A model generated the notes under the pieces. That model made no database searches. It saw nothing but the letters and a program-made list of their open reading frames with translations, and was not told the DNA's origin. This document shows positions 1 through 64,000 of a stretch of 64,000 bases of DNA, in pieces; positions within the stretch are counted from its first letter, which is position 1; each line of letters opens with the position of its first letter. This stretch comes from Sedimentisphaerales bacterium (lineage in GTDB: Bacteria > Planctomycetota > Phycisphaerae > Sedimentisphaerales > Anaerobacaceae). A program made the translations under genes and the position numbers. The stretch is taken from the NCBI GenBank assembly GCA_963708075.1, contig OY970194.1, positions 2,720,001-2,784,000 of the forward strand, written 5' to 3'.

Positions 1-899
1 GGCAGGTCCTCCCCGTCCCTCCAGCGCAATGTGAACCTGATGGCTCCAGCCGGACAGGCACGCCGACAGCTTCGGCAGGACGTGCAATTCAGGAATTGCG
101 TCGAAAAATCGTTGTTTACGGCCCCGAACGAACACGCCTGCAAGCACTTGCCGCACTTCACACAGGCGTCTGTCACCCTGCGCTCGGTCAACCGTAACGT
201 GTTGACAACGGAGAACAGGGCTCCCGTGGGGCACAGGTGGCGGCACCAGAACCGACGCCCCAGAACTCCAACGCCAAGCATCAGCGCAAAGAGCAGAATC
301 GAAATGACATGGCCGGGATTCACCGGTGGGACAAGATACCAGCCTTTCCACAATCCAGTCTGCACGGGAGCCAGGAGGAAGAGCATCGCCCGCGTCAATA
401 CCGGGATGGCGGCAACGAACCCTGACAGCAGCACGCCGAAGACCGCCGCCGCGAGCACGATTGCCAGCAGGTAATACCTGATGTTGGCCAACCAGCCTGC
501 ACGCTGATGTGCGGAGCGTCCGGCCCTGCGGCCAAGGAGCCAGTCAAACCCGTCGATGAGCGTTCCCAAGGGGCAGATGTACCCGCAAAACGCCCGCGGG
601 AATATCACACACAGGAGAACGACGCCCAGCGCTGCCGCCCACGACCAGATGAACATCCGTGCGGCAACGGCCGCAGACAGGCTCACCAAAGGATCGAGCA
701 TGAGGAAGAACTCCGCATCCACAAGCTCGCGTCTGTGAAACGCATCGGCGTATTGGCTGGACCCATACGGCCAGCACACGTAGAAGAACAGAACTAGGAA
801 GGCCAGCAGACAGATGCCTTGCACGAGACGCCGGGCGGACAGAGCCCGACGAATTCCCTCTAACGGTCCTGCTTCGGCTTTGGCAAGCTTGCATCGCAT
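1..899 (-). CDS. 4Fe-4S binding membrane protein (NapH/MauN-like polyferredoxin), runs off the left edge
   Basis: Manual translation from ATG at 899 (MRCKLAK...VQGICLLAFLVLFF) gives TM segments, two CxxxCP motifs (FCGYICPLG, FWCRHLCPTG) and ferredoxin motifs CVKCGKCLQAC and CTSCRSCRRACP. No stop inside the window, so it is absent from the ORF track. Confidence 0.85.
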   Translation of the reverse strand, partial: MRCKLAKAEAGPLEGIRRALSARRLVQGICLLAFLVLFFYVCWPYGSSQYADAFHRRELVDAEFFLMLDPLVSLSAAVAARMFIWSWAAALGVVLLCVIFPRAFCGYICPLGTLIDGFDWLLGRRAGRSAHQRAGWLANIRYYLLAIVLAAAVFGVLLSGFVAAIPVLTRAMLFLLAPVQTGLWKGWYLVPPVNPGHVISILLFALMLGVGVLGRRFWCRHLCPTGALFSVVNTLRLTERRVTDACVKCGKCLQACSFGAVNNDFSTQFLNCTSCRSCRRACPAGAIRFTLRWRDGEDL

Positions 900-916
900 C
901 CCGGCCCGCCCGTCAG

Positions 917-2050
917 TTATGGACTCTTCTTCCGCATGCCGCCGGCGAGGGCCTTGGCCGTAGCGTTGATGATGGCCTCGGAGGTCATCGTCGCACCGGT
1001 CACCGCATCCACCCCTTTGACGCCCTGCTTCTCGATGATTCGCTCTGGAGTCTCACGTCAGCGCCGAATAGAACTGCTTCTCCTCATGCTGCGTGACGCG
1101 GACGGATTGAATCCGCCTGCCTTTGACAACGACCTCAACGTGAAGCGGGCCGGCGTAGGCCAGGCTGTTCGCCGTATAAGTACCGTCCGCGACTTGCGTC
1201 ACGTCGAGTGTATCGAACAGTTTGATGGCCTGGATGCTGGCCTGTGCCCGTTCCCGGTCCCTTCTAACATCGTCCTCGCGACCGGCGGCGCCCTCGGCCG
1301 TCAGGACCTTCTCATAATAAGCCAGCGCCTCCTTGTACCGGCCCGCCAGTCGGCACGTGTCACCGGCCGTCAGGTAGGCGATGGTCGCCATGCCGCCGGC
1401 CGCCTTTCGCTCCGCCAGCTTCAGCGCCTTATCGATCTCACCCATGTCCGCCCACAGCTTGATCAACGCCCCGTGGCGCGTATAGTCGATCCGGTATCGT
1501 CGCCAGCACTTCCTCCGCCATCTCCCGGCTGCCGAGCTTCCAGTAGCAGTGCGCAAGGCTGATCGGATCGACATAGACGGCATACCCGGCGCTCGTTCCG
1601 CCACCAGAACGCCGCCCTCGCCCAATCGCCCATCAGGTCGTGGAACATTCGACCGAGGGCTTCCATCGAGCGTCCAAGCTTCTCGCGATCATCCTTATGC
1701 CGGATCATCAAATGATGAACGAGCTTGACACCCTCTTTCCACCGGCCGGGATTCGGATTGATGACGTCCCAAATGTACTGGCCGACGTTCTTGCTCGCGT
1801 CCCACTCGCCATCTGCTCTTATCGGCCAATTCAGATCCAGGGTCGGCGGATAGGTCAGTTCGACCGAGTCCCACCAGTCGGGCGGCGTCGCGCCCATGCG
1901 CTGGATAAGAGCCTCCACCTCCGCACGAGTCCGCACGACTTGCTCATCAGCCGGCCGATTCTGCGCGTGGCAAATGGGTGGGTGCGACATCACGGATAAC
2001 GCCAGGACCATGAGAAGCACAGCGCTGCGCAGGTGCTTCGCGATCATCAT
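917..2050 (-). CDS. Secreted TPR-like + FMN-binding domain protein (about 3 frameshifts, likely sequencing indels)
   Basis: Signal peptide MMIAKHLRSAVLLMVLALSV in ORF 1463..2470; TPR-like helices and the start of the FMN-binding domain in ORF 1053..1625; a third frame ends VDAVTGATMTSEAIINATAKAL (flavinylation motif TGAT), stop at 917-919. Confidence 0.75.
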
Positions 2051-3317
2051 TCGCCACCTATGCAGATCAGATGAGAGAAGGTTCGCAGGTACATGCGGCC
2101 GTCGGCCACGGCGGGCGTCGCGTGGCTCTTCTCGCCGAGGGCATTCACCGCCAGCAACTCGTACTTGGGCCCGGCCCTGAGCACCACGACGTTCCCATCG
2201 TCGTAATCGCGTAGAGCTTGTCCCCCACACGGACGGGTGAGCCAAAGAACCTGCCGCCGGGCTTCTCGCTCCAGAGGACCTCGCCCGTGCCACTGCGAAG
2301 ACAGGACACCGTGCCCTGGTCGTGGAAAGCGAACAGCAAGCCGTCGTGCACGACGGATATCGGGACATAGGGAACGATGCCACGGTCGAGTGCATAGACT
2401 TCTGTGGCGGCCGACGAGTCTGCATCCGGCGGTCGAACGGCGGCCAGCCGTATGCCTCGGCCTCCCTCACCGCAGGTGCCGATCACCAGTCCATCGACAA
2501 GGACCGGTGAGCTGACCACACGGGCCGGCAGCGCGGCCGGTGTCTTCCAAAGCACGGCCCCGGTCTGCGGATCAACCCCGGCGATGCCGTGGGAATTGCT
2601 AGTGAAAACCAGTTGCTCCCGCCCGCCCTTGTCACGATACACGCAGGGCGTCGAGTACGAGCCGTTGGCGTTCTCGGGATGCTCGTACCGCCATCGAACC
2701 TGGCCTGTCCTGCGATCGACGGCAAGCCAGACGCTCTTCACATCCCCGGCTTTGTCCTGCTCTCGGGTGACGATCACGAAGTCGCCGTAGACGATTGGGG
2801 AACTTCCGGCTCCGTGCCGGGCCTTCACTCCGGGCAACTTGATCGTCCATAGCTCGCGCCCACCGTGCGTCAGAGCAGTCAGTTTTGTCTCGGCAGGGCC
2901 CGACCACAGCACATAGACGTTCTCAGTATCAAGAGCAGGCGTCGCGCTGGCATAGCTGTTCAGAGCATTCATCGGATGTTTGTCGAGCTCGAACTCCTTT
3001 CGCCACTGCTCCCGCCCATCCACGGCGGATAAGCACTGGACTGTGCCCCGCATGGCCTTCTCGTCGCCGCTGGTGACGAAGAGCTTGTCATCCCACACCA
3101 CGGGCGATGAATGCCCGCCGCCGGGAAGCTCCACCTTCCACTTATAGTCCTGCTCGGACCATTTCACCGGGATGGTGCTGGCGTCACTGACGCCCTGTCC
3201 GTTCGGACCTCGGAATCGCGGCCAGTTGTCCCCCTCCGCCGGGATTGTCACACTGAACAATAGTGTAAAGGCTAATACCGTAGGACCCCACCCCCACGCG
3301 GTTGCTCGTTTGCCCAT
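2047..3317 (-). CDS. PQQ-binding-like beta-propeller protein (frameshift near 2200)
   Basis: Signal peptide, NWPRFRGPNGQG, GHSSPVV, YSTP and SSPV repeats typical of planctomycete propellers. The C-terminus continues in another frame (..ATPAVADGRMYLRTFSHLICIGGE*) with TGA overlapping the next ATG. Confidence 0.85.
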
Positions 3318-3567
3318 CTGTCATCATCTCCTGCGTTGCATCAATGTTGTCATCTCAAGGGCAGGTGGTTGGATCATCACCCACACCACAATGTCACCAT
3401 TCTGCCGCAACGCTCCCATTTTGCAAGTGCAATGTCCCGCCCATGTACTGTCCGGCGTACGACAAGAAGCTGGCGACCAACGCGAGTGGCACCCAAACCA
3501 TCCCATTTCTTCCCGACACCAGCCGCGCAGCGACTCGACATGACAAACAGAAGTGCGTGCAGCGATC

Positions 3568-4232
3568 TCAGAATTTCCTCAGCAGGCCGATGACAACGCC
3601 CTGGATGCGGCAATCGTTCGCATAGATGGGTTCGTAATTCGCGTTGGCGGGCTGCAGCCGGATGTGGTCCTGCTCCCTGTAGAATCGCTTGAGCGTGGCC
3701 TCGCCGTCATTGACCAGCGGCCACGACGATCTGGCCGTTCTCGGCCAGTTCCGTCCGGCGGCAGATCACGTAATCCCCCGGCCGGATGTTCTCCTCGATC
3801 ATGCTGTCCCCGGAAACCCTCAGCGCAAAGAGTCCGTCTCCCATCCCAAAACAGGACTCTAAAGAGATAGTATCCCTGTTTTCAATCGCCTCGACCGGCA
3901 GCCCCTGCGGCGATCCGCCCGGCGAGCGGAATGCCCCCAGATGTCTCCTCGCAGGCCGGCGGCTCCTCCACGCGGGACTGTCTAAGCAGTTTTCGCCCGC
4001 GGGACGTCAACCTCAAAGAGCGAGCCCTGCCCGGCGAGGTCGTAAGCAGCGACTTTCTTTGCAGCTCGCTTAGATGCTCGAACACGGTGCTTCGGCTCAG
4101 ACTCAGTTGTGCCGCCAGCTCGGCTATCGTCGGGGAATAGCATCGGCTCCCGTGGAAAACGGCGATGTGTCGGAGCACCTGGAGTTGCTTCGGCGTCAAA
4201 CCGTCTATGGTGTCTGTGTCTCTCGGACGCAT
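3568..4232 (-). CDS. lexA: SOS repressor LexA (several frameshifts between about 3720 and 3900)
   Basis: LTPKQLQVL..YSPTIAELA..STVFEHL..GRARSL winged helix; IPLAGRIAAG cleavage site; in other frames VSGDSMIE (catalytic Ser) and EATLKRFY (catalytic Lys); ends GVVIGLLRKF*. Confidence 0.9.
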
Positions 4233-4845
4233 CCTTCGTCTTCTCCTGGCATGATACAGCGGATTGGTCACGCAGCACCGTCGCGACAGGCGGCGCGCGT
4301 CGGGTCCCGGAAAGCACTCCCACGATCTCGGCGACAGACCACAACACACGCGTCAGTTGTCCTGCCGATGGATCTGTGGGCCCCGGCGGAGATCCCGGCC
4401 ATATGGAGAGGTACTCGCCCCCGGGCCCAAACTTGCACGCAGGCTCGATCCGTCCGATTCTATGCGTATTCATCCTTGATACCCTACCTTTCGGTGGTTT
4501 TGGACTCCTGTCCTACTGGTCCCCTTTCTATCGGCGGCGCCCCCTCAAAAACCCAAACAAAACCCGAACAAATCTGCGTCAACCCGGGACCTTTTTGCGC
4601 AAACCCACCCCGCCCAATTGCCCCCCGCCCTTATATGGGACCAATGACGAAGAAAAGGTGTGCCGCTCCCCACGGTTTGACCCCACGAAACCCTGATGTT
4701 CAATGGTTCTCACGCAGAGACGCTGAGACGCAGGGAATCATTCTTCCAGGCCGTTCACCGCAGGAGTGATCCCGTCCTTCATCACGGCCTCACCGAAATT
4801 CAGATGACGAACGCAGGATGCTATGAATGCCGTCGGCCTGTGGAA

Positions 4846-5160
4846 TTACTCATCACCTTCTTCATCCGATGATCGTTCTTGCCTCCAATCGCGGGCGCCG
4901 TGCACAACTCCTGTAATCCAAACCTCATCTCCCTCTACGCGATACATGATGCGATAGGCACCATAGATTACCTCTCGACAGTTGGGATTGTTGATTTCAG
5001 GAATGATCCGGCCTGATAAGGGAAACTCTTGCAGACGATCTGTTGCTTCGATCAACCTGTTGATAAACAGGGAAGCCATTCCCGCAGAGTCCGCGGCTAT
5101 GTACTTGGCAATAGAATCAATGTCATCAAGAGCAGACGGCGCCCATATCACTTCAGCCAT
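4846..5160 (-). CDS. Type II toxin, RelE/ParE family
   Basis: VIWAPSALDDIDSI...FPLSGRIIPE...REVIYGAYRIMYRV...VVHGARD pattern. Confidence 0.9.
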   Translation of the reverse strand: MAEVIWAPSALDDIDSIAKYIAADSAGMASLFINRLIEATDRLQEFPLSGRIIPEINNPNCREVIYGAYRIMYRVEGDEVWITGVVHGARDWRQERSSDEEGDE

Positions 5161-5330
5161 TTTTCGAGTCTCTTCTTGGCTCTTTCGTGAGTGATTCCCT
5201 TGCCCTCGCGTATTTCCTTTTCCCCGCGTGAGAACTTGACGTTTACATAGAGGGCATGGATGACGTCATCCATCGTGGCATCATCCGGCAATAAGTCGAT
5301 CACTTGTTTTGCCGTTTCTTTCGTGAGCAT
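5148..5330 (-). CDS. Putative antitoxin
   Basis: About 60 aa (IDLLPDDATMDDVIHALYV...GKGITHERAKKRLEKWLK), directly upstream of and overlapping the toxin start. Confidence 0.8.
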   Translation of the reverse strand: MLTKETAKQVIDLLPDDATMDDVIHALYVNVKFSRGEKEIREGKGITHERAKKRLEKWLK

Positions 5331-5404
5331 AATCATTCTCCCAACAAAGGCCGGCTACAGTATATCCTATTCCGGCGTTGACTTCCAGCGACATTCGGCA
5401 GAAG

Positions 5405-7435
5405 TCACGTCGTTTCAGCCGGAGGTAACGAGTTCTGATCTGCGCCGCCGAGGAGGTGGGGGAGGTTTTCTTCGAGCTCCATCGGCTCGGTGAGGTCTTT
5501 GGCGAGTTCGGTGAGGAAGCGGCTGGGCTTCATCATGATCATGTTGCCGCCGCGATTGCGGTAGATTTGCGGGACGGCAAGGTAGAGCTCGTCGCGGGCT
5601 CGGGTGACGGCGACATGAAAGACGCGGCGTTCCTCTTCGAGGTCCTCGCCGCTATTCATGGCCATGTCGGTCGGGAATCGGCCGTCGGAGAGCCAGGGGA
5701 TGAAGACGACCGGCCACTCCAGGCCCTTGGCCTGGTGGATCGTGCTGAGAATCACGAATTCCTGCTCGGTCGGCCCGGAGACACAGTTCTCGCCGGAGAA
5801 TTCGCCCGCCAGGGCCGTGTCGGCCAGGAACGCTTCCACGTTCTTGTACTGGCCCGCGAAGTTCGCCAGCGCGCGGATGTCCTCCCGGCGCATCGCGGCG
5901 TTGTCGTAATGTGAGACCAGGTAATCATCGTAGGAGCGTTTCAGGACAAGGTCGATCACCTCGCCGGGCGAATCGAGCTCGGCCGACTCCTTGAGCATGC
6001 TCGCGAATTCCTGGAAGAACGGCTGGGCACTGGTGGGCAGGAGGCTGGTGGTCTCGCCGCCGAGGACCTCGTTGAACGGGTCGGCGGCGCTATTGATGTG
6101 CTGCCACACCCGGCGGCTGATCGCGTTACCCACGCGAGGCAGCATCTTGAGCAATCGCAGCCACGCCAACTCGTCACGCGGGTTTTGCAGGACGCGCAGG
6201 TAGCACAGGACGTCCTTCATGTGCGCCTGCTCGAAGAATCGCAGGCCGCCGCGGATGTGGAACGGGATGTTGCGGCGCTGGAACTCCAACTGGATCTCCA
6301 GCGAGTGCCAGTGGCTGCGATACAAGACGGCGATGTCGTTGAGATTTCGCCCCTGATCGAGCAAATGCAGCACGTACTCCGCGATGAATCGCGACTGCGT
6401 GAAGTGGTCCTGGCACGTCACAATCGCGGGCTTGAGCCCCGATGAGCGGATCGCCTTGAGGTTCTTCGGCAGCCTGCGAGTGTTCTGTGCGATGCTGACG
6501 TTGGCGAGCGTGAGAATCTCCGGCACGGAGCGGTAGTTCGTCTCCAGCTTGTACTCCCGCGCCTCCGGGTACCGCTGCTTGAACGTGATGATATTCTCGA
6601 AGTTCGCCCCGCGGAAGCTGTAGATCGATTGCGAATCATCGCCGACCACGGTGAGGTTGCGATGCTTCGAAGCAAGCAGATCGACGATGGCGCCCTGGAT
6701 GGCGTTCGTGTCCTGGTATTCATCGACGAGGATATGCAGGAACTGGCCGGCGAGCATGTCGCGGATATCCGCGTAGTCGGTCATCAGCCGCAGCCAGGCG
6801 CTGAGCAGATCGTCGAAATCGAGAAGCTGCCGCTCCCGCTTCTTGGCTGTATACAGGATGAGCACCTTCTCGATGCCATCCAACTCCTGGATGAACATGG
6901 GGAACCGCTTGCTGATCACCGCCTCCAGCGGCTCAAGCGTGTTCTGAAGGAAGCTCGATATTGCCGCCAGCACGTTCTTCTGCGGGAAACGCCGCTGGCG
7001 GATATCGACGCCGGCCCCCTCGATGCAGGAGGCGAGCAGGTCCTTGGCATCCTCTCGGTCGAGGATCGTGAAGTCCGGCGAGATCCCCAACTGTTTGCCG
7101 TACATGCGCAGGATGCGGTTGGCGATATGGTGGAACGTTCCGCCCCAGATGTCGCGGGTCTTCTGCTTGACGAGGACCTCGACCCGGCTGAGCATCTCGC
7201 GAGCCGCCCGGTTGGTGAATGTAACGAGCATGATCCGGCCGGGGTCAACACCGTGGTGCGCCAGCCAGGCGAGTCGATATGTCAGAGCCCGTGTCTTGCC
7301 GCTGCCCGCCCCGGCCACGACCAGCATCGGTCCGCCCGGAGCGGTAACCACCGCCAGTTGCTCCGGGTTCAGATCGTTTCCGAAATCGATATCCCCCGCC
7401 GCCGTTCGCGACTGAAGGGTGAACTTTCTTGCCAT
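5405..7435 (-). CDS. ATP-dependent DNA helicase, UvrD/PcrA/Rep family
   Basis: AGAGSGKT Walker A, VDEYQDTN, GDDSQSIYSFRGA, NYRS, STIHQAKGLEW and EERRVFHVAVTRA motifs. Confidence 0.95.
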   Translation of the reverse strand: MARKFTLQSRTAAGDIDFGNDLNPEQLAVVTAPGGPMLVVAGAGSGKTRALTYRLAWLAHHGVDPGRIMLVTFTNRAAREMLSRVEVLVKQKTRDIWGGTFHHIANRILRMYGKQLGISPDFTILDREDAKDLLASCIEGAGVDIRQRRFPQKNVLAAISSFLQNTLEPLEAVISKRFPMFIQELDGIEKVLILYTAKKRERQLLDFDDLLSAWLRLMTDYADIRDMLAGQFLHILVDEYQDTNAIQGAIVDLLASKHRNLTVVGDDSQSIYSFRGANFENIITFKQRYPEAREYKLETNYRSVPEILTLANVSIAQNTRRLPKNLKAIRSSGLKPAIVTCQDHFTQSRFIAEYVLHLLDQGRNLNDIAVLYRSHWHSLEIQLEFQRRNIPFHIRGGLRFFEQAHMKDVLCYLRVLQNPRDELAWLRLLKMLPRVGNAISRRVWQHINSAADPFNEVLGGETTSLLPTSAQPFFQEFASMLKESAELDSPGEVIDLVLKRSYDDYLVSHYDNAAMRREDIRALANFAGQYKNVEAFLADTALAGEFSGENCVSGPTEQEFVILSTIHQAKGLEWPVVFIPWLSDGRFPTDMAMNSGEDLEEERRVFHVAVTRARDELYLAVPQIYRNRGGNMIMMKPSRFLTELAKDLTEPMELEENLPHLLGGADQNSLPPAETT

Positions 7436-7748
7436 GTTGCCGCGCTATTCCGCCATATCCATAATTGCCCCCAACCCAGTCCATCCACGTCGAAAGCCCA
7501 AGGATACCAGAACCGGCTGGGAATGCCAGCCCCTCCCGCATAATACGACAGGGGCTTATGCCAAGGCTCAAGTCCCGCCGTGATGCCTGTGAAAATAATC
7601 TGTGAGTCGGGTGGCAGCGGCAAGCAGAGAGCAACGGAGCTTGCCGATGCCACCCAACACAGTGCCCTGAAATCTGCACAGACACCTCGCCGTGCAATTC
7701 GGAAAAATTGGGTATCCCGTGGCCCACCGCTCGGCTATAATTGCAGAT

Positions 7749-8393
7749 ATGGCGAAGTATCCGATATTCCTCGAGCTTGGCGGCCGGCGCGTCGTGGTGG
7801 TTGGCGGCGGCAGCGTAGCTATGCGCAAGGCCAAGGTCTTGTTGGATGCCGGCGCGAGGCTGGTCGTTGTGGCAGAGGAAGCCGGCGATGCGCTTACCGC
7901 CCTTTGCACACAGCATGGAGCCGAGCTGATCCGGTCCCGATATTCAAAGCAGTACATCGCCGAGGCTGTTCTCGTCGTGGCAGCCACCAACGATGCGAAG
8001 GTGAATGAGCAAGTTTACCGCGACTGCCAGGCCCTGGAGATTCTGTGCAATGTCGTGGACGATCCGGAGCACTGCGATTTCTTCGTCCCGGCGGTGGTCA
8101 AGAGGGGCGATCTGCAGATCGCGATCGGGACGGAGGGTTACTGCCCCGCGTACGCCGGCCACCTGCGGCAAAAGCTCGAGACTATGTTCACCGAGGAGCA
8201 CGGCCGATTCCTGGCTGAGCTCGAACGCGCACGAAGGGAAATCATCGACACCGTCTCCGCCTCCACCGACCGCAAGTCGCTGCTGGGCGAGCTCGTGGAC
8301 GATGAATCGTTCGAGTACTTCCGAACGAAGGGCCCCATCGCCTGGCGGGAGCGAGCCGAAGCGATCATTCGCTCACGCGAGAAGAAAGCCTGA
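7749..8393 (+). CDS. Precorrin-2 dehydrogenase / sirohydrochlorin ferrochelatase (SirC/Met8p, CysG N-terminal type)
   Basis: YPIFLEL..VVVVGGGSVAMRK, LVVAATND, CNVVDDPEHCDFFVPAVVKRGDLQIAIGTEG. Confidence 0.92.
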   Translation: MAKYPIFLELGGRRVVVVGGGSVAMRKAKVLLDAGARLVVVAEEAGDALTALCTQHGAELIRSRYSKQYIAEAVLVVAATNDAKVNEQVYRDCQALEILCNVVDDPEHCDFFVPAVVKRGDLQIAIGTEGYCPAYAGHLRQKLETMFTEEHGRFLAELERARREIIDTVSASTDRKSLLGELVDDESFEYFRTKGPIAWRERAEAIIRSREKKA

Positions 8394-8542
8394 AAATCGT
8401 GCCGCGCCGCGAGGCCTGGCAGAAACTATCTCCTGCCCGATAGACCTTCCCGCGATTCCCCGCGTACAATAGGCAGGATTTCCGGCTCAGGCAACTCAGC
8501 CAAACGTGAGAAGCTTGCTCCCTGTACCGATGGTGTCAAGTG

Positions 8543-10378
8543 ATGACAGAGAGAATTGAGTTACTGGCTCCCGCAAAGGATGGTCCGACCGCCCGTGCCG
8601 CGATTCTATGCGGAGCGGACGCCGTCTACATCGGTGCGGAACGATTCAGCGCCCGCGAGGCCGCCGGCAATGCTCTGTCCACGATACAGCAAGTCACGGA
8701 CTTCGCGCACCAGTGCTACGCGAGGGTGTACGTGGCCTTGAACACGCTGCTTCACGACGACGAGCTGGCGCCGGCGGAAAAGATGATTCACCAACTCTAT
8801 GACGCGGGCGTGGACGGCCTGATCATCCAGGACGTGGGACTGCTGGAGCTGGAATTGCCGCCTTTGCCGCTGATCGCCAGCACGCAGATGCATAACGCGA
8901 CCGCCGAGAGGGTGAAATTCTGGGAAGACGTCGGCTTCTCTCGCGTGATCCTGGCCCGCGAGCTGACTCTCGAACAAATCCGGCACATCCGCCGCCAGAC
9001 CCGCATCGAGCTGGAATGCTTCATTCACGGCGCACTGTGCGTGGGGGCCAGCGGGCAATGCTACATGAGTTACGCACTGGGCGGACGCAGCGGCAATCGC
9101 GGGCAATGCGCACAACCCTGCCGGCGATTGTACAGCCTCAAAGACCACCACGGCACAACCATCGTGAAGGACCGCCACCTCCTGTCTTTGAAAGACCTGA
9201 GCCTTGCAGACCATCTGGAGGAACTAATTGACGTCGGCGTCACATCATTCAAGATCGAAGGCCGACTCAAAGACCTGCCGTACGTCGCAAACGCAGTCGG
9301 CTTCTATCGTCAGAAGCTCGATCCGATCCTATCGAAGAAGGGTTTGCGGCGAAGCTCGTCCGGCTCCGTGCACTTGGACTTTCAGCCGAATCTCGAAAAG
9401 ACCTTCAATCGCGGATTCACCGACTACGGCTTGACCGGACCAGCAGCTTCGGTCGCCTCAATCGATACACCCAAGTCGATCGGCGAATACATGGGGACTG
9501 TCACTCGCGTGGAGGAATCCTGCTTCACCCTCGACAGGGCTCACGATCTGCACAATGCCGACGGGATTTGCTTCTTCGACCGGCAGCAGAATCTCGACGG
9601 GACAGTTGTGAACCGCGTCGATGGCCAACGGGTCTGCCCGCAGAAGATGCAGGGTATTCGCAAGGGACAGAAGATCTACCGTAATTTCGATTATGTGTTC
9701 AGCCGCAAATTCGGTGGCCAGCCCTCGGAACGCAAGATCAGTCTTACCATGTCTCTGCAGGAGACGCCGTCAGGCCTCGTCCTGGCCGGAACTGATGAGG
9801 ACGGAAATCAGGCAACGGTGGAAATTGCGGGCCAGAGGCAGCCGGCACAGAAGAAGGAAGCCGCTCGACAAACGATTCACACACAACTGACGAAGCTCGG
9901 CAACACGATCTTTGAATGCTCCGACCTGCAGCTTCAGACCAGCGAAGTGTACTTTCTGGCGGTTTCGCAGTTGAACGCCGCCAAACGGGAATTGGTGCAA
10001 CGGATGTTGCAGGTGCGCGAGACGAACCGCCCTCGCCCCATTAGCGGCGTCCAAAGAAACGAGGTGCCCTTCCCGGAGAAGCACCTGAGCTACACAGGTA
10101 ACGTGCTCAACGCGATGGCCAGGGCCTTCTACCTGCGACATGGCGTGGAGACGATCTCCCCCGCCGCCGAGTCGGGCCTGGATTTGACCGGGCAACTGGT
10201 CATGACAACGAAATACTGCCTGCGGAGGGAGTTGGGCTTGTGCTCGGGTCCCGGTTCCGGGAGTCCTGCCGAGCCAATGGTTCTGGAGGACGAAGACGGG
10301 CGGGAATACGAGCTGCACTTCCGTTGCGGCCGCTGTGGAATGGAGGTATTCTTCGGCAAGAAGGAGAAGACCCAATGA
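8543..10378 (+). CDS. U32 peptidase family protein, long RlhA-like form
   Basis: ELLAPA, GADAVYIG, ASTQM, HGALCV..SGQCYMS..RSGNRGQCAQPCR, FKIEGRLK; 612 aa. Confidence 0.9.
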   Translation: MTERIELLAPAKDGPTARAAILCGADAVYIGAERFSAREAAGNALSTIQQVTDFAHQCYARVYVALNTLLHDDELAPAEKMIHQLYDAGVDGLIIQDVGLLELELPPLPLIASTQMHNATAERVKFWEDVGFSRVILARELTLEQIRHIRRQTRIELECFIHGALCVGASGQCYMSYALGGRSGNRGQCAQPCRRLYSLKDHHGTTIVKDRHLLSLKDLSLADHLEELIDVGVTSFKIEGRLKDLPYVANAVGFYRQKLDPILSKKGLRRSSSGSVHLDFQPNLEKTFNRGFTDYGLTGPAASVASIDTPKSIGEYMGTVTRVEESCFTLDRAHDLHNADGICFFDRQQNLDGTVVNRVDGQRVCPQKMQGIRKGQKIYRNFDYVFSRKFGGQPSERKISLTMSLQETPSGLVLAGTDEDGNQATVEIAGQRQPAQKKEAARQTIHTQLTKLGNTIFECSDLQLQTSEVYFLAVSQLNAAKRELVQRMLQVRETNRPRPISGVQRNEVPFPEKHLSYTGNVLNAMARAFYLRHGVETISPAAESGLDLTGQLVMTTKYCLRRELGLCSGPGSGSPAEPMVLEDEDGREYELHFRCGRCGMEVFFGKKEKTQ

Positions 10379-12972
10379 GTGACGCCATGGCGTTGACGAC
10401 CGGGCTGCCGGGCCTGGACCAGGCATTGAAGGGCATCCTGCCGGGCGACAATATCGTTTGGCAGGTCGATGCCATCGAGGACTATATGGCGGTCGTGGCG
10501 CCGTACTGCCGGGCCGGCCTGCAGTCCGGGCGAAAGGTCATCTACTTCCGCTTCGCCAGCCATGCACCGGTGGTGCCTCACGACTGCATGGTCGAGGTTC
10601 ACGAGCTGAATCCCGCCGAGGGCTTCGAGTCATTCATCGCGACGATCCATGCGGTGATCGAGAGCGCCGGCCGCGGCGCATGGTACATATTCGATTGCAT
10701 GTCCGAGCTCGCCGCCGACTGGTACTCCGATCCCATGCTCGGCAATTTCTTCCTGCTGACCTGCCCATATCTCTACGACCTGGAGACCGTTGCCTACTTT
10801 GCGATCTTTCGCAATTATCACGGCTCCCGCGCGATCCGCCCGATCTCCGAGACGACGCAGTTGTTTCTGGAGCTCTACCACCACGCCGGAACCCTCTACG
10901 TTCATCCACTCAAGGTGCAGTTCCGCTACTCTTCCACGATGAACATGCTGCACGCCTGGGACGGTGACGAATTCCAGCCCGTCACTTCCAGTGCGCTGAT
11001 CTCGTCCATTCTCACGTCCGTGAACTGGTCCGACCTGGACCCCGATGCACGGCCGGGCTACTGGGAACGGACCTTTCGCGAGGCCCAGCAGGTGCTCGAC
11101 GCCGTCAAGGAGGGCGTCTGTCCACCCGACAAGGAGCGAGAGACCTTCGAGCATTTAAGCCGAATGGCCATCTCTCGCGATCCGGGGATGCTCAAGCTCG
11201 TGTCCCGCTATCTCACTCTCGACGACGTATTGAACGTCTGGCGACGAATGATCGGCTCCGGGCTTGTCGGAGGCAAAACGGTCGGCATGCTCGTCGCCCG
11301 CAGCATCCTCAAACGGCACTCGCCCCGCTTCGCGGACCTTCTCGAAGAGCACGACTCGTTCTATGTCGGCTCCGATGTATTCTACACTTATCTGGTTCGC
11401 AACGGCGTCTGGTGGTTGCGGCAGAAGCAGCGAAGTCCGCAAACGTTTCTCGAAGGAGCCGTCCAGGCCCGCCAGAGAATCCTCATGGGCCAGTTCCCCG
11501 ACTATATCCTCAAGCAGTTCGAGCAGATGCTGGATTACTTCGGCCAGTCGCCGATCATCGTACGCTCCAGCTCGCTTCTGGAGGACAACTACGGCAATTC
11601 CTTTGCGGGCAAGTACGAGAGCGTATTCTGTCCCAACCAGGGTCCACGGGAGCGACGGCTGGAGGATTTCCTGTCGGCGGTGCGGACGATCTATGCAAGC
11701 ACGATGAGCGAGAAGGCGCTTCGCTATCGCGAGCAGCGAGAACTCCTGAACCACGATGAGCAGATGGCGCTTCTGGTCATGCGGGTCTCCGGCGCGACGC
11801 ACGGACGGTACTATTTTCCGCAGGCTGCCGGCGTGGGGTTCTCGTTCAATCCGTACGTCTGGAGTGAGACCATCGATCCGAAAGCAGGTGTGCTGCGGCT
11901 GGTGTTCGGCCTGGGCACCCGGGCCGTGGACCGCTCGGACGACGACTATACCCGGCTCGTCGCCCTCAACGCACCGCAGAGGCGGCCGGAGGCGAACTTC
12001 GAGCAGGTCTGCCAGTACGCCCAGAGACGAGTGGATTACCTGGACCTGCAAGCCAACCGCCTAATGTCCGGCCATTTCCTCGACGTCGTCAAGGATTGCG
12101 CCGATGTGCCGGTCGAAATGTTCGCCTCGACGGACGAATCCTCAGATGCGATGGTCGGCAGCACGAGCAAGATATGGGTGCCTACCTTCGACGGCCTGCT
12201 CTCCACGACGGAATTTGTCAAGGACATGCGGGAGATCCTCCGGGCTCTGCAGGAGGCCTACGAGTACCCTGTCGATGTGGAGTTTACCCTTAATTTCGTG
12301 GGCGACAACACCTACAGGATTCACGTCGTCCAATGCCGGCCGCTTTCGGTCAAAGGCATCGAGACGCCGCGGCCTTCCGTGAGGGAGGTCGCGAAGGACG
12401 ATACGATCATCGAGGCCAGCGGCGCCGTGATCGGGCACAGCCGCCACATTCGTGTCAACCGGTTCATTTACATCGTCCCCTCCGCCTACAGCCGCCTCCC
12501 ACTCCAGGACCGCCACGAGATCGCCCGGCTGATCGGGCAGATCAATCATGCCGCCGAGCCATTCGTGCCCGGGTGCATCATGCTCCTGGGCCCGGGCCGA
12601 TGGGGCTCAAACGACCCGTTCCTCGGCATCCCCGTTGCCTTTGCAGACATCAGCCGGACCTCTGTCCTCTGCGAGATCGTCGCTATGCACGAACACCTGG
12701 TCCCGGATGTCTCCTTAGGCACGCATTTTCTCAATGAGCTGGTGGAGATGGACATGCTGTACCTCGCCTTGTTTCCGCAGCGGGGCAACAACTACCTGCG
12801 AACGGAGTGGTTTGAGAACTCGCCGAACCGGCTGGTTCAACTGGTGCCCAAGGCGGGCAAATGGGCGGACGTGGTGAAAGTCATCGAGCCATCCAGCATC
12901 GCCGGCGAGGGAAGCACCTTTCTGGTTGCCGATGCCTTCGAACAGAAGGTGCTCTGCTACTTTGAGCGGTAA
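10375..12972 (+). CDS. PEP/pyruvate-binding (PPDK_N) domain protein with degenerate RecA/KaiC-like N-terminus
   Basis: VGGKTVGM, IIVRSSSLLEDNYGNSFAGKYES, GLGTRAV, VDVEF..VQCRP; N-terminus TTGLPGLDQALKGILPGDNIV. ATGA overlap with the upstream gene. Confidence 0.85.
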   Translation: MSDAMALTTGLPGLDQALKGILPGDNIVWQVDAIEDYMAVVAPYCRAGLQSGRKVIYFRFASHAPVVPHDCMVEVHELNPAEGFESFIATIHAVIESAGRGAWYIFDCMSELAADWYSDPMLGNFFLLTCPYLYDLETVAYFAIFRNYHGSRAIRPISETTQLFLELYHHAGTLYVHPLKVQFRYSSTMNMLHAWDGDEFQPVTSSALISSILTSVNWSDLDPDARPGYWERTFREAQQVLDAVKEGVCPPDKERETFEHLSRMAISRDPGMLKLVSRYLTLDDVLNVWRRMIGSGLVGGKTVGMLVARSILKRHSPRFADLLEEHDSFYVGSDVFYTYLVRNGVWWLRQKQRSPQTFLEGAVQARQRILMGQFPDYILKQFEQMLDYFGQSPIIVRSSSLLEDNYGNSFAGKYESVFCPNQGPRERRLEDFLSAVRTIYASTMSEKALRYREQRELLNHDEQMALLVMRVSGATHGRYYFPQAAGVGFSFNPYVWSETIDPKAGVLRLVFGLGTRAVDRSDDDYTRLVALNAPQRRPEANFEQVCQYAQRRVDYLDLQANRLMSGHFLDVVKDCADVPVEMFASTDESSDAMVGSTSKIWVPTFDGLLSTTEFVKDMREILRALQEAYEYPVDVEFTLNFVGDNTYRIHVVQCRPLSVKGIETPRPSVREVAKDDTIIEASGAVIGHSRHIRVNRFIYIVPSAYSRLPLQDRHEIARLIGQINHAAEPFVPGCIMLLGPGRWGSNDPFLGIPVAFADISRTSVLCEIVAMHEHLVPDVSLGTHFLNELVEMDMLYLALFPQRGNNYLRTEWFENSPNRLVQLVPKAGKWADVVKVIEPSSIAGEGSTFLVADAFEQKVLCYFER

Positions 12973-13041
12973 GCCTGTCGCCGCCGGACCATGCGGGTGC
13001 GCACGGCGTAATTGCACCGGCGGCGGACACTACTTCAGGAG

Positions 13042-13371
13042 TCAACCTTCGATTTTGGAGATGGTTACGCGGAGGTACTTCTGGCGGTGGCCAATCCTTC
13101 GCTGGCTGTCCTTCCTGCGGCGGAAATGCGTGACGTACAGCTTCTTGCCCTTGATCAGGCCCTTCTCGGCCGTAGTCGCGAACTTGGCCACCACTTTGGC
13201 GCCTTCGATGTACGGCTTGCCGATCCGGACTTTCTCGCCGTCGCCAATGAACAGCACCTTGTTCAGCTCGATTTCCGTGGCCTCCGGCTGCACATCGGTC
13301 AGTTCGATATCCAGGCGGTCGCCTTCGGTCACTTTGTATTGTTTCCCACCTTGCTCAATTACGGCGTACAT
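13042..13371 (-). CDS. rplU: 50S ribosomal protein L21
   Basis: MYAVIEQGGKQYKVTEGD...RRKDSQRRIGHRQKYLRVTISKI. Confidence 0.98.
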   Translation of the reverse strand: MYAVIEQGGKQYKVTEGDRLDIELTDVQPEATEIELNKVLFIGDGEKVRIGKPYIEGAKVVAKFATTAEKGLIKGKKLYVTHFRRRKDSQRRIGHRQKYLRVTISKIEG

Positions 13372-13520
13372 CCCAAGCTCCAAATATAGAAGGTTCATTC
13401 TGGAAGAAACCAGTATGTTACGGACGCCGCAGGTTTTTGTAAAGACTTTTCCGGCAGAATTTTGTACCTTATGGCAACTGTGCCCTGAATTCGTATGGAT
13501 GCTTTTTCGGGAGTGCCCGC

Positions 13521-14354
13521 ATGAAACTGGCGATGGTCAATGACAGATTTGTGCCCATCGAGAACCTGGATCCCAGCTACTATGACCGCGGCCTGTATTT
13601 TGGCGACGGCGTTTATGAGGTCCTGAGAAGCTATAATGGCAAGCTTTTCGCCCTGGACGAGCACATGGAGCGGTTCGCCGCAAGCATGGCCGCCATCCGC
13701 ATTATTGGCGTGGATATCCACGACGTCCGTGACCGGGTGGAGCAAGCTTTCAAGGCCACCGGCCTGCCCAACGTCAAGATCTACTTCCATGTAACCCGGG
13801 GGTCCGCACCGAGGAATCACCTCTGGGATCCCCATCTCAAGCCGAATTTCCTCCTGATCGTGAGCGAGGTCAAGGACCATCCCGAGGAGAAAGCCCGGGG
13901 CATCGCCGTCTGCACGCACCCGGACCTGCGATGGAAACGATGCGATATCAAGAGCCTCAACCTCCTGCCCAACGTTCTGGCCCGCCAGGACGCTTTTGAG
14001 AAAGGCTGTGACGAGGCGATTCTGGTCAATGAGGCCGGATTCATCACCGAAGGCACAAGCTCGGCCTTCTTCGCCATCGTCAGAGGAGCCCTGCAGACCG
14101 CCCCGCTGTCCGCCAATATCCTGCCGTCGATCACGCGCAAATTCGTGGTCAAGGCGGCGACGAATGTCGGGATGCCGATTGAAGAATGCTGCCTTACGCC
14201 CAAGCAGGCCGCCGCCGCCGATGAGTTGTTCCTTGCCGTAACGACCAAAGACATCGTCCCGGTCGTCAAATTCGACGATGTGGTTATCGGCAAGGGCGCC
14301 CCCGGTCCCCTGACCAAGGCCCTCACGGCCGAGTTCCTGAAGTTCACACGCTGA
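13521..14354 (+). CDS. Class IV PLP aminotransferase (D-amino-acid aminotransferase-like)
   Basis: DRGLYFGDGVYEV, RWKRCDIKSLNLLPNVLA, TEG, ILPSITR. Confidence 0.9.
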   Translation: MKLAMVNDRFVPIENLDPSYYDRGLYFGDGVYEVLRSYNGKLFALDEHMERFAASMAAIRIIGVDIHDVRDRVEQAFKATGLPNVKIYFHVTRGSAPRNHLWDPHLKPNFLLIVSEVKDHPEEKARGIAVCTHPDLRWKRCDIKSLNLLPNVLARQDAFEKGCDEAILVNEAGFITEGTSSAFFAIVRGALQTAPLSANILPSITRKFVVKAATNVGMPIEECCLTPKQAAAADELFLAVTTKDIVPVVKFDDVVIGKGAPGPLTKALTAEFLKFTR

Positions 14355-14374
14355 CCAGAAGCAGCCTATGCCCC

Positions 14375-14466
14375 GGGTGGCACCGCCAAACTCGTTTGAC
14401 GGTGCTCACAAAGTCGGAGTTGGCAGCCCAAGACCCCACGGGCAAACGAGTTTGCCTGTGCCACCC
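14375..14466. repeat. REP-like inverted doublet between convergent genes
   Basis: gggtggcaccgccaaactcgtttgacggtg versus the reverse complement of cacgggcaaacgagtttgcctgtgccaccc. Each 30-bp arm is itself a hairpin. Confidence 0.75.
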
Positions 14467-14500
14467 AGATCGTGCCTCTCAACCCGAGCAGGTATCCGCA

Positions 14501-15703
14501 TCAGAGGGCGCCGCGGAAGAACAGGACCAGCGCGAGCACGCAGACGAGCATGATCGCGCCCGGCACCATCCACACCTTGCGCCACTGGAACTGACCACCC
14601 ATACGGAACCTGTCCATCACAACGCCGGCAAGCTGCGTGCCCAGGAACAGGCCAAGGCCGCTCTGGGCGGTAAAGATCAGCGCCTGCATGGACCCGCCGG
14701 TCCCTTCCGGAGCTACCGAGCCGGCGAACATCTGTCCGGCAATGATGAAGAAGACATACGCCAGGCCATGAAATGCCTGCGAAACTACAATGACGGCCGG
14801 CGGTCGTGGGATGATGTACAGCACGTACAGCACCAGCCATGAAGCAGCACCTATCGCCAGTGTCCACTTGTAGCCGAGCTCGCTCACAAACAAGCCGAGC
14901 AGCAGCAATGTGGCGGCGGCCTGCGTAGCCTGGGCAAGCGCCATGGCGGCCGGCACGTTCTTGGACGCAATCCCGTTGTCCTGCATGAACTGAGCCGTGC
15001 CCAGAAAATAGAACTGCATCATGCCCGCGGCCGCCATCGAGATCAGGAAGAACACAAGGAAACTCGGCGTCCGCAGCATGCCCATGGCTTCGGCAATCGG
15101 TGCCCCGCCAGTATTCGCCGGCGGCGTACTGGGCAGGAACATGACGCAGACTACTCCCGTGACAATGGACAAGACGGCTGCCAAGACAAGGCAGTCCCTG
15201 CCCTGCTCGCCCGTCTTGAAGATCCAGCGCCAGCCCGTCAGAAAGTACCCGGCCAGAGCCCAGGCAATCGGCGCCCACATGAAAATGTAAGCTGACTTGG
15301 CCGTATCGACATTATTCTGGGCCAAATGGTAGAACATCAGGGAGTTCACCAGCGGCAGCGTGGCCGCGTAGCAGAGCGAGTACAGGAAGATCACTGTAAA
15401 CAGCGACTTGAAGTCCTTCCTCGATGCGGCAATGAACATTAAGAGGAAGCCTACCAGATGAGCCCCAGCGAGGATCCACTCCGTATTGACGTACTTATCG
15501 GCCAGTTGGCCGGCCATGAGAGGCATGAAGATGCACGCCAGGGGCAGTGCGGCGTAGATCCAGCCCGTCTGCTTGCCGCTGAACTTCAGCGGCCCCAGAA
15601 GCCTCGCGGCCAATACCGGATACCAGGCTCCCCAGACGGCAAACTCCAGGAACATCAACGCGCTGAGTTTCAGGTATAGAGTCGAGTCCATTCCGAAAGT
15701 CAT
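14501..15703 (-). CDS. MFS transporter, nucleoside:H+ symporter-like
   Basis: LSALMFLEFAVWGAW, GQLADKY; about 12 TM segments. Confidence 0.88.
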   Translation of the reverse strand: MTFGMDSTLYLKLSALMFLEFAVWGAWYPVLAARLLGPLKFSGKQTGWIYAALPLACIFMPLMAGQLADKYVNTEWILAGAHLVGFLLMFIAASRKDFKSLFTVIFLYSLCYAATLPLVNSLMFYHLAQNNVDTAKSAYIFMWAPIAWALAGYFLTGWRWIFKTGEQGRDCLVLAAVLSIVTGVVCVMFLPSTPPANTGGAPIAEAMGMLRTPSFLVFFLISMAAAGMMQFYFLGTAQFMQDNGIASKNVPAAMALAQATQAAATLLLLGLFVSELGYKWTLAIGAASWLVLYVLYIIPRPPAVIVVSQAFHGLAYVFFIIAGQMFAGSVAPEGTGGSMQALIFTAQSGLGLFLGTQLAGVVMDRFRMGGQFQWRKVWMVPGAIMLVCVLALVLFFRGAL

Positions 15704-15733
15704 GTGTCTCTCCTTAATTGCTCAGGGGATGTT

Positions 15734-16551
15734 CTATTTGCACGCCGCGGTAAGCCGCTGGATCGCTATTTTGATGTCGCCGACGCGATTGTCGCCGGCC
15801 TCCCGCTCGATGGCCATGGCGCCTTCGAATTCGACTTCCTGGAGCACGCCCAGGAATTGCGCGACGCCGACTTGGCCGTCGCCCCACGGGACCTCGCTGC
15901 CCCAGGTGCCCGGCTGCTTCGTCCGCACGGCGTCTTTCACGTGCAGATGCCGAATCCACGGTGACAACACCCGCACCGCCTCGATCGGGTCGCCCTTATC
16001 GTAGAGAATCATGTTGGCCGGGTCGAAATTGACCCCGACGGAATCGTGGTCCAGCTCCTCCAGGAAGCCCCGCAGCTCGGGGGCGGTTCCTGGCCCGTCT
16101 CCAGCAACAGCGTGATGCCGTTATCCTCCGCGATATCCGCCAGATCGCGAATCCGGGCGTACATTTTCTTCGCATACGCCTTGTTCTTCTCATCGATGAA
16201 TCCGGCGTGCATGGACAGGTACTTCACGCCCAGATCCGCCGTCACCTCCGCGGCGCCGATGAACAGGTCGTGATTTCGCTCCCACGTGGCGTCCGGGACC
16301 ACCCCGCCGGTGACCTTGATGCTCTCCAGCGTCGAGTAATCCTCCTGCGGAAAATCGATCATCGTGCTCGTGATCGTCCATCGCTGGGCGCGGATCGTAT
16401 CGAGCTGCTTGCCGCTGCTGTCCTCCACCGCCCCGCGAATCCCCAGATGCACGTGCTGCAGGTTGAGGTCCTTCATCGTCTTGGCCACGCCCGGCACGTC
16501 CGTTCGAAGCGACCAACTGCACACGCCCACAGGCCAACCCTTGCATTTCAT
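15734..16551 (-). CDS. Sugar phosphate isomerase/epimerase (AP endonuclease 2 TIM barrel); frameshift near 16080
   Basis: GVCSWSL, LLLETGQE, then in another frame NFDPANMILYDKGDP..HLHVKD..IEREAG. Confidence 0.88.
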
Positions 16552-16658
16552 TATCTATCTCCCATCCCTTGGAAGTTTGAAGTGTGAAGGTTGATGTTTG
16601 AAGTAAGAAATCGTTCTCCCAAATCAACAATCAACGATCACACTTCGGACTTCAACCT

Positions 16659-17678
16659 TTACCGGATCATGACTCTCTGCTTGTTGTTTATGGACTTCTT
16701 CTCGGCCTCGACGATTCTCACGGAATTGCGAGACTGCTCCAGGGTGATGATCGGCTTGACGACCTCGCCCCGCAAAACCTTGACAAAGTACTCGATCTCT
16801 TGCAGGTATCCGTCGCCGTCGGAGACCGGCGGAGTAAACTCCTCGCCCTCGGCGGGACAGATGCGCAGCATCGGCTTCCGTGTCAGGTCGTACACGATGG
16901 TCGCCTTTTCGAGCACAAGATTGAAGCTCATCTCGAACCCGAACGCGGTGGTCATTCCCCAGCCGCCCTCGGCCAGTATGAGCTTATCCTCGCCATATTC
17001 GTACTCGGTGAGCATGTGGATCAACTGCCCGGCCGGCCCCTTGGCACCGTGACTGCACACCGACTTGGGCATGCCGAAGAGGTACTGCACGTAGTCTGTG
17101 TCGTGGATGTGCAGGTCGAGCGCGACGCCGCCGCTGCGTTTCTCATCGATGAACCAGTTATCGGCGCTCCAGCCCGGAGGGGCCCCGAGCCGCTGAAACA
17201 TCGCAGCCACGACCTTGCCGTATTCGCCGCTGTCCACGATCTCCTTTGCCTTGGCATACTCCGGCCAAAACCTCACGCAATGTCCGATCTGGAGCACCTT
17301 TCCGCTGCGCCGGGCGGCCGCGATCATCCGGTCGCAATCCGCGACGGTCAGCGCCATGGGCTTCTCACACAGGACGTTCACCCCTCGTGACAGCGCCTTC
17401 TCCGAGCAGTCCGCGTGCAGGTACGTCGGCAGCGTCAGCGAGATCGCGTCGAGCCTGGCCTTGTCGAGCATCTGTTCGAGGTCACGATACACCTCGATCC
17501 CCGTAAAATCGATCTCGCTGTCGGCGCCCTTGATGTTCCCCACCGCCCGTTTCGTGTCTTCCTTGATGTTCGGATTCGCGTCGCAGATCGCCACGACCTG
17601 AGCATCCTTGATGGCCTTCCAGATGCGGTAGTGCATCCGCCCCATGAACCCGAAGCCCACTATTCCTATCTTCAGCAT
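16659..17678 (-). CDS. Gfo/Idh/MocA family oxidoreductase
   Basis: IGIVGFGFMGRMH, VLCEKPMA, SGGVALDLHIHD. Confidence 0.93.
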   Translation of the reverse strand: MLKIGIVGFGFMGRMHYRIWKAIKDAQVVAICDANPNIKEDTKRAVGNIKGADSEIDFTGIEVYRDLEQMLDKARLDAISLTLPTYLHADCSEKALSRGVNVLCEKPMALTVADCDRMIAAARRSGKVLQIGHCVRFWPEYAKAKEIVDSGEYGKVVAAMFQRLGAPPGWSADNWFIDEKRSGGVALDLHIHDTDYVQYLFGMPKSVCSHGAKGPAGQLIHMLTEYEYGEDKLILAEGGWGMTTAFGFEMSFNLVLEKATIVYDLTRKPMLRICPAEGEEFTPPVSDGDGYLQEIEYFVKVLRGEVVKPIITLEQSRNSVRIVEAEKKSINNKQRVMIR

Positions 17679-17780
17679 ATCGATGGACCTCCCTAGTTCA
17701 ATTTGTGATTTACGATCTATCATTTACCATTTACAATCAGAAATCGCAAATCAGAAATCGTAAATCCAAAGGGATCAGGT

Positions 17781-18803
17781 ATGACACCGAAAGAACGCAT
17801 CTATGCGACCCTCCGGGGTAAACGCTACGACCGCCCGGCTGTCACGCCCATATTTATGTCCTGGGCAGCCCATTTTATCGGGCGTACGTATCGAGACTAT
17901 TACCTCGATGGCGACGTGCTCGTCGAAGCACAACTCGCGGTCGCGAAGGCTTTCAACTTGGATCAGGTCAGTGCGATCAGCGATCCCTGGCGGGAGGCAT
18001 CGGCCTATGGTATGGAGTTCGATTATCCGGAGAACGGCGTCGGCAGGCCGAGAAGAGTCCTGATCCAGGGACCGCAGGACATCAGCCGCATCAGGCCCTT
18101 CGAGATCGAAAACGCGGATCGCCCCAGGCAGCGCGTGGAGAGCGTCCGAAAGATGGCCAAGGCGGTCGGCAAGACCCACAGCGTGCTCGGCTGGGCCGAG
18201 GGACCTCTGGCCGTGTACGCCGACCTGCGCGGCGTCGAGAGCATGTTCCTGGACCTGATCGACACGCCCGACATGTACCTTGGAGCCGCCGAAATCATCA
18301 TCGAGAACCAGATTCGCTTCGCAAAGGCACAGATCGCCGCCGGTGCAGACATGATCGGCGTCGGTGATTCCGTCGCCAGCCTGATCAATCCAACGATGTA
18401 CCAGGATTATGTCTTGCCTTTTGAGAAGAGGCTCTTCGACGCGATTCACGAGGCCGGCGGCGCCGTGAAGCTGCACGTGTGCGGGGACATCAACCGCAGC
18501 ATCCACCTCATGGCCCGGACCGGCTGTGACATCATCGACATCGACTGGATGGTCCCCGTGGACGAATCGAGACGGCTGGTAGGTCCAAGCGTCACGCTTG
18601 CGGGAAATTTCGATCCCTCGGCGGTCCTGCTGCAGGGCAGCTCGCAGGATGTAGCCGATGCCGCCCGGCGATGCCTGGAAATGGGTGGTCGGAGATTCAT
18701 TCTGCAGCCGGGCTGCGAAGTCCCGCCCGGCACGCCGGAGCAGAACCTCCGAGCCTTCTGCCCGTGCCAAGGATGCCTCATCCCTGAAGTTTTTGGACTG
18801 TGA
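17781..18803 (+). CDS. Uroporphyrinogen decarboxylase family protein (MtaA/CmuA-like methylcobamide methyltransferase type)
   Basis: MTPKERI, EGPLA, LHVCGD (HxC), LAGNFDP, FILQPGCEVPPGTP. Confidence 0.85.
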   Translation: MTPKERIYATLRGKRYDRPAVTPIFMSWAAHFIGRTYRDYYLDGDVLVEAQLAVAKAFNLDQVSAISDPWREASAYGMEFDYPENGVGRPRRVLIQGPQDISRIRPFEIENADRPRQRVESVRKMAKAVGKTHSVLGWAEGPLAVYADLRGVESMFLDLIDTPDMYLGAAEIIIENQIRFAKAQIAAGADMIGVGDSVASLINPTMYQDYVLPFEKRLFDAIHEAGGAVKLHVCGDINRSIHLMARTGCDIIDIDWMVPVDESRRLVGPSVTLAGNFDPSAVLLQGSSQDVADAARRCLEMGGRRFILQPGCEVPPGTPEQNLRAFCPCQGCLIPEVFGL

Positions 18804-18811
18804 CCGGCATA

Positions 18812-20854
18812 TCAGTTCCGGCGGGCCTTCGGCTGCTCGGTGTGCATGAGTTTGTGGGCCCGAATGAATTCGCCGATGCTCCAGGCTTGGGCGGGACATC
18901 CTCGCGGCTTGTGGGGCGGGTCTCCGTCGAAGATCTCGGAGATGCTGCCGAGGCAGGCATCCTGGGTCAGGTGCCGGGTCAGAGGCTCGAGCATTTGGGT
19001 GGCTTCCCGCCTGCTGTCGGGACTGAAGTCACGGACTCTCAAGTAGGCCTCGACGAACGGGCCGATAAGCCAGGCCCAGACGGTCCCCTGGTGATAGGCC
19101 TCGTCTCTCTGGTACGCCGATCCCGCACAACAGCCCTTGTAGCGTGCGTCCTGCCTGTTCAGCGTGCGAAGCCCGTACGGGGTAAGCAACTCCCGCTCCA
19201 CGGCAGTCACCACGGCTCGTTGTTGCTGTCGGGTCAGAGGCGGGCCGTAGGGTAGTGACACGACGAAGATCTGGTTCGGGCGAAGGCTTGCATCGACAGA
19301 GCCTTCCGACATCACGGCATCATTCAAGTGCCCCCGCTGCTCGTTCCAGAACACCCGGGCAAAGCTGTCGCCGACTTTCGCTGTCATCTGCGCGTAACGG
19401 CTCGCATCCGGCAGGTGTTTTTGGCGGCAGAATTGGCTCATGCGGCACAGCGCATTGTGCCACAATGCGTTGACCTCCACCGCTTTGCCATAGCGAGGGG
19501 TGAACGTGACATCGCCGCACTTGGCGTCCATCCAGGTCAGTTGCGTGTTGGAGTCGCCGGCCAGGATCAACCCGTCGGTGTCCGCATGGATGCCGAATCG
19601 CGTGCCGTTGTGATACGAATCGATGATCCAGCGAATCACAGGCAACAGCTCCCGCGAGAACACAGGAAGGTCCCCTGTCGCCTCCAGGTACTCAAAGGCG
19701 CTGTGAATGAACCACAGGGATGCGTCCACGCTGTTGAAGTGTGCCGTATGACTGCGGTCGTCAAAGCGGTTCGGGATCATGCCCTGATCGGCGGCCGCAG
19801 CGAAAGTAGTCAGCACGGACTTAGCCTCCTCGTGCCGGCCGGTGGCCAGCAGCAGCCCCGGCAAGGCGATGAAGGCATCACGACCCCAATCGGCGAACCA
19901 GGGATACCCGGCGACAATCGAGATCCGCTCGCCGGCCCCATCCCCGCGTGTGATAATGAATTGATCCGCCGCAAGCGACAGGACACGGTCGATCCGGCTC
20001 CGGGCCTTGGCCGTGCGAATCAGGTCGCCCTGATGCTCGACCAACTCGCTCCCGACCAGACCGGCATCTATGGACGGTTCCCTGCCGGGTCGCAAATGCT
20101 CGCCAAAACGGGCCCGAAAGACGATGTGGCTCGTCGATGCGACCTGCCCCCGGAAGATACCCGGCGCCCACAGGTCCTCGGTACAGGCAAGTCCCCTCGT
20201 CCTGTTGTCGCGATAGCTGAAATTGTACCACCACTGCGCGTCCGGCTCGAATCGCATCGCCGGACAATCGAGGAGCAGTTCGCCCGCAGTCGGCGCATCG
20301 TAGCGTACCAACAAGCCTGAGCTGGAATCGTCACAAGTCAGCCGGGCATCGGATTTCTGAAGCATGTGGAAGTCTCGCAGGCCGACGAATGGACGTAGCA
20401 GGAATTCCACAGGCTCGCGAATGTTGCGGAAGGTGTATTCCACGACGACCGTGTCGCTCTCGCGGGCGAGGCGGACTGTCTTGAGGACCTCGATGGGATT
20501 GAGGTCGTACAGGAAGTGCACGGCGTCGTCGCGCCAGAATTCGCGCAGGAAGGCATAGCCGGCGGGAATCAGCTTATCGCCGAACTCGAACGTCGACAGT
20601 TGGAACACCTGGCTGCCGCAGACTACCGTTTCGAGGCAGTTCGAGAGCGCCATGGTCCTGTTGATCGGCGGCATAAGCGACCCGATCAGCAGGCCGTGAT
20701 ACCCGCTCGTGTTGCATCCCACAACGGTCGACGCGGCGTAGCTGCCTCGTTGGTTGGTCAGAAGCCATTCCCTGCTCAGCAACTCCTCAGGAGCCCTGCC
20801 CGGGACGGATATATGCACGATTTCTTCACTATTTGCTTTCTGTGTGATCAGCAT
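18812..20854 (-). CDS. Amylo-alpha-1,6-glucosidase (glycogen debranching enzyme, archaeal type)
   Basis: EWLLTN..YHGLL, AGYPWFADWGRD, NSVDASLWF, LTWMD, RPNQ, YHQGTVW, QAWS. Confidence 0.93.
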   Translation of the reverse strand: MLITQKANSEEIVHISVPGRAPEELLSREWLLTNQRGSYAASTVVGCNTSGYHGLLIGSLMPPINRTMALSNCLETVVCGSQVFQLSTFEFGDKLIPAGYAFLREFWRDDAVHFLYDLNPIEVLKTVRLARESDTVVVEYTFRNIREPVEFLLRPFVGLRDFHMLQKSDARLTCDDSSSGLLVRYDAPTAGELLLDCPAMRFEPDAQWWYNFSYRDNRTRGLACTEDLWAPGIFRGQVASTSHIVFRARFGEHLRPGREPSIDAGLVGSELVEHQGDLIRTAKARSRIDRVLSLAADQFIITRGDGAGERISIVAGYPWFADWGRDAFIALPGLLLATGRHEEAKSVLTTFAAAADQGMIPNRFDDRSHTAHFNSVDASLWFIHSAFEYLEATGDLPVFSRELLPVIRWIIDSYHNGTRFGIHADTDGLILAGDSNTQLTWMDAKCGDVTFTPRYGKAVEVNALWHNALCRMSQFCRQKHLPDASRYAQMTAKVGDSFARVFWNEQRGHLNDAVMSEGSVDASLRPNQIFVVSLPYGPPLTRQQQRAVVTAVERELLTPYGLRTLNRQDARYKGCCAGSAYQRDEAYHQGTVWAWLIGPFVEAYLRVRDFSPDSRREATQMLEPLTRHLTQDACLGSISEIFDGDPPHKPRGCPAQAWSIGEFIRAHKLMHTEQPKARRN

Positions 20855-20928
20855 GAAATACTTCCTCGGCCGTTACACGAATATCTGCAATGTATGGCCT
20901 CGCTACCCCCATGTGACATCAACGCCCG

Positions 20929-22176
20929 TCAGCCCGCCACCGGCACGCACTCGGGCGACCTTCTCGGCGGCAGGACACCGATCTCACTCTTCGCTTCCTG
21001 CCGAGCGCAGCGTTTCTGGAGTTGATCCAGGACGTTCATGAAATTGATGTAGGAGTCGTACGGCGAGTCGTATGGATTGAAGTACTTGTGCACGTCGCCA
21101 TCGGCGAAGAACTTGGTGCACATGTAATAGAAATGATCCGAGGTCTGCAGCTTGCGCCAGTCGGAGAGGATACGAGGATCATTCACCTGCTTGATCCTGC
21201 GCTCCAGGCGGTATACTTCGTGCAGAGCGTTGGACTGCATGGGATTGCCCAGCCAGGCCGACAAGTCGCGCTCGGTATCCGCCCAACTGATCACGTGCGG
21301 AACATCCACGATGCCTGAAGCATCGTAGCGGGCAGCCACCTCGCTGGGCGTCTTGAAGTTGTTGTCCGGGTGCCTGAGAATTTCGTCGGGCAGGTGTCGC
21401 ATGAAATCGAATATGCCCGTGTCCGCCCACTGGTGCTCGCCGAACGTCTCATAGTCCATGAACAGGTTCACGACGTTGCCGTTTCCATTGACGGCGCTGA
21501 CCCAATGAGCAAACTTCTCCGCGGTCAGGGGCCACTCGACCCACTGCCGATTGGAGAATCGGAACGCAATGTCATCGCTGAGAGAATAGTTCTTCAGCAG
21601 GAGCTTCACGCGACGGCAGCCCTTCGGCCGGTACACGAAGTTGGAACTTCTCAAGCCGAGGATGTGGTCCGCCCCCTCCGTGATGACCGCGTCGAAGCAC
21701 CCCATCGCCTCAATCAGCAGGGCAAGCTCGTTGTTGTAGATCAGCTCGGTGTTCCGGAACACCGTGGGGGTCTGGCCAAACAGGTTCTCGATGGCGGCGA
21801 CGTGCTTCTTCACCTGCTCGACGAATTCCTGCCGGGAGTACAGAAAGCTCAGGCTGTGATAGTACGTTTCCGCGAGAAACTCCACGCACCCTGTATCGGA
21901 AAGCGCATGAAATGTGCTAAGGACCTCGGGAGCATACATCTCAAGTTGCTCCAGCAGGACCCCCGTCAGGCTGTAGGCGATCTTGAACCGGCCTTTGTGC
22001 TTTTGGATGAGTTTGAGGAGCATGCGATTGGCGGGCAGGTAGCACTTATTGGCCACCTTTTTGCAGATCGCGGCATTCTTGCTCTCGTCGAAATACCGCT
22101 CGTCCTCATCGAAAACCGTGTAATGCCGCAGCCGCATCGGCTGGTGAACCTGGAAGTAGAAGCAAACCGAAGGCAT
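20929..22176 (-). CDS. Glycoside hydrolase family 57 (alpha-amylase-like)
   Basis: FQVHQP, ETYYHSL, FRNTEL, SDDIAFRFS, FMDYETFGEH, SWAD.ERDLSAWLGN, LQTSDHFYYM. Confidence 0.93.
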   Translation of the reverse strand: MPSVCFYFQVHQPMRLRHYTVFDEDERYFDESKNAAICKKVANKCYLPANRMLLKLIQKHKGRFKIAYSLTGVLLEQLEMYAPEVLSTFHALSDTGCVEFLAETYYHSLSFLYSRQEFVEQVKKHVAAIENLFGQTPTVFRNTELIYNNELALLIEAMGCFDAVITEGADHILGLRSSNFVYRPKGCRRVKLLLKNYSLSDDIAFRFSNRQWVEWPLTAEKFAHWVSAVNGNGNVVNLFMDYETFGEHQWADTGIFDFMRHLPDEILRHPDNNFKTPSEVAARYDASGIVDVPHVISWADTERDLSAWLGNPMQSNALHEVYRLERRIKQVNDPRILSDWRKLQTSDHFYYMCTKFFADGDVHKYFNPYDSPYDSYINFMNVLDQLQKRCARQEAKSEIGVLPPRRSPECVPVAG

Positions 22177-22227
22177 GTGAGTCCCCAATCCTTTGTCAAT
22201 CTCTTGTCATTCCATTGTTGTCCCATC

Positions 22228-22402
22228 TCTCCTGGAAAATGGAAGTCAGGCTTATATTATTCAAGGAAATCAGCTTTGGGATTTCCTTGAATAATCAGCT
22301 CATCAGCACGCGTCATACACTTTCGCTTACCGCGTCGGAAGGAAGAATCAAAACCACGATTTTTCCTTCCTCAAGTAAGCCTGACTTCCATTTTCCAGGA
22401 GA
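22228..22402. mobile_element. MITE-like or structured-RNA element with perfect 27-bp terminal inverted repeats
   Basis: tctcctggaaaatggaagtcaggctta (22228-22254) is the exact reverse complement of 22376-22402. AT-rich interior with internal hairpins. Confidence 0.55.
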
Positions 22403-22418
22403 TCACCTCCCGGCCCAC

Positions 22419-23738
22419 TCAGACCGGGACAAGCATCTCCCGATAGATTCTCAGGCAACTCCGGGCGGCGTCCTTCCATCGCAGCTTGCGCACCTCGAAG
22501 TTCCCGTGGTTGCGAAGCGTCATTTGCAGAGGCGGATACTTGAGTACTGCCACGATCTTGTTCGCCATCTCGTTGACATCCCAGAAGTCCACTTTCAGCA
22601 CGTGCCGCAGGACCTCCGAGACGCCGCTCTGCTTACTGATGATCGCCGGCACGTCGTTATCCAGCGCTTCCAGCGGCGCAATGCCAAAGGGCTCCGACAC
22701 CGACGGCATCACGTACAGATCCGCCAGCCGGTAGATCCGGCGAACGTCATCTCCTCGCAAAAAGCCGGTGAAGAGCACTTTCTGGCCGATCCCCAGTCCC
22801 GCCGCCATCTCCACGGCGCGGTACATCATGTCGCCCGAGCCGGCCATCACGAACTTGACGTTGTCCATCACCTCAAGGACTCTCTTTGCGGCCTGGAGGA
22901 AATACTCCGGCCCCTTCTGCATGGTGATGCGTCCCAGGAAAAGCACGAGCCTTTCGTCCCGCCGGATGCTCACGTTCGTCGTCGGCATGACGCGATTGCG
23001 ATCCACGCCGTTGTAGACGACCTCCACTTTCTCCGCCGGAATGCCATACCGGCTGAGCACGATGCTTCGCGTGAGGTGGCTCACGGTCACGACTTTGTCC
23101 GCCCGCTCCATCCCCTCCCGCTCGATGTCGTAGATCGTCTGGTTGACGTGTTCACCGCTGCGGTCGAATTCGGTCGAGTGGACGTGCACAACCAGCGGCC
23201 TGCCGGTCATCTCCGCCACAGCGATCCCTGCCGGGTAAGTCATCCAGTCATGGGCATGAATGACGTCGAAGTCTTCATCTCTCGCCAATTCCGCCGCGAC
23301 CGATGCGTACCTCTGAATCTCTCGATACAGGTCGCCACCGTAGTCCGGTCCGCCCCGCGACTCCCCCCGGCCAACGGCCTGGCTTTCGGTCTCGCGCCTC
23401 AGGCCCAGAGTTCGCTCGATTGTCTCCACGTACGCATCCGGCGTGACATAGGCCTGCAGGGGCGAGCGGATCGTCCGAAACCGCACATTTCGCCATGTGA
23501 CGTTCTTCTTCACGCGGTGAATCTGACGCCGCCGTGTGGCTGGGGTCAACAATCTCACATGCGTCGCGTACTCGCTCTGGACCATCTTGGGAAGCACGAA
23601 CGTCACCTTCACGCCAAGTTGGTCCATCGCACGGGTCAACCCATAGCACGCCGTACCGAGTCCGCCGCTGATGAAAGGCGGGAACTCCCAGCCTAGCATG
23701 AAGACGCGGATGTGCATCCCCTCGTCACTCGGTCCCAT
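22419..23738 (-). CDS. Glycosyltransferase family 4 (glycogen synthase-like)
   Basis: LGWEFPPFISGGLGTAC, HAHDWMT, HSTEFDRSG, GRITMQKGPEYF, PSVSEPFGIAPLEA. Confidence 0.93.
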   Translation of the reverse strand: MGPSDEGMHIRVFMLGWEFPPFISGGLGTACYGLTRAMDQLGVKVTFVLPKMVQSEYATHVRLLTPATRRRQIHRVKKNVTWRNVRFRTIRSPLQAYVTPDAYVETIERTLGLRRETESQAVGRGESRGGPDYGGDLYREIQRYASVAAELARDEDFDVIHAHDWMTYPAGIAVAEMTGRPLVVHVHSTEFDRSGEHVNQTIYDIEREGMERADKVVTVSHLTRSIVLSRYGIPAEKVEVVYNGVDRNRVMPTTNVSIRRDERLVLFLGRITMQKGPEYFLQAAKRVLEVMDNVKFVMAGSGDMMYRAVEMAAGLGIGQKVLFTGFLRGDDVRRIYRLADLYVMPSVSEPFGIAPLEALDNDVPAIISKQSGVSEVLRHVLKVDFWDVNEMANKIVAVLKYPPLQMTLRNHGNFEVRKLRWKDAARSCLRIYREMLVPV

Positions 23739-24344
23739 AAGTCCACACCCCTTACGCAGTCCTCAACGACTGTCCTGATGAATCTACAGCAATGACTCGC
23801 GGCCAAGACGCCACGATTGCGTACACCACAGCATCACCGCTACCCAAGCTATCGGCATCCATCCACCAACGCTTGATTTCCGCGTGGAAAAAATTTTACG
23901 CCTGTATCAGCGTTATCAGTTGTATTAATCGGGTCTTTGCCCTGCACAAGTTCACAAAATCCGGTGGAAAGCTCCGTTCTCAGGACCAACAGGCCGGCGG
24001 TTATGGGACCCTCAAGGGTCAGTAGTTTTCGCAAAGAATTCTTGAAACCCGATTTTGGGCATGAAAATGGCCCTTGCCTCGGTGCCCGTCACCGCATTAT
24101 CGCCTACGTATAAATACGTACATTTTGCGACACACCCAGCCGCTGCGAGCCTGGCGCTCCCAGGGTGGGGCTTGCCCCACCACAATCTGCGTCATTGGAA
24201 GAATCAGCCGCAGACTGGCCCGAGCGTCCCCGCTCGCCTAAAGGAATCATCTGCGCCCACGAAGTTCAGTGACACACGATCGTATTGCGGCGACACGCGG
24301 TTTTGCCCTGCTTCCACAGGCATAATCACGTTGCGATAAAAAAA

Positions 24345-24512
24345 AGCCTCGAATCCTAAATCTCGGCACCCGTACCGCCGATAGGCAAGGTGGATTGAGC
24401 CTGGTGGTCCGGAGTAAAGGCCCGCCGCCGGTTTCAGGCCCCAGCGAACAGGGGCCGCGGTGGCTGAGCCGGATCGGATCATCAGCCGGTAATCGAAGGT
24501 GCCGCTGTATCA
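24345..24512 (-). ncRNA. ssrS: Probable 6S RNA
   Basis: Long rod fold: closing stem cggcacc (24364-70)/ggtgccg (24498-504), inner helices and central bubble; CCTGAAA and CCACCAGGCTCAA segments resemble 6S motifs as recalled; minus-strand U-run at about 24338-24345. Not checked with a covariance model. Confidence 0.55.
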
Positions 24513-24524
24513 CGGAGATCGAAA

Positions 24525-24845
24525 ATGAAAAGGCGCATGGGCAAAAACGGCAAATCTGAGAGCAACTTGAAAGACGTGGTCGTCGTCGCGGTGGTCGACG
24601 AAATGGAGCAGGCCAGGGAGTATGAGACGCTGCTGCGGCTCAACGATATCCCTGCGATCGTGAGGGAGCAGATCGATCCCGCCGGCAACAAGACCGGAAT
24701 CGCAATTCTGGTGCCCGAGGACTTCCTCGATGAGGCCCACGTCGTCATCGAATCGCAGGACGCATACGATGATTTCTATGATTTCGCGATGGACGAGGAT
24801 GAGGATATGGATCTCGACGCCGACATGTTTGACGATGAGATCTGA
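24525..24845 (+). CDS. DUF2007-like putative signal-transducing protein with acidic tail
   Basis: EQAREYETLLRLNDIPAIV...IAILVPEDFLDEAHVVI pattern; Asp-rich C-terminus. Confidence 0.7.
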   Translation: MKRRMGKNGKSESNLKDVVVVAVVDEMEQAREYETLLRLNDIPAIVREQIDPAGNKTGIAILVPEDFLDEAHVVIESQDAYDDFYDFAMDEDEDMDLDADMFDDEI

Positions 24846-24941
24846 TCCAATGCAACGAACGAAGCAATCAGGCGTCCAGTGTTCGCGTCTTCTGCCTCGA
24901 GCAGGGTGGAGCCGCGGCGCTGAAGACAGGATGTGCCCACT

Positions 24942-25388
24942 ATGTCAGAACCAAACGACATGCCTCCGAGTGAACGACGCAGTGGAGAGGACCGCCGCAA
25001 AATGGTAACCGACAGGCGTCAGCGTCCGGCGGATACGAGCGATCCGAATTTTGTGGAACGGCGCAGCGGGAAGGATCGCCGCCAGAACGTCGTAGACAGA
25101 CGCCTGGGACTCGACCGTGGTCGCGGCCCGGGCCGACGACGCAGCGACGATCGCAAGGCTGCCGAGGAGGGCCATATGTCCGACGAGCAATTCGAATTCC
25201 TCATGGCCATTGAGGAGTACAAGAGAGCCAACTCCAAGCCTTTCCCGACGTGGACCGAGGTCCTCGAGGTGATGAAGGCCCTGGGCTACCGCAAGGTCGC
25301 AGCGCCCCAGCCTCTGGCGGAAGCGCGACGGCGCGAAATCCTGGATGCCAACAACCCCGCAGAGCCGGTGCCTGCAAGCACCGTCTGA
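24942..25388 (+). CDS. Hypothetical protein with (E/D)RR repeats
   Basis: ERRSGEDRR, ERRSGKDRR, DRRLGLDR; C-terminal FLMAIEEYKRAN.KPFPTWTEVLEV..ALGYRK. Confidence 0.75.
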   Translation: MSEPNDMPPSERRSGEDRRKMVTDRRQRPADTSDPNFVERRSGKDRRQNVVDRRLGLDRGRGPGRRRSDDRKAAEEGHMSDEQFEFLMAIEEYKRANSKPFPTWTEVLEVMKALGYRKVAAPQPLAEARRREILDANNPAEPVPASTV

Positions 25389-25602
25389 TCGGCCTCACCA
25401 GCGATTTGCCGCGGCGGAGATACCGGCTCGCTCGTGCAGATGAATTGCGCTCCTGGCACAGGCGGAGCGGCAGATACCGCAGCCGTAGCACCACCTCTGA
25501 TCGATGCTGACTTTCCGATCTGAGGCGCTGTAGCCCATCGCGCCGAACCGGCACAGCCGCATGCATTGGCGACAGCCAACGCAGGCATCGAGTCGGTTTC
25601 GT

Positions 25603-26538
25603 CTACATCGCCGGGCGGGACCAGGTCAGGCAGGCGTCCACGAGCTCGTCAATGACGGCGGTGCCGGCGCACATGACTTTGTCGGCGCCGCCCCAGTAGA
25701 GCTTGAGGGTGCCGTCGTCTTCAGGGACGGCCCCGCAGGTGAAGACGACGTTGTGGACGTAGCCGACGACCTCCCAGGGGTCCTCCGGCTGGAGGATCCA
25801 GCGATCGCAGACGCCGAGGATTTCGGCCGGGTCGTCGAGCTTGTGCAGGGCGACACCGAGGCGATATACGGCGCCGTCCATCGTTGGAAAGACGCCGTGA
25901 TAGATGCTCAGCCAGCCTTTGCCGGTCTTGATCGGGGGCGCGCCGGGGCCAATCTTCATCTCGTCCCAGTGGTACTTCACGGGCTTCATAACGACCTTTG
26001 AATCGCCCCAGTAACGCAGGTCCGGCGAGTAGGTGATCCAGATCGACCAGGGACTAATCTCCGAGTGGGGCCGGTCCAGACGAACGTATCTGCCGTCGAT
26101 CTTCTCCGGAAAGATAACCGTGTTGCGATAGTCGGCCTGCGTGATCAGCGAGATTCGCTCGACGGATTGGAAATCGCGGGTCCTCGCCATTGCGATTCGC
26201 ACGCCATGCCTTGAATAGGCACTGTACGTGATGTAAAACGCACCTTCAAGCAGGGTAACCCGCGGGTCCTCAACACCATACTCCTCATACTCCGCGAAAG
26301 GCGGTTCTCTGGCGGGTGTCAGGAACGGCTCCGGCCGCGGCTTAAAACGAAACCCGTCCTGGCTCTCCGCCAAGCCAATAATGGACCGGCCCGTATCCAG
26401 GTGTGAGCGAAACAGCATGATGTACCGCCTATTGTATTTCGTGACGCCTGCATTGTGGACGGTCGCCACCGGGTACGGGATGTCATCCTTGGTCAGGATC
26501 GGATTGCCTTCATACCGCGTGATGAATGGCTTTGTCAT
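25603..26538 (-). CDS. Glycoside hydrolase family 130 (mannoside phosphorylase/hydrolase)
   Basis: RYEGNPIL, HNAG, GVEDPRVT, KIGPGAPPIKT, YHGV, VVFTCG, YWGGAD. Confidence 0.92.
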   Translation of the reverse strand: MTKPFITRYEGNPILTKDDIPYPVATVHNAGVTKYNRRYIMLFRSHLDTGRSIIGLAESQDGFRFKPRPEPFLTPAREPPFAEYEEYGVEDPRVTLLEGAFYITYSAYSRHGVRIAMARTRDFQSVERISLITQADYRNTVIFPEKIDGRYVRLDRPHSEISPWSIWITYSPDLRYWGDSKVVMKPVKYHWDEMKIGPGAPPIKTGKGWLSIYHGVFPTMDGAVYRLGVALHKLDDPAEILGVCDRWILQPEDPWEVVGYVHNVVFTCGAVPEDDGTLKLYWGGADKVMCAGTAVIDELVDACLTWSRPAM

Positions 26539-26586
26539 GGCAGCACCCCCAGTCTTGCACGGACTGACACGGACTTCCACGGACTA

Positions 26587-27669
26587 TCACTGACGTGTCC
26601 GTGCCGGTCCGTGCGTGTCCGCGTCTGTCCGTGTCCGTCCGGCCTCACGGCGGAAGATTTCCTCATAGACTCTTTCGTACTGTGCGACCATGCAGTCGAT
26701 AGAGAAGTTCTGCTCGACACGGTCGCGGCATTTGCGGCGGTCGATCTGCCCCACTCGATCCACGGCCGCAACGGCATCGTCCACGGTACCGACGAGATAG
26801 CCGGTCTCTCTATCCTTGATGACTTCGCGGCAGGAGCCGAGGTCCATGGCAATGACCGGCACGCCGGCGGCCATGGATTCGGCCATGACCAGCCCGAAGC
26901 GCTCCGGGATCGTGTTCAGATGAAGTGTAACGTAGGCCTGCCTGAATAGCTCATCTCGCTGGGTCGGGTCGGCGGGACCGATGTACTGGATAGAGGAGTC
27001 GTTCAGATAAGGCCGGATGAAGGTGTCGAAGTAGAGCTGGTCCTGGATGATCCCTGAGATGAGCAGGTCCCGGCCGCAGCGCTGGGCGACATCGATAGCC
27101 AGGTGTGTCCCTTTGTCCATGTGGATTCGCCCGAGAAAGACCAGCTTGTCGCCGGGCTGCTCGCGGAACGTCAGCTTCGACAGGTCGATCCCGTTGTACA
27201 CCGTCGCGATGTAGGGCAGTTCCCGGTCCCGGTCGGCATCGCTGATGGAGACGTAATACGTGTCCTTGAAACTGCGGTACACGCGAAGGATGTCCGGGTG
27301 GGAGAAGCCGTGGATGGTCGTGAGCATCGGCGTCTTGATGAATGGCAGGTACGTCAGGGGCAGGTAATCGAAATTGTTGTGGATCAGGTCGAACTCCCCC
27401 GCCCGCTCCAGGGCCTTCGAGATGTGCAGGCACGTGGAGACCAAGCCGATTTGCGACTTGTCCTCCTCATAGCCACGATCGATGCACCCGACAAGCCGGG
27501 CTTTTGTGATGGAATCCTTCGTGGCAAAAAGGGTGACGTTCTTCCACCCGCGTGAGACAAGACCCTCCGCGATATTGCCGGCGACAGTCTCCCACGCTCC
27601 GTAAGCCCGTGGCGGCGTACGCCATGCCACCGGCGAGAGAATCGCGATTCGCTTCTCCCGGATATCCAT
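26587..27669 (-). CDS. Glycosyltransferase family 4
   Basis: PVAWRTPPRAYGAWE, FLGRIHMDKG, ERFGLVMAESMAAGVPVIA. Confidence 0.92.
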   Translation of the reverse strand: MDIREKRIAILSPVAWRTPPRAYGAWETVAGNIAEGLVSRGWKNVTLFATKDSITKARLVGCIDRGYEEDKSQIGLVSTCLHISKALERAGEFDLIHNNFDYLPLTYLPFIKTPMLTTIHGFSHPDILRVYRSFKDTYYVSISDADRDRELPYIATVYNGIDLSKLTFREQPGDKLVFLGRIHMDKGTHLAIDVAQRCGRDLLISGIIQDQLYFDTFIRPYLNDSSIQYIGPADPTQRDELFRQAYVTLHLNTIPERFGLVMAESMAAGVPVIAMDLGSCREVIKDRETGYLVGTVDDAVAAVDRVGQIDRRKCRDRVEQNFSIDCMVAQYERVYEEIFRREAGRTRTDADTHGPARTRQ

Positions 27670-27755
27670 GTCCCCCCCGGAAGCCTATAGGTCCTATTCG
27701 TCCTATAGGTCCATGTCGTCCTATGGACCTTGTGGACTTGGTGGACCTATAGGAC

Positions 27756-29408
27756 CTATGTGCGGTCGCCCGAGCCTTTCACTTCCTTCTTGATTCTCTG
27801 GATGTGCCCGCGGCCGAGCGCCTTCACCTCGCAGCCGAGCTCGAAGTAGCGGCGGATCTTGTCGTCGGACAGGATGCCGAAGCAATCGATCACGGCCAGC
27901 GGCCCGCCGGCCCATTTGACAACATCATCGGGATTGAGCTTCAGGTACGGCTCGTGCGGCACGGCCAGAATCACGGCTTCGGCCCCGCGGATCGCCTGGG
28001 CCAGGTCTTTCTGCACCGTCGCGTGCACCAACCCCTCCTGGTTGCGGAAGAAACGAGACCAGGAGTGCCCCGGTGCCGGATAGCTATCCTGCTGCTCCAG
28101 CTCGTACCAGTGATCGACGTATGGATCATGAATGTGCATCTCGGCGCCCATCTCCGTGAGCTTGCGGACGACCATTTCGCTGCCGCTGTAGCGGGTGTCG
28201 CCGACGTCCTGGCGATAGCTGGCGCCGCAGATGAGGATCTGGGCGCCCGCGATGTACCGACCCATGTTACGCAGCGCGTCGCGGGTCAGTTCCGCCACAT
28301 GGAGGCCTCGAGTGTCATTGATGTTGATGGCCGTCGGTGTGATCTTGAAGACATCATGGCCGTCCTCGAAGCCGAGGATATGCTTATAGGCCCAAAAGCC
28401 CAGGCCGCCGTCCTTCGGCAGGCAGTACCCGCCGACGCCGGGGCCCGGAAAGATCATGTTGCTGTGCGTCGGACGCATCTTGATCGCCTTGATCACCTTG
28501 ATCAGATCGACGCCGTTGCGCTCCGCAAAGATGCTCCACTCGTTCAGGAACGCGAGGGTCGTCGCCCGGTAGGAGTTCTCGACGATTTTGGTGGTCTCGG
28601 ATTCGATGGGCCGATCCATCACGGTCAGTGGGAATTTCTCCGTGTTGAGCACCTCCTTGAGGAATTTGACGACTCGGTCGCGGGCTTCGGGCGTGCAGCC
28701 GGAGCAGACACGCCAGAAGTCCCGAATGCTCGAAACGTACTCCCGGCCGGGCATGACCCGCTCGAAACTGTGGCTCAGCAGCGGGGCCGAGTTGATCCCG
28801 CGGGCGGCAAATGCCTTTTTCATGATTGGCCAGGCGACGAATTCCGTCGTGCCCGGCGCGACGGTTGTTTCGATCAGGACCAGGCAATCGGGCTTGATCT
28901 TCTCGCCGATGGTCCGCATGGTCGCCTCCAGGGCGGTCATCTCCGCCTCGCCCGTGCACATGTTGCCCAGATCGTGCTTCGTGTAGTCGCACTGCACGTC
29001 CACCACGACGCAATCGGCCAGTTTCAGGCAATCGGCGTTGTAGGTAGCCACGAGCGTCTTTTTCTCATTGACGCAGCGGGCGATCATGGGATCGACCTCG
29101 GGGTCTTCCGCCTTGACGGGCGACTCCCCACGATTGAGCATGGGGATCTTCCAGTAGCTTCGGGGGCTTGGCCGCTGGCAGCCGAGAACGAACTTGCTCG
29201 GCTTTCCGGTCTTCTTGTCAACCGTGTCGGCGATGATGGCGGCCATGACCGCGCCAACGAACCCAACGCCCATGACTACGACGATTTCCTTGCCGTCTTT
29301 CCTGGCGGCTTGCGTGAGGGCCTCGATGCGCTTGTATTCCTGCGCATAATCTTCCGGCTTGGGAAGTGGAAATTTCTCGCCTGCTGGATTCACTGAATAT
29401 TCGCTCAT
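27756..29408 (-). CDS. Nucleotide-sugar dehydrogenase (UDP-glucose/GDP-mannose dehydrogenase family)
   Basis: GVGFVG, IETTVAPGTT, KIVENSYR, PGPGVGGYCLPKD, YRQDVGDTRYS. Confidence 0.92.
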   Translation of the reverse strand: MSEYSVNPAGEKFPLPKPEDYAQEYKRIEALTQAARKDGKEIVVVMGVGFVGAVMAAIIADTVDKKTGKPSKFVLGCQRPSPRSYWKIPMLNRGESPVKAEDPEVDPMIARCVNEKKTLVATYNADCLKLADCVVVDVQCDYTKHDLGNMCTGEAEMTALEATMRTIGEKIKPDCLVLIETTVAPGTTEFVAWPIMKKAFAARGINSAPLLSHSFERVMPGREYVSSIRDFWRVCSGCTPEARDRVVKFLKEVLNTEKFPLTVMDRPIESETTKIVENSYRATTLAFLNEWSIFAERNGVDLIKVIKAIKMRPTHSNMIFPGPGVGGYCLPKDGGLGFWAYKHILGFEDGHDVFKITPTAININDTRGLHVAELTRDALRNMGRYIAGAQILICGASYRQDVGDTRYSGSEMVVRKLTEMGAEMHIHDPYVDHWYELEQQDSYPAPGHSWSRFFRNQEGLVHATVQKDLAQAIRGAEAVILAVPHEPYLKLNPDDVVKWAGGPLAVIDCFGILSDDKIRRYFELGCEVKALGRGHIQRIKKEVKGSGDRT

Positions 29409-29578
29409 GCTCTATCACCTCGTATTCGCCCAGTCTTATCGGATCCGACCGATCGCTTCCGGCTGATGCCTGGCTCTCGGCACGATAGACTACCAAGTGT
29501 ACGCAGAAACACCACCTCAATCAAGGCCGTTCTCATCTTCGATGACCTATCAGATTCAATGAATCGGCCTCTGGCGCT

Positions 29579-29606
29579 TTGAACTTCAGGCCCAAAATGG
29601 TATAAT
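29579..29606 (+). promoter_or_regulatory. Putative sigma70 promoter
   Basis: TTGAAC-16 bp-TATAAT with an extended TG, upstream of the LamG gene. Confidence 0.5.
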
Positions 29607-29669
29607 CGGGGTGTCGATACGTTGGACCGCAATGATTTCCTGTCGCCTGGGACAGGGCTGGAGGAATGC

Positions 29670-31964
29670 ATGCCGGATGCTTACCGGACAGCTTTCACGG
29701 TGTTCCTGACCGTGTGCGCTGCGGCTGTCTTGCCGGGCCTGGCATCGGCACAGCCGGGGCAGGCCATTTGGGAGTACCCGGCGAGGCTGCTGGACGCTCA
29801 CGGTGCGGCCGGCAGTTGCTGGCGGGGCATGGACACAGCCGGCAACTGGCTGGATCCGAAATCGGAACTCGGGGCCCCGGTGGTGCCACACGACTGGCTG
29901 GTGGGCCCGCCGCCGTCCGAACTCTCGGCCGTGACGATCCCGGAAGACCATTGGGTGCACCTGACCTTCCCAGGCCGGATCGCCGACTCCGAGGGGGCGG
30001 ATCTCCTCCTTTTGGAATCCGGCACGATGGGCGAGCAGGCCCTTGTATTCCTCACAGATGGGGCAGACCAGGAATATGTGATCGCCCTGGCGGAGGCCGA
30101 GTGGACCAATCGGCGGGACATTTCCCAAATCGGAATCGATCTTTCCGGTCGGCCGGTCCCGTTCGTGGCACGCGGTATCCGTATCGTGGGCATCGATCTG
30201 GGCGGTGGATCACCCGGATTCGATCTGGCGAGCGCCCAAGCCCAAGTCTCACGCGAGTGCGGGCCCAAGGCCTCCTGCCCGGATCCGCCAATCGGGGCCG
30301 CCGATATCGAGCCTGATGTCCGACTGAGCTGGATCCCGGCCTGTGCCGCAGGCGAGCAGCAAATCTACTTGAGCACCGTGGAATCGCAAGTCAGATCGGC
30401 AGCGGCCGAGGCCCTTCTCGCCGTCCAGCCGGCCGAGACAGATGGCCTCCAGCCCCACGTCGAGTTGGGCAAGACGTACTATTGGCGAGTGGACACCGCC
30501 GCGCCCGTAGATGCCAACCTCTTCTACCCCGGCGACGTGTGGTCGTTCACCGTGGCGGATCACCTGGTCATCGACGACTTTGGGACCTATCCCGATAGTG
30601 AATCCCTGCAGGACTCCTGGAAATGTCCGAGCTTGTCTGCGGTGTATCTCGGAGCCGCAGGTTCGCAGACATGCGACTTCTTCATAGGTTTTGACTACTT
30701 CTACGATGCGGCCAGTTGGCCTTTTGTGTTCCGTCTGCCGAATCCGCCGCAGGACTGGACGCGGGCGGGAGCGAAAGTCCTGCAGGTCCTTCTGCGAGGA
30801 GACCTGCCGGACCCCGCCAGCGGCGACCTGTTCATCAGCCTCGCCGACGGCACCCATGAACAGATCGTGTACTACGCTGGGTCGAGGAGCATTGGCGACA
30901 GCCCGGACTGGTATCCATGGCGAATTGCGCTGGATGATTTCAACCACGTCGATCTGTCGCATGTCCGAGGCATGATGATTGGCATTCATCCCAAGTCAGT
31001 CGAAGCAGGCCAGTCCTACAGCGGTGTCATCAGCATCACGGATATCAGCCTGTATCCCACCCTGTGTCTCCAGGATCAACGACCCGCAGCGGACCTCAAT
31101 GGCGATTGTGTCGTGGACTACCGGGACGTGGAGCAGATGGCGGCCAACTGGCTGGGCACACGTGTCCGCTCGTACGCCGTGGCGGAGCCGAACGATCCGG
31201 TACTCTGGTACCCATTCGACGGCAACGCCAACGACAACGCGGACACAGCGCACGGCCAAGTCCAGGGCAGAGCCACCTACGCGCCGGGCGCCCATGGCCA
31301 GGCCATCCGTTTCTCCTACCAAGGCGACGCCGTGACTATCCCGGACGCCCCACGCGTCTTCGCTGGGATCAGGGAAGCGATTACGATTGCGTTCTGGCAA
31401 TACGGCGAAGACTCCTCGCACCTGAATGACACGATCTGCTGCTCGAATTATGAGTACGGCAAGTCGAATCCGGCAATCTCCGTCCATCTCGGCTGCTGGC
31501 AAAATCCGGGGCAGTATCGCTGGGACTGCGGTTCTCCCTGGTCCATGGAGAACCGCCTCGCCGGTCGGCACCGCGACAAGAAGGAATGGACGGGCCGATG
31601 GAACCACTGGGTATTCACCAAGGACACCCGCCGCGGCGTCGACGGCCGGAGAGGCCGAATGGAGATCTACCTCAACGGCGAATTGTACGACAGCCGCATC
31701 GGCACCGACTCGCCGATCACGGACATCACATCATTTGAGATCGGCACCGGCTGGTACGGCCGCTATGACGGTCTGATCGACGATTTCCGCATCTACGACT
31801 ATGCCCTCTCGCCCGCCGAGGCCGCCTGGCTGACCACCAACGGCACCGGAACCATCGAGGACCCAACCGCCTCCCCCGCCGATCTCAATACGTCCGACCG
31901 CGTCGATCTCCGCGACTTCGCCCTCCTGGCCACTCACTGGCTCGAAGACACCCTCTGGCCGTAG
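29670..31964 (+). CDS. Secreted LamG-like jellyroll protein with dockerin-like repeats
   Basis: Signal peptide; LGKTYYWRVD..GDVWSFTV; ADLNGDCVVDYRDV; WNHWVF, GLIDDFRIYDYALS; terminal ADLNTSDRVDLRDFALLATHWL. Confidence 0.85.
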   Translation: MPDAYRTAFTVFLTVCAAAVLPGLASAQPGQAIWEYPARLLDAHGAAGSCWRGMDTAGNWLDPKSELGAPVVPHDWLVGPPPSELSAVTIPEDHWVHLTFPGRIADSEGADLLLLESGTMGEQALVFLTDGADQEYVIALAEAEWTNRRDISQIGIDLSGRPVPFVARGIRIVGIDLGGGSPGFDLASAQAQVSRECGPKASCPDPPIGAADIEPDVRLSWIPACAAGEQQIYLSTVESQVRSAAAEALLAVQPAETDGLQPHVELGKTYYWRVDTAAPVDANLFYPGDVWSFTVADHLVIDDFGTYPDSESLQDSWKCPSLSAVYLGAAGSQTCDFFIGFDYFYDAASWPFVFRLPNPPQDWTRAGAKVLQVLLRGDLPDPASGDLFISLADGTHEQIVYYAGSRSIGDSPDWYPWRIALDDFNHVDLSHVRGMMIGIHPKSVEAGQSYSGVISITDISLYPTLCLQDQRPAADLNGDCVVDYRDVEQMAANWLGTRVRSYAVAEPNDPVLWYPFDGNANDNADTAHGQVQGRATYAPGAHGQAIRFSYQGDAVTIPDAPRVFAGIREAITIAFWQYGEDSSHLNDTICCSNYEYGKSNPAISVHLGCWQNPGQYRWDCGSPWSMENRLAGRHRDKKEWTGRWNHWVFTKDTRRGVDGRRGRMEIYLNGELYDSRIGTDSPITDITSFEIGTGWYGRYDGLIDDFRIYDYALSPAEAAWLTTNGTGTIEDPTASPADLNTSDRVDLRDFALLATHWLEDTLWP

Positions 31965-32109
31965 CCACTTTACCATCTGCTGCCAAATGTTTGATTTCTG
32001 CCACGCTCTCGGGCATAATCCCCGACAAGAAAGGCTTGATCGAGTATCTTAATAGTTGTGGCCGGACCAGGGCGAGCCCAGCCACGCCACAGGGAGAAAT
32101 GCGGGAGCT

Positions 32110-33907
32110 ATGTACAGCAACTCATTAACACCATCGAGATTGTTCGCCATTGTTCTAGAGCTGTTCTCGGCGGCTGCTATGGTGACGTGGCTCGGCTTTC
32201 TGCTGGACGTGGACGAGACAGCGTTTGACGTTGGCGGATGGATCATACTTGGGTCCGCGCTGGGCTTCTTCATCCTGTCGATCTTGTTCTTTTGGCGGAT
32301 ACGGTGGGTCCGTGTCCTCACGTCCATCCTGCTCCACGTACTTGCCCTCGTTGCTATCATGGCCCTCCCATTCATCGCTCTGGCGGATGACCTGACCTTC
32401 TCGGAGAAGATGTCGGCCACCGCCCTGATCCTCCTGGCCGTAGGGCAACTTACTGTCGGCATCCTCATTCTTCACAGCAACGCCATGAAGCACGATCTGA
32501 CGGGTGCCCCATTGCCGCAGGCAGTCAAGCATAGGAAACACACGGGCGTTCTTTTCGCAACAGGCTGCGTGCTGCTGCTCCTCGCAGCGCCCGCCCGGTG
32601 GATTGTGCCGCTGCTCGTCGCCAAACCCACGATCTCCGTCGATTATCTCGCTCAGGCCAACGAGGCCATCAAACCCGCCGACTACGACCCGAATCGCAAC
32701 GCCGCCCCGCACTATGAGAAGCTCTTTTCCCAATTCACCCCTCTGCCCGAGATCCTCCAACACAAATTCAAGGCATGGCCCACCGAGCTCATCCTCAACG
32801 AATACGAAGCGATGAAGGCCTGGGCGCCGCTCAACGAACCCGCCCTACCAACGCTTGCCGAAGCGGTGAAATGCCCCTACTTGTGGCACGAGATGAAGTC
32901 GGAGGATGGCTCTTTGGTAGGCATTCAGAAGCCAGACCTGGATCCTGTCCGCAGTTGTGTACAGGGTTCTCATTCTCTTGGCGAAGTACAAGGCGAGTCG
33001 TGGTGACGTGGATGGAGCACTTCAGTTGCTCGCCGATGTGCACATGATCGGTGTTCATCACACTGCGGGCGCAGCGCTGCTCAGTCAGCTCACCGGTGCC
33101 GCCATCTGCAAGATCGCATACGACGCCATCTTTGCCATCATGGACCGCTGCCAGGTCAACAAGAAGATGCTCCGGCAGACCTTCGACGTGTATGCTTCCC
33201 GCCTGCCCCAGACCCGTGTGCCACGCTTCACAGAGGTGGAGCATCTGCTCTTGCACGACCACATGCAGCGTGTGTTTACCGACGATGGCGATGGCAACGG
33301 CAGGTTGATACCGGCCCTCATGTACGAATGGAAGAAGAAGGGCCGTGAGAGTCCGTACGGCAGTCCCATTTCGTTCCTCGATGCCGTCCGCGTCGGCCTG
33401 ACCCATCCAAGCCGAGAGGAAACGACACGACTGTCCGACGCCTATTACGCTGTCGTGAAGGGCCTGGTCGGGCAGAGCCCGTGGGATTTGCACGCACAGG
33501 ACACCTGTTGTTATGAAATCATCGATGAACTTCTCTCAGAGAACTACTACCTTCACGATCTGGCCGTCCCCATCGCCGACTGTATTGACATCGGTTGGCA
33601 AGACAGAGCCCACGGCGAAGGAGTGGTGACCGTGCTGGCGATCCTCGCCTACAGGACACAGGAGGAACGCCTGCCGGGGTCGCTCGAGCAACTGGTGGCG
33701 GCGGGCTTGCTGCAAGAGGTACCGATGGACCCGTATAGCAGCGGGCCGCTTGTTTATCAATTGACCGGCGAAGACTTCACCCTGTACAGCGTGGGCGAGG
33801 ACTTCGTCGATGACGAAGGCGTGCACTGTGAGTGGAACGATTGGGGCGGCGGAGATCATGTGTTCTGGCCGGTCCAGTACCCTGACGAGATCGAAGAAGG
33901 AGAGTAG
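32110..33907 (+). CDS. Hypothetical membrane protein with GspG-like C-terminal motif (frameshift near 32960)
   Basis: ORF 32056..33006 (about 5 TM, NAAPHYEK) continues into ORF 32957..33907 (LPGSLEQLV..PMDPYSSGPLVY..FTLYSVGEDFVDD). Confidence 0.7.
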
Positions 33908-33909
33908 CC

Positions 33910-35763
33910 ATGAGACGATTACAGGCCAAGGAGTTGCGGATCAGTATGGCGGCATTGTTGGTGCTTCTGGTATCGGTGGGCGTGACCTCAGGACAGGCGG
34001 CGGATGATTCGACGCCGCCGGTGGTGGCTCACTTTCATCTTAGCGGCGCGTTGCGCGAGTCGCCTGTGGCCGATCCGTTCGGCCTGATGGCGGGAGAGTT
34101 GACGTCCCTCAAGGACCTCGTGCGGCGGATGGACCGGGCCGGGGCCGACAGCAAGGTGAAAGCCGTGATCCTGACCTTCGGCGGCATGCAATTCGGGCTC
34201 GGACAACTGGAGGAGGTCCGGGGAGCCATCGAACGCGTCAAGACCGCCGGCAAGAAAGTGTACGTATATGCCGAAGCCATGGACACCCGCACGTATGCCC
34301 TGCTCTGCGCGGGCAATCGCCTAAGCGTCGCGCCGCAGTCGTCCCTGTGGCTGACGGGCATCTACGGGCAATCGGTCCACGTGAAGGGCCTGCTGGACAA
34401 GATCGGGGTCCAGGCGGACTACCTGCACATGGGCGATTACAAGTCCGCCGCCGAGATGTTGACGCGAACAGAGCCCAGTGCTGCAGCGGAGGAGAACCTG
34501 AACTGGATCCTCGACGGTTTCTATGGCTCGCTCGTGGACATGATCGCCAAATCGCGGGGCAAGAAGCCGGAGGAGATTCGCGACCTGATCGATCATGGCC
34601 CGTACCTCGCCGACCAGGCCCTTCAGAAGGGACTGATCGACGCCGTGGAGCCGAGGGAGGAGTTCCTGACCTACGTCCGTGAGGAGTTGGGGGGACAGAT
34701 GGCAGTGAGCAACCGCTACGGTCGAGAGGAACGGGCGGCGATCAATCTCACCAGCCCGCTTGCGATCTTCTCCCTCCTGTCCGAGATGTTCAAGACCTCG
34801 ACGGCGTCGCAGAAAGATGCGGTGGCGTTGATCTACGTCGAGGGCCCCATTCTGCCCGGACACAGTCAACCCAGCCTGTTTGGAGCGTTCAACGCCGCCT
34901 TCAGCGGGGATATCCAGAAAGCCCTGGAGAAGGCGGCGGAAATCGACTCAGTCAAAGCCATCGTCATGCGTGTCGATTCGCCCGGCGGCTCGGCCGAGGC
35001 CAGCGAGGTCATACTGAACACCGCCCGGCGAGTAGGGACGAAGAAGCCGCTGATCGTATCCATGGGCGACGTTGCGGGCAGCGGCGGCTACTATGTGTCG
35101 TGCGGTGCGGATGCCATTTTTGCCGATGAATCCACGATCACCGCCTCCATCGGCGTCGTCGGCGGCAAGCTCGTGACGACCGACATGTGGGGCAAGCTCG
35201 GCGTGAACTGGGTCGGCTATAAGCGTGGCGCCAACGCGGACCTGCTCAGCAGTGCCCGGCCTTTCAGCGATTCGCAGCGGCAGGTGATCCACAATTACAT
35301 GCAGCAGGTGTACGAGACGTTCAAGGGCCACGTGGTGAAAGGCCGGGGCGACAAGCTCCGCAAGCCCATCGACGAAATCGCCGGCGGCCGCGTCTTCACC
35401 GGCAAACAGGCCCTGGACCTGGGGCTGGTCGATCAGATCGGCGGACTGCAGCAGGCGATTGACTACGCTGCTGCAAAGGTATCGCTCAAGGACTACGAGA
35501 TCCGCGTGCTCCCCGAGCCCAAGGATTTCTTCACGCTGCTCATGGACCAGTATTCCGGCGAGGGCGAGCAACCCACAGACGTCACCCTGTCGGGCGCAAT
35601 AAATCCGTTCGCCAGCGACCCGACGCTCGCGCGCCTGCTGAGCCTGTTGCGAAAGACGGAGCCCCAGCACGCCGCGGCCCTGACCCAGGCCCTCCAGCGT
35701 ATCGATCTCCTCCGCCGCGAAAACGTGATCCTGATGATGCCCTTTGACATGGTCCTACAATAG
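33910..35763 (+). CDS. sppA: Signal peptide peptidase SppA (S49, two-domain)
   Basis: GDYKSAAE, RVDSPGGS, SMGDVAGSGGYY, TITASIGV, GRVFTGKQA. Confidence 0.92.
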   Translation: MRRLQAKELRISMAALLVLLVSVGVTSGQAADDSTPPVVAHFHLSGALRESPVADPFGLMAGELTSLKDLVRRMDRAGADSKVKAVILTFGGMQFGLGQLEEVRGAIERVKTAGKKVYVYAEAMDTRTYALLCAGNRLSVAPQSSLWLTGIYGQSVHVKGLLDKIGVQADYLHMGDYKSAAEMLTRTEPSAAAEENLNWILDGFYGSLVDMIAKSRGKKPEEIRDLIDHGPYLADQALQKGLIDAVEPREEFLTYVREELGGQMAVSNRYGREERAAINLTSPLAIFSLLSEMFKTSTASQKDAVALIYVEGPILPGHSQPSLFGAFNAAFSGDIQKALEKAAEIDSVKAIVMRVDSPGGSAEASEVILNTARRVGTKKPLIVSMGDVAGSGGYYVSCGADAIFADESTITASIGVVGGKLVTTDMWGKLGVNWVGYKRGANADLLSSARPFSDSQRQVIHNYMQQVYETFKGHVVKGRGDKLRKPIDEIAGGRVFTGKQALDLGLVDQIGGLQQAIDYAAAKVSLKDYEIRVLPEPKDFFTLLMDQYSGEGEQPTDVTLSGAINPFASDPTLARLLSLLRKTEPQHAAALTQALQRIDLLRRENVILMMPFDMVLQ

Positions 35764-35764
35764 C

Positions 35765-36328
35765 ATGAGGATTGAGAGGCGACTGCCCACAATTCACGTC
35801 AGGTTTCCCTTTGAAGCATACATCCACCTGATCTTGGATGTGTTGCCGCCAAGTGATTTGATTGGCATACGTGAAATACGAGTGGTCGAGATATTCTCCG
35901 ACAACGACCCATCCGACAAGACGCTTGGCTGCTATTATCCTGGCAAGACCACACGGGATGGAGTCATCGAGGTTCATTTGCCAAACATACTCAAACATAT
36001 CGCTCACGAGTGCACATTCTGGCTTCATCCTGAGATTGCAGCCTACAAGATCTCACCGACGTTGTGCCACGAGGTTGGCCATCATGCCCACCACGCGTGG
36101 CGGCACGGTGTCCAGAAGCCGCAAAGAGAGGTGTTTGCAAAGATATATGCCCGTGCCGGAGCGTTCGCATACCTCAAGTCACGTTCGTCCAAGATTCTTT
36201 CCTCGTACAGATGGGCAGGTTGGGACGTTTTGTCCTATGGCTTCAAGGGTATCCGCTATTGGGGCGAGGCGCGTTGCGAATTGGTCCAGTGGCTGGCCGA
36301 CAACGAGAACGGCATCAAGTTCCCTTAG
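35765..36328 (+). CDS. Hypothetical zincin-like protein
   Basis: LGCYYP...TLCHEVGHH (HExxH) and a downstream Glu. Confidence 0.6.
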   Translation: MRIERRLPTIHVRFPFEAYIHLILDVLPPSDLIGIREIRVVEIFSDNDPSDKTLGCYYPGKTTRDGVIEVHLPNILKHIAHECTFWLHPEIAAYKISPTLCHEVGHHAHHAWRHGVQKPQREVFAKIYARAGAFAYLKSRSSKILSSYRWAGWDVLSYGFKGIRYWGEARCELVQWLADNENGIKFP

Positions 36329-36502
36329 GTAGCAGCCTGGAACGCGCGCCATACACCGGAACAACATGGCAAGAAGTGGAAAGGTGAACGATGGAGCGAT
36401 ACGAGCAAATACGACCGGATCAAGAAGATTGAGGACGAAGTCTGGGTTTGGAGCTCGATGAACTAGAAACGAGATGCGTTCGCAGCGAGTCTTCGTGAGG
36501 GA

Positions 36503-36889
36503 ATGGTCGCTATTCATCCGCTCGTCGTGGTTGGGATTGGCTATACGGCGGGGGTCCTGTTCTTCTTCGCGCGAGGACTGAAGCCGGGCGCACGCCGTGT
36601 GGCCTTTGTTCTGCTGGCTGCCGTCGTCCTGGGCAGTGCGATGGGGCTCGAGGCCAGAAGCTGGCCGGTCCGGTATGTGGTGGTCGGCATGGTGCTCATC
36701 ATCTTCCTGCTGCACGGCCTAGCCGCCGTGCTGACCCACCGCTTCAAGCCCACCGGCTGGCTCGTCGTCCCGGCCACCCTCTTTACATTTGCATTCAACA
36801 CCGCTTCGACGATACTGTTGTTCATCCCGATCAACGACCGGATTCCCTTCTACGTGAATGACGTTCCCGGATGGATGTATCTGTGGTAG
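36503..36889 (+). CDS. Hypothetical small membrane protein
   Basis: 128 aa, four hydrophobic segments, GAGG upstream. Confidence 0.55.
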   Translation: MVAIHPLVVVGIGYTAGVLFFFARGLKPGARRVAFVLLAAVVLGSAMGLEARSWPVRYVVVGMVLIIFLLHGLAAVLTHRFKPTGWLVVPATLFTFAFNTASTILLFIPINDRIPFYVNDVPGWMYLW

Positions 36890-36901
36890 AGAGGTGCAGG
36901 A

Positions 36902-37726
36902 GTGACTAACCGGTATGGCAGCGAAAACAAGGACGTCGGACACTACACGTGCCATCGGACCGCGGAAAGGATTGAGGTCGACGGACGACTGTCGGAGGCA
37001 TGCTGGCAACGGGCCGCGAAATCACCGCGATTTGTGGATATGGTGACCGGGGTGCCGGGGTTTCTGGATACGCGTGTGGCGGCACTGTGGGATGATGAGA
37101 ATCTCTACGTCGGCTTCTGGGTTGAGGAGCCTAATGTCCAGGCCCGGTTCACCGAGCGGGATTCCCCGGTGTACTTTGAGAACGACATCGAGGTCTTCAT
37201 CGCGGGGCAGGACTGCTACTACGAGTTCCAGATCAACGCCCGCGGGACCATCTATGAAGTTCTTTACATCTGGCAGGAGGCGTATGAGAAGGGAGGCTTT
37301 GTGGATAAGGCCGAGTTCAACCTGCTCACACACCCTGTCGATGTCCTCGGCGGCTTCCAGGACGCAACGCGATACAAGAAGCACCCGCGCGGCCGGCGCT
37401 GGGCCTTCATGGACTGGGATTTACCCGGGCTCAAGGCGGCCGTCCGCGTGGATGGGACATTGAACGACGATTCGGACGTGGACCGGGGCTGGACGGTCGA
37501 ACTGGCGTTTCCCTGGGCGGGGATGCGGACGCTGGCGCAGGGCCGTGCTGTGCCGCCGCGAGACGGGGACATCTGGCGGATGGATTTCTACCGTTTCGAG
37601 GCCCTGCCCTACAACGGCCGGGTGACAGACCCATCCATCGGCTGGTCCTTCAACAAGCACGGCGTGTACGACTCCCACATCCCCGAGTGCTTCCCCTATG
37701 TGCATTTCTCTCACAATGAGGTATAG
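36902..37726 (+). CDS. Carbohydrate-binding family 9-like protein
   Basis: IEVDGRLSE..W, LWDDENLYVGF, ENDIEVFI, YYEFQIN, WTVELAFPW, WRMDF. Confidence 0.85.
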   Translation: MTNRYGSENKDVGHYTCHRTAERIEVDGRLSEACWQRAAKSPRFVDMVTGVPGFLDTRVAALWDDENLYVGFWVEEPNVQARFTERDSPVYFENDIEVFIAGQDCYYEFQINARGTIYEVLYIWQEAYEKGGFVDKAEFNLLTHPVDVLGGFQDATRYKKHPRGRRWAFMDWDLPGLKAAVRVDGTLNDDSDVDRGWTVELAFPWAGMRTLAQGRAVPPRDGDIWRMDFYRFEALPYNGRVTDPSIGWSFNKHGVYDSHIPECFPYVHFSHNEV

Positions 37727-37749
37727 GTTAGACGATGGTGGAATCAAGC

Positions 37750-37994
37750 ATGGTGATAAGAACCGCCAAACCGGAGGACTTCGACAGCATTGTCCCTTTG
37801 CTGAAGCAACTGTGGCCTGCCAACCCGCTTGATCTGAAGGCTGCTCGCGAGATCTTCGACAGGGGTCTGCCAAACAGAGAGGATGCCGGCGGGTGGAGCT
37901 GGACTCGGGATTTCATCGCACTGCGGCCCACGGGTTCTATGAGAAGCGAGGCTTCGAGAAGCGGGCATTTCTGTTTTCCAAGGTGATTGAATGA
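37750..37994 (+). pseudogene. GNAT acetyltransferase remnant with internal deletion
   Basis: N-terminus MVIRTAKPEDFDSIVPLLKQL joins out of frame near 37870 to a GNAT C-terminus AKQRGCRRVELDSGFHRTAAHGFYEKRGF; the central acetyl-CoA-binding motif A is missing. Confidence 0.75.
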
Positions 37995-38071
37995 AGTAGA
38001 ATCGGCGGCGACGTGTGCTTGTCGGCACCCGATCAAGAAAGAATGAACAGTCGAAGGACCGGAGATCCGAG

Positions 38072-38776
38072 ATGCGAAGACTTTCCGTCATGTTGGCAGC
38101 AGCAATGCTGGTCGTGGCCTCGTGTGCGGTGGATCAGGAGAAGAACGCCGCAGAGCCGCCAGCAAATCAGGAACAGAAGGTCGAGGCGGGCGCGCCGATC
38201 CTGGTCCCACCGGGGCCCCTTGATGATGCGTGGAGCCGATGGCTTGTCGGCCAGTGGGAGTGCTCGGCGGAATCGGATATCCCCGGCTTCAAGAAGTGGG
38301 TCAAAGGCAGAGGGCAGATGAATGCGGAGCTGGGCTTGGGCGGGCAATTCCTGCTGATGCGCATGGAAGGCAAAATGACGCACCTCTCGGAGGAGTATCT
38401 CCAGTACCTCCGGCAGACCCTGCACGCTCCCGAGGCGGACATCCAGAGACTGCAGAACATGGCGTTTGGCAGCCTGGAGCTTCGCTCGATCGACCCCCAG
38501 ACCGGCCAAGTCACCGCCTATCTGTTCGATAGCTGGCGCTGCGTGGCCCAGGGAACAGGGATACGCAAAGGCAACACCGAAGTCATCGAATGGAAATGGT
38601 CGCTGGCCGGCGCAGGAACGTCCGTGCGAACCTCCGTGAGAGTGAATGACGACAGGATGGCCGTCACGGAGAGGTACACGCTGTCCGACGGCAGCATCAT
38701 GGAGGACAGGGCCCTGATGGTGCGAACGCGATCCGTGCCCGCGAGCAGCGGCGAGCTGGCCCTTCTCATAGAGTGA
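38072..38776 (+). CDS. Lipoprotein, DUF1579-like
   Basis: Lipobox VASC; WLVGQWE, LGGQFL, YLFDSW. Confidence 0.7.
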   Translation: MRRLSVMLAAAMLVVASCAVDQEKNAAEPPANQEQKVEAGAPILVPPGPLDDAWSRWLVGQWECSAESDIPGFKKWVKGRGQMNAELGLGGQFLLMRMEGKMTHLSEEYLQYLRQTLHAPEADIQRLQNMAFGSLELRSIDPQTGQVTAYLFDSWRCVAQGTGIRKGNTEVIEWKWSLAGAGTSVRTSVRVNDDRMAVTERYTLSDGSIMEDRALMVRTRSVPASSGELALLIE

Positions 38777-38858
38777 GCACAGCTCGCCGGCGATTCCGCC
38801 CCTGCTCGCGAGAACTCCATAGCCGCGAAAAATATTTCTCCAAGCCGCGAAAATCTGC

Positions 38859-38891
38859 TTGACCCGCGTATACATAGTTGTACTATGTATA
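38859..38891 (+). promoter_or_regulatory. padR promoter with palindromic operator
   Basis: TTGACC-16 bp-TACTAT, overlapped by the perfect inverted repeat TATACATAGT-tgt-ACTATGTATA (38869-38891). Confidence 0.7.
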
Positions 38892-38927
38892 GCAGCCATA
38901 GGTAAGCTGATTCGGGAGGTAAATACA

Positions 38928-39269
38928 GTGACAATCTCAAAAGATTTGGTTGCGGCATCGGCTACACCGATGATCCTGTCCATCCTTGCCGAGAGCGATA
39001 GTTACGGGTACGCCATCATCAAACGGGTGCGAGAGCTCTCCGGGGGCGGAATGGCCTGGACCGACGGCATGCTTTATCCCGTCCTGCACCGACTGGAAAA
39101 ACAGGGCTTGATCCAGTCCTATCTGGCCAAGAGTGAGTCAGGCCGGGCACGCAAGTACTATCGACTGAAGAAGAATGGCACGAAGGCCTTGGCCGAGCAA
39201 AGAAACCAGTGGTTGCTCGTGCACAATGCCCTGCAAAAGTTGTGGGAGAGCAAACCATGTTTGACGTAG
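38928..39269 (+). CDS. PadR family transcriptional regulator
   Basis: ILSILAESDSYGYAII, DGMLYPVLHRLE, RKYYRL; GGAGG RBS and GTG start. Confidence 0.93.
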   Translation: MTISKDLVAASATPMILSILAESDSYGYAIIKRVRELSGGGMAWTDGMLYPVLHRLEKQGLIQSYLAKSESGRARKYYRLKKNGTKALAEQRNQWLLVHNALQKLWESKPCLT

Positions 39270-39961
39270 AAAGGCAGATTGAGCAATGGCGGGCCGGCCT
39301 GGTCGGATCGGAGATGCTTGGCAATTCGACCGTCGATGAGTTGGAAAGCCACCTCCGAGAGGAAATGGGAGACTTGAAGGCATCGGGGCTGTCCGACGAG
39401 GAGGCGTTCTTCGTCTCGCGGCGTCGGCTCGGTGAGGTGGATGTTCTGGCGGCGGAGTTCGCCAAGGTCAATCCGGCCCGGCGTTTCGCCGGTAGATTCT
39501 TGTGGATGGCGATCGGCGTATTGGGCTACTTCCTCGTATTCCACCTGAGTGCGTGCGCCACCTACCCATCCGCGCTGCTCGGTTACGCCATCGGCCTGCG
39601 GAATCCCTATCTCGGTCTTCTCGTGTGTCTCACGTATGTGGCTGCCTTCGCGGGCATCGTCACACTCATGTGGCGATATCTCGCCGGCCGCTCATCCTCT
39701 GGGACGACCATGCGAGGAGCATCCAAAGCGGTATGGGTGGGCCTGTTCGCCGCGTGCGTCGCCGTAGCCCTCCATTGGATGGAAGTCTTCGGCAATCCCG
39801 TCATGGCCCGCATGATAACGCCCCAAGGCTTGCGTCAGGTGCTGATGGCACAAGCCTCGGTGTCCCTCTGTTGGGCCACATTGGCGCCGTTCCTCGTGGC
39901 TGGATTGATTGCCTTCCTCGCCCCGCGTGACCAGCGACGCGCCAAGATCTCGCAGGCATGA
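39257..39961 (+). CDS. Permease-prefix-domain-1 membrane protein (PadR partner)
   Basis: VDELESHLREE..GLSDEEAF..RRLG..LAAEFAKVN followed by TM helices; overlaps padR. Confidence 0.85.
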   Translation: MFDVERQIEQWRAGLVGSEMLGNSTVDELESHLREEMGDLKASGLSDEEAFFVSRRRLGEVDVLAAEFAKVNPARRFAGRFLWMAIGVLGYFLVFHLSACATYPSALLGYAIGLRNPYLGLLVCLTYVAAFAGIVTLMWRYLAGRSSSGTTMRGASKAVWVGLFAACVAVALHWMEVFGNPVMARMITPQGLRQVLMAQASVSLCWATLAPFLVAGLIAFLAPRDQRRAKISQA

Positions 39962-39994
39962 CCGTCACAGCCTGGGACTTGACCCGCGGTGACG

Positions 39995-40861
39995 TCAGCG
40001 ATCTGCCACGCGGTGACGGCGCTTGCGGTCCATCAGGACCGTGGTCTTGGCGTAGATCTCCGGGGGCAAGGCTTCTTCGAGCACACGGCGGACCTCCGGC
40101 ATCGGCGTCCGCTGGGTCGTGTGCGTGATGATGATCTGCTCGTTTTGCATGCATGAGAGCAGGTGGGCCAGCTCGTTAATGTGCATATGGCGGCCCGCCT
40201 CGGCCCGCTGGGCGTGCTCGTCCTCATAGAATGTGCACTCCGCGATCAGGATTTTGCTGGTCGCCACGTAAGGCAATTGGCAGAAGTCCACGTACTGCGT
40301 ATCGCCCAGGTAACTGACGATGGGCACCTCCAGAGGATAATCGATCTCCACGCCCTGTTGCTTGAGGGTCACGATTTGCGGGCCGGTGAGGCCGACGTAC
40401 TCAGACTTGAGCTTCTTGCGTTTTTCGAGGACACAGTAGCCCACGGAGCCGGGGGTGTGCTTCGTCGGAAAGGCCCGGGCAAAGAGATTTGGCTTGATCT
40501 GATGCTCATCGCCCGGCCGCACGCCTACGAGGTTGGCAGGAATCTTATTGCCGTCGAGGTGCCCCCAGGCGGCGAGGATCTCCCGCATCGCGGAGATGAG
40601 GTTGACCGGGGCCACAATCGTGCCCGGCGACATCCCGCTGAAGATCCGCTGCGACAGATAGTAGGCGAACCCTGCCGAATGATCCATATGCCCGTGCGTC
40701 AGCAGAACGTGCTCGATGGAGATAAGCTGGTCCGGGGCCTTGCCGATATCGAAGCATACGTTGAGCTGGGGCACGCCCACGACCGTCTCCTCGCCCGCTA
40801 TCGAGTAGCCGAGGATGTCGAGCTCGCCAATTTGAACTTGTGCCAGGTTGTGACTAGGCAT
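39995..40861 (-). CDS. MBL-fold metallo-hydrolase, RNase Z-like
   Basis: THGHMDH, TKHTPGSVGY, YLGDT, ECTF, HMH. Confidence 0.85.
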   Translation of the reverse strand: MPSHNLAQVQIGELDILGYSIAGEETVVGVPQLNVCFDIGKAPDQLISIEHVLLTHGHMDHSAGFAYYLSQRIFSGMSPGTIVAPVNLISAMREILAAWGHLDGNKIPANLVGVRPGDEHQIKPNLFARAFPTKHTPGSVGYCVLEKRKKLKSEYVGLTGPQIVTLKQQGVEIDYPLEVPIVSYLGDTQYVDFCQLPYVATSKILIAECTFYEDEHAQRAEAGRHMHINELAHLLSCMQNEQIIITHTTQRTPMPEVRRVLEEALPPEIYAKTTVLMDRKRRHRVADR

Positions 40862-40988
40862 TTGGATTTACCATTTATCATTTACGATTTATGATTTACG
40901 AATTACGATTTGTCTCCGGACGCGCTATCTGTTCTACCGTGCGTCATCGCCAATCATAAATTGTAAATCGTAAATCGTAAATCGCAAA

Positions 40989-41768
40989 ATGCCCGACACA
41001 CGAGAACATAGAGGTCCGCATCCCGCCGATGCGGAGTTGTTTGCGCCGCCGATGCATACCCGCCTGCGGGCGGCCGTGGCTGATTTCTCCATGCTGCTGA
41101 CAAAGGGCTACGCGGAAAAAAGTGCGCTGGCGCTGGTCGGCGACCGATTCTCGCTGACGCAGCGGCAGCGATTGGCCGTGATGCGAAGCGCCTGCTCCGA
41201 TCAGCAACTGCAGTCGCGTCTCGAACGCCGCATGCCCGTCGAGGCGCTGGCCGATCAGCCCATCGCCATCGACGGCTATAACCTGCTGATCACCATCGAA
41301 GCGGCCATGAGCGGCGGCCTAATCTTCAAAGGCCGCGACGGCTGCTTCCGCGACCTGGCCAGCATCCATGGTACCTACCGCAAAGTCGAAGAAACAGTCC
41401 CCGCCGTGCAACTCATCGGCGCCTTCCTGACCGAAATCCGCATTGCCCGGGCCCTCTGGCTTCTGGACAGTCCCGTCTCCAACAGCGGCCGCCTCAAGAC
41501 CCTGATCGCGCAACTCGCCCGTGAGAACAACTGGCCCTGGGAGATCCGCCTGACAATCAGTCCCGACGCGGAATTGAGTTCCCCGTTGACAGTTCCCAGT
41601 TCTCAGTTCCCAGCCAACTGTCAACTGACGACTGACAACCGGCAACTGACCGCAATCGTCGTCAGCACCGACAGCGTCATCCTCGACGCCTGCCAGAAAT
41701 GGGCCAACCTCGCCGCCGAGATCATCACCCGACGATTGCCGCCGACGACCATCATCGACCTCACTTGA
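40989..41768 (+). CDS. DUF434 domain protein
   Basis: HRGPHPAD, VGDRFSL..RQR, IDGYNLLITIE, DGCFRDLAS, LDSPVSNSGRL. Confidence 0.85.
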   Translation: MPDTREHRGPHPADAELFAPPMHTRLRAAVADFSMLLTKGYAEKSALALVGDRFSLTQRQRLAVMRSACSDQQLQSRLERRMPVEALADQPIAIDGYNLLITIEAAMSGGLIFKGRDGCFRDLASIHGTYRKVEETVPAVQLIGAFLTEIRIARALWLLDSPVSNSGRLKTLIAQLARENNWPWEIRLTISPDAELSSPLTVPSSQFPANCQLTTDNRQLTAIVVSTDSVILDACQKWANLAAEIITRRLPPTTIIDLT

Positions 41769-41792
41769 ATCTCTCATCCCCTTACCGAGATT

Positions 41793-42221
41793 TCAATCCG
41801 CAGATTTCGCAGATTTTCGCAGATTTTGAAAGATGAGCCGTTTGACTTCGAGACTTGCACGCCCGAAGTTCAACAGCAGACCACGCTCCAGGCGAGCGGC
41901 TTTCAGGTAGTTGATCATCTTGGCGTCTTCGACACTGGTCATGTTCTGCAGCGCCTTGAGTTCAACGATTACACTCTCATAGCATACGAAATCCGCTCGG
42001 TACGCACAGGACAACCGTCGACCTTTGAAACAGACCGGCAACTCCGGTTCTCGCTGGAAGGGAATTCCAAGATCCGCAAATTCTATCGCCAACGCCTCCT
42101 GATACACCGCTTCCAAGAACCCCGGGCCGAGTTCTCGATGCACCTCCATCGCCGCACCGATGATGGCATGTGTCTGTGGGTCTCTCGAATCTGCGTCCAT
42201 CTGCGAAATCTGCGGATCCAT
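41793..42221 (-). CDS. GxxExxY protein (PD-(D/E)XK nuclease superfamily)
   Basis: [49 protein letters not shown]. Confidence 0.93.
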
Positions 42222-42285
42222 TTCGTCCCTTCGAAACAGTGTTGACTCGATCCTGATTGTCCTCGCACACGAGGTTGTTCGTGAT

Positions 42286-42954
42286 TCAGTCCTTTGGTTC
42301 CTCAAAGCTGAAGTGCACGCGGTATTTCATGAGCTTCAGATTCGGTATTGCTCTGGCAGCATACCGGATCGGCTCGGGGAAATCGCTCGCGATGAGGATC
42401 GCTCTGACCTTCTCTGTCTTCATAAACCATCCGATATAGCGTGCAATTTGGCCGATTGCCGAGTCCTTGGCTTCTCCCACCTTGACTTCGATGACGGTCG
42501 TGACGCCCCGCGCATCTCGGCCCTGAATATCGACTCGCCCAACATCTGTGGCCACTTGGCGGGCTATGTAGACCAATCCCGGTTCGATTTGACCAAGGTC
42601 TTGCACCAGGTGGTCTTCCATGTCTCGTTCGAGGCTAATGCTGGATTGCACCAACTCTTCCGGACCTTCCTCAGACTCGATCTCCTCGCCCGGTGCCCAT
42701 TCATTCGGCCCGTGAATCTTCTCGTCGTACAGCACGAATGTTCCATCTGAGTTCTTGTACAGGAACCGCTCGGCTGATGGATGATGTATGTACGCTTTCG
42801 GATTGTTGATCTGGCAAGCGTACAGGTGAGCCTGAACCGAAGATACCTTCCACTGGCCGGGATATCTTTCCTCAACCGCACGTTTCACCATGTCGCTGGT
42901 CACTGGGCCTGCCGTTTCCTGCATATACTGTTTGATCGCCTCTGCCAACGTCAT
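42286..42954 (-). CDS. NucS/DUF91-like PD-(D/E)XK endonuclease domain protein
   Basis: [27 protein letters not shown]; separate N-terminal domain. Confidence 0.8.
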
Positions 42955-43236
42955 GGTCTGGGTCTCCTTTCATACACGAGCAACTGCCTTATGTCTTGTC
43001 ATACCCGCTGTCAGCGCAAGGGCATTGCATGTTCATGGTCCGATCATCAGTTGAACCACAAGATCATCGCATCGTCCTCTGGATATGACCGAGAGAATAG
43101 CATAGTACGTCCACCACATCAACAGGGATGGCGAGAGAATCCGCACATCGAGTCTTTGTGGCCAGTTCTTGGCGTATAGAGGATGGCACCGGCAGATCGG
43201 GCGATGTTCTATTTCAGCGTGCGGAGTGTCCGAATG

Positions 43237-43431
43237 CTATTTGCTCTTCGATGAAGATTGCGTGGGCGGTATCTTGACGCCTTCGCGCCGGGCCTGATTC
43301 AGGCCGATGGCGATGGCCTGTTTGCGGCTCTTGACTTTCTTGCCGGAGCGCCCGCTCTTCAGAGTCCCCTTCTTCCGTTCGTGCATTGTCTTTTCGACTT
43401 TTTCAGATGCTTTCTTCCCATACCTGGCCAT
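43237..43431 (-). CDS. Small basic protein, DUF6496-like
   Basis: KVEKTMHERKKGTLKSGRSGKKVKSRKQAIAIGLNQARREG. Confidence 0.85.
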   Translation of the reverse strand: MARYGKKASEKVEKTMHERKKGTLKSGRSGKKVKSRKQAIAIGLNQARREGVKIPPTQSSSKSK

Positions 43432-43615
43432 TGCTGCTCACCTTCTCAAAAAGGACGCTACACACTCCTTTTCCTTATCCGTGCCTGAGAATAATAGCAC
43501 AATACCAGGGAAGACGGCTCATAAGCATTCTCCCGAAACAAACAGACCGTTTCGCGCAAGGGAGCACTATCTGGTGACCTCCAGGTTCCTGACGACACCT
43601 GCCAGACAACTCCTG

Positions 43616-44176
43616 CTATACATAGCGTCTCACGCGATGGCAGTACTGTGCGTACTCATCGCCGAACGCCGTCTGCAGATGCTGTTCCTCGGCCAGAACG
43701 ATCTTGTGGTGAACGGTGACAACAAAGACGCCGATGAGAAGCAGGATTGGATTGAGCGTATAGAGTATGCAGGCAAGAATCGTCGCATCGACACCCAGGT
43801 ACATCGGATTGCGGCTGAATCGGAACAGCCCATGCGTCTTCAAGCGTGTGCTCTCTTTGGCGGAACCGATTCTGAAAGAGTCCCCGAGTCCGAGCCGCCC
43901 GATGAGCAGCAGCGTGAAACCGGCCACCCACAGGACAAGCGAGACCCATTTCAACACGCGTGGGACGTCCACAAAGGCAAGACCAATGCCCCAACTGTGC
44001 AGAACCATCGCGGCCCATAGCACAAGGATCGCGTACTTGCTGCTGTAAAAAAGCCCTTTGCCGATGGGCGGTTTGCCGTCCATGTCAATGCTCCTGCGCC
44101 GAAACAGGGCCCCGCCACCGAAGAGGATAATCAGAAACAAAACCGGAAGTACTGTCACAACGATGGGCTCGACCAT
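43616..44176 (-). CDS. Isoprenylcysteine carboxylmethyltransferase family protein
   Basis: LKTHGLFRFSRNPMYLG, EEQHL..FGDEYAQYCHRVRRY. Confidence 0.9.
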   Translation of the reverse strand: MVEPIVVTVLPVLFLIILFGGGALFRRRSIDMDGKPPIGKGLFYSSKYAILVLWAAMVLHSWGIGLAFVDVPRVLKWVSLVLWVAGFTLLLIGRLGLGDSFRIGSAKESTRLKTHGLFRFSRNPMYLGVDATILACILYTLNPILLLIGVFVVTVHHKIVLAEEQHLQTAFGDEYAQYCHRVRRYV

Positions 44177-44259
44177 AAATAGCCTCCTTGTCCAATGTCT
44201 CTCCAGCGGCCGGCGGAGTTCTCAGATCCACAATGAGTCCGGCCCAGGCGATCCCCGCG

Positions 44260-44937
44260 TCAATCGACGAGGGTTTGAACCATTGCGAGATTCACCTTCT
44301 CCAGGGAATCACAGATTACGTCGGCGCCGGACAGTCTCTCGGCGGACACAGTATTCGTCACGGCGATGCACTTGGCCCCCGCGGCCTTGGCGGCCCGCAC
44401 GCCGCTGGGGGCGTCTTCAAATACGACACAGCGAGCGGCCTCGATGCCAAGTCTGCGGATTGCGATCAGAAAGATCTGCGGGTCGGGCTTTTTCTTCGTG
44501 ACCTCACTGCCGCTGACGTACGCCATCCGCTGATATGGCACTTTCACGGCCTCCAGAATCGCCTCCGACAACTCCCGCGTCGCCGAGGTCGCAATGGCCA
44601 GTCGAAAGCCGTCCTGTCCCAAAGCCGCATGGATCAAGTCCAGCACTCCGGGAAAAGCCGGCAGCCCTTCCTTGCGCACGGTTTCCGCCAGGTATCGCTC
44701 GCGGACCTGGGCGGCGGCACGGGCCTGCTCGTCGGTCAATTCCAGACCGTGGACCCTCGCCCCGGCCTTGACATAGGCCTCCGCCCCCCTGCCGTACCCC
44801 GCGGCGAAGTCCTCGTACTTGACGCCCTTGAGGCCGAACATCTCATCGAGAACCCGAATCGTAACCTTCGCATTGATCGGCTCGGTGTCGCCGATCAACC
44901 CGTCCACGTCGAAGATCAAACCGTACTCTGCATTCAT
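44260..44937 (-). CDS. HAD family phosphatase (beta-PGM-like)
   Basis: FDVDGLIGDT, IATS, KPDPQIF, VFEDAPSGVRAA. Confidence 0.92.
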   Translation of the reverse strand: MNAEYGLIFDVDGLIGDTEPINAKVTIRVLDEMFGLKGVKYEDFAAGYGRGAEAYVKAGARVHGLELTDEQARAAAQVRERYLAETVRKEGLPAFPGVLDLIHAALGQDGFRLAIATSATRELSEAILEAVKVPYQRMAYVSGSEVTKKKPDPQIFLIAIRRLGIEAARCVVFEDAPSGVRAAKAAGAKCIAVTNTVSAERLSGADVICDSLEKVNLAMVQTLVD

Positions 44938-45297
44938 ATCATTCACCCTTAAGGCAATCGCAAAGATGAACGTGATAACATTCTGTCCGGCTTTCTGCAA
45001 CCTTTTCGCTCTTCATGCGTCCGCTACGATAGCGGGACGGTGTGGCGTTCGGACTTGAATCCCGCCGGACCGGCGGAGACGCAGTACATTGCCTCTGTGC
45101 GTGTCCCCGCAGAAAGGAGTGTGGAGTATGAAATCGAACCTGTTCCGCAGATCGCTGTCTTGTGGGTGGTGGCGATTCTCACTGTCGCAGCGGGAGGTCG
45201 GGATGAAGTTCCGGGAGATTGCAGACTCCCGAAACGCGAAACGCCATGATCAAGTTCTACCAGCTCGAAGGCAAGACCCTCTGCTTCATCATCGGCT

Positions 45298-45765
45298 CTA
45301 AAGAGAAAGGCGTCGCCGACTGACGTCTGTCTGTGCATAGGGCATCACCCGATGCCGCATGCGCAGAAGCAGAGCTACCATAAGAATCGCCTGGACCAGA
45401 CCCTCCGCGAAATCAACAAAGACCACCCAGAACATGCCGCCCCGCTGGTCCGGCGGCACCTGGGAGAACAGGACGATCAGCCCAACAGGAGCGAGAATCA
45501 GGCTTCCTACACCCGCGATCCAGATCAGCGGGAGGTAGCGCGGGATGTCCATGGAGGCGACAAGGAATATCAGCCCCACAAAGGCATACATGATCATCAG
45601 CATCCGCCATAGATAGGTCACGAGAATCCCTACCGGAGTCCCGGGTGCCCCTTTATTGATCCAGTAAGCCACCCACGATTGAGGCATCACCGCCGCAAAA
45701 AAAGCAAACAGCGTAGTGAGGCACATGAACCGTAGCAGCCATTTCAATCCTGTTTCCGCCGTCAT
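45298..45765 (-). CDS. Hypothetical membrane protein
   Basis: 155 aa with 4 TM segments; GAAGGA upstream. Confidence 0.65.
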   Translation of the reverse strand: MTAETGLKWLLRFMCLTTLFAFFAAVMPQSWVAYWINKGAPGTPVGILVTYLWRMLMIMYAFVGLIFLVASMDIPRYLPLIWIAGVGSLILAPVGLIVLFSQVPPDQRGGMFWVVFVDFAEGLVQAILMVALLLRMRHRVMPYAQTDVSRRRLSL

Positions 45766-45865
45766 AGGGCCGTCCTTCCACTCGGCACGCTATTTCTCCT
45801 CTCCCACCGTACACATCACGTCATGGCATTTCAGGCCAGTCAATCTGTATTCGGGTGTCAAGGCG

Positions 45866-46954
45866 CTATAGCTTATGAGGGCCGATCATAGGGCGTGGTT
45901 TCTCACGGTGATCGGCGATCAGGGAGGCTATGACCCCTACAGTCAGGATCAGGAACACCAACGCCAGCAAGTAGAAGTTGAAATGCTCTCCGATGGCTGC
46001 CTTGAGCCATTTGGCAATCAACATCTTGACTCCCACGACCATCAGCACCAGCGCGAGCGACACTTTGAGGTAGCGGAACTTGTCCACCATCCCGGCCAGG
46101 GCGAAATAGAGCGATCGCAAGCCGAGGATGGCAAAGACGTTGCTCGTGAACACCAGGAACGGGTCGGCCGTGATGGCGAAGATGGCGGGGATCGAGTCCA
46201 CCGCGAAAATCAGGTCCGTCGATTCAATCACGGCAAGGGCCAGTGCCAAAGGCGTCAGCAGCAGCGCGCCGTGCCTGGCTCTATCCACCATCTCGTCCGG
46301 CTCAATGGCCATACCGGGTTGTTCGCTCTCGCGGGAGGCCCGTGTCCCGGCCCGCACGATGAAGTGCTCCCCGTGGAATCGGGCCGTGACCGGAAACCAC
46401 CGCCGCACCAGACGCACAACAACGTTCTGGTTCGGGTCCTTGTGCTCCGTCTTCATGACCAGCATCTTGATCGCCGTGAGGATCAGGAAGACGCCAAAGA
46501 TATACAGAACCCAGTGAAACTCCGCGATGAGTTTTGCGCCGATGGCGATCATCGCGCCTCGCATCACCAAAGCGCCCAGGATGCCCCAGAATAGCACCCG
46601 GTGCTGATAGATCGCCGGCACCGCGAAAAAGCCGAACATCATCGCGATCACGAAGATGTTGTCCACGCTCAGCGATTTTTCGACAATGTAACCGGTCAGA
46701 TACTTCTGAGTTGCCGTCCAGCCGCTATTGACCAACCCGTCGGCGGCATCCACCCCGACCCCAAGTCCAAACCACTGGCCCTCATAGCCGAAGTACACGA
46801 ACAGGGAAAAAGCCAGCCCCAGGGTAATCCACACCGCGGACCACGCGAGGGCCTCTTTCACCGAGACCACGTGGGCCTTGCGGTGAAAGACACCAAGGTC
46901 CAACGTCAGCATCAGCAGCACAAAGGCGATAAAGCCTGCATAAAGCCAGATCAT
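45866..46954 (-). CDS. TerC/Alx family membrane protein
   Basis: LDLGVFHRKAH, EKSLSVDNIFV, QHRVLFWGILGA, DLIFAVDSIPAIFA, LGLRSLYF. Confidence 0.93.
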   Translation of the reverse strand: MIWLYAGFIAFVLLMLTLDLGVFHRKAHVVSVKEALAWSAVWITLGLAFSLFVYFGYEGQWFGLGVGVDAADGLVNSGWTATQKYLTGYIVEKSLSVDNIFVIAMMFGFFAVPAIYQHRVLFWGILGALVMRGAMIAIGAKLIAEFHWVLYIFGVFLILTAIKMLVMKTEHKDPNQNVVVRLVRRWFPVTARFHGEHFIVRAGTRASRESEQPGMAIEPDEMVDRARHGALLLTPLALALAVIESTDLIFAVDSIPAIFAITADPFLVFTSNVFAILGLRSLYFALAGMVDKFRYLKVSLALVLMVVGVKMLIAKWLKAAIGEHFNFYLLALVFLILTVGVIASLIADHREKPRPMIGPHKL

Positions 46955-47197
46955 TTCATTTTCCCTGTCAACCGTATCCCGGCGTCTATCATCGTTCCTG
47001 TGAATCTGCCGGACGCCCACATCCGGACTCTCTTACGTGTCGCAGACATCATAGTGCGGCACGCCGGCCAGTCAATGCCGATCCCGCATTTCTGTATCCT
47101 CGGCTCTTGATGGTAAATCGAGGGCGATAGACTAAAATGACGGGGCGCAGCGTTTCCACATTGACAGCCGGTTGTTGGTGTTTGGCGACTTTTGCTG

Positions 47198-48250
47198 ATG
47201 CTTGAGGATAGGATACTGGTCACAATATCGGATTGGATGACCCGCCCGGCATGGGCGCTGGAGCAGACCATCGACGCATTGAAGAATGTCCGGGCTGTAT
47301 ACATTGCCGGGCGTTTGCACAATCCCTGGCGCGACGTTGAGGCGGACTTTGAGATCTGGGCCCGGCCGAAGAGTGGCAATTCAACCCGATCGGGTGATTG
47401 TCGCTACCGGGAAGGAGACTATCATCTCTGCGTGGCCTCGCAAGCCGAGAATGTCACATATGTCTACGAGCGATACCAGAACCCGAAACAGGACGTGGTC
47501 TATATTACAGACGGCCTCAATCGAGGCGCGCACACCTTCCCCAGCGGCGACGTGCTGGCGGAATTCAAAGCCATGGCGGAGGACTGGCGGGAGGAAATCC
47601 GCAAGGACCCTCAGACGGGCAAGTCGTACGTGGATATTACGTTCACAGGGCCGGAGGTCAATACGGCCAAGCATTGGCTGATCCAGGTCGACCTGGAGAC
47701 CAAGTTGCCCATCCGCACCGCCGTCTGGTTCAACGAGGACCGCCAGGGCCCACCTCACTACGAGTTCACCAAGATAGAGTACGATCCTGACATCCCTGAA
47801 GGGTACTTCAACTTCACACCGCCGGCTGGCGCACAGATCATCGATTGTCGAGAGCTCGACAGGCTGGTCGCCCAGAACTCTAACGTCGGGACCTCTGTCG
47901 ACCAACTCGGGTATGAGGAGGCCTGCAAGAAGGTCATCGCAGCCTACTGGAAAGCCGTGATTGCCAAGGACTGGAATGCCGTTCAGACGCTTCGGTCTCT
48001 CGCAACGGGTAAAAGCCTGGCCGATCTACAGGCAGTCTATGCTGCTTACGGATCCATCGAGCAGGCAAGCATCTCCAGGATGAACCATCTCAACGATCCG
48101 GGGACATTCGTTGAAGTGTTCTGCATCCTTAGGATGAAGGACGGCTCTACCCACCACTCGCTGCTCAACGTGGCCCTGCAGGACACGCCTGCCGGCAGGA
48201 TTGGCGTCGTCGCCGGGTCCGCCGGCCCGGAGTTCTATGACGCCGAGTAG
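47198..48250 (+). CDS. Hypothetical protein resembling an anti-sigma extracytoplasmic (LolA-like) domain; start uncertain
   Basis: PAWALEQTIDALKNV and VDLETKLPI..PEGYFNFTPP parallel PAYAVEQTVAAIKKV and IDPKTKLPI..PEGMFDFTIP in the 48978 gene. Confidence 0.65.
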   Translation: MLEDRILVTISDWMTRPAWALEQTIDALKNVRAVYIAGRLHNPWRDVEADFEIWARPKSGNSTRSGDCRYREGDYHLCVASQAENVTYVYERYQNPKQDVVYITDGLNRGAHTFPSGDVLAEFKAMAEDWREEIRKDPQTGKSYVDITFTGPEVNTAKHWLIQVDLETKLPIRTAVWFNEDRQGPPHYEFTKIEYDPDIPEGYFNFTPPAGAQIIDCRELDRLVAQNSNVGTSVDQLGYEEACKKVIAAYWKAVIAKDWNAVQTLRSLATGKSLADLQAVYAAYGSIEQASISRMNHLNDPGTFVEVFCILRMKDGSTHHSLLNVALQDTPAGRIGVVAGSAGPEFYDAE

Positions 48251-48441
48251 TTCACAGGTCATACGGTGCTATGCACCTGGCCGCCGATTTCACCCTCGGC
48301 GGCCTCTTTCATGCGCCGCCGACATGGCCGGTGTCACCAACGAGTCTGGCAAGAAATACTCGCGGGCTATAGACTAATCCTCGTCGGCTATTCGTGTAGT
48401 ATGTGATTGACGGCCGTTCCCGGGAGGTCTGAAGAGTTGCG

Positions 48442-48981
48442 ATGGAAGATACGTGGCTGATCCTGCGATTCAAGCGGGGCAGCGTGGATGCCCTCTGCCG
48501 CATCTACGAGAAGTACGTGCGCGCGATGCTCGCCGTTGCATTCGGGCTCTTGAACGACCACTGCGCCGCGGAGGACGTTGTGCACGACGTCTTTGTCGCG
48601 TTCGCTCAATCGGCCGAGCGGCTCTCGCCGGCAGGCAGCCTGCGGAGCTATCTGACGACCTGCACGGCGAACCTCGCCCGGGACCGGCACAGGGCGATGG
48701 TTCGGCAGGCACGATGCCTGGAACGTGCGCAGAGCACAGGAGACGATGTCCCATCGCCGCTCACAAAGATACTCCGGGATGAGGAATTGCGGCAGGTGAG
48801 CGATGCCCTGTCGCAGTTGCCCTATGAGCAGAGGGAGGCGGTGGTCCTGCACTTGAAGGCCGGCATAACCTTCGGGGCGATGGCCAAGGCACAGGGCCTC
48901 TCGATCAACACCGTCCAAAGCCGGTATCGCTACGGAATCGACAAGCTGCGATCCATGCTGAATGGAGAGGTTGAGTCATGA
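48442..48981 (+). CDS. ECF sigma-70 factor
   Basis: AEDVVHDVF, LRSYL..NLARD, LPYEQREAVVL, INTVQSRYRYG. Confidence 0.93.
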   Translation: MEDTWLILRFKRGSVDALCRIYEKYVRAMLAVAFGLLNDHCAAEDVVHDVFVAFAQSAERLSPAGSLRSYLTTCTANLARDRHRAMVRQARCLERAQSTGDDVPSPLTKILRDEELRQVSDALSQLPYEQREAVVLHLKAGITFGAMAKAQGLSINTVQSRYRYGIDKLRSMLNGEVES

Positions 48982-51401
48982 AACCTGCAGAGCACATAGA
49001 GAAGCTGATCCGAAGGCTGAACGTCGAGCCCAGCGCCGAAATGCGTGAGCGGACACTTGCGGATATGGTGACGGCACACGTCAGAGGAAGCCCAATCCGG
49101 ATTTCGAGATTCCTTCCGTTCGGTGCGGTGGCCGCCGGCTTTGTGCTGCTGGGCCTGCTTGGGGCGGCCGTCCTTTATAAAGCCGCCACGCCGGCCTATG
49201 CCGTCGAGCAGACGGTCGCTGCGATCAAGAAAGTCCCGGTAGTCCACATCCTCGGCAGGGACTGGGACAATAAACGAATTGAAATGTGGGTCAGGGTGCA
49301 TCCGGATACGGGCTTAATGGATTCCTGCCACGTCAAATACCTCGACGACGACAGGTCCATGGTCTCAACTCCGAAGAACACATACGACTACGATAGTAAG
49401 GCGAACACTGTCCGCATCAAGGATGGGCCCAGCGTCACGTCCATCTTCTGCCTCGGTGATTTCTTCCAGGGCATGGAGCGCCTGGCCAAAACGCTCGACG
49501 GCCAGATCACCTATTCGGAAGTCACCGACCCCGGCACCAAGCGCGGTATGCTTGAACTGAAGCTGAGTTCGCCGCAGACGGAGATCATCTGCTTGATCGA
49601 TCCGAAGACCAAGCTGCCGATCAGCATTCACGCCACTCGGGGGGGACGGTACGGCTCCTACGATATCCTCAAGCATGCCACGGAAATCTATTACAGCGAT
49701 ACCCCGCCGGAGGGGATGTTCGACTTCACCATCCCGGACGGCGCCAACGTCTCCGTGGAGACGTCGGAAGACCCGCTCCAGAGCTTGCCGGTGAGCGTCC
49801 TGCGATACTGCGGCGAGTTCCACGTCAAGACGGTCCAGGAGTTGGCAAAGCCCCGGAATATTGGCGTGAACACGCGCATGTATTTCATCGACAGCGAGTT
49901 CAATCTCCACGATGGTGCGTTCGTGGGGATCTACAACGACTCGAACGAGGTCTGGAAGGGTGAGATTGGCGTCTTCAATGTCGATCCGCCGCAAATGGCG
50001 ATGTTTGATGCGGCCACAGGAAAGAAGCAGCAGATCCGCCTGGTGCAGCACAGGCAGTCCCCGCCGGGTCGATTCAGGGTTTACTGGCAGTTCGAGGAGC
50101 CCTTGGCCCCTGGCCAGACGCGGTATGGCATCTTCTGGACAAGTGAACTGAAGAAGTTGCCAAGCGCGTCAAGCGATGGCGCTCGCTCGTTGACCATGCG
50201 CAATCGGCTCGGTTGCGAAGGAATCGAGAACTTCATGCTCATTGTGCCGAAAGGGATTGACGTCCACAACTGCTCCAGGCCATTCGAGTTGGATGGGGAT
50301 GTGGACGACTACAGGGTGTATACCTGGCAGCGGCAGCTCCCCGCCGAGATGATCGTCAACCAGGTCGATGTCGCCCTGTCGCGTCCATCTGCGGACTACT
50401 CGAACGACTACATCCGCGACAACACCGGCAAGGTCCTCGTCGAGATCCCCGAGGTATTCGAGCTGGCCAATATTGCCATCGCCATTTCGGAAGTCGGGCT
50501 CAAGGACCCGTACAAGGTGAACAAACGTGGTGATTACTACCAGCGAGTGCTCAAGCATTTTCTGCCGTTCAAGGACCATCCCCTGATTGCCCAGCCTGCG
50601 CTGCATCACAACTATGGCTATATGTTCCGCGACAACAGCCTCTGTTATGCCTTCGAGGGGGATAAGATCATCACCACGGGACCCTATCGCAATATTCGCC
50701 GGCCCGATTTGTTCGGGCAGCAACTCGCACAGGCGCAGGATTTCGCCAACGTGAGCGGTTTCAGGCAGTTCTATCGGGACAATCTTCCCTTCTATCAGCA
50801 GCAGATCGAGCTCTACCGACAGAAGGCTCCGCTCCAGAAGATGTGGACGTGGCTGGAGGAACGGTTCCCCGCCAGGCACGATTGCTACAAGGTGGTATTC
50901 TCCCCCCTGCTCGGCGCCTCCCACGAGACGTGCTGCTTCGCGAGAAAGGGTTTCAGCGAAACCATCATGTTCGTCAGCGGTCCCGACGACTCCGCCGAGA
51001 CCTCCAACAGAGGCGAGGACGGTCTTCTTTCCCGGAGCGTGTTCACTGAGATCGACCACAACTACGTCAACGCGATCACCGCGCAGTATATCGATCAGGT
51101 GAACAAGGCCCTTGCCGATCTGGACAAGTGGGGCCGGGACACCGGATACGGGTCGCCTGAGATGACGTTCAACGAGTACATGACCTGGGCGGTGTTCATC
51201 CTGTACGCCTATGACACCTATGAGACCCAGTACTTCGAGGCGATCAAGCAGCATGTGATTCGCCAGATGATCGAGGGGCGGGGATTCATCCGATTCGGGG
51301 AATTCACCGGAGAGTTGCTGCGGCTTTATCGCGGTCGTACTCCGGGCCAGTCCATCCCTGATCTGTACCCGGCCATTCTCGACTGGGCTCGAAACAACTG
51401 A
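48978..51401 (+). CDS. Putative anti-sigma membrane protein with C-terminal DUF4932-like domain
   Basis: Coupled to the sigma gene (ATGA overlap); short cytoplasmic N-terminus, one TM, LolA-like region; EIPEVFELANI..YYQRVLKHFLPFKDHPLI..TEIDHNYVN. Confidence 0.7.
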   Translation: MKPAEHIEKLIRRLNVEPSAEMRERTLADMVTAHVRGSPIRISRFLPFGAVAAGFVLLGLLGAAVLYKAATPAYAVEQTVAAIKKVPVVHILGRDWDNKRIEMWVRVHPDTGLMDSCHVKYLDDDRSMVSTPKNTYDYDSKANTVRIKDGPSVTSIFCLGDFFQGMERLAKTLDGQITYSEVTDPGTKRGMLELKLSSPQTEIICLIDPKTKLPISIHATRGGRYGSYDILKHATEIYYSDTPPEGMFDFTIPDGANVSVETSEDPLQSLPVSVLRYCGEFHVKTVQELAKPRNIGVNTRMYFIDSEFNLHDGAFVGIYNDSNEVWKGEIGVFNVDPPQMAMFDAATGKKQQIRLVQHRQSPPGRFRVYWQFEEPLAPGQTRYGIFWTSELKKLPSASSDGARSLTMRNRLGCEGIENFMLIVPKGIDVHNCSRPFELDGDVDDYRVYTWQRQLPAEMIVNQVDVALSRPSADYSNDYIRDNTGKVLVEIPEVFELANIAIAISEVGLKDPYKVNKRGDYYQRVLKHFLPFKDHPLIAQPALHHNYGYMFRDNSLCYAFEGDKIITTGPYRNIRRPDLFGQQLAQAQDFANVSGFRQFYRDNLPFYQQQIELYRQKAPLQKMWTWLEERFPARHDCYKVVFSPLLGASHETCCFARKGFSETIMFVSGPDDSAETSNRGEDGLLSRSVFTEIDHNYVNAITAQYIDQVNKALADLDKWGRDTGYGSPEMTFNEYMTWAVFILYAYDTYETQYFEAIKQHVIRQMIEGRGFIRFGEFTGELLRLYRGRTPGQSIPDLYPAILDWARNN

Positions 51402-51470
51402 TGCCGATTTTACTCCACGGGAGCCGGCTGAGTGAGAGTCGAGATGCGAGCAAGGAGAAAGGAACTGAAT

Positions 51471-53211
51471 ATGCGGAGTTCTACGGCGAGAATGATTGTA
51501 GTTATCACCCTTGTTTGTTCCTGGGAATTCCATCTTTCAACTTGCCTGGCTGCGGAGCCTCAGGAGCATGTCACGACGAAGCGGCCTTATGTCCTCAACA
51601 CTGACGTGGTCATCACGCTTGAAAAAGGCCGGACCGTACAACTGGACTTTGCAGCAAATCCTTACGGCCTGGAGAAGTATGTCCTCTCCTATTTCGAGGA
51701 AGCCGGTACGGAAATCATCGGGGGCGACGGCTACGTGGCTGATGGCCAACGCACCCGTGGCGGCAGTCGAATCGATCTGGACGGGGCGATTCGACAGATT
51801 GGGCACACGCCATGCCTGGCCATCGCCAGGTGGAACGTCCGCGAGGGGAAGGCTCACATCGACTTCTGCGTCAGTGACAACCTTGAACGAAACCATCGCG
51901 AGTACCGCCAGTATAGTGCCGGCAACAAGAATATGAGCATACAGTATAGAGAACCGACAGCTTATCCCTGCGATCGAGCTGTCGGAGGCGGAACGTCTGG
52001 CGGGCTTCATTCGTCTCTGGAGCGAAGCCAAGTTCAACTTCGTCTTCTGGGAGCGCGTCCCGGACGTTGACTGGGACGCGGTGCTTCTCGAGTATCTGCC
52101 CAAGGTTCAGGAAGCGAAGACCGACGTTGAATACTACCGGGTACTGAAGCGATGCATCGCCCTGCTGCGCGACGGTCACACCAGCGTCTGGGGCCCGTCG
52201 GGCGAGCCGGGGTGTCGGCCGCCCGTGGAGATTGCCGCCGTGCAAGGCAAGGCGGTCATCGTCCAGGTCTATCCGGCCGAACAGATCAAATCGCCGGAAC
52301 TGAAAGCAGAACTGCTTGCCGCCCGTCTCACACGTGGCGACGAGATCACACACATTGACAGTCGACCCGTTGAAGAAATTCTGACCAATGACTTGTATCC
52401 CTATGTCGCTGCTTCTACCGTGCAACAGAAGGAGCTTCAAGTGTACCCGCAATTGGCCAGAGGCGAGCCTGCAACCAAGGCGACCATGCGCATTCGCGAT
52501 TCAGAGGGGACCGAGCGAGAAGTCCGTCTGACAAGAGGATACTACAGCTTCCCGCACGAGGAGAAGCCGTTCCTGCGAGACTTGCCCGGCGAGATCGTCC
52601 TTATCAGCCTGAATTCCTTCGACTCCGATGGCACTATCCAACAGTTCGAGGGAGCGTTCGACAAGGTCCTGGCGGCCAAAGGATTGATTCTCGATCTGCG
52701 TGATAACGGCGGCGGCAATTCGGGCATCGGCTATGCGATACTGAAGAAGTTGATCGACAAGCCCGTGGCGGGATCGCGTTGGAAGACACGCCGGTACCTG
52801 CCGGCATTTCGAGCCTGGGGTCGCAAGGAAGAATGGCATGAGGGCGATCACGGCACGATCGAACCGTCCAAGGGCCCACGGTACCAGGGTCCCGTGGTCG
52901 TCCTGACGGGTCCGGCCACTGCAAGTGCTGCGGAGGATTTCGTAGTGGCGTTTCAGACCAGTGCTCGCGGCAAAGTCGTCGGACGCAGGACCCTGGGTTC
53001 CACGGGGCAACCCCTCACGATCAAGCTGCCCGGCGGAGGCGGGGCCCGCATCTGCACCAAGTGGGACACATATCCGGATGGACGCGAGTTCGTGGGCACC
53101 GGCTGCATTCCCGATGTGGAGGTGGCCCTCACAAGAGCGGACATCGCCGCCGGACGAGACGTCGTGCTTGAAAGAGCCCTGGCGGTGCTCCGCGAGCAGC
53201 CAACTCCATGA
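51471..53211 (+). CDS. S41 family peptidase with N-terminal extension (frameshift near 51970)
   Basis: LSEAERLAGFIRLWSEAKFNF upstream and in frame with ORF 52081; LRDGHT, PDZ-like region, LDLRDNGGGNS, TASAAEDF, GSTG, PDVEV; signal peptide in ORF 51432..52070. Confidence 0.85.
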
Positions 53212-53338
53212 AGCAACCTGCATCGTTGCCGCGGATAGAATGACGTTGCAGTCCCCAACCTGCCGGATTATCCTACGGGGCAATGGATAGGCGGCTATCC
53301 AGGCAGTTCTCCAGTACTCCAAAGGCAAGGAGGAAAAC

Positions 53339-55177
53339 ATGAAGGGAGCCCTGGCGGTCTTTGCATTGGTTCTTGTGACCTCGACAGTCGGCGCCGCTCA
53401 GCGCGACAAGCTGCTTGAGATTCCTGAAGTGTCGCGAGATCAGGTGATCTGCTTTGCACTCTACACCGTGCACAACAACGTCATGAAGATGACGGCCCAG
53501 CTTTACCCGCTCAAGGAAGGCGAGGCGAGGACTGTGCGGCTTGAGACCCGCGCGGACGGCCAGTGGCGGCAGACCGCGGAATCGCTTGTGATCGAGAGGG
53601 GCTGGACGACGCACTTCCGCATCGAGGGCTGGGATTCGACCAAAGACATTGAGTACCGGCTTCGACACGGCAAGGCGGCGGAATATGCCGGCGTCATCCG
53701 CAGGGACCCTGTGGACAAGGACGTGATCATGGTCGCCGCGTTCACAGGCAATTCGATCTATCCCGGCCACGGCGGCGATATCCCCAAGAGCGACATCGTG
53801 GAGAATCTCACGAAGGGCAAGCCGGACCTGCTGTTCTTCTCCGGCGACCAGGTCTACGACCACAACCGCCACTACGCCTACTGGCTCAAATTCGGCCGCG
53901 ATTTCGGCGAGATCATTCGCAATACGCCGACCGTCACGATCCCCGACGATCATGACGTCGGCCATCCCAACCTCTGGGGACAGGGCGGCAAAAAGTCGCT
54001 CCGCGCCAATGGCGACGATGGCGGATACTTCAAGCCCATCGAGTACGTGCAGGAGGTCGAGCGGGCGCAGACGAGCCATCTGCCCGACCCCTTCGATCCG
54101 ACGCCCGTCCAGCGAGGCATCGGCGTGTACTACACGGCCCTGACGGTCGGCCGGATCAACTTCGCCATCATCGAGGACCGTAAGTTCAAGACCGGCCCGG
54201 CGAGCGTCCTGCCCGACGATCCATGGCGGCCGAAACGGCCCGATCACGTCTCCGTCCGGGACTACGACCCGCAGGCGCTCGACGTGCCCGAAGCCGAGTT
54301 GCTCGGCGAGCGGCAGATCAGGTTCCTGCGACAATGGGCGGCCGACTGGCACGACTGCGACATGAAGGCGGTGCTCTCGCAGACGATCTTCGCCGGCGGG
54401 GCGCACCTGCACGGCACACGGGACAATCGACTGTACGTCGATCTCGACTCGAACGGCTGGCCGCAAACCGGCCGCAACAACGCCCTCATCGAGATGCGCA
54501 AGGCCTTCGCCCCGCACATCGCCGGCGACCAGCACCTGGCCACGATCATCCATCATGGCGTCAACGACTGGAACGATTCATGCTACTCGTTCTGTGTACC
54601 GTCGATCGCGAACCTGTATCTGCGCTGGTGGGCGCCGCTGGAGCCCGGCAGAAATCGCGAGCCCGGGATGCCCGACTATCTCGGGGAGTTCAAGGACGGG
54701 CTGGGCAACAAGATCACCATGCTGGCCGTGGCCAACCCCAGCCCCGAGGAGAACCACGACAAGTTGACCACGCGGGCCGCCGGCTTCGGTATCGTGAAAT
54801 TCAACAGAAAGACGCGAGAGATCACGATGGAATGCTGGCCGCGCAATGTGGATATTACGGCGCCGGATAGCCGGCCCTATCCCGGCTGGCCGAGAACGAT
54901 CCATCAGCTTGACAACTACGGGCGAAAGGCCGTGGGATATCTGCCCACGATCAAGGTCGAGGGCATGAGCGATCCCGTCCTCCAAGTCATCGATGAGGAA
55001 ACGGATGAGATCGTTTACACGTTGCGGGTCAGCGGCACGGAGTTCCGGCCGAAGGTCTTCAAGGCCGCGACGTACACGATCAAAGTGGGTGAGCCCGGCA
55101 AGGACCGGGTCAAGGTGCTCAAAGGCATCGAGTCTTCAGGCATGAATGACACGAGAACAGTGGAGGTGTCGATGTAG
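53339..55177 (+). CDS. PhoD-like metallophosphoesterase
   Basis: Signal peptide; FSGDQVY, IPDDHDVG, EDRKFK, LLGERQ, DSNGWP, GDQH. Confidence 0.85.
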   Translation: MKGALAVFALVLVTSTVGAAQRDKLLEIPEVSRDQVICFALYTVHNNVMKMTAQLYPLKEGEARTVRLETRADGQWRQTAESLVIERGWTTHFRIEGWDSTKDIEYRLRHGKAAEYAGVIRRDPVDKDVIMVAAFTGNSIYPGHGGDIPKSDIVENLTKGKPDLLFFSGDQVYDHNRHYAYWLKFGRDFGEIIRNTPTVTIPDDHDVGHPNLWGQGGKKSLRANGDDGGYFKPIEYVQEVERAQTSHLPDPFDPTPVQRGIGVYYTALTVGRINFAIIEDRKFKTGPASVLPDDPWRPKRPDHVSVRDYDPQALDVPEAELLGERQIRFLRQWAADWHDCDMKAVLSQTIFAGGAHLHGTRDNRLYVDLDSNGWPQTGRNNALIEMRKAFAPHIAGDQHLATIIHHGVNDWNDSCYSFCVPSIANLYLRWWAPLEPGRNREPGMPDYLGEFKDGLGNKITMLAVANPSPEENHDKLTTRAAGFGIVKFNRKTREITMECWPRNVDITAPDSRPYPGWPRTIHQLDNYGRKAVGYLPTIKVEGMSDPVLQVIDEETDEIVYTLRVSGTEFRPKVFKAATYTIKVGEPGKDRVKVLKGIESSGMNDTRTVEVSM

Positions 55178-55324
55178 AGCGGCAGGTGCGGGAAGGCCTG
55201 ACAAATAAGAATGGCCGCGGATCATTGCTGGCCCGCGGCCGACTCTCTCCTGCTTGATTTCTTACGGCAACTTCGGCGGATGGCCGCCCAAGTCCCCTGC
55301 AGCCCCTCGGCGAGGTGAACGTTG

Positions 55325-55603
55325 TCACCCTTGTTTCTCTGACTGCAGGTGCGCCTCTTCCACCTTTTCCTTGATCCTTTGTGCCGTCCGCATCGCCGCC
55401 TCCTTACCCAGGTCGACGCACTTGTGTATTCCGGAGTTCACACTCGCGACGATCTTGTCCGAGGTCAGCGCCGGACCGAACAGCCCTTTCCCTTGAGCCG
55501 TTCCTTCTGCCGCCGGCGGCGCCGGCGCCAGGCAGTAGATCGCCGTGGCGAAGCCCGCAAAATACACGATCAGCACAAATACGAACTTCGATCTCCAGCC
55601 CAT
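55325..55603 (-). CDS. Small hypothetical membrane-anchored protein
   Basis: KFVFVLIVYFAGFATAIYCLAP; GGAAGGGG RBS. Confidence 0.7.
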   Translation of the reverse strand: MGWRSKFVFVLIVYFAGFATAIYCLAPAPPAAEGTAQGKGLFGPALTSDKIVASVNSGIHKCVDLGKEAAMRTAQRIKEKVEEAHLQSEKQG

Positions 55604-55826
55604 GGAATTCCCCCTTCCTTCCCAGGACTATGAGGTTGCTGCCCCAACCCCGTGGTTCACGTTACCCCCTACTAAATATTTACGATAAAAACGGGGAAAA
55701 GGCAAGAAAGCAAGAAGGGAAGAAGTGAGGAAGGTAAGAAGGTCAGACAGCCTCGCCCAACTCCTGCCTTCATACATTCTTATCCTCTCAACTTCCTACC
55801 TTCCTGGCACCGCGTTGGGGCGCTAA

Positions 55827-56951
55827 TTATCGGAGGCAGGTGTCGAGAATAGCTCGGAGCGTGCCGCAGACGAGGGCCACGTCCTGCTCCGTCAGATGGT
55901 TGTGAAACGGCAGTGCGATCGTCCGGCGACTCGCGGATTCCGTGATGGGGAAATCGCCCTCGCGATGGCTGTAGCGGTCGGCGATGAACGGCTGCAGGTG
56001 CACCGGCGGAAAGTAGTTGCTCACCTGGATCCCCTGCCGGCCCATCTCCCGCAGGATGGCGTCCCGCTGTCGCTGCTGGAACTGCTCGCGGAGGCGCACG
56101 ACGAAGACGAACCAGCTCAGCTCGCAGCCGTCCGGCTCGGTCGGGACGATCAGCCGGTCTTCCTCGGCGAGCATCTCCTGGTACCACGTCGCCACCTGCC
56201 GGCGCTTCGCCTTGATCTCGTCGACGCGTGAAAGCTGCGCGATGCCGAGCGCACAATTGATGTCGCTGAGCCGGAAATTATAGCCGAGCCGCTCGTGGGC
56301 CAGCCAGCCTCCTCCCTTGCCGCGGCCCTGGTTGCGGAGCGACACGCATGCGTCCGCCAGGTTGTCGTCATCCGTGAGGATCATGCCGCCCTCGCCGGTC
56401 GTGATTTGCTTATTGGGATAGAACCCGAAGACGCTCAGCGAGCCGAATGTGCCCGCTTTCTTTCCGTTCAGGGCCGAGCCGAGGGCCTCGCAGCTATCCT
56501 CGACGACAGGCAGGCCGTGCCGCTCGGCGACTTCGCAGACCCGGTCGAAGCCGGCTGGATTTCCGAACACCTCGACGGGCAGAATGGCCTTCGTCCGGCC
56601 GGTGATCGCCGCCTCGATACGCTCCGGATCGATGTTCAAGCTCACGCGATCTATATCGACGAATACCGGCTTGGCGCCTGTCATCATGATGCACGTCGTG
56701 GAGGCGATGAACGTGAAAGGCGTGGTGATGACCTCGTCGCCCGGCCCGATCCCCGATGCCAGCAGACTCAGGAACAGCCCGCTCGTGCCGCTGTTGACCG
56801 CGACAGCCCGCCGGCGGCTGATATACTCGGCGAAGGCCCGCTCAAACTCCGGCACCATCGGCCCCAGCGACAGATCCGGGCCGCGTAGCACCTGCGCCAC
56901 CCGCTCGATCTCCTTCTCCGTGATATCCGGACGAGACAGATAAATCCGCAT
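55827..56951 (-). CDS. DegT/DnrJ/EryC1/StrS aminotransferase
   Basis: AVNSGTSGL, GDEVITTPFTF, EDSCEALG, FYPNKQITTGEGG, GYNFRL. Confidence 0.95.
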   Translation of the reverse strand: MRIYLSRPDITEKEIERVAQVLRGPDLSLGPMVPEFERAFAEYISRRRAVAVNSGTSGLFLSLLASGIGPGDEVITTPFTFIASTTCIMMTGAKPVFVDIDRVSLNIDPERIEAAITGRTKAILPVEVFGNPAGFDRVCEVAERHGLPVVEDSCEALGSALNGKKAGTFGSLSVFGFYPNKQITTGEGGMILTDDDNLADACVSLRNQGRGKGGGWLAHERLGYNFRLSDINCALGIAQLSRVDEIKAKRRQVATWYQEMLAEEDRLIVPTEPDGCELSWFVFVVRLREQFQQRQRDAILREMGRQGIQVSNYFPPVHLQPFIADRYSHREGDFPITESASRRTIALPFHNHLTEQDVALVCGTLRAILDTCLR

Positions 56952-57181
56952 TGCGGTCTCCCACAGCAAACCCAACTTCTGCAATCCACCGGCATTGTAA
57001 GTCCCCCACTCTTCTAAGCCAACACATTCTCCCGGTACATCAGCCCGAGAGTCTGTCGACGTTTTGGCGGATTCAGGCCGGGTGGCAGCGGCACGCACCG
57101 GCTTGCCGATGGATTCCAACTGCTGCGGGACACCATCGGCAAGCTCCGCGGGCTCCGCTTGCCGCTGCCACCCGGCCATAG

Positions 57182-57207
57182 GTCATTCCCGCGCAGGCGG
57201 GAATCCA
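57182..57207. repeat. REP/dRS3-type palindrome ATTCCC-N8-GGGAAT
   Basis: gtcattcccgcgcaggcgggaatccag. Confidence 0.6.
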
Positions 57208-57376
57208 GAAACGTGGTGCACGGGCAAACGCGGATGGGTAGGTTTATCGGACGCGGCGGTATCCTGGAGCTTGTCCCATACGGGCAGGGCCTGAATTCCT
57301 TCGGCCTGGCTAAATGCCCCCGCCCGTACAGCCGAAGAACAATACGGAATCAATTTACAGATACGGGAACAGATAC

Positions 57377-57955
57377 ATGGCAAAAGGCAGAAATGTACTG
57401 ACAACCGGCGACGTGGCGAAAATCTGCAATGTCGCCCCGAGAACGGTCTCCAAGTGGTTCGATTCCGGCCAGCTCCGCGGGTATCGCATCCCAGGCAGCA
57501 AGGACCGCCGCATACCCGTCAATGAGTTGATCCGGTTCATGAAGGCCAATAATATGCCGACGGACATCCTGCCCGTGGGCAAGATCCGCGTCCTCGTCCT
57601 GGACGGCGAGAACGGCTCGAAATCCTCGGTGGTCGACGCCCTGACGGCCCGGGGCAGTTACGAGATTCAGGCCGTGTCCAACGGCTTCGACGCCGGCGCC
57701 GCCGTGCAAAGGTTCGCGCCCCACGTGATCCTGATCAACCTGCTCGTCCGAGACATCGACGCGCACGGCATCTGCAGGAGCATCCGCGGCAGCGAAGAGC
57801 ACGGCACGATCAAGATCATTGCCCTGGCCAACTGCCTGAGCCCACAGGAGGCCGCCGCCCTGATGCAAAAAGGCTTCGACGGCTATGTCTCGAATCCAAC
57901 CGACGTAATGGAAGTCGTCAAGAAGATCGAGGAAGCCACCGCGATCATCTACTGA
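57377..57955 (+). CDS. Response regulator-like protein with N-terminal excisionase-type HTH
   Basis: LTTGDVAKICNVAPRTVSKWFDSGQLRGYRIPGSKDRRIP plus a C-terminal receiver-like domain. Confidence 0.88.
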   Translation: MAKGRNVLTTGDVAKICNVAPRTVSKWFDSGQLRGYRIPGSKDRRIPVNELIRFMKANNMPTDILPVGKIRVLVLDGENGSKSSVVDALTARGSYEIQAVSNGFDAGAAVQRFAPHVILINLLVRDIDAHGICRSIRGSEEHGTIKIIALANCLSPQEAAALMQKGFDGYVSNPTDVMEVVKKIEEATAIIY

Positions 57956-58098
57956 TTGCGGACAGAGATCAGATGGCAGCCAGACACAACCTGCCGACTG
58001 GGCGACCGTGAGGCCATTCCAGCCTCCACTCCCCGGTCGTCTCGCACGTGCAGCCTATCATGCCCCCTGCCGGTCAAAAGCAGGAACGGGCCGAACGA

Positions 58099-58950
58099 TC
58101 AATAGTCCTTGTACTTTCGCAGCCACTGGGGCCAGTAATCGGGCTGAGCTCCACCGAGTCTGGTCCAGGCGCCCGATGTATCGTATTCGCGATGCCACCG
58201 CAGGGTCCACAATTCCTTAAGGCCGACGTGCCGGACCGACCAATCCGCAAAGGCAAGATTCGTCCAGCCGTTGTGCCGGTCGATACAGAACTGGTTCATC
58301 TCGCCGGCGGTCCCCTTGTCCCCCCAGCCGGAGTCCCACGGTGTCTGCATCGGCTCATCGGTGTGCTGAGGCCAAGCATCGTGCCAGGTGTTATCCCCGA
58401 GGACCGGGACCTGGTTGGGAGTCTTGAGGTTCTGTGCGGACTTCCAGAACCACTTAACGCTGCGGTTGCCGTTAGTGCGGTCCTGGAGTTGGTAGTCGAT
58501 CCAATTGTTGGTGCCGTAGCTGCCGGTCCAGTTTATTTCGGGGCCCTCGCTCGAAGCCGGGTAACGATTGCCCATCGGGTCCGTGCGCCACGCCTTGAAT
58601 GTACCGAAATCCGCAAGGCTCAAGACAACGCGGGTGGCCGTGGGACAGAACCGCATCTCGTCATCGACGTAATAGGGCCGCAGGGCATTCATCCACAAAC
58701 CATACGTGGCTGGCCGGCCCGCATTTTGCGGGTGCTGGTTGTAGCCCTGGCCTTCGGGGAAGTATCCGCTGTTATCATCGGTGTACAACTTGTATTGCAT
58801 CCCCCAGCTCCTGAGCCTGGACATGCAGGCGACGGACTGGGCCTGCTTCTTAACGCGGGACAGGGCGGGCATGAGGATCGACATCAGGAGTGCGATAATG
58901 GCGATGACCACCAGGAGTTCGATGAGGGTAAAACCCTTGCGTCGGATCAT
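58099..58950 (-). CDS. Prepilin-type N-terminal cleavage/methylation domain protein (DUF1559-like)
   Basis: KGFTLIELLVVIAIIALLMSILMPAL..ACMSRLR; C-terminal RHNGWTNLAFADWS (H-X9-DG variant). Confidence 0.92.
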   Translation of the reverse strand: MIRRKGFTLIELLVVIAIIALLMSILMPALSRVKKQAQSVACMSRLRSWGMQYKLYTDDNSGYFPEGQGYNQHPQNAGRPATYGLWMNALRPYYVDDEMRFCPTATRVVLSLADFGTFKAWRTDPMGNRYPASSEGPEINWTGSYGTNNWIDYQLQDRTNGNRSVKWFWKSAQNLKTPNQVPVLGDNTWHDAWPQHTDEPMQTPWDSGWGDKGTAGEMNQFCIDRHNGWTNLAFADWSVRHVGLKELWTLRWHREYDTSGAWTRLGGAQPDYWPQWLRKYKDY

Positions 58951-59055
58951 GGATCATTCCCTTTCCGGTGCTGCAGTTGTCGGCTGATACGATATAGGCG
59001 TCGGTATGACTTACTATATCACATGGCCGGCAGGCATGCAAGGTCCCGCCTGGCG

Positions 59056-59595
59056 TCATTTCTTGCGTTCCTGGAGCATGCGGGTCTGGAGACGGATGAG
59101 GGTCTGGGGCGTGACCGTGCGCGCGGATAGATCGCCGAGAATCACGCCGTACTTGCCATCCGGCGTCGGCCAGTACATCAGGATGGCATACTGATCGTTG
59201 AGATCCGCACGGTCGCCGCAAAAGACCACGTCCCGGCCCTGGGCGGCCAGCTCATCCCGGAATTTCGCCAACCCCGGCAGGACGTCCGCCCGATAGGCTT
59301 TTTCGCCGCCGAGAGCGTACTTCAGGAACAGCTTGCCATCCTGGTACATGTGCACGCCATCGGCGTCCCGTCCGCCGAAGAAGGCTCCGATCAGAAAGAC
59401 GGCCGCCAGGATCGCGGCGGCGGCCGCTATACGGCTGACACGCAGGTCGACGATGATGTTGATCGTGTCCATGCGGTGCGCGTAAAGCCGATGAGGTATC
59501 CGGCTCTTGATCTCCTGGGCCAGACCGGGCCTTGCCTGCTCGATCAACCGCCCGGGCAGAACCTTCAGCATTTCTTCAAGTTCTCTCTTTTCCAT
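59056..59595 (-). CDS. Putative anti-sigma factor (single TM)
   Basis: Directly downstream of the ECF sigma gene; RIAAAAAILAAVFLIGAFF TM segment. Confidence 0.65.
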   Translation of the reverse strand: MEKRELEEMLKVLPGRLIEQARPGLAQEIKSRIPHRLYAHRMDTINIIVDLRVSRIAAAAAILAAVFLIGAFFGGRDADGVHMYQDGKLFLKYALGGEKAYRADVLPGLAKFRDELAAQGRDVVFCGDRADLNDQYAILMYWPTPDGKYGVILGDLSARTVTPQTLIRLQTRMLQERKK

Positions 59596-59621
59596 AGTGG
59601 CCTTACCCGAATAGGAGAACC

Positions 59622-60248
59622 CTACAGATCGCCCATCTGTTTTCTCAGGGCTTCCAGCCCCCTGTTGAGACGGCTTTTCAGCGTCCCCTGCCGCACACCG
59701 GCAGCGTCTGCCGCCTCCGAGATCGTCAACTGCTCCATGTAGTGCAATACGATAGCCTGCCGCAGCTTGCGGGGCAGCCGGGCCACCGCGCTGCGCAGCC
59801 GCACCGATTCCTCATGCCCGCTGGCCCCATCCAGCCCATTGGGGCCGCCCAAAGGCATTTCCAGCCCCTCGGGACTGCTGGTATCCACGTCCTTGTGCCT
59901 TCGCCAGTACAGGCGCGAGACATTTCCAGCGATGCGAAAGAGCCAACCGTTCAATGCCTTGCCGTCCCGCAACTGGCCGATGTGATACCAAGCCCGCAAG
60001 AACGTCTCCTGCGTCAGGTCTTCACTGATCTGCCGGTCATGCCCGACGGCCCGCATGAACAGGTAAATCCGCTCGTAGTAACAATCTACGAGCTCTTCCG
60101 CCGCTGCATGATCGCCCCGTCTGAGCCTTCCGGCAAGCAATTCAAAGTCCATCCGGGGCGTTCCTCCTGTCAGTTCGACAGCGGCCGTTTCTCGGATAAG
60201 ATGCGCGGTTCCTGCGTTCTGTTCTGCTGCCTGGGCGTTTTTTTGCAT
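59622..60248 (-). CDS. ECF sigma-70 factor
   Basis: SEDLTQETFLRAW, WLFRIAGN, LPRKLRQAIVLHY, GTLKSRLNRG. Start at 60248 chosen from a GGAG RBS and the upstream promoter. Confidence 0.9.
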   Translation of the reverse strand: MQKNAQAAEQNAGTAHLIRETAAVELTGGTPRMDFELLAGRLRRGDHAAAEELVDCYYERIYLFMRAVGHDRQISEDLTQETFLRAWYHIGQLRDGKALNGWLFRIAGNVSRLYWRRHKDVDTSSPEGLEMPLGGPNGLDGASGHEESVRLRSAVARLPRKLRQAIVLHYMEQLTISEAADAAGVRQGTLKSRLNRGLEALRKQMGDL

Positions 60249-60272
60249 GTTCTCCACCCTGCTATGCCCTTT

Positions 60273-60301
60273 AGTATACCCGAATCGGGCCTCCGACTCA
60301 A
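60273..60301 (-). promoter_or_regulatory. Putative sigma70 promoter of the ECF operon
   Basis: TTGAGT-17 bp-TATACT on the minus strand. Confidence 0.55.
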
Positions 60302-60350
60302 CAGAGAACACACCCAAGGCGTCAGCAAGAAGGCCGAGGCCCCTCGCCCA

Positions 60351-61083
60351 AATTGGCTTTGTTTCGCACAACGCACCGGCAGTTGCCTCCCGCCTACGGT
60401 CTCCAGTCTCTGGACTGCCCTCCCAATTGGCTTTGTTTCGCACGACAGCCCTTCCGGAATTTGGCTTTGTTTCGCAGACTCGGCCTCTATTCCGCATTCC
60501 GCATTCCGCATTCAGTATTCCGCACTCCCAAGGCCCCCGGCCTGGAATTGGCTCTGTTTCGCAGAATCGCTCCTGTCTTCTTCATTCCGCATTCCGCATT
60601 CCGCACTCCGCACTCCCAGGCCCCCGACCTGGAATTGGCTTTGTTTCGCAAAATCGCCAGCCAATCATAACCCTTTTCCCACAAAGAACTTAGCGATACA
60701 CACCCGCCAAATTGGCTTTGTTTCGCAGAGTCGCTCCCGTTGTAGGGGCGGGTTTCAAACCCGCCCGTACCGCCGTAAGGCGTTCGTGGCGAGGGCGTCC
60801 CGCCCTTGTCTTCCGCCCCCAATTGGCTTTGTTTCGCAGACTCATTCACCTGCCACGCACCTTCACTCCGCATTCCGCACTCCCAGGGCCTCGACCCCAG
60901 ATTGGCTTTGTTTTGCACACCCGCCTGTGTAATCCCCTGCGGCCTACCGCCTCCAGCCTGCCCGCTGCGAATTGGCTTTGTTTCGCAGACTCGTTCATCC
61001 GCTCCCGGCCTTTCAATCCGCATTCCGCAATCCGCATTCCGCAATCCCAGGGGCCCCCGGCCCATAATTGGCTTTGTTTCACA
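60351..61083. repeat. Array of ten 18-bp direct repeats (AATTGGCTTTGTTTCGCA) with variable spacers
   Basis: Copies start at 60351, 60425, 60459, 60546, 60633, 60710, 60821, 60900, 60970 and 61066; 0-2 mismatches each. Confidence 0.92.
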
Positions 61084-61403
61084 CAACCTGGCACTCGCCG
61101 ACGGTGATGCCCGCTTGACCGGTCACGGCAAGACCCTGGGACTCTTGATTTGCGATTTGCGATCTTTGACTTTTGATATTTGACTTGTCTATCCGACCAT
61201 ATACTAAAGACGCTCATCGAGCCGGATTGTTGCAGGAATGTCTGGTAAATAGTGAACCTACTTCCAACCTCTTGTGGCCCGGTGACTTACAGTGCTCTGT
61301 CTTTGTGCATCGAACCGGGAAAACTCGCCCGCCTTCTTCATGCCTCGAATAATGAATAATGAAGACACGGCCCCCGGCCCCCTTAGTACCGTAGGACGGA
61401 AGC

Positions 61404-62093
61404 TCATTCAGGTGCGGGCGTCCCTGCGGAATTGCCCTCAGGATGCGGAGCTTCGGCGCGAGGCTGAGACGTTGGAGATGATGTACAAGGAGTTGCTGGA
61501 AGAGGCTGGCCAAGTCGGAACTCCTCGACCTGTCGGACGAATCTCTGCATGTCGCGTCGGCTGGCCTTGAACGTGTCGCCTACCATCGTCGTGGCATAGG
61601 CTCGGCCTATCCTCGGTTCTTCCGGGATGAGGGGCGGTTGGGCCCGAAGGAGGACCGGGTTGAACCAGATCATCGCGCTGTGTTGTGGACCGACCTCTCG
61701 CTGCCACTCCAAGCCCTTGCGGACAGGTTCCTGTTGACAGAGGGTGACTGAGTGAAATTCTCTTCGTTGCAGAGACCAGACAGCCTTGCTTTCCCGTATG
61801 CGTTTGGGAGCAAACTTGGTGATTGCAGTGATCACTCGCCATCTCCATCCCGGCAGGAATCCGACGGTCGCTCCGACTACAGGCACATGCCCAACGTTGC
61901 AGACTTCTATGATGCCGCGCCATGTCGTGACGTGTTTCCCATCCTTCACTTCACCCATACAATGGAGACTGGGTCGAACGACGAGGTGCGGGCGGCTCTT
62001 GTCCCGCTGGTGAAGGTAGTTGAGGATGCCCAGCGCGAGGCCGGACAAGCCCGACACCGCACCGATTATCGCAGTGACTTCCGTAAGGATCAT
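61404..62093 (-). CDS. Tandem paralog A: N-terminal TM hypothetical protein (3' end uncertain)
   Basis: GAVSGLSGLALGILNY..RPHLVVR..CNVGHVPV..PQHSAM..GRAY..GDTFKASRRDM. Confidence 0.75.
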   Translation of the reverse strand: MILTEVTAIIGAVSGLSGLALGILNYLHQRDKSRPHLVVRPSLHCMGEVKDGKHVTTWRGIIEVCNVGHVPVVGATVGFLPGWRWRVITAITKFAPKRIRESKAVWSLQRREFHSVTLCQQEPVRKGLEWQREVGPQHSAMIWFNPVLLRAQPPLIPEEPRIGRAYATTMVGDTFKASRRDMQRFVRQVEEFRLGQPLPATPCTSSPTSQPRAEAPHPEGNSAGTPAPE

Positions 62094-62105
62094 AAGCAGT
62101 ACTTC

Positions 62106-62134
62106 ATGATAAATGCGATCACCGTCTTCTGCAA
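62106..62134 (-). promoter_or_regulatory. Sigma70 promoter of paralog A
   Basis: TTGCAG-17-TATCAT-12 nt-ATG. Confidence 0.7.
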
Positions 62135-62147
62135 GGCCAGAGACGGG

Positions 62148-62642
62148 CTAAGTCGAGGCTGCTTTGCGCATCTTGGCGAATACCCGCGTGTCGCGTCGGC
62201 TGGCCTTGAACTTGTCGCCCACAATACTCTGGACGCAAGCGCGGCCCAGTCGGCGACCTTCTGGCAACTCCTCCGGGCTAAAGTCAAATCGCCCAGTGGC
62301 GGCATGCTGGGGCTTGAGTTCTTCATCCCACCACTTGACGCCGTTGAACGGCGTGAGTATGAACTGAGGCACATTCTTCTCTTGCCTGCGCTTGCGTAGG
62401 AACTCAATGGTCCCACGCACCGTTACCGGCACTTGCCCCACGTTGCAGATACTTACGATAGCGACATTCTTCTCTTGCTGCGGTATATGGGAGCCCCGAA
62501 GGCAAGATATGTCATACAGCCGAACCACAAGACGCGGGCGGCTGGTGTCCCGCTGATGCACGTAGTTGAGGATGCCCAGCACGAGACCGGACACGCCTGA
62601 CACCACGCCGACCATGATCCCGATGGCTTGGAGAGTACTCAT
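62148..62642 (-). CDS. Tandem paralog B
   Basis: GVVSGVSGLVLGILNY..RPRLVVR..CNVGQVPV..ELKPQHAA..GDKFKASRRD..AAST*. Confidence 0.8.
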   Translation of the reverse strand: MSTLQAIGIMVGVVSGVSGLVLGILNYVHQRDTSRPRLVVRLYDISCLRGSHIPQQEKNVAIVSICNVGQVPVTVRGTIEFLRKRRQEKNVPQFILTPFNGVKWWDEELKPQHAATGRFDFSPEELPEGRRLGRACVQSIVGDKFKASRRDTRVFAKMRKAAST

Positions 62643-62654
62643 ACGCAGTATCGT

Positions 62655-62683
62655 ATGATAAACAGACTGAATGTCTTCTGCAA
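62655..62683 (-). promoter_or_regulatory. Sigma70 promoter of paralog B
   Basis: TTGCAG-17-TATCAT-12 nt-ATG. Confidence 0.7.
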
Positions 62684-62708
62684 GGCCAACCGGTTCAGAT
62701 ATTCGGTG

Positions 62709-63221
62709 TCAGCGTCTTTCTCTGGAAGACGCTGCCTTGCGGGACTTGGCGAACCTTCGCATTTCGCGTCGGCTGGCCTTGAAGTCCTCGCCAACGGCAC
62801 TCGTGACGTAAGCTCGGCCCAGTTTGCGGCCTTCCGGTAGCTCGTCCGGACCAAAATTGAACAGTAGCATGGCCCTCTGTTGTGGCTTGAGTTCCCCAGG
62901 TAAGAGGATCTCGTTGGACATGGCCTCACAGAGCGGTTCCGGTGTGAATATGAGAGAATGTGCCTTCTGCCCGCGCTTAGGGAGGAACTTGATGACCGCA
63001 CCCATCATCACGGGCACCTGCCCTACGTTGCAGATATCTACGTGCACAACGGTCTTCTTTTGCGGGTTGTTGGGAGCAACAACCCCGGACATGTCGAATA
63101 GCCGAACCACGATGCGTGGACGGGTGGTGTCTCGTTGGTGCAGGTAATTAAGGATACCCAGTACAAGGCCGGATACACCTGACACCGCACCGACTATCGC
63201 AGTGACTTCAGTAATGCTCAT
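62709..63221 (-). CDS. Tandem paralog C
   Basis: GAVSGVSGLVLGILNY..RPRIVVR..CNVGQVPV..GELKPQQRAM..GEDFKASRREM. Confidence 0.8.
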   Translation of the reverse strand: MSITEVTAIVGAVSGVSGLVLGILNYLHQRDTTRPRIVVRLFDMSGVVAPNNPQKKTVVHVDICNVGQVPVMMGAVIKFLPKRGQKAHSLIFTPEPLCEAMSNEILLPGELKPQQRAMLLFNFGPDELPEGRKLGRAYVTSAVGEDFKASRREMRRFAKSRKAASSRERR

Positions 63222-63233
63222 AAGCAGTGTTTC

Positions 63234-63262
63234 ATCATAAATGCGATTATCCTGTCCTGCAA
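63234..63262 (-). promoter_or_regulatory. Sigma70 promoter of paralog C
   Basis: TTGCAG-17-TATGAT-12 nt-ATG. Confidence 0.7.
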
Positions 63263-63275
63263 AGCCAGAGGCGGG

Positions 63276-63769
63276 CTAAGTCGAGGCTGCCTCCAACTGC
63301 TTGGCCACCCAGCGCATTTCGCGTCGGCTGACCTTGAATCTATCGCCGATGGCACTCTCGACGTAAACTCGGCGCACCTTGCGTCCTTCCAGGAGGTCGG
63401 CCAACCTAAAGTCAAATTCCAGCATCGCGGCGTGCTGCGGCTTGAGTTCCCCCGGCCATGCGGTGACGTCATTGTACGGCTTGGGTGATATCGTCATCGG
63501 GGATGTCTGGCCGGCCTTAGTAGGAAGGAACCCGATACCCTCGACCATCATCACTGGCACCTGCCCCACGTTGCAGACCTCCACGAGGCCGGGGTACCTC
63601 TCGTCCTTCGTGCTCTTGGAGGCAAAACAACTGGGCATGATGTAAAACCGAACCATGATGCGCGGCGCGTGCTGACCCGCCGCTCCCAGTAGTTCACGAT
63701 GCCCAGCACGACGCCGGACACACCCGACACCACGCCGACGATAATCCCGATGGCTTGGAGAGTACTCAT
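63276..63769 (-). CDS. Tandem paralog D (frameshift near 63665)
   Basis: MSTLQAIGIIVGVVSGVSGVVLGIVNY (in ORF 63551..63973) joins ORF 63276..63656 (CNVGQVPV..GELKPQHAAM..GDRFKVSRREM..AAST*). Confidence 0.75.
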
Positions 63770-63781
63770 ACGCGGTGTTGT

Positions 63782-63810
63782 ATGATAATCTCGCTCGCTT
63801 CTTCGTGCAA
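63782..63810 (-). promoter_or_regulatory. Sigma70 promoter of paralog D
   Basis: TTGCAC-17-TATCAT-12 nt-ATG. Confidence 0.7.
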
Positions 63811-63877
63811 GGCCGAAAGGAACGGACTTGGGGTCAACTCGTGACACTTGACAGACGGGGTCGCATTCGAGGAGGAG

Positions 63878-63948
63878 CGCCGGCAAGATGCCGGCGCGAC
63901 GCAAGGCCGGGACGGCCTCGCCACGAAAACGCCTTACGGCGTCACTAC
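63878..63948. repeat. Cluster of REP-like palindromes
   Basis: cgccggcaagatgccggcg; aggccgggacggcct; acgccttacggcgtcactac (GTAG tetranucleotide on the minus strand). Confidence 0.65.
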
Positions 63949-64000
63949 AAACAGGAATATTAGGGCCAGCCACCGAGTTCTGCCTTCTCTTATGTCGTTT

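Follow-up and report, generated by a model that had tools for sequence, protein, structure and literature searches.

Why does one non-palindromic 18-base sequence recur ten times, always in the same orientation, ahead of an ECF sigma factor gene on a Planctomycetota chromosome, and what could read it? The window, by which we mean the whole 64-kb stretch of DNA that was analysed, contains exactly 10 matches to this 18-mer (AATTGGCTTTGTTTCGCA) at up to 3 mismatches, all on the plus strand and within 60351-61083 (6 exact, 3 with 1 mismatch, 1 with 2), against a chance expectation of 0.04; none of 100 shuffled controls attained 10 copies. A sequence-only reading had described ten same-orientation 18-bp repeats separated by spacers of 56, 16, 69, 69, 59, 93, 61, 52 and 78 nt, with heptamer runs, a GTAG hairpin and an AT-rich module among them, and this description is borne out: the spacer lengths follow from the copy coordinates, TRF detects the heptamer runs at 60489-60528, 60583-60616, 60864-60883 and 61014-61047, and the hairpin and the AT-rich module are both visible in the window sequence. 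Absent from that reading are the multiplicity of 18-mer arrays, their cassette origin, the opposite strand as the meaningful one and the usual occurrence of the motif in one or a few copies elsewhere. As judged from sequence, the meaningful strand of the array is the minus strand, because the leader of a small gene, here called X, lies on the 61084+ side and because of the strand that the motif occupies relative to X elsewhere. Read in this direction, the array is organized as follows:

60351..61083, minus: array of 10 motif copies and 9 spacers, functional reading TGCGAAACAAAGCCAATT
60351..60368, minus: motif copy 10 in cassette direction, exact
60425..60442, minus: motif copy 9, exact
60459..60476, minus: motif copy 8, 1 mismatch
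60477..60545, minus: spacer 3, heptamer run (ATTCCGC on plus, GGAATGC on minus) and GC hairpin (TRF 60489-60528; family 0)
60546..60563, minus: motif copy 7, 1 mismatch
60564..60632, minus: spacer 4, heptamer run and hairpin CCAGGCCCCCGACCTGG (TRF, spacer family)
60633..60650, minus: motif copy 6, exact
60651..60709, minus: spacer 5, AT-rich module, AAGTTCTTTGTGGGAAAAGGGTTATG on the minus strand (alignment A2)
60710..60727, minus: motif copy 5, exact
60728..60820, minus: spacer 6, GTAG-type REP hairpin GTAGGGGCGGGTTTCAAACCCGCCC and hairpin GTGGCGAGG (sequence)
60821..60838, minus: motif copy 4, exact
60839..60899, minus: spacer 7, heptamer-run module (TRF, spacer family)
60900..60917, minus: motif copy 3, 2 mismatches
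60970..60987, minus: motif copy 2, exact
60988..61065, minus: spacer 9, heptamer-run module (TRF, spacer family)
61066..61083, minus: motif copy 1, the TGTGAAAC variant, 1 mismatch, carrying the stop codon of the X stub

An assembly artefact is ruled out for most of the array: Logan contigs of sequencing run X1 cover 59600-60388, 60412-60673 and 60881-61700 with 0 differences (pieces that omit 60674-60880, from a run that may itself be the source sample), and since these independent contigs agree, an artefact of a single assembler is unlikely. In the small-share runs X2-X4, what is seen is limited to related modules and to joints whose origin is uncertain, and no RNA run is listed among those that contain the locus.

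Arrays and spacers across the genome

The window array is one of about 40 in this 7.5-Mb genome, which holds 288 copies of the motif; only 5 solo copies are found outside arrays. The multiplied unit consists of a module plus the motif, amplified to 4-13 copies at the ~40 loci, here and in some congeners, and within every array all 18-mers share one orientation. Unit periods fall in all three phases (for example 105, 63 and 80), no obvious helical phasing was found in them, and the arrays show no replication-strand bias of the type seen for IS200/IS605-type elements. Amplification is patchy within the genus: of its 23 genomes, 9 carry at least 10 copies of the 14-mer and 8 carry none.

The 248 spacers of these arrays measure 15-357 nt, and 111 of them belong to 14 recurrent families common to several arrays. 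Heptamer modules (spacer family 0) make up 34 of the 248 and occur in 19 arrays; many terminate in a GC hairpin immediately before the 18-mer, and all 18 in-array heptamer runs have the same polarity relative to the motif. The proposal that the array collects repeat families of the genome stands for some spacers: the GTAG hairpin families have 57, 34 and 52 copies outside arrays, and 49 of the 67 ATTCCGC-type runs lie outside them. The two hairpin families of spacer 6 occur 7 times in arrays and 57 times outside, and 3 and 7 times, respectively. Many genomes keep the AT-rich module between two copies of the motif: alignment A2 draws its 24 units from G000 plus 14 further loci, its AAG..T columns do not vary, and the module contains an operator-like dyad, TAA-N3-CTTT...AAAG-N3-TTA.

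How do these arrays compare with known repeat systems? CRISPR repeats are ~23-55 nt long and separate spacers that are near-uniform in length and unique in sequence. The window array resembles them in its repeat-spacer layout and in the promoter-bearing leader on one side, and in nothing more: the repeat is 18 nt long, the spacers are uneven in length and drawn from families common to several arrays, most genomes carry just one copy of the motif behind X, and Cas1 (PF01867) has 0 matches in the whole single-contig genome (completeness 92.76%). A CRISPR array is ruled out on these grounds, in line with the non-CRISPR nature claimed from the start, and we give virtually no credence to a CRISPR-like adaptive array operating without nearby cas genes. 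BIMEs, which are clusters of REP palindromes and other short motifs in enterobacterial intergenic regions, provide a second comparison. Here too, an extragenic mosaic alternates a recurrent short sequence with small repeat modules that include GTAG-type REP hairpins, and IS200/RAYT-like genes are present in the genome (13 Y1_Tnp matches). However, there are a number of differences: (i), the recurrent unit is a non-palindromic 18-mer, REP hairpins filling only some spacers and lying mostly elsewhere; (ii), the 18-mers are always direct whereas BIME REP units alternate in orientation; (iii), the 18-mer goes with a single gene family and with a leader that bears a promoter, and across phyla it is conserved as a single copy.

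Gene X, its leader and the motif behind it

X is a multi-copy, all-helical hypothetical gene of ~170-190 aa. At the window locus, the array is flanked on both sides by elements that define its setting:

61404..62093, minus: upstream gene
61361..61375, minus: terminator-like hairpin after the upstream gene
61146..61310, minus: class-1 X-cassette leader, ~165 nt conserved (nhmmer; BLAST extent 61096-61381)
61208..61234, minus: ECF-sigma-type promoter-like pair, TGCAAC-16 nt-CGTCT (read from sequence)
61147..61186, minus: short tandem repeats in the 5'UTR of the X leader, GATTTGC x2.4 and TTTGACT x3.1 (TRF)
61079..61126, minus: X stub with GTG start and 15 codons (MTGQAGITVGECQVV), its stop lying within motif copy 1 (read from sequence)
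60273..60301, minus: sigma-70-like promoter TTGAGT-17-TATACT, after the array and before the ECF sigma gene
59622..60161, minus: ECF sigma factor gene, the next same-strand gene after the array (Pfam Sigma70_r2, Sigma70_r4_2)

The TGCAAC/CGTCT pair is called on the ECF-type promoter consensus. Homologous stubs and full X genes share the same leader at other loci, where X leaders likewise carry short tandem repeats in the 5'UTR. Comparison of these loci identifies the window array as the probable 3' motif of an X cassette, in which X has shrunk to a 15-codon stub behind an intact leader. At the orthologous locus of the congener G019, an intact X and 3 motifs accompany the same ECF sigma operon, while in G011, G014 and G004 this operon is present without X or motif.

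The association with X extends across the genome. All 9 of its X genes (an intact copy lies at G000:C1:940929-941501) point into an array, 46-213 nt away. A cassette comprises, in order, a promoter, a 5'UTR of short tandem repeats, X, a 3' flank in which heptamer runs and hairpins lie, and the motif on the same strand. The class-1 leader has 21 nhmmer matches in the genome, 19 of them at E ≤6.3e-18; 18 of these strong matches are followed by an array on the cassette strand, 27-793 nt downstream, the remaining one lying 1509 nt from an array (array 44). All 7 class-2 leader matches likewise have an array shortly downstream on that strand, and a strict regex for the window-type leader hits 7 sites in the genome, all beside arrays and in the correct orientation. 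Altogether, a leader or an X gene is present at 28 of the 38 arrays with at least 3 copies, the models used recognising no leader at the other 10. Sigma-54 promoters were considered at two arrays (0 and 17) and are read instead as class-2 sigma-70-like leader variants. In other taxa, an ECF-type promoter regex matched upstream of X at 3 of 97 loci, an unreliable count in which some loci read in the wrong orientation.

X has at least 752 relatives in databases and occupies more than 570 loci in reference genomes. It has no match in Pfam at E up to 1 and none in NCBIfam or in a PDB profile search; its predicted model is of moderate quality (pLDDT 74.6), and structure searches with Foldseek, VIA-align and the ESM Atlas were uninformative, the best rows being generic helical hairpins (Z ≤8.4). 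No recurring partner family was found among 89 neighbour ORFs at 45 loci, nor a ParA-like gene among these neighbours. The heptamer arms around X, whose runs include GGAATGC units and also occur in gene-less copies, recall the S23p-type heptamer-armed hairpin or IVS-like element; X differs in having no Pfam match, so it is not a PF05635 four-helix-bundle gene, and no motif lies within 1.5 kb of any of the 4 PF05635 genes that pass the Pfam cut-off in this genome. A scan of array ends with ARAGORN (L007) returned no tRNA or tmRNA.

Where X occurs in other genomes, the motif often follows it, 20-740 nt downstream and on its strand. Among public X loci with at least 400 nt of downstream sequence, 47 of 74 carry the motif with up to 3 mismatches within 800 nt on the strand of X, against 0 of 71 upstream on either strand; in the genus and two other families, the score is 22 of 24 loci. 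The loci with the motif after X include three alphaproteobacterial MAGs; at the same mismatch limit it was not found at Acidobacteriota X loci. In most genomes, there are 1-3 copies, and the first is always oriented the same way with respect to X, from Planctomycetota through to Alphaproteobacteria. The heptamer that follows X is itself variable (GAACTAT or ACTTCAA, for example). DUF1015, HMGL-like and S46 peptidase genes are preceded by X or an array in this genome and likewise in other MAGs, suggesting stable inheritance. Together, the array seems to point to an undescribed gene-plus-signal unit, the signal lying downstream of a small gene in many bacteria.

Candidate readers of the 18-mer

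Is the 18-mer itself under selection? Information boundaries delimit it sharply, as an 18-nt conserved block with a weak extension of ~8 nt, and its identity between units is 85-91% compared with 55-81% for the homologous spacers of the same units. These values, together with its conservation beside one gene family across phyla, support a selectively kept site, which agrees with the earlier proposal of a conserved site. Rfam 15 gave no match at E up to 1 at positions 58000-64000 of the window and no family on the motif at 20 other loci, and four motif 13-mers and six X peptide words were absent from the literature text that was searched. The sole Rfam hit in the vicinity is a sub-threshold Acido-Lenti-1, upstream of X in L041.

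Selection of this kind bears directly on whether the arrays could be selfish or neutral clusters, in which the motif would be the terminal repeat of heptamer-armed MITE- or REP-like hairpin elements piling up and decaying near X cassettes, in the manner of BIME-type mosaic clusters, and its copy number would have no function. Elements of suitable appearance do exist: several genomes (at L020, for instance) have one long hairpin made of a motif copy in inverted orientation, two heptamer arms complementary to each other and a direct copy, which resembles a terminal-inverted-repeat element. The REP and heptamer families among the spacers are genome-wide, IS200/RAYT-like genes are at hand, distribution within the genus is patchy, and X with its array is present or absent at one orthologous locus. 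Yet such elements would not be expected to keep the motif far better than the adjoining spacers, to retain one or a few copies of it at a set position behind X in different phyla, to leave so few solo copies, to keep all in-array copies direct, with none inverted, or to sit before the same downstream genes in other MAGs, which makes this reading doubtful.

Two further possibilities concern expression of the repeat itself. A coding repeat is ruled out by periods in all three phases, the presence of stops and the lack of a conserved protein. The motif could instead be the translation start of tandem mini-ORFs, reading RTG-CRA-AAC-RAA-SCC-AAT (M-R/Q-N-K/E-A/P-N) together with the base ahead of it and acting through a short peptide or ribosome loading. 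Among 59 first copies, 51 indeed have A, G or T as the base preceding the motif, a purine-rich Shine-Dalgarno-like stretch lies at -11 to -7, AT-rich Planctomycetota keep the frame open and repeating in register (MQNKPNLL..QMNV..LTKDYEN) and three alphaproteobacterial loci have a 30-codon ORF in common. This is nevertheless very unlikely: in this frame, each of the motif's three variable positions (G/A at 4, A/G at 9, G/C at 12, outside the invariant AAAC..CCAAT) changes the amino acid, whereas third positions never vary, ORF length varies from 1 to 709 codons, the start is often missing at second and later copies, the TGTGAAAC variant is a start-stop, and the phases of the unit periods are those already given. 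A role on the plus strand, as intrinsic terminators in which the GC hairpin that ends a spacer would be followed by the U-rich AAUUGGCUUUGUUU and halt counter-cassette transcription, draws on the hairpins that finish the heptamer modules and on one site called at 60616-60632 plus its tail. We judge it highly improbable, given that terminator-like sites are not enriched (4 against 3.2 expected), that many units have no hairpin before the motif (those with 16-nt spacers or the AT-rich module) and that exact sequence conservation across phyla far exceeds what a U-tract needs.

We tentatively favour, with a probability of about 0.42, the reading that a degenerate X cassette has had its 3' end-motif multiplied to give the array, which would serve as a multivalent single-stranded RNA platform. 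Motif copies would have recombined unequally or slipped against each other, so that arrays grew, and REP-type and heptamer hairpin repeats would have inserted into them. The cassette promoter would then drive transcription of the array on its minus strand, and a sequence-specific protein, most obviously X, would recognise the motif as single-stranded RNA; shown many times between structured spacers, this site would form a multivalent binding platform, a sponge or a scaffold, ending just before the next gene's own promoter. Recognition as RNA is suggested because the strand of the motif is fixed relative to X across phyla, because RNAalifold predicts no consensus structure, and because the motif is predicted to be more unpaired than its surroundings: on the cassette strand, where it is A-rich and G-poor, the predicted unpaired probability is 0.55 for the motif versus 0.36 for spacers in 31 of 31 arrays, and the motif is also more unpaired on this strand than on the opposite one in 31 of 31, both predictions being partly a composition effect.

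Such a design is not without parallel: the sponge RNAs CsrB and RsmZ present many GGA sites, typically in hairpin loops, and CrcZ presents several A-rich sites. Like them, the arrays repeat a short unstructured motif between hairpins under their own predicted promoter, and conserve the motif while the spacers drift. They differ in number (~40 loci per genome rather than a few), in the motif, and in deriving from the 3' flank of a protein gene. So many sponge-like loci within one genome would, to our knowledge, have no precedent, which counts against the platform reading. The arrays might of course be CsrA-type sponges in the strict sense, exposing minus-strand (GGAAUGC)n with a GGA every 7 nt, in which case the 18-mer would be a mere spacer or boundary. 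The genome does encode one CsrA, the arrays have promoter-like leaders, and the in-array heptamer runs are uniform in polarity; but GGA is confined to the heptamer modules, 214 of the 248 spacers lack such a module, most heptamer runs lie outside arrays, post-X heptamers elsewhere have no GGA, and the conserved element is the 18-mer, which has none either. Hence a CsrA sponge appears very improbable.

Alternatively, the motif might be an asymmetric double-stranded DNA site bound by X or by some protein of the host. The arrays would then form iteron- or centromere-type clusters, or would block or insulate transcription in the stretch that separates the cassette promoter from the promoter of the next gene. 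Tandem arrays of sites beside the gene of their binding protein are well known from the plasmid centromeres sopC and parC and from iterons, and here too, direct repeats of one site adjoin a gene for a small helical, basic protein. Both motif orientations occur after X (an inverted copy is found at 9 of 74 public loci at up to 3 mismatches), and because of these inverted copies and of the operator-like dyad in the AT-rich module, a double-stranded DNA site fits at least as well. Moreover, RNAalifold predicts 0 conserved pairs for the unit of motif, AT-rich module and motif, the window array stops 50 nt short of the sigma-70-like promoter, and the motif nucleotides are invariant, would-be synonymous positions included. 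Against this, a duplex site needs no constant polarity of its first copy relative to X, yet that polarity is kept from Planctomycetota to Alphaproteobacteria; the spacing lacks helical phasing; spacers are long and variable; the neighbours of X include neither a partition ATPase nor a replication gene; and the arrays are chromosomal, at dozens of loci. We regard a DNA site as rather unlikely.

Returning to the RNA platform, its broadest form is more speculative, and we think it improbable as a whole: X and the 18-nt motif would be an unrecognised protein-nucleic-acid pair, ranging from Planctomycetota to Alphaproteobacteria, whose site has expanded to ~40 promoter-driven multivalent RNAs, perhaps regulated by ECF sigma factors and coupling stress to the housekeeping genes behind the arrays. 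If this pair exists, it would constitute a genome-wide ribonucleoprotein layer with no described counterpart. There is also a consequence for annotation: gene callers routinely over-extend X genes through the arrays, leaving bogus C-terminal peptides such as CETKPI, AKQSQ and RNKAN in public protein sets. If the proposed link between array and cassette is true, a single 18-base word would connect hundreds of unexplained intergenic repeats of Planctomycetota to a widespread hypothetical family, would also cover the puzzling 7-base tandem runs around small helical genes, and would yield protein X and a defined site of 18 nt, RNA or DNA, as a pair open to direct testing.

The repeat array and its spacers

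The repeat AATTGGCTTTGTTTCGCA occurs exactly ten times in the window at up to 2 mismatches, always on the plus strand (60351-61083), against 0.04 copies expected by chance. The ten repeats in one orientation described in the sequence-only reading are thus real, and the spacer lengths and heptamer runs that it claimed also match the sequence. Logan contigs of one sequencing run, built independently but possibly from the source sample itself, show zero differences over 59600-60388, 60412-60673 and 60881-61700, with no perfect piece spanning 60674-60880 among those listed. Because these contigs agree, the array is not the making of one assembler, which speaks against an assembly artefact over most of its length.

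The genome holding the window (7,515,525 bases, single contig, 60% G+C) carries 288 copies of the 18-mer (≤3 mismatches) in 56 clusters, 33 of them with at least four copies; mapping them all, a check proposed from the sequence alone, gave a single orientation within each cluster. The information profile shows a sharp-edged block of 18 nt and, after it, some 8 nt of weak extension. Spacers in the arrays of this genome (n=248, 15-357 nt, median 60) include 14 recurrent families that take 111 of the 248, with members found in different arrays.

The four largest spacer families
Heptamer runs plus GC hairpin: 34 units, 19 arrays
Linked group of CACTTCAAAC-type runs and REP-like hairpins such as GTAGTGACGCC: 18 units
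69-nt GGGTGGCAGCGTCAAGCG module: 17 units
GGGTGGGC hairpins: 15 units

Outside the arrays, the three GTAG-type hairpins number 57, 34 and 52 copies; 49 of the 67 ATTCCGC-type runs also lie there, and the 18 runs within arrays are all oriented like the 18-mer. The idea that the array gathers other repeat families of the genome is therefore right as far as some spacers (GTAG-type hairpins, ATTCCGC-type runs) belong to genome-wide families. Read on the minus strand, the heptamer runs present GGA every 7 nt. The genome has one CsrA gene (1009819-1009974 of its contig). Its arrays 57 and 58 (4778929-4780455), both short, enclose a 393-aa ORF that is transposase-like by eye only, which suggests one array split by insertion.

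Several identities were rejected. A coding repeat is contradicted by unit periods in all three phases (105, 63 and 80), by ORFs opened at the motif that run from 1 to 709 codons with no conserved product, and by three variable positions that are non-synonymous in the start-codon frame, third positions being invariant. CRISPR, already dismissed from the sequence alone, is at odds with an 18-nt repeat, non-uniform and recurrent spacers and a genome with no Cas1. An Rfam search of array and motif returned no known RNA family. The unit most conserved across taxa, to which spacer 5 of the window belongs, consists of motif, AT-rich module and motif; RNAalifold found no consensus structure in it. A link to PF05635 genes was also rejected: the genome has four to six such genes at other sites, and no motif was found within 1.5 kb of the four above the Pfam cut-off.

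Gene X and its leaders

On the high-coordinate side, many arrays share a homologous flank with an opposite-strand gene, here called X (hypothetical, all-helical, ~170-190 aa), aimed into the array. Nine copies were found in the genome by tblastn, each 46-213 nt from an array and directed towards it. No family was recognised in Pfam or NCBIfam, and fold searches gave nothing beyond a long helical hairpin. Database models of X are often over-extended through the downstream motif repeats (P0012, P0020, P0045, P0098, P0113 and others), the artefactual C-termini bearing CETKPI, AKQSQ or RNKAN strings (also NKAN) that represent the three frames of the motif.

Arrays without X still keep its leader. 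A profile search found 21 class-1 leaders, of which 19 are strong; all 19 are found upstream of an array on the cassette strand (minus in the window), 18 at 27-793 nt and one at 1509 nt. The seven copies of a class-2 leader all lie ahead of arrays. Tallied over these searches, a recognised leader or an X gene stands on that side of 28 of the 38 arrays with at least three copies.

Features of the window locus
57314-60161, minus strand: ECF sigma gene, 179-aa gene without Pfam match (putative anti-sigma) and N_methyl pseudopilin-like gene
61126, minus strand: GTG of an X stub of 15 codons resembling the X N-terminus, with TGA within the first motif copy (read from sequence)
61186-61147, minus strand: short tandem repeats in the 5'UTR of the leader (repeat search)
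61234-61208, minus strand: TGCAAC-16 nt-CGTCT in the leader (read from sequence), which we take to be an ECF-sigma-type promoter pattern
61146-61310 (BLAST extent 61096-61381), minus strand: class-1 leader (profile and BLAST)

Since leader and stub run that way, the repeat is to be read functionally on the minus strand, as TGCGAAACAAAGCCAATT. In many taxa (leaders in loci L016-L100; 61147-61186 in the window), the X 5'UTR is made up of tandem 7-nt units (AAATCGT, AAATCAA and others) that end immediately ahead of GGAGG-ATG, so that X is flanked by seven-base runs on both sides.

Other elements were seen near X. The X-bearing arrays 9, 18, 23, 30, 32, 58 and 73 have a common terminal element of ~150 nt (for example after position 2613 in L007, an X-bearing locus of this genome) that includes the tRNA T-arm-like GCGGYTCGAATCCGCC; ARAGORN called no tRNA on L007. 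Upstream of an X gene and on the opposite strand, L007 also holds an nhaA-I riboswitch (RF03057; 840-895, minus strand, contig ~940268-940323; 49.2 bits, gathering threshold 37, E 5.8e-8). In another X locus, L041, an Acido-Lenti-1 RNA match (RF01687; 2211-2261) scores 35.3 bits, just below the gathering threshold of 37, 240 nt upstream of X. Its CUAAUUAUAG-plus-hairpin look is common to X leaders of several AT-rich Planctomycetota, and because of this resemblance the Rfam Acido-Lenti-1 'sRNA' may represent an X cassette's promoter and 5' end.

The cassette in other genomes

Across the genus, the operon behind the window array (ECF sigma, putative anti-sigma, pseudopilin) has been conserved, with DNA identity of ~67-69%; a response regulator with an HTH_17 domain adjoins it on the plus strand. 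The locus differs across related genomes, a comparison of the kind that the sequence-only reading had proposed for strains: ahead of the operon, G019 has an intact X and three motif copies, G005 has one motif copy before its contig ends, and G011, G014 and G004 have neither X nor motif in ~1.5 kb. By this comparison, the window array derives from an X cassette that lost X and multiplied the motif unit, and species differ by gain or loss of the cassette itself. Both in this genome and in other MAGs, X or an array is seen ahead of DUF1015, HMGL-like and Peptidase_S46 genes, suggesting long residence at some sites. Other genes behind arrays are diverse (SHMT, EF-G-like protein, TypA, ClpX, amidotransferase, Cys/Met PLP enzyme, others) and mostly co-oriented with the cassette under a crude gene model; in the window, the gene after the array has a sigma-70-like promoter of its own, located between the array and its start codon.

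Mapped in relatives, the exact 14-mer core of the repeat proved abundant in only part of the genus: it has 10 to 305 copies in 9 of 23 other genomes and none in 8 of the 23, and is present 0 or 1 times in 17 genomes outside the genus. X is multi-copy in 21 of 23 genus genomes, including those without the exact 14-mer. The patchy amplification of the motif, together with the presence/absence polymorphism, the hairpin architecture and the REP and heptamer passengers, would also fit arrays that are selfish repeats, an alternative that we keep alive.

At least one motif copy (≤4 mismatches) follows X on its strand in 22 of 24 X loci, the two misses having <430 nt of downstream sequence. An X-alignment scan of reference genomes gave 80 loci among at least 578 relatives, 74 with ≥400 nt downstream. 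At ≤3 mismatches, 47 of the 74 (43/53 Planctomycetota-labelled, 4/21 others) carry the motif downstream of X, at up to 800 nt and on its strand, compared with 0 of 71 for the 800 nt upstream with both strands counted. The four others are three Alphaproteobacteria or Rhodospirillales MAGs and one unclassified; none of the Acidobacteriota loci in this set was positive at that cut-off. Across taxa the logo of the first copy reads AT-Y-R, then TGC-R-AAAC-R-AA-S-CCAATT, then Y-S-S, and AAAC, AA and CCAA do not vary in any of the 59 loci. In nine loci an inverted copy also precedes the direct one by 100-300 nt; in L020, for example, the two bracket complementary heptamer arms, making one long hairpin. 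Inverted copies and the dyad-like AT-rich module would also fit a DNA site, the second alternative that we retain.

A possible recognition site

In kind, the array resembles known systems: clusters of mosaic repeats, sponge RNAs with several sites, and arrays of sites next to the gene for the protein that binds them. Neither motif nor X is present in Rfam 15, Pfam or NCBIfam, and the papers searched gave no match to four 13-mers of the motif and none to six signature peptides of X; the cross-phylum pair of X and 18-mer appears undescribed.

Comparison of units with homologous spacers gave 55-81% identity for the spacers and 85-91% for the 18-mers beside them; by this measure the motif is more strongly constrained than the sequence around it. 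The motif keeps one polarity with respect to X from phylum to phylum, and its sequence is rich in A and poor in G. Its predicted unpaired probability on the cassette strand is 0.55 against 0.36 for spacers (higher in 31 of 31 arrays), and it is also predicted to be more single-stranded there than on the other strand, both partly a composition effect. Taken together, constraint, fixed polarity, predicted unpairedness and promoter-bearing leaders lead us to favour a motif that would be transcribed and act as a multivalent, single-stranded recognition site, with X, whose gene accompanies it, as its candidate ligand.
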